The translations under genes were made by a program, and so were the position numbers. Source: Gemmatimonadota bacterium (GTDB lineage: Bacteria; Gemmatimonadota; Gemmatimonadetes; Gemmatimonadales; GWC2-71-9). Taken from it: DNA of 33,987 nucleotides. This document shows positions 1-33,987 of this stretch, piece by piece. The stretch spans positions 1-33,987 of the forward strand of contig QHTZ01000104.1 in the NCBI GenBank assembly GCA_003221005.1. The letters run 5' to 3'. Under the pieces are notes generated by a model that worked only from the letters and a program-made list of their open reading frames with translations, made no database searches and was not told the origin of the DNA. Position 1 is the first letter of the stretch, and each line of letters starts with the position of its first letter.

Positions 1-2
1 TC

Positions 3-500
3 CACATCGAGCGCAAGCCGGGCAAGGTGACGGTGACTGTGCACACCGGCCGGCCGGGCGTGGTGATCGGGAAGCGGGGAGCCGAGGTCGACAAGCTGCG
101 CGACGAGCTGACCCAGCTGACCGGCAAGGAAGTGGGGATCAACGTCGAGGAGATCAAGCGGCCGGAGCTCGACGCCCAGCTCGTGGCGGACAGCGTCGCG
201 CACCAGCTCACGCAGCGCATCTCGTTCCGCCGCGCCATGAAGCGGGCGGTGCAGAGCGCGATGCGTATGGGGGCGCAGGGGATCAAGGTGAAGACCGCCG
301 GCCGCCTCGGGGGCGCCGAGATCGCCCGGACGGAGGGCTACCACGAGGGCCGCGTCCCGCTGCACACCTTGCGGGCCGACGTGGATTACGCCCTCTCGAC
401 CGCGAAGACGACCTACGGCACCATCGGGGTGAAGGTCTGGATCTTCAAGGGCGAGCGCACCGAGGACGTGCAGGGGCGCACCTACTCGACCGGGGTCTGA
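3..500 (+). CDS. rpsC: 30S ribosomal protein S3 (5'-truncated by window edge)
   Basis: Frame open from nt 3 ([11 protein letters not shown]...). Contains KH motif [20 protein letters not shown] and [11 protein letters not shown]; lies upstream of rplP. Confidence 0.99.
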
Positions 501-503
501 CGG

Positions 504-917
504 ATGCTCGCGCCGAAGCGCGTCAAGTTTCGCAAGCGGTTCAAGGGCCGCACCAAGGGGATGGCGACGAGCGCCAACACCGTGGCGTTCGGCCACTACG
601 GCCTCATGTCGCTCGAGCCCGGGTGGATCACGAACCGGCAGATCGAGGCGGCGCGTGTCGCGCTGACGCGCGAGATGAAGCGGGGCGGGAAGGTCTGGAT
701 CCGGCTGTTTCCGGACAAGCCCATCACCAAGAAGCCGGCCGAGACGCGCATGGGCAAGGGGAAAGGGAATCCGGAGGGCTGGGTGGCGGTGGTGAAGCCG
801 GGACGCGTGATGCTCGAGCTCGAGGGGATCGAAGAGCCCGCGGCCCGTACGGCACTAGCGCTCGCGGCGGCGAAGCTGCCGCTCAAGTCGAAGTTCGTGA
901 GGCGGGAGGAGCGGTGA
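504..917 (+). CDS. rplP: 50S ribosomal protein L16
   Basis: [11 protein letters not shown]..., RMGKGKG motif; S10 operon order. Confidence 0.99.
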
Positions 918-918
918 G

Positions 919-1119
919 ATGGCCAAGCTGAAACCCGACGCGCTGCGGGAGCTCAAGACCGAGGAGCTGGAGCAGAAGCTGGCGGTGCTCCAGGAGGAGC
1001 AGTTCCGGCTCACGTTCCGCCGGGGCACCGAGGCGATCGCGAACCCGCTGCAGTTCCGCACGATGCGGCGCGACATCGCGCGCATCGCGACCATTCTGCG
1101 CGAGAGGAAAGCGACATGA
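919..1119 (+). CDS. rpmC: 50S ribosomal protein L29
   Basis: 66 aa, LRELKTEEL...[21 protein letters not shown]; operon order. Confidence 0.97.
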
Positions 1120-1364
1120 GGGGCCGCCGCAAGGTTCGCACGGGCGTGGTCGTGAGCGACAAGGCGCAGAAGACGGTGTCGGTCTCGCTCACCCGCCGGT
1201 TCGCTCACACGTTCTACGGCAAGCAGATCGTCCGCACGAAGTGGGTCGCGGCGCACGACGAGCACGGCGCGAAGGTCGGTGACACCGTACGCATCGTGGA
1301 GACGCGGCCGCTCTCCAAGACCAAGCGGTGGCGCGTGGTCGAAATCGTCGAGCGGGCACGCTGA
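1116..1364 (+). CDS. rpsQ: 30S ribosomal protein S17
   Basis: [22 protein letters not shown]; ATGA overlap with rpmC. Confidence 0.99.
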
Positions 1365-1379
1365 GGAAGGGACGGGACC

Positions 1380-1748
1380 GTGGTGCAGCAGGAGTCGATC
1401 CTCAGGATCGCGGACAACTCGGGCGCCCGGAAGGCCCTGGTCATCCGCGTGCTCGGTGGCTCCAAGCGCCGGTACGCGGGGCTCGGCGACATCGTGGTCG
1501 TGACGATCAAGGACGCGATCGCCACCGGCCAGGTGAAGAAGGGCGAGGTGGCGCGGGCGGTGATCGTGCGCACCGCCAAGGAGACCAAGCGCAAGGACGG
1601 CTCCTACATCCGCTTCGACGAGAACGCGGCAGTGCTGATTACTGACCAGGGCGAGCCGCGGGCCACGCGCATTTTCGGGCCCGTAGGCCGCGAGCTGCGC
1701 GAGAAGCGGTTCATGAAAATCGTCTCGCTGGCGCCGGAGGTCATCTGA
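1380..1748 (+). CDS. rplN: 50S ribosomal protein L14
   Basis: [36 protein letters not shown]; GTG start. Confidence 0.99.
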
Positions 1749-1749
1749 G

Positions 1750-2133
1750 ATGAGACGGCTGGTGTACCGCAAGAGCCGCCGCGCGCGCGGCACCGAGCCA
1801 CCGCGCCACAAGCTGCACCTCGCCAAGGGCGACACCGTGCGCGTGATCCGTGGCGAGGATCGCGGCCGCGAGGGCAAGATCCTCGAGGTGCACCCCAAGG
1901 AGTTCCGTGTGGTGGTCGAAGGGGTCAACGTGGTGAAGAAGCACAAGCGCGCCACGACAGCCCAGGGGACGAGTGGTATCATCGACATCCCGGCTCCGAT
2001 CGCGGCGTCCAAGGTGATGCTCCTCGACCCCAAGTCCGGCGAGCCCACGCGGACGCGGCGGCGCCGGGACAAGGACGGCACGGTGGAGCGGGTGGCGGTC
2101 AAGTCCGGCCAGCCGATCCCCCGGGTGAGGTAG
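1750..2133 (+). CDS. rplX: 50S ribosomal protein L24 with basic N-terminal extension
   Basis: KOW motif [26 protein letters not shown]. Confidence 0.98.
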
Positions 2134-2137
2134 GCTC

Positions 2138-2974
2138 GTGATCGACGACAACCCGAAGCCCGACCCCGAGGCCACGCCCCAGGGTGGTGACGCCCCAGCT
2201 CCAGCCCCCCCAGCCCCCCTAGCCGGGGGTGACGCACAACCCCGGGGCGACGCCCCGGAGGACACCCAAGCGCCCCCGCAGGGCAAGGGCAAAGGGAAGG
2301 CCAAGGACAAGAGCATCCCGACCCCCGAGGGGAAGCCCCGGGGCAAGGGGAAGAAGGCGCCGGAGGGCCAGCCCCGCGCGCCCGAGCCCGAGGGCCCGCC
2401 GCCCGAGCCGGCTCCACGGCCGCGGCTGCTGGACCATTACGAGCAGCGGGTCCGCCAGAAGCTGCAGCAGCAGTTCGGCTTCAAGAACCCGCACGAGATT
2501 CCGCGGCTGGTGAAGATCGTGCTCAACGTCGGGATGGGTGACGCGCCCAAGAACCCCAAGGGGCTCGACGCCGCCGTCGCCGAGCTCGCCGCCATCACGG
2601 GGCAGCACCCGGTGGTGACGCGCGCCAAGAAGGCGATCGCGAACTTTAACCTACGGGAAGGCGTGCCGATCGGCTGTGCCGTCACGCTGCGCGGCGCGCG
2701 GATGTACGAGTTCTTGGACCGGTTCATCACCATCGCGGTGCCGCGCATGCGCGATTTCCGCGGGCTCCCGAGCAAGAGCTTCGACGGCCGGGGCAACTAC
2801 ACGGTCGGCATCAAGGAGCAGATGATCTTCCCTGAGATCGACTACGACAAGGTCGAGAAGATCCACGGGATGGACATCACCATCGTCACGACTGCCGGCC
2901 GCGACGATGCTGCTCTGGCGCTGCTCCGGGAGATGGGCATGCCGTTCCGGGGCGAAGCTCCGGTCGCGGCCTAG
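2138..2974 (+). CDS. rplE: 50S ribosomal protein L5 with ~90-aa Pro/Ala/Gly-rich N-terminal extension
   Basis: Core [46 protein letters not shown] start 4 nt after the rplX stop; no in-frame ATG or GTG closer to the start of the core. Confidence 0.97.
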
Positions 2975-2984
2975 GAGGCGAGGG

Positions 2985-3170
2985 ATGGCGAAGAAGACGT
3001 GGATCGAAAAGGTGAAACGGAAGCCGAAGTTCAAGGTCCGCGGCTATTACCGCTGCCAGCGCTGCGGTCGCAGCCGGGGCACGCTGCGGAAGTTCGGCTT
3101 GTGCCGCATTTGTTTCCGCGACCTGGCGTTGCGCGGGGAGATTCCCGGCGTGCGCAAGGCCAGCTGGTAA
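2985..3170 (+). CDS. rpsN: 30S ribosomal protein S14, zinc-binding (type Z) form
   Basis: 61 aa MAKKTW...CQRCGR...CRIC...GVRKASW; AGGAGG Shine-Dalgarno upstream of ATG 2985. Confidence 0.98.
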
Positions 3171-3186
3171 AGGACGGAACGACGAG

Positions 3187-3582
3187 ATGAGCGTAACTGA
3201 CCCCGTCGCCGATATGCTCACCCGGGTGCGCAACGCCTGCCTGGCAGGGCACAAACGGGTGGACATGCCGGTGTCGAAGCTGAAGGTGGAGATCGCGCGG
3301 CTGCTCCGCGACAACCATTATCTCCACGACTACAAGGTCTTGGATGACGGGCGGCAGGGGCTGCTGCGCCTCTACCTCAAGTACCACAACGACGCGCCCG
3401 TCATCCGCGAGCTGCAGCGGATCTCCGCGCCCGGTCTGCGGCGCTACGTCAAGGCGCGCGAGATCCCACGCGTCAAGAACGGCCTCGGGATGGCGATTCT
3501 GTCGACGCCCCGGGGTCTGATGTCGGACCGCGAAGCCCGCACCGCCCGCGTGGGCGGCGAGTTGCTCGCGGTGGTCTGGTAG
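3187..3582 (+). CDS. rpsH: 30S ribosomal protein S8
   Basis: [39 protein letters not shown]. Confidence 0.99.
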
Positions 3583-3590
3583 GAGGCGTC

Positions 3591-4139
3591 ATGTCGCGCA
3601 TCGGCAAGCGGCCGGTTCCGCTCCCCAAGGGCGTCACGGCGCAGATCGACGGCTCGCGGCTCACGGTCAAGGGGCCCAAGGGCGAGATCGGTCGGACCAT
3701 TCATGCCGAGCTCAGCGTCGCGCTCGAGGACGGCACCCTCGTCGTGCGGCGGCCCTCAGACGAGAGCCGCCACAAGGCGCTGCACGGCCTCACACGCACC
3801 CTCGTCGCCAACATGGTCGAAGGGGTGACCAAGGGGTTCAGCAAGGCGCTCGAGATCCAGGGCGTGGGCTACAAGGCGGAGGCGAAGCCGTTCGGCGTGC
3901 AGCTCGTGGTCGGGTTCTCGCACCCCGTCCCGTACCACGCGCCGCAGGGCATCAAGATCTCGGTGGACAACAACGTGCTGGTCAAGATCGAAGGCGTCGA
4001 CAAGGAGCTGGTCGGCCAGGTGGCTGCCGAGCTGCGCAACGTGCGGCCCCCCGAGCCCTACAAGGGCAAGGGGATCCGCTACGTGGGCGAGCAGGTGCGC
4101 CGCAAGGCGGGCAAGACGGCTCAGGCCGTGGCCAAGTAG
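3591..4139 (+). CDS. rplF: 50S ribosomal protein L6
   Basis: [27 protein letters not shown]. Confidence 0.99.
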
Positions 4140-4141
4140 CC

Positions 4142-4513
4142 ATGCGATCGCTCCGCAAGGTGAGGACGCGAGCGCAGCGCCGGGCGCGGCGGCACCTGCG
4201 GGTGCGCAAGACGGTGCGCGGCAGCGCCACCCGTCCGCGGCTCGTCGTGTTTCGTTCCTCGAAGCACATCTACGCGCAGCTCGTCGACGACGACCGCGGC
4301 GTCACGCTCATCGGCGCATCGGACCGCTCGGAGGGCATCGCCGCCGAGGGGAAGGGCAAGACCGGAAAGAGCTTCGGCGTCGGCCAGTTGGTCGCTGCGA
4401 AAGCCAAGAGCCAGGGCATCACCAAGGTCGTGTTCGACCGCGCCGGGTATCGTTACCACGGGCGCGTGAAGGCGGTGGCCGACGGCGCCCGCAAGGGCGG
4501 ATTGGAGTTCTGA
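4142..4513 (+). CDS. rplR: 50S ribosomal protein L18
   Basis: [40 protein letters not shown]. Confidence 0.99.
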
Positions 4514-5262
4514 TGACGGACGAAAAGGACCAACCCGGCGCATCGGCGCCGGAGAGCGCGTCAGCGCCGGAGAGCGCGTCAGCGCCGGAGGAACCCGCGG
4601 CGGCCGCTGCCGCGGCGCCAGAGGCGGCCCCGGCGCAAGCAGCGCCGACGCCGCCGCACCGTCCACCGCGTGGCCCGGGCGGCCGTGGTGGAGGCGGGGG
4701 TCGCGGTCGTGGGCGGGGCGGCGAGCGCCGCGACTCGGGCGAGCGCCAGCGGGAAGGCGACGGGCTGATCGAGAACGTGATCGCCATCAACCGGGTCGCG
4801 AAGGTCGTGAAAGGCGGGCGCCGGTTCGGCTTCAATGCGCTGGTCGCCGTCGGGGACGGGCAGGGGCACGTCGGCATCGCCACCGGGAAGGCGAACGAGG
4901 TGAGCGAGGCCGTCCGCAAGGCGGTCGAGGCGGCGCGCCGCAAGATGCTCGAGATCCCCCTCACCGGGGGCACGATCCCGCACGAGATCATCGGCGACCA
5001 CGGGGCGGGGCGGGTGCTCCTGAAGCCCGCCGCCACCGGTACCGGCGTCATCGCGGGCGGTCCGGTACGGGCCGTGCTCGAGTGCGCTGGCGTGCGCGAC
5101 ATCCTCACGAAGAGCCTGGGCTCGACCAACCCGCACAACATGGTGCGTGCGGCCCTGGACGGGCTGCTGCGGCTCACCACGCCGCGGCGCGTCGCGCGGG
5201 AGCGCGGCATCGAGGTGGAGGCGATTCCGTACAAGCCGCGACAGGAGGCGACGCGTGGCTAG
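4513..5262 (+). CDS. rpsE: 30S ribosomal protein S5 with ~80-aa low-complexity N-terminal extension
   Basis: [34 protein letters not shown]; TGATG overlap with rplR. Confidence 0.98.
4540..4593 (+). repeat. 18-bp in-frame tandem repeat (3 copies) encoding [12 protein letters not shown] in the S5 extension
   Basis: gcatcggcgccggagagc / gcgtcagcgccggagagc / gcgtcagcgccggaggaa. Confidence 0.9.
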
Positions 5263-5521
5263 GAACCCGCCCACGAGGAAGTACCGCAAGCGGAAATCGG
5301 GGCGCGACCCCGTCCTGCCCCCGCCGGGCAAGGGCAAGCTCCGCATCCTCCAGCGGCGCTCCGGGATCGGCCGTCCCGCCGTCGAGCGGCGCACGCTCGA
5401 GGCGCTCGGTCTGAAGCACCACCAGGACACGGTGGTCAAGCCGGACCATCCTGCGCTGCGAGGGATGCTCTATCGTGTGCGCCACCTCGTCGCGGTGACG
5501 CCGGCGAAGGCCAAGGAGTAG
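5255..5521 (+). CDS. rpmD: 50S ribosomal protein L30 with basic N-terminal extension
   Basis: [13 protein letters not shown]...[14 protein letters not shown]...[11 protein letters not shown]; GTG at 5255 preceded by AGGAGG (5243-5248). Confidence 0.95.
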
Positions 5522-5525
5522 AGGG

Positions 5526-6032
5526 ATGGCGAAGGCGAAGACGAAGCGGCGGACGAAAGCCAGGACCAAGACGCCGGCCGCGGCCGTGCAACGGGTCACC
5601 TTGCAGAGCCTGAAGCCGCCACGCGGCTCTCATCGCGCCCGCATCCGCAAGGGCCGCGGCCCCGGGTCGGGGATCGGCAAGACGGCCGGGCGGGGCGGTA
5701 AGGGGCAGACAGCGCGCACGGGAGGCCAGACCCGCCCGGGGTTCGAGGGCGGCCAGATGCCGCTGATCCGCCGGATTCCCAAGCGCGGGTTCACGAACCC
5801 CTTCAAGCAGCCGGCGCAGGTGGTGAACGTTCGATATCTGGCCAAGCTCGCCGAGGGGGTCGAGGTCACCCCGGAGACGCTGTTCGGCGCCGGATTGGTC
5901 CGCCGCCCCGACCATCCCGTCAAGCTGCTGGGCATGGGGGACGTGGGCCGGAAGTTCGTCGTGAAGAGCGTGGCCGTTTCCGCGTCCGCGCGCGCCAAGA
6001 TCGAGCAGGCGGGCGGTACCATCGAGGCCTGA
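5526..6032 (+). CDS. rplO: 50S ribosomal protein L15
   Basis: GRGPGSGIGKTAGRGGKGQ, GFEGGQMPL.RRIPKRGF. Confidence 0.99.
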   Translation: MAKAKTKRRTKARTKTPAAAVQRVTLQSLKPPRGSHRARIRKGRGPGSGIGKTAGRGGKGQTARTGGQTRPGFEGGQMPLIRRIPKRGFTNPFKQPAQVVNVRYLAKLAEGVEVTPETLFGAGLVRRPDHPVKLLGMGDVGRKFVVKSVAVSASARAKIEQAGGTIEA

Positions 6033-6039
6033 GTCGCTC

Positions 6040-7368
6040 ATGTCGTTTCGGCTTCCCTCCTGGCTGAACGTGTTCAAGCTCCCGGACGACCTCTGGGAGA
6101 AGTTCTCGGTCACCTTCATCTGTTTGGTGGTGTATCGCGCCGGGGCGCACATCGCGACCCCGGGCGTGAACGTGCAGGCGCTCGCCGACTTCCTGCGCAA
6201 CGCGGGGCAGGGCACCCTCTTCAGCCTGTACGACCTGTTCGCGGGCGGCGGCTTCTCGCGCGCCACCGTGTTCGCGCTGGGGATCATGCCCTACATCTCG
6301 GCGAGCATCGTGTTCCAGCTCGCCGCGCCCGTGTTCCCAGTCGTCGAGAAGATGCAGCGGGATGAGGAGGGGCGGAAAACGCTCACGCAGTGGACCCGCT
6401 ACCTCACCGTGGTGCTGTGCCTGTTTCAGGCGTACGGGTACGCGCTCTTCACCGAGCAGCTCCCGGGCGCGGTGGCGTCGCCGGGGTGGGGCTTCCGACT
6501 AACGACCGTGCTCACCCTGTCCACGGGCGGCATCTTCGTGATGTGGCTGGGCGAGCAGATCACGGAGCGGGGTATCGGCAACGGTGCGAGCTTGCTGATC
6601 TTCTTCTCGATCATCGAGCGGATCTGGCCGGAGACGCTGCGCACCGTCGAGGCGCTGAAGGCCCACTCGCTCACCTTCCCCGTGCTGCTCGCCGTGCTCG
6701 GCGTCATGGTGCTCGTGGTCGCGGGCACGGTGGCGGTCACCGTGGCGGCGCGCCGCATCCCGATTCAGATCCCGCGCAAGGTGATGGGTCGAGGCCGCAT
6801 CCGCGAGGGGCAAAAGACGTTCATCCCGCTGCGCATCAACTCGTCGGGCGTGATGCCCATCATCTTCGCCCAGTCGCTGATCATCGTGCCGGGCACGCTC
6901 GCCACGTTCAGCGGCAACGCGCTGCTGAAGCGCCTGGCCGATTACTTCAGCGTGACCTCGTGGGTCTACGTGGTCTCGAGCGCGGCGCTGATCGTGTTCT
7001 TCGCGTATTTCTACACGTCGATCATCTTCAATCCGGTCGACCTCGCGGAGAACCTGAAAAAGCAGGGTGGCTTCATCCCCGGCGTGAAGCCGGGCGCCGC
7101 GACGGCCGACTACATCGACGAAGTGCTGTCCCGCATCACCTTCCCAGGCGCCATCTTCCTCACCGTGGTGGCGATGCTCCCGATCGTGATCTCCAACGTG
7201 CTCAACATGCCGTTCGGGTTCGGCGGCACGGCGCTCCTCATCGTGGTGGGCGTCGCGCTGGACACCGTGCAACAGGTGCAGCAGCACCTCCTGCTCAGGC
7301 ATTACGACGGCTTCATGAAAGGCGGCGGGCCCGGGGGCGGCGGCACGCGGGTTCGCTTCCGCCGCTAG
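6040..7368 (+). CDS. secY: Preprotein translocase subunit SecY
   Basis: FALGIMPYISASI, WLGEQITERGIGNG, GVMPIIFA, GGFIPGVKPG, FGGTALLIVVGV; about 10 hydrophobic segments. Confidence 0.99.
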   Translation: MSFRLPSWLNVFKLPDDLWEKFSVTFICLVVYRAGAHIATPGVNVQALADFLRNAGQGTLFSLYDLFAGGGFSRATVFALGIMPYISASIVFQLAAPVFPVVEKMQRDEEGRKTLTQWTRYLTVVLCLFQAYGYALFTEQLPGAVASPGWGFRLTTVLTLSTGGIFVMWLGEQITERGIGNGASLLIFFSIIERIWPETLRTVEALKAHSLTFPVLLAVLGVMVLVVAGTVAVTVAARRIPIQIPRKVMGRGRIREGQKTFIPLRINSSGVMPIIFAQSLIIVPGTLATFSGNALLKRLADYFSVTSWVYVVSSAALIVFFAYFYTSIIFNPVDLAENLKKQGGFIPGVKPGAATADYIDEVLSRITFPGAIFLTVVAMLPIVISNVLNMPFGFGGTALLIVVGVALDTVQQVQQHLLLRHYDGFMKGGGPGGGGTRVRFRR

Positions 7369-7369
7369 C

Positions 7370-7933
7370 GTGTTCATTCTCCTTCTCGGCGCCCCGGGCG
7401 CGGGAAAGGGCACGCAAGGAAGGCTGCTCGCGGAGCGGTTGGGGCTCCCCAAGATCACGACCGGCGACATCCTTCGCGCCGCGGTGCAGGCCGGGTCACC
7501 GCTGGGACGCGAAGCCAAGCGCTACATGGACGAGGGCAAGCTCGTCCCCGACGCGGTGATCCTGGGGCTCATCAAGGATGAGCTCGCCAAGGCCGAGGCG
7601 AAGGACGGCGCGGTGTTCGACGGATTCCCGCGCACCGCAGCGCAGGCGGAGCTGGTCGATCGCACGCTTGCCGAGCGGGGCCAGCGGCTCAACCACATCC
7701 TGTTGCTCGACGTTTCCGAGGACGAGCTGGTGCGCCGCTTGCAGCAGCGCGCCGGCATTGAAGGCCGCTCGGACGACACGCCCGAGGCGATCCGTACCCG
7801 GCTCCAGGTGTACCAGCGCGACACCGCCCCCCTCATCGCCCACTACGCGCAGCGCGGCAACGTGCACCGCGTGCCCGCCACGGGTACGATCGAGGACATC
7901 GCGACCGACATCAAGCGCATCATCGGGCGATGA
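7370..7933 (+). CDS. adk: Adenylate kinase (short-LID type)
   Basis: GAPGAGKGTQ, FDGFPRT, short LID ending GRSDD; follows secY. Confidence 0.98.
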   Translation: MFILLLGAPGAGKGTQGRLLAERLGLPKITTGDILRAAVQAGSPLGREAKRYMDEGKLVPDAVILGLIKDELAKAEAKDGAVFDGFPRTAAQAELVDRTLAERGQRLNHILLLDVSEDELVRRLQQRAGIEGRSDDTPEAIRTRLQVYQRDTAPLIAHYAQRGNVHRVPATGTIEDIATDIKRIIGR

Positions 7934-8712
7934 TCACCATCAAGTCGCCGCGCGAGATCGAGACGATGGCCGCCGCGGGGCGCATTGTGGCCGCCACCCT
8001 CGCCCTCGTTGCGCGGCACGTCCGCCCCGGCGTGTCGACCGAGGAGCTCGACCGTCGCGCCGAGGAGTTCATCCGCAGCCATCCCGGCGCCCGGCCCTCC
8101 TTCAAGGGGCTCTACGACTACCCCGCGACCCTGTGCACGTCCATCAACCAGGAAGTGGTGCACGGCATTCCGTCTCCGAAGCGCGTCCTGAGTGAGGGCG
8201 ACCTCTTGAGCGTGGACGTCGGCGTGTGGCTCGACGGGCTGCACGCCGACTCCGCCGCGACGTTCCCCGTGGGTCGGGTGCCGCCCGAGGCGCAGCGGCT
8301 GCTCCAGGTGACGCAGGCCGCCCTGATGGCCGGGGTCGGCCAGGCACGCGTCGGCAACCACGTCGGGGACATCGGCCACGCGGTGCAGGAGGTGGCGGAA
8401 GGAGCAGGGTACTCCGTCGTGCGGGAACTCGTGGGGCACGGGATCGGCTCGAGCTTCCACGAGGAGCCCCAGATCCCGAACTATGGCAAGCCGAAGCGGG
8501 GGCCACGGCTCGTCGCCGGCATGACGATCGCGATCGAGCCGATGGTAAACGTTGGGGGGCCCGGCATCCGCACCCTCGACGACAAGTGGACGGTGGTCAC
8601 CGAGGATGGCTCGCTGTCGGCCCACTTTGAGCACACCGTGGCCGTCGTCGAGAACGGAGGCCCCCCCCGGATTCTCACGCTCGCGGACCGAGGCCCCGGC
8701 GTGAATCTTTAG
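7930..8712 (+). CDS. map: Methionine aminopeptidase type I
   Basis: CTSINQEVVHGIP, GHGIG..FHEEP, AIEPM, SAHFEHT. Confidence 0.99.
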   Translation: MITIKSPREIETMAAAGRIVAATLALVARHVRPGVSTEELDRRAEEFIRSHPGARPSFKGLYDYPATLCTSINQEVVHGIPSPKRVLSEGDLLSVDVGVWLDGLHADSAATFPVGRVPPEAQRLLQVTQAALMAGVGQARVGNHVGDIGHAVQEVAEGAGYSVVRELVGHGIGSSFHEEPQIPNYGKPKRGPRLVAGMTIAIEPMVNVGGPGIRTLDDKWTVVTEDGSLSAHFEHTVAVVENGGPPRILTLADRGPGVNL

Positions 8713-8716
8713 AGGC

Positions 8717-10090
8717 ATGACCCAGCACAAGTTTCTCCTCGACGAATCGCGGCTCCCCAAGGCCTGGTACAACATCAACGCGGACATGCCGGTCCCTGCG
8801 GCGCCAGTACTCCACCCCGGCACCAAGGAGCCCGTCACCCCGGACTTTCTTGCGGTCCTCTTTCCGATGGCGCTCATCATGCAGCAGGTGAGCCCGGAGC
8901 GGTGGATCGAAATCCCCGAGCCGGTCCGCGACGTGTACCGCTTGTGGCGCCCGACCCCACTGCATCGCGCGGTACGCCTCGAGCGCGCGCTCGATACGCC
9001 GGCGCACATCTATTACAAGTACGAGGGCGTCTCTCCCGTCGGCTCGCACAAGCCGAACACGGCCGTTGCCCAGGCGTTCTACAACAAGCAGGAAGGGGTC
9101 AAGGCACTCACCACAGAGACCGGGGCGGGACAGTGGGGGAGCGCGCTCGCCATGGCGTGCAACTTCTTCGGCATCGATCTCGAAGTCTTCATGGTGAACG
9201 TATCGTATGAGCAGAAGCCGTACCGCCGCATCATCATGGAGAACTATGGGGCGACGGTGTACGCCAGCCCCACGGACCGCACCCAATACGGCCGCCGAGT
9301 GCGTGCCGAGGATCCCCAGTCGAACGGCTCGCTCGGCATCGCCATCTCGGAGGCGGTCGAGACGGCGGCGACGAGCGGGGGGCGGAAGAAATACAGCCTC
9401 GGCTCGGTGCTGGGGTTCGTGCTGATGCACCAGAGCGTGATCGGCCTCGAGGCGCTCGAGCAGCTGGCGCTGGCGGGAGAATATCCGGACATCGTGATCG
9501 GGTGCGCGGGCGGAGGATCGAACTTCGGCGGGTTCGCGTACCCGTTCCTGCACAAGAACCTGACGGAGGGCAAGAAGACCACGATCGTCGCGGTGGAGCC
9601 CGCGTCCTGCCCGTCCCTGACGAAGGGCAAGTACACCTTCGACTACGGCGACACGGCGGCAATGGCGCCGATCGTCAAGATGCACACGCTGGGCCACACC
9701 TTCATGCCGCCCGGGATCCACGCTGGTGGCCTGCGCTACCACGGCATGGCGCCGAGCGTGAGCGCGCTCGTGGCGAGCGGCCACATCGAGGCCCGGGCGG
9801 TGAACCAGCTCACCACGTTCGACGCAGCGGTGCAGTTCTCCCGTGCCGAGGGGATCATCCCCGCGCCCGAATCGGCGCATGCGATCCGCGTGGCGATCGA
9901 CGAGGCCCTGAGATGCAAGCGGGAGGGAACGCGGCGGGTGATCGCGTTCAACCTGTCCGGCCACGGGCATTTCGATATGGGAGCCTACGAGGCCTACCAG
10001 CGGGGGAAGCTCGAAGACTACGAGTACCCGGCAGCCCTAGTGGCGGAGGCGATGAAGCACCTGCCGGAAGTTCCGGTGGGTGTAGCATGA
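8717..10090 (+). CDS. trpB2: TrpB2 (TrpB-like PLP enzyme, stand-alone tryptophan synthase beta type 2)
   Basis: WRPTPLHRA, GSHKPNTA (PLP lysine), TETGAGQWGSAL, GGGSNFGG, IHAGGLRYHG, FNLSGHG. Confidence 0.95.
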   Translation: MTQHKFLLDESRLPKAWYNINADMPVPAAPVLHPGTKEPVTPDFLAVLFPMALIMQQVSPERWIEIPEPVRDVYRLWRPTPLHRAVRLERALDTPAHIYYKYEGVSPVGSHKPNTAVAQAFYNKQEGVKALTTETGAGQWGSALAMACNFFGIDLEVFMVNVSYEQKPYRRIIMENYGATVYASPTDRTQYGRRVRAEDPQSNGSLGIAISEAVETAATSGGRKKYSLGSVLGFVLMHQSVIGLEALEQLALAGEYPDIVIGCAGGGSNFGGFAYPFLHKNLTEGKKTTIVAVEPASCPSLTKGKYTFDYGDTAAMAPIVKMHTLGHTFMPPGIHAGGLRYHGMAPSVSALVASGHIEARAVNQLTTFDAAVQFSRAEGIIPAPESAHAIRVAIDEALRCKREGTRRVIAFNLSGHGHFDMGAYEAYQRGKLEDYEYPAALVAEAMKHLPEVPVGVA

Positions 10091-10629
10091 GGACACTCCT
10101 TGTCGGCGGCTGTGCCCTGCAACTGCTCGCGCCACAAGGCGGAGGGCTGCAGATCTTCAAGGCGTGGCTCGAGCGCGAGCATCCGGGCTACGGCAGCGAT
10201 GAAGGGCCCGCGCGGTTTCGCAACGCGATCGTCGAGGCCGCATATCCGGGACGGCGCTTCTACTACGTCCTCACCTACCCAAGGGGGATCGGCATTGCCC
10301 GGAACGCCTTGACGCTCGTCGCTCAGATTAGCGACCGCGGCACCGTATTGCCCCTCGTGCTCACATCACCCGCCACATATCGCCCCGGACTGAAGCGAGT
10401 CGTGACGGAGCGAGATGCCCGGCGGGCTGCCGCCGCCGTATTGATCCTCGCGCTGGGTGATCCGCTGCAGCGGCGCTGGAGGTTCGAGGAGAATCGAGTC
10501 ACGGTCGAGCGAAACAAGAACGGCTGGGTGTGCACGTACTCGTACGGCGTCAATTATGTGTCGCGGGTCACGTTCGACAACCACGGCACGCTGACCGAAA
10601 TCGACCCTAGGCTGCCGGCCGTGGCGTAG
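10087..10629 (+). CDS. Hypothetical protein, possibly exported (180 aa)
   Basis: ATGA overlap with the trpB2 stop; 3' half of the 9502 ORF; weak signal-like N-terminus MRTLLVGGCALQLLA; no recognised family. Confidence 0.65.
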   Translation: MRTLLVGGCALQLLAPQGGGLQIFKAWLEREHPGYGSDEGPARFRNAIVEAAYPGRRFYYVLTYPRGIGIARNALTLVAQISDRGTVLPLVLTSPATYRPGLKRVVTERDARRAAAAVLILALGDPLQRRWRFEENRVTVERNKNGWVCTYSYGVNYVSRVTFDNHGTLTEIDPRLPAVA

Positions 10630-10658
10630 GAGACCCTCCCATCTCTCACGAGCCTCAA

Positions 10659-11045
10659 GTGCCCGCGATCCTGTCGGGCCTCGTCCTCGGGCTAGCGCTC
10701 GGGCTGCTCATCGCCTGGTTGTACCTCTTGACGTGGAAGGCGCGTTACACGGCCGCCATCCGCGACGCCGCGATCGAGCGAAGCCTGGCCGTCACCTCCG
10801 GTAAGGTCCACGAGCAGCTGATCCCGTACCTCCCAGAGTTTCAGTACAACCCCAAGGACGCGCGCTTTGTCGGCAGCCCCGTGGATCTCGTCGTGTTCGA
10901 TGGCCTGGCGGAGGGGCAGGTGCGGCGGGTCGTGGTTCTCGAAGTGAAAACTGGAGGCTCGGGGCTCACCGGACGCGAGCGCCAAGTCCGGGACGTCATT
11001 GAGGCACGGCACGTGGAGTGGGCCGAGCTCAGGGTGGTGCGCTGA
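10659..11045 (+). CDS. Membrane-anchored Holliday junction resolvase-like PD-(D/E)xK protein (Endonuc_Holl family)
   Basis: N-terminal TM helix, then GKVHEQLIPY.P.F.YNPKDARFVGSPVDLVVFDG...LEVKTG..L..RERQVRD. Confidence 0.85.
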   Translation: MPAILSGLVLGLALGLLIAWLYLLTWKARYTAAIRDAAIERSLAVTSGKVHEQLIPYLPEFQYNPKDARFVGSPVDLVVFDGLAEGQVRRVVVLEVKTGGSGLTGRERQVRDVIEARHVEWAELRVVR

Positions 11046-12483
11046 GCCGTTCCGCCTCGAGCACCAGCTCCTTCCCCCGCGCGGGCTCGGACAGCGCCGC
11101 CACGTTGACCCGTACGTTTTCCAACGCGCCGGCAAGCGCGGCGTGGGCGAGCGCCTCAGCAACGAGGGCGTCCGAGCGCGCGCTCTTGTTGCCGGTCCCG
11201 CCGATCTCGGTGGCCAAAGCGATCAGGCGGGCCGCCGCCCGCGCAGTGGTGAGGGGTGGCTGGGCGGCGCCGAGCAGCGCTGTGTCGATGGCCACCGTCC
11301 GTCCCGGCGCGTCCTTGGGCAGCTTGTAGGCCGCGCTCACGCGCGTGTAGGCGGCCGCATCCTCGTCCACCAGCCGTCGCAGCTCCGTCCTCAGCGCCTC
11401 GGCTGCTGCGAGGATCTCCCGGATCCGGGGCTGGGCCGCCGCGTACGCGGCGCGGCCGATTGTCAGGCGTGCCACCATCGCCACGAGCGCTCCCGCCAGA
11501 GTCCCGGCCAGCGCGGCGGCGCTGCCGCCGCCCGGCACCGGCGCGGCGCTCGCCAGCTCCTCCAGAAAACCGTCCAGCGTCGGTCCTTCCGCTTCCCGGA
11601 TCTTGGCCTCGAGCAGATGCGCCGCGGGATCCACGAGCTTGAGACGATCCGCCGCCGTGCCTAGGAGGGCCCGTTCTGGGATCAATCCGACGATCTCGCT
11701 CTTGACGACTGTCACGCCACGTTTCTGCGCTTCACGCTCTATTTCACCCACGACTGTCACTGGTGGAGTCTCGTCGATGTCGAGCAGGTTCATTGACACC
11801 TGAGCCCTTCCGTCTACCGCGAACCCCGACGCCTGCACCGCCGGGAGGCCGCCGCCCGACGTCCGGATCCGCTTGGCGATCTCCTTGGCGATGGTGACGT
11901 CGGGCGTGTCGAGGTAGACGTTGAACGCGACGAGGAACGGCCGCGCGCCGATCGCGGTGGCACCGGCGGTCGGATGGATGCGCCGCGGACCAAAGTCGGG
12001 ATCGGCCGCGGGATCGCGTCCCAGCCGCTCGCGCAACCCTTCGAACTCACCCTTGCGGACGTCGGGGAGTCGCTCGCGCTCGGGGCGCGTCGCCGCGCGG
12101 GCGTAGAGGTAGATCGGGATCTCGAGGTCTGCGGCCGCCCGCTGGGCGAGCTGTCGGGCGAGCGCCACGCAGTCGTCCATGGTGACACCCTGCACCGGTA
12201 CGAACGGCACCACATCGGTCGCCCCCATCCGCGGGTGCTCACCCCGGTGTCCGGTCAGGTCGATCCGCTCGGTCGCGACGCACATGGCGCGGAACGCGGC
12301 CTCGACGGCAGGACCCGGCGCGGCGACGAAGGTGAACACGGAGCGGTTGTGCGAGGTGTCCGTCTGGACGTCCAGCACGCGCACGCCGGGCACTGAGAGC
12401 AGCGCCGCGCGCAGCGCGTCGATCGTCTCCCGGTTCCGACCCTCGGAGAAATTCGGGACGCACTCCACCAAGGGACCGGGCAT
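11029..12483 (-). CDS. ftcD: Glutamate formiminotransferase / formiminotetrahydrofolate cyclodeaminase (fused)
   Basis: LVECVPNFSEGR, HNRSV, GEHPRMGA.DV.PF, AQVSMNL; C-terminal cyclodeaminase domain PVPGGGSAAAL...NVRVN. Confidence 0.95.
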   Translation of the reverse strand: MPGPLVECVPNFSEGRNRETIDALRAALLSVPGVRVLDVQTDTSHNRSVFTFVAAPGPAVEAAFRAMCVATERIDLTGHRGEHPRMGATDVVPFVPVQGVTMDDCVALARQLAQRAAADLEIPIYLYARAATRPERERLPDVRKGEFEGLRERLGRDPAADPDFGPRRIHPTAGATAIGARPFLVAFNVYLDTPDVTIAKEIAKRIRTSGGGLPAVQASGFAVDGRAQVSMNLLDIDETPPVTVVGEIEREAQKRGVTVVKSEIVGLIPERALLGTAADRLKLVDPAAHLLEAKIREAEGPTLDGFLEELASAAPVPGGGSAAALAGTLAGALVAMVARLTIGRAAYAAAQPRIREILAAAEALRTELRRLVDEDAAAYTRVSAAYKLPKDAPGRTVAIDTALLGAAQPPLTTARAAARLIALATEIGGTGNKSARSDALVAEALAHAALAGALENVRVNVAALSEPARGKELVLEAERLSAPP

Positions 12484-13272
12484 TCAGGCAGCCCGCAGCA
12501 GCTCGCTGAGCCAGCGATGCAGCACCGGATTCCCAGCCACGAGCGACCCGCCGTCCAGCACGTCCTCGTCCCCAGCCAAGGTCGTCACGACGCCTCCCGC
12601 TTCGCGGATCAGGACCACGCCGGCCGCCACGTCCCAGGGAGCGAGGGAGAGCTCCCAGAAGGCGTCGAACCGGCCGGCAGCCACGTCGGCGAGGTCGAGG
12701 GCGGCCGATCCCGCGCGCCGGATGCCGCTGGAGCCGCTCATCACGGCCGTGAACTGACGGATGTAGCGCTCCAAGCCGTCCAGCCGCTTGAACGGGAACC
12801 CCGTTCCCACCAGGGCGAGGCGCGGTTCCGCCACGGTGGAGACGGCAAGCCGCCGCTCGCCCAGCCACGCGCCGTGACCCTTCGCGGCACGATAGACGAG
12901 ATCACGCGTCACGTCGTGAATCACCCCGACGCCCAACGCCCCCCGCACCATCGCTCCGATCGACACGGCGTACTGGGGATAGCCGTGCAGGTAGTTGGTC
13001 GTCCCGTCGAGCGGATCCACGAGCCAAACGACGTCTCCCCCACGCGCCGCCGCAGGCGACAGCTCCTCGCCCACGACGATCGAGCCCGGGATGCGCTGGG
13101 TCAGCGTTTCCGCGATGATCGCTTCGGCGCCGCGGTCCGTGTCGGTCACGAAATCGTGTCGGCTCTTCTCGGTCCAGTCCTCGGGCGCGGGTGGCTGCGC
13201 CTGGCGCAGGAACGCCGCCGCGCGCCCGGCGGCCGCCACGGCCACGTCCACTAAGTCTATGATTTCTCGCAC
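12484..13272 (-). CDS. suhB: Inositol monophosphatase family protein (SuhB-like)
   Basis: DFVT.TD, WLVDPLDGTTNY.HG, RRAGSAALDL, WDVAAG. Start moved to GTG 13272 to avoid overlapping trpS; exact start uncertain. Confidence 0.88.
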   Translation of the reverse strand: MREIIDLVDVAVAAAGRAAAFLRQAQPPAPEDWTEKSRHDFVTDTDRGAEAIIAETLTQRIPGSIVVGEELSPAAARGGDVVWLVDPLDGTTNYLHGYPQYAVSIGAMVRGALGVGVIHDVTRDLVYRAAKGHGAWLGERRLAVSTVAEPRLALVGTGFPFKRLDGLERYIRQFTAVMSGSSGIRRAGSAALDLADVAAGRFDAFWELSLAPWDVAAGVVLIREAGGVVTTLAGDEDVLDGGSLVAGNPVLHRWLSELLRAA

Positions 13273-13311
13273 CTTGCGGCACCCCACCTCAGTCTCGTAG
13301 GTTGTCAGCCC

Positions 13312-14304
13312 ATGGCGCGCGTCTTCTCCGGCATCCAACCCTCGGGCGAGCTGCACATCGGCAACTACCTCGGCGCGGTCCAGAACTGGGTCCAGCTCCA
13401 GTCCCAGCACGACTGCATTTTCTCTGTCGTCGACCTACACGCCATCACGCAGGCGTACGACGTCGCCACGCTGGCACCGCGCACGGTTGAAATGGCGGTG
13501 GGGCTGCTCGCCGCCGGCCTCGACCCGGAGCGCTGCATCGTCTTCGTGCAATCGCACGTACCGGAGCACACTGAGCTGAGCTGGCTGCTCAACACCGTGA
13601 CGCCGCTCGGCGAGCTGGAACGACAGACGCAGTTCAAGGATAAGGCGCAGCGCCAGGAAAGCGTACCGGCGGGACTCCTCAACTATCCGGTGTTGCAGGC
13701 GGCCGACGTGCTGCTGTACCTGGCGGCCCTGGTCCCGGTCGGTGAAGATCAGCTGCAACACCTCGAGTTGATGCGGGAGATCGCTCGGCGCTGGAACTCC
13801 CGCTTCGGGAACGGCTTTACCTTCCCCGAGCCGCAGCCGCTGCTCTCCACGACCAAGCGTGTGCTCGGTCTGGACGGTCAGGCGAAGATGTCGAAGAGTC
13901 TCGGGAATACCATCAGCCTGTTCGACTCTCCCGAAACCATCTGGCAGAAGCTCAAGCCCGCGGCGACCGATCCTGCTCGCGTCACGCGCAAGGACCCGGG
14001 GAATCCAGACCTCTGCAACATCTTCACGATTCATCAGGGCTTTTCGCCGCCCGCGACCCAGGAGCAGGTGGCGCACAACTGCCGCACAGCCGGGTGGGGG
14101 TGCCTCGACTGCAAGCGCGTCCTGGCGGACAATATGATAGCGGCGCTCACTCCCATCCGCGAGCGGGCGCAGGAGCTGCGGGCGCGTCCGCAGCGGGTGA
14201 CCGAGACGCTGCGCGCCGGGGCGGCCAAGGCGGAGGCCCTCGCGCGCCGCACGATGACCGAGGTGCGGCGACGCATGGGATTCCTGGACCCGCGGGAGGC
14301 GTGA
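13312..14304 (+). CDS. trpS: Tryptophan--tRNA ligase
   Basis: FSGIQPSG.LHIGNY, VPVGEDQ, KMSKS; C-x21-C-x6-C-x2-C in the C-terminal domain. Confidence 0.98.
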   Translation: MARVFSGIQPSGELHIGNYLGAVQNWVQLQSQHDCIFSVVDLHAITQAYDVATLAPRTVEMAVGLLAAGLDPERCIVFVQSHVPEHTELSWLLNTVTPLGELERQTQFKDKAQRQESVPAGLLNYPVLQAADVLLYLAALVPVGEDQLQHLELMREIARRWNSRFGNGFTFPEPQPLLSTTKRVLGLDGQAKMSKSLGNTISLFDSPETIWQKLKPAATDPARVTRKDPGNPDLCNIFTIHQGFSPPATQEQVAHNCRTAGWGCLDCKRVLADNMIAALTPIRERAQELRARPQRVTETLRAGAAKAEALARRTMTEVRRRMGFLDPREA

Positions 14305-14975
14305 TGGCACAAATCATCCAGACCATCGTGCAGGTGCTCCATCTCCAGCTCCTCATGCAACTCGGCCTGGCGACGCTGTGCGGCGGGGCGATCGGGTTCG
14401 AGCGGGAGCTGTCGGGCAAGCCGGCGGGGCTCCGCACCAACATCTTGATCTGCGTCGGGGCCACGCTGTTCACATCCCTGTCGTTCACACTCTCGCTCGG
14501 CCGCGGCGACCCGGCACGCATCGCGGCGCAAATCCTCCCTGGGGTAGGCTTCATCGGCGCTGGGACGATCCTGCACGCGCGCGGCTCGGTCACCGGCCTC
14601 ACCAGCGCGGCCACGATCTGGGTCGTGGCCGCAATCGGCATGGCATTGGGGGCGCAATCCTACTTCGAGGCCTTAGGGACAACGCTGCTGGTGATGCTCG
14701 TCCTGTGGGGCTTGCGCCGCCTGGAGGGACTCGTGGGCCGCGCCGCCACCCGCAGCCACCTGCTCATCCATGCCAAGCCGGACGGGGCCGCGCTCGAGGA
14801 CCTCGAAGCCCTGGTGCGTCGGGCCGGTCTCGAAGTCGAGCGTGCGGCCTCTCGCCAGGAGAACGTGGATCTCGTCGTGGAGTTCGACCTGCGCGGGCCG
14901 AAACGCCTGCACGACGAGGTTCTGTCCAGCGTGTTGCATCATCCCGGCGTGCGGGCGGTGTCGACGGGAGAGTGA
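14304..14975 (+). CDS. MgtC/SapB family membrane protein
   Basis: IGFERE...KPAGLRT..L, DPARIAAQI..GVGFIGAG.I, GLTSAATIW; TGATG overlap with trpS. Confidence 0.93.
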   Translation: MAQIIQTIVQVLHLQLLMQLGLATLCGGAIGFERELSGKPAGLRTNILICVGATLFTSLSFTLSLGRGDPARIAAQILPGVGFIGAGTILHARGSVTGLTSAATIWVVAAIGMALGAQSYFEALGTTLLVMLVLWGLRRLEGLVGRAATRSHLLIHAKPDGAALEDLEALVRRAGLEVERAASRQENVDLVVEFDLRGPKRLHDEVLSSVLHHPGVRAVSTGE

Positions 14976-16000
14976 CCCGGCGGCTCGTGGTGGACTTGGC
15001 TTCACCGGTCGCCGCGTGGCGCATTCCGGCGGCAGCGATGCAGGCGATCCGAGCCGCGCTGGGGGCGGGCTGGGAGGTGGTGGAAACGGGCGCTCCCGCC
15101 GCGAGCGACGGGGATGGCGGGTCGGGCTCCCCTGAGGCGGCGCGCGCCGTCCGGGGCGCGGAGATCTATCTCGGCTATGGAGTGCCCCCGGGCGTCGTGG
15201 CCGCCGGCCGTGGTACCCTCAAGTGGGTGCACAGCGGCACGGCGGGTGTGGGGGCGAGCCTGCCGCACCTCGCGGGCACAGGGATCGTGCTGACCAATTC
15301 GGCCGCGGTCCATGCGGAGCCGCTCGCCGATTGGGTGATCGCCGCGATCGCCTATTTCGCGCGCGGCCTCGACCGGATGCGGGAGGCCCAGGCGGCGGGA
15401 CGGTGGGCCCGGGACGACTTCACGGAGCTCCGCGTGCCGGTAGTCGAGTTCCGGGACCTCCGCGTGGGCGTGTTGGGGCTCGGCGGGATCGGCGCCGCGG
15501 TGGCGCGCCGTGCGCTGGCGCTCGGGATGCGCGTCGCTGGAGTGCGGCGGCGGCCGGAGCAGGGCGGCCCGGCGGGCGTAAGCTGGGTGGGCGGCCCGGC
15601 GGAGCTGCCGCGTCTCGCCGCTGACAGTGACTGCCTCGTCATCGCCGCGCCGCACACCCCCGAGACCGCCGCCGTCGTGGACCGTGCTGTGCTGCGGCGG
15701 CTGCCCGAAGGCGCGGTCGTCCTGAACGTTGCCCGTGGTTCGCTGCTGGACGAGGACGCGCTGCTCGAGCTGCTCGACAGCGGCCGGCTGCGGGGCGCCG
15801 CGCTGGACGTCTTTGCAAAGGAGCCGCTCCCGCCCGGCCATCCCTTCTGGCGGCACCCCCGCGTACTGGTGAGCCCGCACGCGAGCGCCGTGACCGCCCG
15901 TTTCTGGGAGCGCGAAACGGGGCTCATTCTCGAGAACATCCGGCGCTATCTTGCAGGGGCGCCCCTGCTGAACGTGGTGGATCAGGAGGCCGGTTACTGA
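14972..16000 (+). CDS. D-2-hydroxyacid dehydrogenase family protein
   Basis: Rossmann GVLGLGGIG, LNVARG, AALDVF..EPL, SPHAS; GTGA overlap with MgtC. Confidence 0.92.
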   Translation: MTRRLVVDLASPVAAWRIPAAAMQAIRAALGAGWEVVETGAPAASDGDGGSGSPEAARAVRGAEIYLGYGVPPGVVAAGRGTLKWVHSGTAGVGASLPHLAGTGIVLTNSAAVHAEPLADWVIAAIAYFARGLDRMREAQAAGRWARDDFTELRVPVVEFRDLRVGVLGLGGIGAAVARRALALGMRVAGVRRRPEQGGPAGVSWVGGPAELPRLAADSDCLVIAAPHTPETAAVVDRAVLRRLPEGAVVLNVARGSLLDEDALLELLDSGRLRGAALDVFAKEPLPPGHPFWRHPRVLVSPHASAVTARFWERETGLILENIRRYLAGAPLLNVVDQEAGY

Positions 16001-17217
16001 TGGACGAGGCGAAGTCGCGCAGCCCGAGGGTGAGCGGCCAGGCGGCACCCCCACAGGGCGGCATCGAGAAGATCATCAAGGCAGCCGTCGACCGCGGCGC
16101 TTCGGATCTGCACATCAAGGCGGGGGACGTGTTTCGCGCCCGCATCGACGGCAAGCTCGTCCCGCTCACCAAACAGCGCCTCACGCCGGAGCAGACCAAG
16201 GCCATTGCCCTGCGGCTGATGCCGAACGAGGATGACCAGGCCACGATTGACCGCATCCGCGACTACGACTGCTCGTGGGGGATGCCCGGCCTCGGCCGTT
16301 TCCGCGTCAACATTCTGCGACAGCGCTCGTCGTTCATGATCGTGATGCGGGTCATCCCCTTCGACGTGCCGTCGTTCGAGTCGCTCCACCTTCCCGCGGT
16401 CCTGCGCACGGTTGCGTCCACCGACCACGGCCTCGTGCTCGTGACGGGGCCCGCCGGGTCGGGGAGAAGCTCGACGATGGCCGCGATGGTGAACCATATC
16501 AATCAAAATCAGCAGCGGCACATCGTGACGCTGGAAAACCCGATTGAGTTCCTGCATCGCGACATCAACTCCTCGGTGACCCAGCGCGAGATCGGGGTGG
16601 ACACGGACGACTACCGACGGGGCCTGCGCGCTGCGCTGCGTCAGGACCCCGATGTGGTGCTGATCGGGGACATCCGGGACGCACCGATTGTGGACACAGC
16701 GCTGCGGGCCGCCGAAACAGGGCACCTGGTCATCTCGGCGCTCGACACGCCCGATGCCGTCACGACGGTCGCGCGCGTGATCGCCATGTATCCTGCCGAA
16801 GAGCAGGTCGCGCTGCGGCTGCGCCTCTCCGAGTCGCTGCAGGCGGTCGTGTCCCAGCGGTTGCTCCCCCGGGCCGACGGCCGCGGCCGCGTAGCTGCCG
16901 TCGAGGTGCTGATCTGCACCGGGGCCGCCCGCGAGATGATCCGGGACGCGCGGCGGCTGCCGGAGCTGCGCGCGCACATCCGTACCTCGCGCGAGCGCCA
17001 CGGCGCGCAGACGCTGGACCAGCACTTGTTCGATCTCGTCGCCGAGGGCGTGGTCACGCACGAGGCCGCGATCGCGGCGGCGCCCGTGCCGGCCGAGTTC
17101 GAGCAGATGATACGTGGCCTGGACCGCCGGCCCCCCCCTGCGCGGCCGGCGGAAACGGCGGCCGCTCGCGAAGCCCCCATCCCGGACGACCTGTCGCGCA
17201 TGCTTCCCGGTTCGTGA
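16000..17217 (+). CDS. PilT/PilU-family type IV pilus ATPase with degenerate catalytic motifs
   Basis: ASDLHIK, GRFRVN, TLENPIEF.H, QREIG.DT, ALRQDPDV, AAETGHLV, SQRL. Walker A reads GSGRS, Walker B reads GDIRD. Confidence 0.9.
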   Translation: MDEAKSRSPRVSGQAAPPQGGIEKIIKAAVDRGASDLHIKAGDVFRARIDGKLVPLTKQRLTPEQTKAIALRLMPNEDDQATIDRIRDYDCSWGMPGLGRFRVNILRQRSSFMIVMRVIPFDVPSFESLHLPAVLRTVASTDHGLVLVTGPAGSGRSSTMAAMVNHINQNQQRHIVTLENPIEFLHRDINSSVTQREIGVDTDDYRRGLRAALRQDPDVVLIGDIRDAPIVDTALRAAETGHLVISALDTPDAVTTVARVIAMYPAEEQVALRLRLSESLQAVVSQRLLPRADGRGRVAAVEVLICTGAAREMIRDARRLPELRAHIRTSRERHGAQTLDQHLFDLVAEGVVTHEAAIAAAPVPAEFEQMIRGLDRRPPPARPAETAAAREAPIPDDLSRMLPGS

Positions 17218-18095
17218 GCGCGCGGCGCCCCTCCGGGGTCCTCGCCCCCGTCACCACTCCCTTCGATTCGGCCACGGGCGACGTGGCGCCCCTGCACCTC
17301 AAGCGCAACGTCGCGACGCTGCTGGCCGCTGGGCTCGACGGGATCGTGGTGTCCGGCTCAACGGGCGAAGCCGCCGCGCTCGACGCTGACGAGCAGCGGC
17401 TGCTGATCGGGACAGTGCGGGAGCAGCTGCCGGACCGCACCTGGCTGGTGGCGGGCGCCGGGGGGGAATCCACACGACAGGCGGTGGCGCTGTCAAAGGC
17501 CGCCGCCCTCGAAGGTGCCGATGCGGTTCTCGTCCGGCCACCCGCCTACTTCGCCGCCGCGACCACGCCCGCGACGCTCGTCGACCACTACCGGGCCCTG
17601 GCCGACGCGAGCCCTGTGCCGGTCCTGATCTACAACATCCCCAAGTACACGCACCTGCCCCTCGCCGCCGGACTGCTCCGACAGCTCGCCGACCACGAGA
17701 ACATCGTCGGGGTCAAGGACTCTTCCGGCGACGCCAAGAACCTCGCTGCCTACCGGGACGCCGTGCCGGAGTGGTCGGTGCTCGTGGGGTCGGGTTCTCT
17801 GCTGTACGCGGCGCTCGAAATGGGCTGCGAGGGCGGGATCCTTGCGGTGGCGTGCTTTGCCGCGGCGCTGTGCGCCGAGGTCTATACGGCGTTCCACTGC
17901 GGCAACCGCGAGCGCGCCGGCGCGCTCCAGCAGCGGCTCGCGCCGCTCGACCGGGAGATCGTCGGCAAGTTCGGGCCCGCTGGCGTCAAGGCGGCGATGG
18001 ATGCCGTGGGCCTGTATGGCGGGCCATGCCGGCCGCCGCTCGCGCCCGTGTCGCTGGCGGAACGGGAGCGGCTCGGGCGGCTGCTCGCGGCGTGA
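17214..18095 (+). CDS. Dihydrodipicolinate synthase family (class I aldolase, HOGA-like)
   Basis: TPF, GSTGE, IYNIP, GVKDSSG (Schiff-base Lys), CRPPL. Confidence 0.9.
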   Translation: MSARRPSGVLAPVTTPFDSATGDVAPLHLKRNVATLLAAGLDGIVVSGSTGEAAALDADEQRLLIGTVREQLPDRTWLVAGAGGESTRQAVALSKAAALEGADAVLVRPPAYFAAATTPATLVDHYRALADASPVPVLIYNIPKYTHLPLAAGLLRQLADHENIVGVKDSSGDAKNLAAYRDAVPEWSVLVGSGSLLYAALEMGCEGGILAVACFAAALCAEVYTAFHCGNRERAGALQQRLAPLDREIVGKFGPAGVKAAMDAVGLYGGPCRPPLAPVSLAERERLGRLLAA

Positions 18096-19174
18096 ACGAA
18101 TACCGGCGGGTGCTGGCCGACCTCGCCGCGCCGCGCCTCGTCGGATCGCCCCACCACGCTCGCGCCCGCGAGCTGCTGCGGGCCGAGCTTGACCGGCGGG
18201 GCTACGTCGTCCTGGAGCACCAGTTTCCCGTCGTGCCGCCGGGCCGCCTCGCGGGGCCGATATACGCGGGCGGTGCTCTCGTCTGGGCGTCGATCACAGT
18301 CGCGCTCCTCGGAGCGTCGTCCGCCCACGCGGCGGCCGGCATGCTGCTGGCGGCGCTGTTGGTCGGCGGCGTCGTGCGGGTCGCGCGGGGGATGGGCGCG
18401 GCAGCCGTCGGCGTCAACCTCATCGGCGTCCGCGCGCGCGCGCGCGTGGCGGTGTGGCTCGCTGCGCACTACGATTCGAAGGGACAACCCCTCTCGATGG
18501 CGACGCGGCTGCTGGGCGTGGGGGTGGCGGTCATTGGTGCACTCGCGCTCGTGCTCGTCGCGGCGGCTCGGCTGACAGGAGCGGAGTGGAGCCGTCCGGT
18601 CGAGCTGCTGCTCGCCGCACCGGCCCTCGGCGGCGGTCTGCTCCTGCTTCAGAATCGCGCCACGAACGGCTCTCCCGGAGCGGTGGATAACGCTTCGGCC
18701 CTCGTGACTGTGCTCGCGATCCTGGACCGGCTGCCCGGCGATGCGCCTGTCGGAGTCCTGTTTCCTGACGCAGAGGAGTACGGGCTGCTGGGCGCGAGCG
18801 CGCTCGCGCGCGAGCGCGCCAACCTGTTCGATGGCACCGTCGTGCTCAATCTCGACGGCATCGACGACGACGGGTCCACGCTGTGCGTGGCGCACCGCGC
18901 CGGCCCGACGGTGGACGCGGTCGCGACCGGGCTCGGCGCGCGCCGCCGGCGCTTCCTGCCAGTGGTGGTGGACGGGTGGGCATTCGCGCGGGTGGCGCGG
19001 GAGTGCGCGACCATCATGCGGGGCGGCTGGCGTACGGCGGCGGTGGTTCATACTGCACGCGACACAGCGGACCGATTGACACTGGAGGGGGTTCGAGCGG
19101 TCTCGGCCGCGGTCGCCGCTGTTCTCGGGACAGTTCCTACGCTCACGGGCGGGCTCGGCGCCGCGCAGCGCTGA
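18092..19174 (+). CDS. M28-family peptidase-like membrane protein
   Basis: PRLVGS, AAHYDS, GAVDNASA, DAEEYGL.GA, LNLD, VHT..D; hydrophobic helices inserted; GTGA overlap with upstream gene. Confidence 0.82.
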   Translation: MNEYRRVLADLAAPRLVGSPHHARARELLRAELDRRGYVVLEHQFPVVPPGRLAGPIYAGGALVWASITVALLGASSAHAAAGMLLAALLVGGVVRVARGMGAAAVGVNLIGVRARARVAVWLAAHYDSKGQPLSMATRLLGVGVAVIGALALVLVAAARLTGAEWSRPVELLLAAPALGGGLLLLQNRATNGSPGAVDNASALVTVLAILDRLPGDAPVGVLFPDAEEYGLLGASALARERANLFDGTVVLNLDGIDDDGSTLCVAHRAGPTVDAVATGLGARRRRFLPVVVDGWAFARVARECATIMRGGWRTAAVVHTARDTADRLTLEGVRAVSAAVAAVLGTVPTLTGGLGAAQR

Positions 19175-19178
19175 AGCG

Positions 19179-19207
19179 TTGACGGAGGCTGGTCCCGGGT
19201 CTACCTT
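19179..19207 (+). promoter_or_regulatory. Sigma70-type promoter upstream of purA
   Basis: TTGACG (19179-84), 17-nt spacer, TACCTT (19202-07). Confidence 0.65.
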
Positions 19208-19224
19208 CCCTCAGAGGATACTCG

Positions 19225-19250
19225 AACGCCCCGCTCGTCGGGGCGTTTTT
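19225..19250 (+). terminator. Intrinsic terminator in the purA leader
   Basis: aacgccccg-ctcgt-cggggcgtt hairpin ending in a T5 run. Confidence 0.7.
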
Positions 19251-19267
19251 GCTGGGGTGGGGGTGTC

Positions 19268-20548
19268 ATGTTCGGACCGAAAACCCACTGTGTGGTGGTG
19301 GTCGGCGCCCAATGGGGCGACGAGGGCAAGGGCAAGATCGTCGACGTGCTCGCCGAGCGCGCCGACCTCGTCGTACGCTACCAGGGCGGCGCCAACGCCG
19401 GGCACACCGTGGACACGGGCGCCGGCGAGTTCGTGTTGCACCAGATCCCCTCGGGGATTATCCAGGGCGCGGTGTGCCTCGTCGGAAATGGGGTCGCGCT
19501 CGATCCGGAGACGTTCTTCACCGAGCTCGACGCGCTGGAATCGCGCGGCGTGCGGACCGACCACAAGCTGTACGTCTCCGACCGTGCGCACCTCACCCTG
19601 CCGTACCACAAGCTGCTGGACCGCGCGCGCGAGCGCCGCGAGCAGATCGGCACCACAGGTCGTGGCATCGGGCCGACGTACGAAGACAAGTACGGCCGCC
19701 GGGGGATCCGTGTGGGCGACCTGCGCCACCTGGGCCGGGCGCGCGAGCTCGTGTGCGCGCGGGTGCAGGCGGCGAACGAATTCCTCGGCCTGCTCGGCGC
19801 GGCCGAGCGGGCAGACTCCGGTGAGCACGTCGGCCTGCTCGAGCGGCTGGCGCCCAGACTGCTCCCGATCGCGGTGGACGCGGGGCGCGTCGTGTACGAG
19901 GCGCTCCAGCGCGGCGAGTCGGTGCTGCTCGAGGGGGCCCAGGGCGCGTTGCTGGATGTGGACCATGGAACGTACCCCTACGTGACGTCGTCCCACACGA
20001 CGGCGGGGGGCGCGGCGGTGGGGGCGGGGATTGGGCCCACCGCCATCGACGCCGTGATGGGGGTCGTGAAGGCCTACACGACGCGGGTGGGAAACGGCCC
20101 GCTGCCGACGGAGGCGGAGCCCCCGGTGGCCGAGCGCCTGCGCGACCTGGGAGGAGAGTTCGGCGCCACGACGGGACGGCCGCGCCGCTGCGGGTGGTTC
20201 GACGCCGTCGTGGTGCGCTACGCCGTCCGGGTGAACGGCCTGACGGCGCTCGCGGTCACGAAGCTCGACGTGCTCGACTCTTTCTCCGAGATCCCGGTCT
20301 GCGTGGGTTACCGCCTCGAGGGCGAGCCACTCGACAACATGCCCGCCGAGGTCGAGCGCCTGGCCCGCGTGGAGCCGGTGTACGAGTGTCTGCCGGGCTG
20401 GAAGCGCCCGCTCAGTGGCATTCGGCGGCTCGCGGAGCTCCCCCCGGCGGCGCGCGCCTATCTGGACCGGCTTCAAGACCTCGCCGGGGCGCCGATCCAC
20501 TACGTGAGCGTCGGCACCCGGCGGGACCAGATCGTCGAAGTCCCATGA
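19268..20548 (+). CDS. purA: Adenylosuccinate synthetase
   Basis: GAQWGDEGKGK, QGGANAGHT, IGTTGRGIGP.Y.DK, EGAQG.LLD.DHGTYPYVTSS, TTGRPRRCGW. Confidence 0.99.
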   Translation: MFGPKTHCVVVVGAQWGDEGKGKIVDVLAERADLVVRYQGGANAGHTVDTGAGEFVLHQIPSGIIQGAVCLVGNGVALDPETFFTELDALESRGVRTDHKLYVSDRAHLTLPYHKLLDRARERREQIGTTGRGIGPTYEDKYGRRGIRVGDLRHLGRARELVCARVQAANEFLGLLGAAERADSGEHVGLLERLAPRLLPIAVDAGRVVYEALQRGESVLLEGAQGALLDVDHGTYPYVTSSHTTAGGAAVGAGIGPTAIDAVMGVVKAYTTRVGNGPLPTEAEPPVAERLRDLGGEFGATTGRPRRCGWFDAVVVRYAVRVNGLTALAVTKLDVLDSFSEIPVCVGYRLEGEPLDNMPAEVERLARVEPVYECLPGWKRPLSGIRRLAELPPAARAYLDRLQDLAGAPIHYVSVGTRRDQIVEVP

Positions 20549-21564
20549 GCCAGGGTGCGGCCCCGATGCTTGACCTCGCGGTGATCGGAGCCGGGCCGTG
20601 CGGCCTGGCGGTTGGTGTAGCCGCGAAGCGCAGTGGCCTCACCGCCGCGCTGTTCGACACGGGCTCCATCGTCTCGAGCCTGCTCCGCTATCCCCTGTAT
20701 ATGACGTTCTTCTCAACCCCTGAGCGGTTGGAGATCGCCGGCGTGCCGTTCGTCACGAGCGGCGAGAAGCCGACCCGACGCGAGGCGCTCACCTACTACC
20801 GAAAAGTGGCGGAATACTTTCAGCTCGATGTGCGGCAGTATCGCGAAGTCGTGCAGGTGCGGCGCACGGACGGTGGGTTCGAGCTCCTGGCCAGCCATCC
20901 GGGAACCCCGCCGGAGACGGTCGCGGCCCGGAACCTCGTGTATGCGACGGGATACTTCGAGTCCCCGAATCTGCTCGGCGTCCCCGGCGAGGACCTGCCC
21001 CATGTCTCTCACTTCTTCGTCGAGGCGCACCCCTACTGGCGGCAAAGTGTCGTGATCGTGGGGGGCGGGAACAGCGCGGTTGAGGCGGCACTCGAGCTGC
21101 ACCGGGTGGGCGCACGCGTGACTATCGTCCACTTCCTCGAACAGTTCGACCGGGGCGTCAAGTCGTGGGTCTTGCCGGACATCACGAACCGCGTGAAGGA
21201 CGGCAGCGTTGCCGTTCGGTGGCGCAGCCGCGTGGTCCGGATTGAGCCCGCGTGCGTCGTCATCCGGTCGGAGGGTGATGGCTCGAACGAGAGCCTCGCC
21301 GCGGATTTTGTCCTCGCGCTCACGGGGTACCGCGCCGATCAACGCCTGTTGCGCGCCGCGGGCGTGAGCATTGATGAGACGACCGGCGTGCCCAAGCACG
21401 TCGCGGGGACGATGGAGACGAACGTTCCCGGCATTTATATCGCCGGCGTGCTGTCGTGCGGCTACGACGCCAACCGAGTCTTCATCGAGAACGGCCGGGC
21501 GCACGGGGACCTGATTTGCGCCCATATCAAAGCAAAACCCCCCAGAGTTGCCCCTGGGGGGTGA
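20545..21564 (+). CDS. ypdA: YpdA-family putative bacillithiol disulfide reductase
   Basis: IGAGPCGL, YP..MTFFST.ERLEI..VPF, KPTRREAL.YY, GGGNSAVEAAL, FIENGR.H; ATGA overlap with purA. Confidence 0.9.
   Translation: MSQGAAPMLDLAVIGAGPCGLAVGVAAKRSGLTAALFDTGSIVSSLLRYPLYMTFFSTPERLEIAGVPFVTSGEKPTRREALTYYRKVAEYFQLDVRQYREVVQVRRTDGGFELLASHPGTPPETVAARNLVYATGYFESPNLLGVPGEDLPHVSHFFVEAHPYWRQSVVIVGGGNSAVEAALELHRVGARVTIVHFLEQFDRGVKSWVLPDITNRVKDGSVAVRWRSRVVRIEPACVVIRSEGDGSNESLAADFVLALTGYRADQRLLRAAGVSIDETTGVPKHVAGTMETNVPGIYIAGVLSCGYDANRVFIENGRAHGDLICAHIKAKPPRVAPGG
21529..21562 (-). terminator. Strong intrinsic terminator on the minus strand, overlapping the ypdA 3' end
   Basis: Minus strand ACCCCCCAGGG-GCAA-CUCUGGGGGGU then UUUGCUUU: 11-bp stem, GNRA loop, U-tract only on the minus strand. 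Confidence 0.85.
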
Positions 21565-21635
21565 TCGCCTGCCCGACATCGTGCGCCCTAGAACCCGATG
21601 TGAGCGAGACGAAAGTCGCTGCTTGGGGCGCCATG

Positions 21636-21674
21636 CAAAGCGGCCCCGCGCTCTCTCAAGGGCGTGGGGCCGCT
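21636..21674 (-). terminator. Riboswitch expression-platform hairpin (candidate terminator)
   Basis: Minus strand AGCGGCCCCACGC...GCGCGGGGCCGCU followed by a short UU(GC) tail, directly after the aptamer. Confidence 0.55.
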
Positions 21675-21678
21675 GCCG

Positions 21679-21762
21679 ACTCTGGCAGCTGGGCTGTCTC
21701 GTTCCGCGAGACCCCTTGGCTTTGCGCCCCGTCGTCACCGACGGTTTGCCCTTGAACAGAGT
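21679..21762 (-). promoter_or_regulatory. Cyclic di-GMP-I (GEMM) riboswitch aptamer
   Basis: Minus strand ACUCUG-UUCAAGGGCAAA-CCGUCG-GUGA-CGACGG-GGCGCAAAGCC-AAGGGGUCUCG-CGGAA-CGAGACAGCCCAGCUGC-CAGAGU. Has a perfect 6-bp P1, GGGCAAACC and GCGCAAAGCC signatures, a GNRA-capped stem, and G20/A47/C92 equivalents intact. Confidence 0.9.
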
Positions 21763-21780
21763 GAACCGCGGGTGAATCAG

Positions 21781-21796
21781 GCAAGAACAGTGCCGA
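21781..21796 (-). promoter_or_regulatory. Sigma54 (-24/-12) promoter driving the riboswitch transcript
   Basis: Minus strand tcGGCACtgttcTTGC (GG-N10-GC); predicted +1 near 21769, about 7 nt before aptamer P1. Confidence 0.7.
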
Positions 21797-21804
21797 GTCA
21801 GTAA

Positions 21805-21875
21805 TGCACGTCACAGTGCGGAGATTTCATAGGTGCGCACGAATAGGCGTATAGCATTATGCGTCATTTAGCGCA
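21805..21875. promoter_or_regulatory. Candidate upstream activator (bEBP) sites
   Basis: Imperfect palindromes TGCAC-N6-GTGCG (21805-20), CGCAC-N6-GCGTA (21836-51) and TGCGT-N6-GCGCA (21860-75) in an AT-richer patch. Confidence 0.4.
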
Positions 21876-21884
21876 TTGTGCGGC

Positions 21885-22967
21885 ATGACGATGGTTGTCT
21901 TGGTCGCTCCTGCAGCATTCAAGGGATCACTTGGCCCTCGCCAAGTAGCGGACGCCCTCGCCGCTGGCGTGCGCCTAGCTGTCCCGGATGCGCGGGTGCT
22001 CCACTGCCCGATCTCGGACGGCGGCGACGGCCTCCTCGAGGCGGTCCTCCCTCCGGAGTCGCTCCGCGAGCGCGTGGCCGTCACGGGGCCGCTCGGTTCC
22101 AAGGTCGAGGGCCTGCTGGGGTGGCTCGACAGTGACACGGCGATGTTCGAAAGCGCGACTGCCTGCGGGATCGCGCTGCTGCGGCCAGATCAGCTCGACC
22201 CCCTCCATACAACCACGCGTGGCGTAGGCGAGCTCATTTGGGAAGCGGTCGATCGCGGCGCCAAGACGGTAGTCGTGGGGCTCGGTGGCTCGGCTACGGT
22301 CGACGGGGGCACGGGCGCCGCCCGGGGGCTGGGATGGACTCTGCGCGATGACTCCGGAACGCCGTTGCCGGAGGGCGGGAGCTCGCTGCGCGGCCTCGCG
22401 AGCTTGGACGGGGGGTGGGGGCTTGCCGCCCAGGTGGTGGCGCTCGCGGATGTGACGACGCCGCTCACCGGGGTGGAGGGCGCGGCACCGGTGTTCGGGC
22501 CCCAGAAGGGGGCCACGCCCGAGGGGGTGGCGCAGCTGGCTGCGGGGCTCGAGGTGCTGGCGGCGCATTTCGCTCGCCTCGACCGCGCCGACCTCGCCAC
22601 CCTGCCCGGGGGTGGAGCGGCCGGGGGCCTCGGGGCTGGGCTTGCCTTCTTCGCCAGGGCACAGCTCGTCCAGGGCGCCGACTGGGTGCTCGAGCGGGTC
22701 GGATTCGACGCTGCGCTGGCCAAGGCCGACTTGCTGATCACGGGGGAGGGCTCGTTCGACCGCACGTCACTCGTGGGGAAGGCGTCGGGGGTTGTGCTGC
22801 GGCGCGGGCAGGCGGCGAGGAAACGCGTAGCCGTGGTCGCGGGGAGGGTCGAGGGTCTGATCGGCGTGCACGCGCTCGACGGTGAGGGGCGGACGCTCGA
22901 TGCCCGGGGGATTGCCGAGCTCGCCGCGCGCGTCACGCGCGAGGCGTTCGGGTTGCCGGCGCCCTAG
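21885..22967 (+). CDS. Glycerate kinase (GlxK/GarK family)
   Basis: APAAFKGSL, PISDGGDG, GLGGSATVDGG.G, FGPQKGA, GAAGGLG, ITGEGSFD. Confidence 0.93.
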   Translation: MTMVVLVAPAAFKGSLGPRQVADALAAGVRLAVPDARVLHCPISDGGDGLLEAVLPPESLRERVAVTGPLGSKVEGLLGWLDSDTAMFESATACGIALLRPDQLDPLHTTTRGVGELIWEAVDRGAKTVVVGLGGSATVDGGTGAARGLGWTLRDDSGTPLPEGGSSLRGLASLDGGWGLAAQVVALADVTTPLTGVEGAAPVFGPQKGATPEGVAQLAAGLEVLAAHFARLDRADLATLPGGGAAGGLGAGLAFFARAQLVQGADWVLERVGFDAALAKADLLITGEGSFDRTSLVGKASGVVLRRGQAARKRVAVVAGRVEGLIGVHALDGEGRTLDARGIAELAARVTREAFGLPAP

Positions 22968-22982
22968 CGGCGTCCCTATCTT
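22953..22982 (+). promoter_or_regulatory. Sigma70-type promoter immediately before glyQS (near-leaderless)
   Basis: TTGCCG, 18-nt spacer, TATCTT; ATG 9 nt downstream with no Shine-Dalgarno. Confidence 0.45.
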
Positions 22983-22991
22983 CCCGCCCTT

Positions 22992-24332
22992 ATGCCCGGA
23001 GATGACGGTGTGATGGAGAAGCTCGTGTCGCTCGCCAAGCGGCGCGGGTTCGTGTTCCAGTCCTCTGAGATCTACGGCGGCCTGGGCTCGGTGTGGGACT
23101 ACGGGCCCCTGGGCGTCGAGCTGAAGAAGAACGTCAAGGAGCGCTGGTGGCGCTCGATGGTGCACGAGCGCGAGGACATCGAAGGACTGGACGCGGCCAT
23201 CCTCATGCACCCCAAGGTGTGGGAGGCGTCCGGGCACGTCGCCGGATTCACGGACCCCCTGGTGGACTGCAAGCACTGCAAGAACCGGTTCCGCGCGGAC
23301 GATCCCCGCATCAAGGGAACTCCGGGCCAGCCGGACGCGCAGTGCCCGGTGTGCGGCTCCCGAGGCACACTGACGCCGCCGCGGATGTTCAATCTCATGT
23401 TCAAGACGTTCATGGGGCCGGTCGAGGAGGCCGCCGCGGTCGTGTACCTCCGGCCCGAGACGGCGCAGGGGATCTACGTCAACTATCTGAATGTGCTCCA
23501 ATCCTCCCGGCAGAAGATCCCGTTCGGGATCGCCCAGCTCGGCAAGGCGTTCCGGAACGAGATCACGCCCGGCAACTTCACGTTTCGGACGCGCGAGTTC
23601 GAGCAGATGGAGATGCAGTTCTTCGTGAAGCCGGGGAGCGACGGCGAGTGGTTCGAATTCTGGCGGCACGAGCGCATGAAATGGCTCGTGGGGCTGGGGC
23701 TGCGCCCGGAGAAGCTGCGGTTTCATCAGCACACGCGCGAGGAGCTGGCGCACTACGCCAAGGATGCCTACGACATCCAGTACGAGTTCCCGTTCGGCTG
23801 GAACGAATTCGAGGGCATCCACAACCGCACCGACTTCGACCTGTCGCGACACCAGCAGTTCTCGGGCAAGAAGCTCGAGTACCTGGACCCTGCGACGCAC
23901 GAGCGGTTCATCCCCTATGTGGTCGAGACGTCGGCCGGGGCGGACCGCACGACGCTGGCGCTGCTGTGCGACGCCTACCGCGAGCAGGAGGTGGCAGGGG
24001 AGAAGCGGGTGGTGCTGCAGCTCCATCCGGCGCTGGCGCCGCTCAAGGCGGCCATCTTCCCGCTCGTGAACAAGGACGGGATGCCGGAGCTCGCGCGGCG
24101 GATCTTCGACGACCTGCGGGGACGCTTCAACGTCTTCTACGACGACTCCGGCTCGATCGGCCGCCGCTACCGCCGCCAGGATGAAGCGGGCACTCCTTTC
24201 GGGATTACGATCGACGGCCAGTCGGTCGCCCAGGATGGGACGGTGACCGTGCGGGACCGGGATACCTTGCAGCAGGAACGCGTCGCCGGGGAGCGGCTCG
24301 CCGGGTATCTCGCGGAGAAGCTCAGGACGTGA
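22992..24332 (+). CDS. glyQS: Glycine--tRNA ligase, homodimeric type
   Basis: [62 protein letters not shown]. Alternative start at ATG 23013. Confidence 0.98.
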
Positions 24333-24347
24333 CGGCCTCGTCCCGTC

Positions 24348-25046
24348 ATGACGTTCCAGGACTTTCGCACCCTGATCGACCGCCTCGCGCGTGAGGTGCC
24401 GGCCGACTTTCGCGACGGCATCGTAGCGATCGACGTGAGCCCCAAGGTGATTCCCCACCCGGTACGCGGCGACGCGTACACCCTCGGCGAATGCATCCCG
24501 CTGGAGTGGAGCGGCGGCGGTGCCGATCTGCAATCCCGGATCGTGCTGTACCACGGCTCCTTCACGGCGCTGGCGCGGCTGGACGCGGGAGACTTCGACT
24601 GGCGGCGTGAGGCGTGGGAGACGCTCTCCCATGAGCTGCGCCACCACCTCGAGTTGCGCGCCAACGTCGCTGCGCTCGAGGCGTACGACTGGGCGACCGA
24701 GCAGAACTTCGCGCGCGGGGACGGGGAGCCCTTCGACCCCGTATTCTACCGCTCAGGTGAGCGCCTGGCGCCGGGAGTGTACAAGGTCGAAGACGACGTG
24801 TTTATCGAGCGGGAAGGGGGACGGGGGAAGGGGGAACGGTTAGACCTCACGTGGCATGGGAAGGGCTATCGCGTTCGGCCCGTCCGCGAGCGCCGAGGTC
24901 CGATGTTCTTGATCCTGGAAGGGCTCGAGGATCCGCCGGCGGGCGAGGCGGTGCTCGTGGTTCCCTGGAAATCGTCGCTGTTCAACCTCTGGCGGCGCCG
25001 TCGGGTCGAGCAGCGCACGGTGCAGGTGGAATTGCTCTCTGGCTAA
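24348..25046 (+). CDS. Zincin-like metallopeptidase family protein
   Basis: RIVLYHGSF...ETLSHELRHHLE (HExxH), typical of minimal zincins. Confidence 0.75.
   Translation: MTFQDFRTLIDRLAREVPADFRDGIVAIDVSPKVIPHPVRGDAYTLGECIPLEWSGGGADLQSRIVLYHGSFTALARLDAGDFDWRREAWETLSHELRHHLELRANVAALEAYDWATEQNFARGDGEPFDPVFYRSGERLAPGVYKVEDDVFIEREGGRGKGERLDLTWHGKGYRVRPVRERRGPMFLILEGLEDPPAGEAVLVVPWKSSLFNLWRRRRVEQRTVQVELLSG
24811..24838 (+). repeat. Purine-rich heptamer tandem repeat inside a CDS
   Basis: gggaagg-gggacgg-gggaagg-gggaacg, encoding part of REGGRGKGER. Confidence 0.75.
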
Positions 25047-25341
25047 GCGCGTCTTCCTCGGCGCGGACCTCTTGTTCCGGTCCAAGCTTGGCGCGGTCGT
25101 CGCCGCGAGCGGGGGCGAGGTCGTGAGGGACGCGGCCGAGTGCGACCTCGCCGTCGTGGCGATAGAAAACCCCGGTGCGGTGGATCGCATCCGGGGTTGG
25201 GTTGCCGGCGGAACTGCAGTGCTCGCCTACGGATCGCACGTGCGGGCCGACCTGCTGCGGGCGGCCCGCGACGCCGGGGCCGAAGCCGTGCCCAACTCGG
25301 AGGTCGAGCGCCGGCTCGCGGCGCTGCTTACTTCGACGTGA
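25039..25341 (+). CDS. Small receiver-like (degenerate response-regulator fold) hypothetical protein
   Basis: DLLFRSKL...DLAVV...VLAYGSHV.ADLLRAARDAGA. Start uncertain: CTG 25039 with AGGTGG upstream, or TTG 25072. Confidence 0.6.
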   Translation: MAKRVFLGADLLFRSKLGAVVAASGGEVVRDAAECDLAVVAIENPGAVDRIRGWVAGGTAVLAYGSHVRADLLRAARDAGAEAVPNSEVERRLAALLTST

Positions 25342-25792
25342 CCTCGACCGCGATCTGCCGGGGCCGGGCCTTCTCGACCTTCGGCAGGGTTACCGTCAGG
25401 ACGCCGTGCTCGTACGTCGCCTTGATGGCTCCCGCATCCACGGTGCTGGGGAGGGTGAAGCTGCGCTCGAAGGCGCCGTACGCCCGCTCGTAGCGGTGCA
25501 CCTGCTGCGTGCGCTCTTCCGCCACCTGCTGCTTCGTGCCCTGGATCGTGAGCACATTGCCCTCGAGTGAGATCTTCACGTCCTCGGGGCTAACGCCGGG
25601 GACCTCCGCGACGATGCGGATGCTCTCGGGCTCTTCGAACACGTCCACTGCCGGCACCCACGCTGCGGTCGCGCTATCGCGGGGCTGCCAGTCGAGGCTC
25701 GGCAGGGCGTTCAACAGCCGATTGATCCGGGATCCGAAGTTGACGAGATCGGTTGCCGGATCCGTCGTGAAGTTGCGCGTAGTCAGGAACAT
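25328..25792 (-). CDS. Hsp20/alpha-crystallin small heat shock protein
   Basis: WVPAVDVFE, AEVPGV, ERAYGAFERSFTLP..VD, A.YEHGVL.VTLPK; AGGAGG upstream of ATG 25792. Confidence 0.96.
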   Translation of the reverse strand: MFLTTRNFTTDPATDLVNFGSRINRLLNALPSLDWQPRDSATAAWVPAVDVFEEPESIRIVAEVPGVSPEDVKISLEGNVLTIQGTKQQVAEERTQQVHRYERAYGAFERSFTLPSTVDAGAIKATYEHGVLTVTLPKVEKARPRQIAVEVTSK

Positions 25793-25863
25793 TTTACAAC
25801 CACCTCCTGCTGTGTGATAACGAGTTGCACTGGTGAGGCACGTCGCCTCGCGGCGGCACCTGG

Positions 25864-25878
25864 GCAAGCGCCGTGCCG
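25864..25878 (-). promoter_or_regulatory. Sigma54 (-24/-12) promoter for hsp20
   Basis: Minus strand cGGCACGgcgcTTGC (GG-N10-GC), about 70 nt upstream of the start codon. Confidence 0.65.
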
Positions 25879-25998
25879 TCTTCAGCGGCGACTCGTTTGC
25901 CGCCTTGGCACGGGCGACGCTCAGAATGGCAACAGCTCCGTTCAGAACGGCGTGGCCCCTCACGACGGTGGGGCTGCGCTCCTATCTTTCACGTCCCT

Positions 25999-26283
25999 AT
26001 GACCCACACCGCAACGGTCGGCCTCCCGCCCGCCGAGGTGCTCGCCCGGGCCAAGCAGTTTTTCGCGGAGCGCGTGCCGCATGCCAGCGCCTTCGTGGAG
26101 AAGGAAGGGCCCCAGTTCGTAGTGTTGCGGGGTCAAGGTGGTGAAGAGGTAGTGATCAGCGCGCGTTCGCTCGATGGCGCCGTTGGCAAGAGCCAGGTCC
26201 GAGCGTCGACCCTATTCTTCGACCAGGCGCTCGACCGGTTCCTCTCGACGCTGCCGCTTGACTCCGAGGTGGAGGTCGTGTGA
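25999..26283 (+). CDS. Hypothetical protein (94 aa)
   Basis: ATG 25999 lies 10 nt after a TATCTT -10-like hexamer; coupled to the next gene by a GTGA overlap; no family recognised. Confidence 0.7.
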   Translation: MTHTATVGLPPAEVLARAKQFFAERVPHASAFVEKEGPQFVVLRGQGGEEVVISARSLDGAVGKSQVRASTLFFDQALDRFLSTLPLDSEVEVV

Positions 26284-26555
26284 CCGCCGTGTCGGAGCGC
26301 TTCGCGGTTCGGGTGATGGTGACCGATGTGTGGGATCAGGTGGTCATCGCCGTCGAGCCCACCACGACCGTGATGGAGTTGAAGCGCGAAGCGTTGTCCC
26401 GTGCGCTTAAGCGCTCCAGCGTGCCGCTGGACGATTACGTGGTCAAGTTCCGGGGCGCGGCGCTGCTGGACGAGTCCGTCACGCTGGCCGCCGTGGGTGC
26501 CGGGGCCAACGCGCCCTTCATTGTCTTGCCTGCGCGGCGTCAGCCGGTGCGATGA
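26280..26555 (+). CDS. Ubiquitin-like (beta-grasp) small protein lacking C-terminal Gly-Gly
   Basis: IAVEPTTTVMELK resembles ubiquitin LEVEPSDTIENVK; VPLDDYVVKFRGAALLDESVTL resembles [21 protein letters not shown]. Manual alignment only. Confidence 0.7.
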   Translation: MTAVSERFAVRVMVTDVWDQVVIAVEPTTTVMELKREALSRALKRSSVPLDDYVVKFRGAALLDESVTLAAVGAGANAPFIVLPARRQPVR

Positions 26556-26730
26556 AGCCACCCAGCAGATCGTCGCGGGTGGGGCCTGCGCGCTCGGCTG
26601 TGTGCTGGTCGTGCTCGGCTGGCGCCGTTACCGGCGCACGCTGGTCGAGCTCGACACCGCGCGCCGGGAGATCCGCCGCGAGGTGGAGTCGATCCGCGAG
26701 CTGCTGCAGAGCCACCACCTCGACAACTAG
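26552..26730 (+). pseudogene. Small single-TM/coiled-coil protein with apparent frameshift just after the start codon
   Basis: The high-GC3 frame ATQQIVAGGACALGCVLVVLGWRRYRRTLVELD...HHLDN* ends at TAG 26730, but the coupled ATG (26552) is in another frame. Confidence 0.5.
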
Positions 26731-27633
26731 GTGACCACGACCGTCGTCTGGCACCCTGCCTGCGGGCTGCACGACGCGGGGGTGGGGCATCCGGAGCGTC
26801 CGGAGCGTATCGCTGCGGTACTCCAGGCGCTTCGCGCGCCGGAGCTGGGCCGGTCGATCGAGTGGTGCGAAGCGACGCCCGTGGAGCGGGAGTCGCTCGT
26901 GGGCGTGCATGGGGCGCGGTACCTCGACCTGCTGGAGCAGCTGGCGGCGCGCGGGGGCGGGGTGCTCGACGCGGACACGATCATGGGCCCGCGCAGCTGG
27001 GAAAGCGCGCTCGCCGCCGCCGGGGTGGCGCGTGGGGCGGTGGAGCGGGGGCTCGAGACCGGCACGGCGTTCGGCGCGACCCGCCCCCCGGGTCACCACG
27101 CGCTCGCGGGACGTGCCATGGGGTTCTGCTTCCTCAACAACGTCGTCATTGCGGCCCGCCACGCGCAGGCCCTGGGCCGCGCGCGTGTGCTGATCGTCGA
27201 TTGGGATGTCCATCATGGCAACGGCACCCAGGCACTGGTGGAGGACGATCCATCGATCCGCTACGTGTCGCTGCACCAGTACCCTTGGTACCCGGGCACG
27301 GGCGCGGCCGAGGAGCGCGGCGTGGGGAACGTCTTCAACGTGCCCCGTCCTCCGAGCCTGGCGCGTGACGTGTACGTGCGCGACCTGCTTGCGGCCGTGG
27401 ACGCCGCCCTCGATGGCTGGCACCCCGATCTGCTGCTCGTGTCCGCGGGGTTCGACTCGCTCGCGGGCGATCCCCTCGGCGGCTTCACGCTCGAGCCGGA
27501 GGACATGGCCCACTGGACGACGGCATTCCGCGAGCGGGTGGCGCCGGCCCCGGTCATCGGCGTGCTCGAGGGCGGGTATGCGCTCGAGGGGCTCGCCCGG
27601 GGCGTCGCCGCGCACGTGCGCGCGCTTGCCTGA
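26731..27633 (+). CDS. Histone deacetylase family protein (Zn-dependent, class II-like)
   Basis: [42 protein letters not shown]...DPLG, LEGGY. Confidence 0.96.
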
Positions 27634-27660
27634 CCCGACGGTGGCGCAGGATACTTGAGC

Positions 27661-28680
27661 ATGCCCCTCAGGCTTGGCACCCAGGTCATCACCCTGAAGA
27701 CTCGCCATCCCTTCGTCATCGCCCGCGGCGGCTCGAGCGACTATCGCGTCGTGTGGGTGCGGCTCGCCGACGCGGACGGTGTGGAGGGGTGGGGTGAGGC
27801 CGATCCCTCGGCGTACTACGGGGAGACGGCCGACACCGTGCTCGCGGCACTGGGCAAGCTCGAGCCTCACCTGCCCGCCGATCCGTTCGATCTGGAGCAG
27901 GCGGAGGCGCGGTTCGCTCAGCTGGCGCCGAACAGCGCGGCCGCCCGCGCCGCCCTGTCCGCCGCACTCCACGATCTCGTGGGGAAGCGCCTGGGGCAGC
28001 CCCTGTGGCGGCTGTGGGGGCTCGACCCTGCGCGCGCCCCGCGGTCGTCGTTCACGATCGCGCTCGACACTCCGGAGCGGATGCGCGAGAAGGTGATCGA
28101 GGCGTCGTCCTACCCGATCCTCAAGATCAAGCTGGGCACCGATCGCGACGAGGAGATCCTGAAGGCCATCCGCGACGCCACCGACAAGCCGATCCGGGTG
28201 GATGCGAACGCGGGCTGGACGCGCGAGCGGGCCTTCCGCATGCTTCCCGTGTTGCGCGACTTTGGTGTGGAGTTCGTGGAGCAGCCGCTTCCGCCGAGGG
28301 ACCTCGAGGGGATTGCGGCGCTGCGGCGCCAGGGCGTGCTTCCGGTGATTGTCGACGAGAGCTGCGTCGTGGCGACGGACGTGCCGCGCGTGGCCGGGGC
28401 GGCGGACGGCATCAACATCAAGCTCGCCAAGTGCGGCTCCTTGCGCGAAGCGCTGCGCATGGTCGCGGCCGCGCGCGCCCAGGGCATGCTGGTGATGGTG
28501 GGTTGCATGATTGAATCGTCATTGGGCATCACGGCCGCGGCGCACTTCACGCCGCTGCTCGACGCCGCGGATCTCGACGGCGCGGCGCTCACGGTGAACG
28601 ATCCGTTCCGGGGCGCGACGATCGAGGGCGGGCAGATCTGCCTGCCGACCGAGCCGGGGCTGGGCGTCCGCCGGCGATGA
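27661..28680 (+). CDS. Dipeptide (L-Ala-D/L-Glu) epimerase, enolase superfamily
   Basis: PFVIARG, KIKLG (KxK), VDANAGW, EQP, DES, NIKL.KCG, GCM.ES, DLDG. Alternative start TTG 27655. Confidence 0.92.
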   Translation: MPLRLGTQVITLKTRHPFVIARGGSSDYRVVWVRLADADGVEGWGEADPSAYYGETADTVLAALGKLEPHLPADPFDLEQAEARFAQLAPNSAAARAALSAALHDLVGKRLGQPLWRLWGLDPARAPRSSFTIALDTPERMREKVIEASSYPILKIKLGTDRDEEILKAIRDATDKPIRVDANAGWTRERAFRMLPVLRDFGVEFVEQPLPPRDLEGIAALRRQGVLPVIVDESCVVATDVPRVAGAADGINIKLAKCGSLREALRMVAAARAQGMLVMVGCMIESSLGITAAAHFTPLLDAADLDGAALTVNDPFRGATIEGGQICLPTEPGLGVRRR

Positions 28681-30923
28681 GCTCGCCTCCGCCGGCCTCC
28701 CTCGCGACTGCCGCCGAGGTCATCCTCCCGCTCCCGGTCCCCCGCCCCTACACCTACCACATCCCCGACGGCCTCGCCGCTCGCGCCGTGCCGGGGGCTC
28801 GGGTGCTCGTGCCCGTACGGCGCCGGCGCGTGATCGGTGTTGTCGCAGGGCTCGTCGCGCCCGAGCCGGGGCGCGACCTCAAGGACGTGCTGGCAGCGCC
28901 TGACGCCGAGCCGGCACTCACGCCTCCCCTGGTGCGCTTAGCGCGCTGGATCGCCAACTACTACGGTACTCCGCTCGGGCTCGCGCTCCGAGCGCTGCTC
29001 CCCGGTCCCCTGTGGCAGGCAGGCCGGCCCGCGGGGCCGCCGGAGACGGGTGAGCGCGTGCTCACCTTGACCCGGCTCCTGCCGTCGCTGCTCGAGCGCG
29101 AGCACGCCTTCAAGCGCTCCGCCAAACGGCGTGCCGCCTACGAGGCCGTCGAAGCGCTGGGCGGCTCGGCGCCGGCACGGCATCTCGTGGCCCAGCTCAA
29201 GCTCTCGCCCGCTGTGCTCGATGGACTGGTGCGGCAGGGACTCGCGCGCTTCGACCTGGTCGCCGCACCGCGCGACCCGTTCGCGGGGCTGTCGTCGCCG
29301 CCGCCCCCGATTCTCACGGCGGATCAGCGTCGCGTCGCGGAGGCGATCATCGCCGCATCGCCCGACGTCCCCACGCTTATCCATGGTGTCACCGGTTCGG
29401 GGAAGACGCTGGTCTATCTGGAGGTCATGCGGCGGCTCGTCGCGGCCGGCCAAGGGGCGATTCTCCTCGTGCCGGAGATTGCGCTCACGCCCCAGACCGT
29501 CGCCCGCGTCCGGGGGGTGTTCGGGGATCAGGTCGCGGTCTTGCATTCCGGGTTGTCCGAAGGCGAGCGGGCGGACGCGTGGCGCGCGCTGCGGCGCGGG
29601 GAGCGCCGCGTGGCGGTGGGCCCCCGCTCCGCCATTTTCGCGCCGGTGCAGAACCTCGGAGTGATCGTGGTGGACGAGGAGCAGGAGTCCACCTACAAGC
29701 AGGGCACGGCGCCGCGCTACCATGCCCGCGACGTCGCCGGGGTGCGGGCGCGGATCGAAGGTGCCCGACTGATCCTCGGCAGCGCGACGCCGTCGCTCGA
29801 AGCGCTCCATCTCGTAGAGCTCGGCAGGATTCGCACGCTCGCGCTGCCCGAGCGGATCGGCGCGCGGCCCCTCCCGCCGGTCGAGGTGATCGACCTCCGG
29901 AGCGCGCCTCGCGTCCCCGAGGCGCGCGGGGTTCCCTGGTCCGAAGCGCTCGACGCGGCGGTGCGGGGCGCCCTCGAGCGCCGCGAGCAGGTCATCCTGC
30001 TCTTGAACCGCCGCGGCTTCGCCACGTACCTGCAGTGCCCCGCTTGCGGCGACGTGCGCGAGTGCCCCCGCTGCGCCATCGCCCTCACCGTGCACCAGAC
30101 CCCGCCGGCGCTGCGCTGCCACTACTGCGGGCACGAGGAGCCGGTCCCGATCGCGTGCCGAGTGTGCGGCAAGGAGACGCAGCGGATGCGTGGGCTTGGC
30201 ACTCAACAGCTCGAGCACTTCGTGGGCTTGCGGTTTCCCGCGGCCCGCACTGCGCGGATGGATCTCGACACGACGAGCACCAAGTGGGCACATCATCGAA
30301 TCCTCGAGCGGGTGGCCCGCCAAGAGATCGACATCCTGCTCGGCACTCAGATGATCGCGAAGGGGCTCGATTTCCCCAACGTGACGGTGGTCGGCGTCGT
30401 GGACGCCGACACCGGTCTCCATCTACCGGATTTCCGGGCGGCAGAGCGGACCTTTCAACTCGTGGCGCAGGTGGCAGGGCGGGCGGGGCGGGGGCCGCGG
30501 GGTGGGCGGGTCTACGTGCAGACCCGCTCGCCAGAGCATCACGCGATCCGGGCGGCGGCCAGCCACTCGGTGAGCGAGTTCGCGGCGGCGGAGCTGCCGC
30601 TGCGGGCGCCGCCCCACCCGGTGTATCCTCCCCACGTGGGGCTGGCGCGCTTCGTCGCGGCGGACGAAGATCCTCGGGTGGCGGAGCGGGCCGCGGCGCT
30701 GGTGGCGGCGTGGCTCGCGCGGGCGAACGCCGAGCGGCTGGGCGGCGCGCTCACGCTGCTTGGCCCCGCGCCCTGCCCGATCTCGCGGCTCAAGGGGCGG
30801 TGGCGCTGGCACCTGCTCGTGAAGGCGGCCGAGCCGCGGGCGCTGGGGCGCATAGTGCGCGCGTTCGGCGCGAGGCCGCGCCGCGGCGTCGTCGTGGACC
30901 GCGATCCCGTGAACCTGCTCTGA
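28677..30923 (+). CDS. priA: Primosomal protein N' (replication restart helicase)
   Basis: HGVTGSGKT.VY, LVPEIALTPQ, DEEQE..YKQ, GSATPSLE, NRRGF, four CxxC motifs, GTQMIAKGLDFP, QVAGRAGR. Confidence 0.98.
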   Translation: MSSPPPASLATAAEVILPLPVPRPYTYHIPDGLAARAVPGARVLVPVRRRRVIGVVAGLVAPEPGRDLKDVLAAPDAEPALTPPLVRLARWIANYYGTPLGLALRALLPGPLWQAGRPAGPPETGERVLTLTRLLPSLLEREHAFKRSAKRRAAYEAVEALGGSAPARHLVAQLKLSPAVLDGLVRQGLARFDLVAAPRDPFAGLSSPPPPILTADQRRVAEAIIAASPDVPTLIHGVTGSGKTLVYLEVMRRLVAAGQGAILLVPEIALTPQTVARVRGVFGDQVAVLHSGLSEGERADAWRALRRGERRVAVGPRSAIFAPVQNLGVIVVDEEQESTYKQGTAPRYHARDVAGVRARIEGARLILGSATPSLEALHLVELGRIRTLALPERIGARPLPPVEVIDLRSAPRVPEARGVPWSEALDAAVRGALERREQVILLLNRRGFATYLQCPACGDVRECPRCAIALTVHQTPPALRCHYCGHEEPVPIACRVCGKETQRMRGLGTQQLEHFVGLRFPAARTARMDLDTTSTKWAHHRILERVARQEIDILLGTQMIAKGLDFPNVTVVGVVDADTGLHLPDFRAAERTFQLVAQVAGRAGRGPRGGRVYVQTRSPEHHAIRAAASHSVSEFAAAELPLRAPPHPVYPPHVGLARFVAADEDPRVAERAAALVAAWLARANAERLGGALTLLGPAPCPISRLKGRWRWHLLVKAAEPRALGRIVRAFGARPRRGVVVDRDPVNLL

Positions 30924-30993
30924 ATGCGGAATGTGGCGCGCGGAATCGAACGCCCCCCATCCATTCCGCATTCCGCATTCCGCATTCCGCATT
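30922..30993. repeat. Intergenic heptamer (CATTCCG)n array with an inverted partner
   Basis: About 4.5 copies of cattccg at 30962-30993; reverse-complement copies gaatgcggaatgtgg...gcggaat at 30922-30946. Confidence 0.9.
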
Positions 30994-31007
30994 AGCTTTC
31001 TCTGTCA

Positions 31008-32132
31008 GTGAACCGCCCCCGCTTCCAGTATCGACCACCCAACTTCGACGCGCCGCCGCTCTCGGGTGCGCCTGATGCGCGCTTCGAGCCCGCTCCCGCC
31101 GACGGAGTTCTCCCCGACGGTTTTTTTTCGACCACGAACCTGCCCACCTACCTGAAGGTGAGCGGGACGTGGCGCCGGCCGCGCCTGCCGCGCATGGACT
31201 GCGTGGTCGTCCGCCAGGCCAGGGACGACCTCCTCGTCACCGAGCCGCGCAAGGTACCGAAGGGCGGGCTGGTTGCGGTGGGCTCGACGGAGGACGGCAG
31301 CGACGGGATTTACGTCCACGCCGAGGGGTTCCTTGCCGGCCGCCACAGCGCCAACGAATTCGGCTTCATGCAGACCGAAGTGTCGCGCGAGCGGCCCGTC
31401 GATTACGCGGTGCTGGCGCAGCTCCTGGGCGAGGAAAAGCAGCGCGGCGGCATGATCGTGTGGGTGGTGGGCCCCGCGCTGGTGCACGCCCGGGCGCGGC
31501 AGGACATGATCTGGTTCATCCGCAACGGCTACGTGGGCGCGATGCTGGGCGGTAACGCGGTGGCCGTGCACGACTTGGAAGCGGCGATCTTCGGCACGAC
31601 GCTCGGGATGTCGAGCTCCGGGGAAGGGGTGGAAGGCGGTCACGCCCTGCACATGCGGGCGATCAACGCCATCCGGCGCGTCGGCTCGATCGCCGCGGCC
31701 GTCGAGCGCGGGCTGGTGACCGAGGGGATCATGCACGCCCTCGTCACCCAGCGCGTGCCCTTCGTCCTCGCGGGCTCGATTCGGGACGACGGGCCGCTGC
31801 CCGAGGTCGTGACCGACACCCAAGAGGCGCAGGACGCGATGCGCGCCTACACGACGCAGGCCACCTTCGCCGTGTTCGTCGCCACCGCCCTGCACGCGAT
31901 CGCCGTGGGGAACATGCTCCCGGCGTTCGTGGACGGCCCCGGCCCGGACGAGTTGCGCCCGCTCACCACGATCTGCGTCGATCAGACCGAGTTTATCGTG
32001 ACGAAGTTACGGGACCGGGGCACGCACCAGGCCTTCGGCGTCGTCACCAACGCGCAGGACTTCATGCACGTCCTGCGTTTCTACGTGGAGCGATGGGAGC
32101 AGGCTCAAACGCCCGCTTCGGTCAGCCGGTAG
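31008..32132 (+). CDS. TIGR00300-like protein (LOR/SDH conserved domain; ArgZ/AgrE C-terminal-like, putative ornithine cyclodeaminase)
   Basis: DGVLPDGFFSTTN.PT, RMDC.VV, FGFM..EVS.ERP, GPALVH, GGNAVAVHD.E...FGT.LG, FVLAGSIRDDGPLP, LHAIAVGNMLP, KL.DRG. Confidence 0.85.
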   Translation: MNRPRFQYRPPNFDAPPLSGAPDARFEPAPADGVLPDGFFSTTNLPTYLKVSGTWRRPRLPRMDCVVVRQARDDLLVTEPRKVPKGGLVAVGSTEDGSDGIYVHAEGFLAGRHSANEFGFMQTEVSRERPVDYAVLAQLLGEEKQRGGMIVWVVGPALVHARARQDMIWFIRNGYVGAMLGGNAVAVHDLEAAIFGTTLGMSSSGEGVEGGHALHMRAINAIRRVGSIAAAVERGLVTEGIMHALVTQRVPFVLAGSIRDDGPLPEVVTDTQEAQDAMRAYTTQATFAVFVATALHAIAVGNMLPAFVDGPGPDELRPLTTICVDQTEFIVTKLRDRGTHQAFGVVTNAQDFMHVLRFYVERWEQAQTPASVSR

Positions 32133-32494
32133 GGCTGGGCCGCGGCCCGGGCTGGCAACAGCTCGCAGCAGCAGTGGCCGCCCACGTGCCGCCGGCGGAG
32201 ATCGAGACGATCTATCTGTTTCGCCCGCTGAAGCGCGAGGGGCGCGAGTGGGGCACCGCCGTGGTGACGCGCAGCGCGGCGGGTGGCGAGGGGGCGGGGC
32301 GGTTGCGGGTCTACACCGCGCGCTACATGCTGGTCGTGCGCGGCAAGGAGCGGGGGCGGTCGAAGGTGGAGGTACAGGAGGTCGCGCTGAGCCCCGCCGA
32401 AGTGCTGGCGCAAGTCATGCGGGCCACGGCCGATCGCACTGGCGACCCGGAGCCACCGGTCGCCCTCGACCGGTCGGCGTGGTACGACGGCTGA
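32093..32494 (+). CDS. Hypothetical protein
   Basis: High-GC3 frame [22 protein letters not shown]...[15 protein letters not shown] fills the gap; start uncertain. Confidence 0.7.
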
Positions 32495-32525
32495 GCGAAC
32501 CCTTCACCATGGCGAGGCAACCAGG

Positions 32526-33086
32526 TTGATCGACTCACGCTTGTTCGTGCCGACCAAGGCCTTCCTGACCAAGGGCGTTGGCCGGCACAAGGAGAAGCTC
32601 ACGAGCTTCGAGATGGCGTTGCGGGACGCGCATCTCGCCAACTTTAACCTCGTGCGGGTAAGCTCGATCTTCCCGCCGCACTGCGAGCTCGTCGATCGCG
32701 AAGAGGGGCTGTCCCTCCTCAAGCCCGGTCAGGTTGTCTTCGCGGTTATCGCCGAATCGTCGACCAATGAGCCAAGCCGCTTGGTGGCGGCGTCGATCGG
32801 AGTCGCGATGCCCGCGGACGCGACGCACCACGGCTACATCTCCGAGCACCACAGCTATGGCCAGAACGAGATGGCTGCGGGCGAGTACGCCGAAGACCTT
32901 GCGGCGTCGATGCTCGCGACGGTGCTCGGTGTCCCCTTCGATCCCGAGCAGGCGTGGGACCAGCGGCGCGAGCAGTGGATGCTGTCCGGTGAGATCGTGC
33001 GGACCATGAACGTGACCTCCACCGCCGAGTGCGCCGACGACGGCCGCTGGACGACGGTTGTGTCGGCGGTGTGCTTCTGCGGCTGA
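32526..33086 (+). CDS. pdaD: Pyruvoyl-dependent arginine decarboxylase
   Basis: [29 protein letters not shown] (Ser-Ser self-cleavage site), GYISEHH, YAEDLAA.MLAT.LG. Confidence 0.92.
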
Positions 33087-33793
33087 ATTTCGCGGTGGCC
33101 TTCACGGCCGGCCTGCTGAGTTTCCTGTCGCCGTGCGTGCTGCCCCTGATCCCGAGCTACGTGGGCTTCATCACGGGGCTCTCCACCGAGGAGTTGCAGG
33201 TCCGGCGGGGGACCGCGCTGCTGCACGCGCTGTGGTTCGTCGCGGGGTTCTCCGTCATTTTCCTGGCGCTCGGCGCCACCGCGTCCCAGCTCGGGAGCTT
33301 CCTGCTGCGCTACCAGGTCTGGATCGGGCGCGCCGGGGGCGTGCTGGTCCTCGCCTTCGGACTGTACCTCCTGGGTGTCGCGCGGCCGGCGTTCCTGATG
33401 CGCGAGCGCCGCGTGCAGCTCGCGCGCAAGCCGCTGGGCTACGTCGGGTCGGCGGTCGTGGGGGTAGCGTTCGGGGCCGCGTGGACCCCGTGCATCGGGC
33501 CGATCCTCGGGGCGATCCTCACGCTCGCGGCCACCGCCACGAGCGTCGCGCAGGGCACGGCGCTGCTCGCCATGTACGCCTTGGGACTCGCCGTGCCGTT
33601 CGTCCTCACGGCCGTCGCGCTGGATCGGTTCCTGACGTGGTTCCAGCGCTTTCGTCCCTACCTCATGTGGGTGGAGCGGGTTGCGGGAGGCCTGCTGATC
33701 GTGCTCGGCGTGCTCCTTCTCACCGACCGGTTCACCCTGCTCGCAGGTTACCTCCAGAAGCTGACCCCTGAGTCCTTGAAGAGCCGCCTCTGA
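33071..33793 (+). CDS. ccdA: Cytochrome c biogenesis protein CcdA (DsbD TM domain)
   Basis: [37 protein letters not shown]; start uncertain (GTG 33071 or CTG 33083). Confidence 0.93.
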
Positions 33794-33856
33794 CGGGAAC
33801 CCCCGTCGCGTGGCTCACTATATTACGGCACGTCCAACCCCCAGGAGAGCGAGACT

Positions 33857-33987
33857 ATGACGCGAAATCACTGGATGCGACTGAGCGCGGCGGTGAGCGT
33901 CGCAGCCCTGCTGGGCTGTGTGAAGGGCGAGCAGGCGGGTCAATCGGCCGACAGCACGGCGCGGAACCTTACGCTCGCGCCGACGGA
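33857..33987 (+). CDS. Putative lipoprotein (3'-truncated by window edge)
   Basis: AGGAG Shine-Dalgarno; MTRNHWMRLSAAVSVAALLG-C lipobox; frame open to the window end. Confidence 0.7.
   Translation, partial: MTRNHWMRLSAAVSVAALLGCVKGEQAGQSADSTARNLTLAPT

Follow-up and report, generated by a model that had tools for sequence, protein, structure and literature searches.

Organisation of the locus

In a soil Gemmatimonadales genome, positions 21529–21881 of the 33,987-base stretch analysed here (the window) hold a minus-strand unit on the 350-bp scale. Read in the direction of its transcription, the unit comprises dyads, a sigma-54 type promoter, a c-di-GMP-I aptamer, an expression platform, a hairpin and a terminator. 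A Pyr_redox_3 oxidoreductase gene ends at 21564 on one side and a glycerate kinase gene starts near 21885 on the other. Both lie on the plus strand, as the initial annotation had it, and all the elements that it listed were found on the minus strand in the same places. The features are:

20194–21564, plus strand: convergent flanking gene, pyridine nucleotide-disulphide oxidoreductase (Pyr_redox_3, ypdA-like); maximal ORF, with the Pfam domain beginning at residue 127
21528–21615, minus strand: whole conserved sRNA module (covariance model R1, 107.6 bits)
21529–21562, minus strand: intrinsic terminator with GCAA loop and T tail (terminator scan), overlapping the convergent oxidoreductase gene over its final 12 codons
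21566–21611, minus strand: sRNA stem-loop (covariation), with a 15-bp imperfect stem (21611–21596 with 21581–21566) and the 14-nt loop GGUUCUAGGGCGCA (21595–21582)
21600–21785, strand not given by the contigs: 186-nt contig, 100% identical, from soil metatranscriptome run X15, bridging the platform hairpin
21636–21674, minus strand: expression-platform hairpin (AGCGGCCCC...GGGGCCGCU) and short U tract, a predicted premature terminator (folds, pairing conservation)
21680–21761, minus strand: c-di-GMP-I aptamer including P1, in which CUCUG (21761–21757) pairs with CAGAG (21684–21680); RF01051 match at 21681–21760
21781–21794, minus strand: sigma-54 type promoter GGCACTGTTCTTGC (−24 GG, −12 GC), from sequence; predicted start near 21769
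21854–21862, minus strand: predicted activator site 2, with the dyad GCATAATGC, at about −89 from the predicted start and separated from site 1 by 19 bp
21873–21881, minus strand: predicted activator site 1, dyad GCACAATGC (GCA-N3-TGC), at about −108 from the predicted start and adjoining the glycerate kinase start codon
21885–22967, plus strand: divergent flanking gene, glycerate kinase (ORF prediction, Pfam)

The covariance model of the GEMM-I family (RF01051) matches 21681–21760 with 56.0 bits, against a gathering cut-off of 35 (E 1.6e-8, model positions 1–87 of 87). This is the sole Rfam match at gathering level in the window, and it is the significant covariance-model match that had been proposed as a check on a near-canonical aptamer. 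The variant model RF03167 scores 55.3, under its cut-off of 59, and the A that follows GCGC is retained, in contrast to the GGC-variant consensus. The aptamer blocks AGGGCAAACC, CGCAAAGC and GCUGCC fit the family consensus and are invariant in 33/33 aligned long-linker relatives. The nucleotides of the ligand-pocket consensus are those that we take to be G20, A47 and C92 in Vc2 numbering. Judged by the family model and the consensus pocket, the aptamer is a genuine c-di-GMP-I riboswitch. The genome encodes at least eight strong GGDEF genes and contains a second c-di-GMP-I riboswitch, which is conventional and lies upstream of a gene for a Big_2-domain protein. The unit shares its aptamer family with such ordinary mRNA-leader riboswitches and differs from them in that an RNA appears to be regulated here and no mRNA lies downstream. 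No conserved ORF precedes the terminator, and the neighbouring genes are read from the opposite strand.

The sigma-54 promoter previously read from the sequence was borne out. Its GG and GC elements lie in GGCACTGTTCTTGC at 21794–21781, and the motif GGYAY-N5-TKGC recurs in 63 of the 72 assessable unique loci of relatives. Activator sites had been placed earlier at 21805–21875; the dyads that relatives share, at 21881–21873 and 21862–21854, lie at or just past the upstream end of that span. At least one strict GCA-N3-TGC match at constant distances from the promoter GG (−87 and −67) is present in 46/63 sigma-54-type loci, against 0.05 dyads per locus in shuffled sequences, and adjacent dyads are 19–20 bp apart in 16 of the 19 spacings counted. 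In this genome, the −24 GG and −12 GC at fixed spacing, with activator sites some 100 bp upstream, are accompanied by rpoN and by nine strong enhancer-binding proteins (EBPs).

With its sigma-54 promoter preceded by two dyads, the unit should require an enhancer-binding protein for transcription. Among 31 sigma-54 type sites in the genome, dyads occur upstream of the unit's site only, and a dedicated activator therefore seems likely. No EBP gene was detected among the 16 Pfam-scanned ORFs of the window (37 predicted), and synteny did not point to one, as tblastn with the nine EBPs of the genome matched none of the fetched loci.

A conserved hairpin module past the expression platform

The structured stretch of about 75 nt described earlier (21563–21635) holds a conserved hairpin, and the proposed search for covariation among relatives revealed compensatory stem pairs. 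In the alignment of the module, 98.1% of cells are paired and 14/24 pairs show compensatory change, a level reached in 0/500 shuffles; slid controls are 38–51% paired. The second helix, that of the terminator, is 100% paired, with compensatory changes in 7 of 9 pairs. The terminator with its GNRA-type loop (21562–21529) also proved real: the scan recovered the GCAA-capped hairpin at 21562–21537 with its T tail, a single site against 0.6 expected. The loop GGUUCUAGGGCGCA is almost invariant, and it remains constant together with its closing pairs across genera whose stems covary. A permissive Rfam scan of 21480–21920 for a known family of the module gave chance-level matches only, the best overlapping one being anti-hemB (12.4 bits, E 3.2). 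With a covarying stem, an invariant loop, a terminator, a mostly single copy per genome and a restricted lineage, the module has, by sequence comparison, the properties of a new sRNA family.

Could the riboswitch instead regulate a small protein? An ATG-started frame of 35 codons is present in the window (21634–21527), and a similar frame occurs in six other units. An in-frame ATG is found in just 7/72 unique units, however, and any start codon in 26/72; stop positions vary, the 35-aa ORF has no Pfam match, and third-codon positions stay invariant in the loop region, with compensatory change in the stems. We rejected the ORF as the regulated element on the scarcity of the in-frame ATG and the variable stops, and consider a coding function very improbable. 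The initial annotation had also raised the idea that the unit is what remains of a locus whose riboswitch-controlled gene was lost, with a search for an intervening ORF as a check. Beyond the missing ORF itself, nothing speaks for such a loss. A conserved ORF follows the riboswitch in 0/72 assessable unique loci, and the ORF-less arrangement persists in 52 unique loci from at least 15 genera with aptamer, platform and terminator intact, so that we give this idea practically no credence.

Model R1 matches 39/151 genomes of one Gemmatimonadales family, in 21 of 78 genera. Positive genomes carry one copy in 38 cases of 39, the exception (G113) having two. A sample of the phylum shows the module to be almost restricted to this family: matches were obtained in 19/71 genomes of family f1 and 1/31 of f2 (a weak match), and in 0/48 from ten other families. 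The aptamer stands ahead of the module in 52 loci (of 74 unique, 72 assessable). A riboswitch-less form, in which the same promoter lies 50–63 nt before the core and there is no aptamer, is represented by 15 loci. A regular-expression count gave no aptamer in 20/72 assessable unique loci, but it missed five (L050, L060, L076, L108 and L128); an aptamer is present in L060 and L076 by Rfam and in L108 by nhmmer, and L128 (42 bits) was left unclassified. Counted by genome in the family sample, the aptamer is present in 28/37 and the module occurs without it in 9/37. Since related genomes are not independent, these counts overstate the support. They include three genomes flagged as unpublished, G020 (L013, L106), G098 (L109) and G162 (L092), and no conclusion depends on these alone.

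On a tree of the neighbouring glycerate kinases, the riboswitch-less form needs three changes, and the starred branches force at least two; the tree leaves out 16/74 unique loci that have no sigma-54 motif or no upstream ORF of 250 aa, and five of its rows, all long-branched, may be something other than glycerate kinase. The repeated loss of the riboswitch, at least two to three times with the sRNA kept, would make it a plug-in to the gene of an sRNA. A divergent clade has the same sRNA behind a sigma-70-like promoter and a riboswitch, in another genomic context. There the unit comes after a BY-kinase-like gene, an apparent connection with polysaccharide genes.

These data bear on the idea that the unit serves to soak up or store c-di-GMP (a sponge), with a functional aptamer and the rest as scaffold and terminator. 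The aptamer is intact and conserved, and there is a precedent in the Bdellovibrio merRNA, an ORF-less riboswitch sRNA proposed to absorb c-di-GMP in the accessible part of its description (PMC3627812). However, BLAST comparison with relatives shows the downstream module to be more strongly conserved than the aptamer, and the hairpin is retained in the aptamer-less loci and genomes counted above; a sponge leaves both observations unexplained. The anti-terminator pairing described below is also conserved, which a passive sponge would not need, and the low depth of the contigs over the riboswitch part (2.8–25) is a weak argument in the same direction. We therefore regard a sponge as improbable.

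Antisense action or interference was likewise considered, either on the convergent gene, at the 3′ end of this oxidoreductase, or on plus-strand read-through toward glycerate kinase. The overlap of the terminator with the convergent gene favours it, and since the hairpin has no T tail on the plus strand, read-through across the unit is possible. In addition, the available part of a survey gives c-di-GMP riboswitches as the class most often antisense to the next gene, with 152 antisense and 2,554 sense cases (PMC9943018). Against this, the convergent neighbour varies by genus (oxidoreductase, purA or penicillin amidase) with the RNA module unchanged, the overlap is limited to the terminator, and glycerate kinase is not the neighbour in the divergent clade. 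We consider an antisense role, proposed earlier for the ypdA 3′ end, very improbable.

Of the four interpretations first offered for the unit, that of a c-di-GMP-gated small RNA is the one supported, by the occurrence of the conserved downstream module behind the same promoter also without a riboswitch; sponge, antisense regulator and remnant are not. The statement that there is no regulated gene holds for protein genes, in view of the few in-frame ATGs, but not in general, as the regulated gene would be the sRNA. The label 'orphan' is misleading because the comparative data assign this role to the sRNA, whose conserved module occupies about 90 nt past the expression platform.

Predicted switching and output of the unit

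The platform hairpin noted earlier exists at 21674–21639. Its U tail in the window (CUUUGCAUG) is weak, with 4 T in 8, and the terminator scan gave no call. The tails of relatives are better, with at least 5 T in 8 in 30 of the 36 parsed (parsing failed for L010 and went wrong for L012 and L121). At its apex the hairpin carries GCCCUUGAGAGAG, which is complementary to the 5′ flank of the aptamer, the predicted anti-terminator, in 33/33 units tested. The duplex has an energy of −14 to −21 kcal/mol, compared to −5 to −10 for shuffled sequences; at most 7 of 200 shuffles per unit are as good, and the pairs covary. This conserved complementarity predicts an OFF switch, in which bound c-di-GMP would lead to a premature stop and the unbound state to read-through into the sRNA, with the direction deduced from the complementarity. 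A thermodynamic proof of the direction was dropped because folds of different lengths are ambiguous: the platform hairpin is kept at 243 nt and at 135 nt, and the anti-terminated form appears at 146 nt only.

In the proposed mechanism, the 5′ flank of the aptamer (the P1 strand CUCUG and UUCAAGGGC) would pair with the apical platform hairpin when c-di-GMP is absent and block its action, so that RNA polymerase would read through and produce an RNA of about 240 nt with the sRNA hairpin. When c-di-GMP is bound, the flank would be held by P1 and the junction, the platform hairpin would form, and transcription would stop near 21636, giving an RNA of about 134 nt without the sRNA module. With two inputs in series and an OFF switch, an active activator together with low c-di-GMP should lead to synthesis of the sRNA. 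The sRNA may then act in trans through its invariant loop. Since the sigma-54 promoter and the riboswitch are followed by a conserved non-coding hairpin and not by a protein gene, c-di-GMP probably decides sRNA synthesis. We consider it probable, on the whole, that the unit at 21529–21881 is a non-coding RNA gene in which a sigma-54 activator and a c-di-GMP OFF riboswitch act in series and the output is a trans-acting sRNA.

RNA from soil is consistent with expression of the unit. Metatranscriptome contigs together cover 21549–21785, the 186-nt identical contig spans the aptamer, the platform and the start of the sRNA, and a contig of a relative joins aptamer to sRNA. The contigs are strandless, and DNA carry-over is possible. 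The 186-nt contig reaches 21785 and so extends 16 nt past the predicted start (21769) on its upstream side, and such contigs cannot map ends. Runs X16 and X17 cover the aptamer only, with loose ends (adapter or relative), run X18 contributed no contig, and gaps of run X15 within 21400–22000 (flanking genes, 21526–21546) are uninformative.

With the same architecture, the hairpin may serve as a protein decoy whose invariant 14-nt loop and closing pairs bind an RNA-binding regulator. The constancy of the loop over genera with covarying stems would fit such a site, searches produced no complementary target, no Hfq was found in the genome (94% complete), and EutX and Rli55 are said to offer a precedent. 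On the other side, the genome has no second copy of the loop motif as a natural site of the protein (one site at 0–1 mismatch), and the hairpin is single, unlike the paired hexaloop hairpins reported for ANTAR substrates. In 7/15 short-linker relatives, moreover, the linker is complementary to the sRNA loop, which shows that the loop is addressable by base pairing. The strongest example of such loop masking is seen in L013 (genome G020). A decoy is a minority possibility, unlikely but worth keeping in mind, and we slightly favour base pairing over protein sequestration as the mode of the sRNA.

The search for partners of the loop in the genome and five relatives yielded no convincing complementary target and no second loop copy. 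The longest exact complement in the genome, 12 nt at C48, is not a target, since it runs antisense across the stop codon of a gene apparently for an outer-membrane protein. Searches of the genome with two mismatches gave scattered matches in coding regions and no second sense copy. In the five relatives (G005, G009, G016, G033 and G073), 13-nt loop complements with up to two mismatches are rarer than in the reversed control, and in G033 and G016, the two for which rows are listed, the sole exact match among those rows is the sRNA gene itself.

In the short-linker relatives, the linker would cover the effector loop UUCUAGGGC, and the look-alike 5′ flank of the aptamer, UUCAAGGGC, would compete for the linker. 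It is conceivable, and we offer it tentatively as somewhat less than an even chance, that the second messenger controls a trans-acting RNA directly, by the logic 'EBP signal AND NOT c-di-GMP', with the riboswitch as a plug-in and possibly two interchangeable, genus-specific outputs: termination in the long-linker form of the window and loop masking in the short-linker form.

Significance and comparison with known systems

According to the accessible part of the survey, no riboswitch class lacks an obvious gene more often than that for c-di-GMP, with its 152 'antisense' cases (PMC9943018); the present locus offers a comparative answer for one of them, an sRNA. The literature searched described no c-di-GMP riboswitch that precedes an sRNA in Gemmatimonadota or that follows a sigma-54 promoter, and the supplementary tables of the survey may list such loci (PMC9943018). 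The unit would add c-di-GMP to the very few known riboswitch-gated sRNAs, bring control by a sigma-54 activator and by a second messenger together within 350 bp, and give a new sRNA family to a soil phylum with almost no described RNA biology. The natural forms with and without riboswitch and the two platform types constitute a ready comparative series, and the target of the loop, once found, would reveal what falling c-di-GMP switches in these bacteria.

The closest anatomical parallel lies in EutX of Enterococcus faecalis and Rli55 of Listeria monocytogenes, in which an AdoCbl riboswitch reportedly decides the transcription of a protein-binding hairpin domain that is said to sequester an ANTAR response regulator via paired hexaloop hairpins. 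The order of promoter, riboswitch, ligand-dependent premature terminator, functional RNA and final terminator, with no ORF, appears to be shared, the ligand control of our unit being inferred. Like these RNAs, the unit is an ORF-less RNA with a 5′ riboswitch and a putative functional domain past a terminator that the ligand would control. The reported ligand there is AdoCbl, whereas the unit has a c-di-GMP aptamer and a sigma-54 type promoter; their dual hairpins are reportedly of the ANTAR type, whereas the unit has one hairpin, whose invariant loop measures 14 nt, and does not follow the ANTAR pattern.

The merRNA of Bdellovibrio bacteriovorus is described, in the accessible part of the source, as a massively expressed RNA of 445 nt and a proposed c-di-GMP sponge (PMC3627812). 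Both it and the unit are lineage-restricted, ORF-less non-coding RNAs with a c-di-GMP-I riboswitch (PMC3627812). That part of the source reports no conserved downstream module or riboswitch-less form for merRNA (PMC3627812), whereas the conserved part of the unit is the downstream hairpin, which exists without the aptamer.

At the promoter, the unit resembles the Vibrio Qrr sRNAs, which are controlled by sigma-54 and LuxO: both are short, terminator-ended sRNAs with a sigma-54 promoter and dyads about 90–120 bp upstream. The dyad core, TTGCA-W3-TGCAA in many relatives and GCA-N3-TGC in the window, fits the LuxO consensus TTGCAW3TGCAA as given in the available part of the source (PMC11443567). 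The likeness is confined to the promoter level. Qrr was absent from the eight Rfam matches at E up to 10 in 21480–21920, the phylum is another one, no Hfq was found here, and in the unit a riboswitch lies between promoter and sRNA.

The Vc2 riboswitch of Vibrio cholerae, upstream of tfoY, is located at the 3′ end of sRNAs and acts on their stability, according to the accessible part of the report (bioRxiv 10.1101/617340). In both systems a c-di-GMP-I riboswitch would set the abundance of a non-coding RNA; in the unit it occupies the 5′ end and is followed by a terminator-type platform, and is not at the 3′ end as in the Vc2 sRNAs (bioRxiv 10.1101/617340).

Organisation of the minus-strand unit

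The initial annotation placed a promoter, aptamer, hairpins and terminator in this order on the minus strand, between two plus-strand genes. The description is correct. All elements are present, the aptamer is confirmed by an Rfam covariance match, and both flanking genes, encoding a Pyr_redox_3 oxidoreductase and a glycerate kinase, lie on the plus strand.

Elements of the unit and flanking genes
21881-21873, minus strand: activator dyad 1, GCACAATGC (read from sequence)
21862-21854, minus strand: activator dyad 2, GCATAATGC (read from sequence)
21794-21781, minus strand: sigma-54-type promoter, GGCACTGTTCTTGC (read from sequence)
21760-21681, minus strand: c-di-GMP-I aptamer (Rfam match, full model, 56.0 bits, gathering score 35, E 1.6e-8)
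21674-21639, minus strand: GC-rich platform hairpin, then CUUUG (read from sequence)
between platform hairpin and terminator, minus strand: second hairpin (read from sequence)
21562-21537, minus strand: terminator with GCAA loop and T tail (terminator scan)
last 12 codons within the terminator hairpin, plus strand: Pyr_redox_3 oxidoreductase (gene prediction, domain match)
start at about 21885, plus strand: glycerate kinase (gene prediction, domain match)

The terminator is the sole terminator-like site detected by the scan in 21300-22100 (one found, 0.6 expected). The platform hairpin proposed earlier exists, but its U tail is weak (4 T in 8, among the weakest of the parsed units with long linkers between aptamer and sRNA) and the scan made no terminator call there. 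Activator sites, previously assigned to 21805-21875, also exist, but the conserved dyads lie at or just past the upstream end of this interval, the first reaching 21881.

Just upstream of the -24 element, a semi-conserved GTGAYG-N4-6-TTAC motif (21798-21815, minus strand) occupies the same place in relatives, whether or not their loci have the riboswitch, and may serve as an IHF-type site or bind a second regulator. The 3' end of the oxidoreductase ORF falls within the terminator hairpin (21529-21564), so that its last 12 codons are the hairpin complement. As the hairpin has no T tail on the plus strand, read-through towards the glycerate kinase is conceivable. A T2SSE-family secretion or pilus ATPase gene (16000-17217, plus strand) is located 4 kb from the unit.

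The host genome (2.79 Mb, 141 contigs, 94% complete) encodes rpoN, nine strong sigma-54 activators and at least eight strong GGDEF proteins; Hfq was not found in this 94% complete assembly. A second c-di-GMP-I riboswitch (locus L001, G000:C7:849-936, minus strand, 63.7 bits) has a conventional position ahead of a gene for a Big_2 Ig-like domain protein and is itself preceded by a polysaccharide lyase 14 gene on the same strand.

The conserved RNA module

A BLAST search with 21500-21900 matched 18 of 60 relatives, including all six of the same genus. In more distant genera the best conserved part is 21528-21611 and not the aptamer. The convergent gene there is adenylosuccinate synthetase or penicillin amidase, and since this gene differs between genera, conservation of the module does not stem from overlapping coding sequence. 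The changing neighbours also speak against an antisense regulator of the ypdA 3' end.

Alignment of 47 distinct copies yields an imperfect stem of 15 bp, an invariant or near-invariant loop, GGUUCUAGGGCGCA, and the terminator. The covariance model built from it, R1, matches 39 of 151 family genomes in 21 of 78 genera, once per genome save for one genome with two matches. In a phylum-wide sample it matches 19/71 genomes of the same family and 1/31 of a sister family (weakly, 32 bits), with none among 48 from ten further families. Divergent members (42-68 bits) alter the inner stem by compensatory pairs and keep UUCUAGGGCGC. Covariation was measured on 78 matches (66 distinct) in an alignment that leans towards the model because it was fitted to R1: 98.1% of cells are paired, as opposed to merely 38-51% in slid registers, 14 of 24 pairs have changes on both sides, and 0/500 shuffles reach any covariation measure. 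No Rfam family matches the module.

The exact core pattern occurs in 61 stretches when one genome per species is searched (185,579 species). Fifty-eight are labelled Gemmatimonadetes, -ales, -aceae or -ota, and one, from an uncultured bacterium, has the same architecture. The remaining two, from Arthrobacter and Kiloniellaceae, lack the surrounding hairpins and are thus chance matches.

A small protein was considered and ruled out for lack of a conserved frame. Across 72 unique units, the 35-codon frame of the window has an in-frame ATG in 7 and any start codon in 26, its stop positions are scattered, and nucleotide-level invariance of the module extends to would-be third-codon positions. The initial view that the riboswitch has no regulated gene therefore holds as far as a conserved protein frame is concerned; judged by its conservation, the downstream RNA is itself a conserved gene. 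That the whole ORF-less unit is conserved also contradicts its interpretation as a remnant.

Six RNA-labelled runs matched part of the stretch, and contigs of four were aligned. One of these, a soil metatranscriptome, has a contig of 186 nt that is identical to the window over 21600-21785, bridging the platform hairpin and joining the aptamer to the sRNA stem; contigs carry neither strand nor ends, and this one continues for 16 nt beyond the predicted start on its upstream side. The interval 21549-21613 is covered by six short contigs, whose summed depth of up to 95 may be partly due to relatives, given the conserved core. Another contig, of 137 nt, links the core to an aptamer through a 73-nt linker that differs from the window's, and thus comes from a relative. 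The contigs of this run may reflect DNA carry-over.

Forms with and without the riboswitch

An aptamer precedes the module in 52 of 74 unique parsed loci and is absent in 22, two of which are cut by a contig end. With the aptamer, the motif GGYAY-N5-TKGC is found 163-220 nt before the core (48/52 loci); without it, the same motif lies 50-63 nt before the core (15/20 assessable loci), which puts it some 10 nt ahead of the predicted sRNA start. In 46 of 63 sigma-54-type loci, strict GCA-N3-TGC dyads occur at two set positions, -87 and -67 relative to the GG, with a shuffled expectation of 0.05 per locus. The host genome contains 31 GGCAY-N5-TTGC sites, and only that of this unit has the dyads. 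A search of the nine host sigma-54 activators across the relatives' loci identified no activator gene.

By genome, the family sample has the aptamer in 28/37 (15 genera) and none in 9/37 (5 genera), and no genus mixes the two. On a FastTree phylogeny of the divergent glycerate kinase (58 rows, five on long branches; midpoint root), the riboswitch-less form requires three changes, at least two of them forced by well-supported branches, and is nested among riboswitch-bearing rows. In our interpretation, the sRNA persisted through repeated losses of the riboswitch. The existence of riboswitch-less forms also argues against an RNA sponge for c-di-GMP. One genome, G113, carries two riboswitch-sRNA units on different contigs (L042 and L048/L107), both of the short-linker type.

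In a divergent clade (loci L120-L127; genera g9, g66, g69 and g71), the gene immediately before the module, in the same orientation, encodes a BY-kinase-type P-loop ATPase with a tyrosine-rich tail, and purA converges on the module from the other side. This setting hints at a link to polysaccharide synthesis. The promoters of the clade resemble the sigma-70 type (TTGACA-N17-TAnnTT). Four of these loci have the riboswitch and four lack it, so the pairing of riboswitch and sRNA recurs under two promoter types. Aptamers of L118, L122 and L123 exceed the gathering score of the c-di-GMP-I-GGC variant model (60.6-67.2 bits). L122 and L123 keep CGCAAAGC, with the canonical A at the variant position, and the folded L118 sequence has the same block; these scores look like cross-talk between models and not a true variant.

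Predicted switching and relation to known systems

Aptamer and sRNA are separated by linkers of two classes, 37 long (65-112 nt, window included) and 15 short (26-47 nt). Long linkers carry a GC-rich hairpin, GGCCCC-ACGCCCUGA..AGAGCG-GGGGCC, that short ones lack; a U-rich tail (at least 5 T in 8) follows in 30 of 36 parsed. The aptamer 5' flank comprises the P1 strand CUCUG (partner CAGAG, 21684-21680) and UUCAAGGGC, and it complements the hairpin's apical part in 33/33 sigma-54-type long units. The duplex reaches -13.9 to -22 kcal/mol, compared with about -5 to -10 when the apical segment is shuffled, and at most 7/200 shuffles match it in any unit. The pairs covary, as in CAAGGGC/GCCCUUG, CAGGGC with GCCCUG or GUCCUG, and UUAAGGG/CCCUUAA. 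This complementarity implies OFF-switch logic: ligand-stabilised P1 would release the platform hairpin, and transcription would stop ahead of the sRNA. The energy models are undecided: the platform hairpin persists in folds of 243 and 135 nt, and the anti-terminated form appears in that of 146 nt. On balance, we lean towards an OFF switch.

Short-linker relatives may use riboswitch-controlled loop masking. When the ligand-bound state is modelled by folding just the post-aptamer RNA, 10 of the 15 short-linker units have their sRNA loop occluded by the linker, GCGCC..CCCGA (loop-unpaired probability 0.18-0.36, against about 0.5 for shuffled linkers); none of five long-linker units does. Linker-loop duplexes are better than shuffles in 7/15 short-linker units, and 5'-flank-linker duplexes in 11/15. 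In seven short-linker relatives without a platform hairpin (L013, L014, L104, L110, L016, L074 and L118), the GCGCC..CCCGA motif complements both sides of the loop at -21 to -29 kcal/mol; the clearest example, L013, belongs to a genome marked as unpublished. Since the sRNA loop (UUCUAGGGC) is similar to the aptamer flank, the two could compete for one linker. These models suggest, as a hypothesis only, a second output mode with the same sign as the OFF switch.

In the window, the loop at 21582-21595 (UUCUAGGGCGCAC) and the 5' flank plus junction at 21746-21758 (UUCAAGGGCAAAC) are identical at 10 of 13 positions. Both sRNA loop and flank are complementary to a GCCCU.GA element of the platform or linker. 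The likeness may be coincidence or a trace of riboswitch recruitment. Complementarity searches of the host genome and five relatives found no target of the invariant loop.

Of the functions first proposed, a c-di-GMP-gated small RNA is the best reading, as the module is conserved downstream and also found without the riboswitch. The unit probably represents a new class of small RNA, restricted to one family, that depends on sigma-54 and is gated by c-di-GMP. No prior description of such a unit was found in the literature searched. In architecture it matches EutX and Rli55, which are reportedly AdoCbl-gated sRNAs. Its ligand matches that of merRNA, an ORF-less sRNA that contains a riboswitch and is a proposed sponge (PMC3627812). 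The promoter logic is that of Qrr: the dyads of many relatives, TTGCATTATGCAA, equal the LuxO consensus TTGCAW3TGCAA published for sigma-54-dependent Qrr sRNA genes (PMC11443567). By sequence, the unit falls outside EutX, Rli55, merRNA and Qrr.
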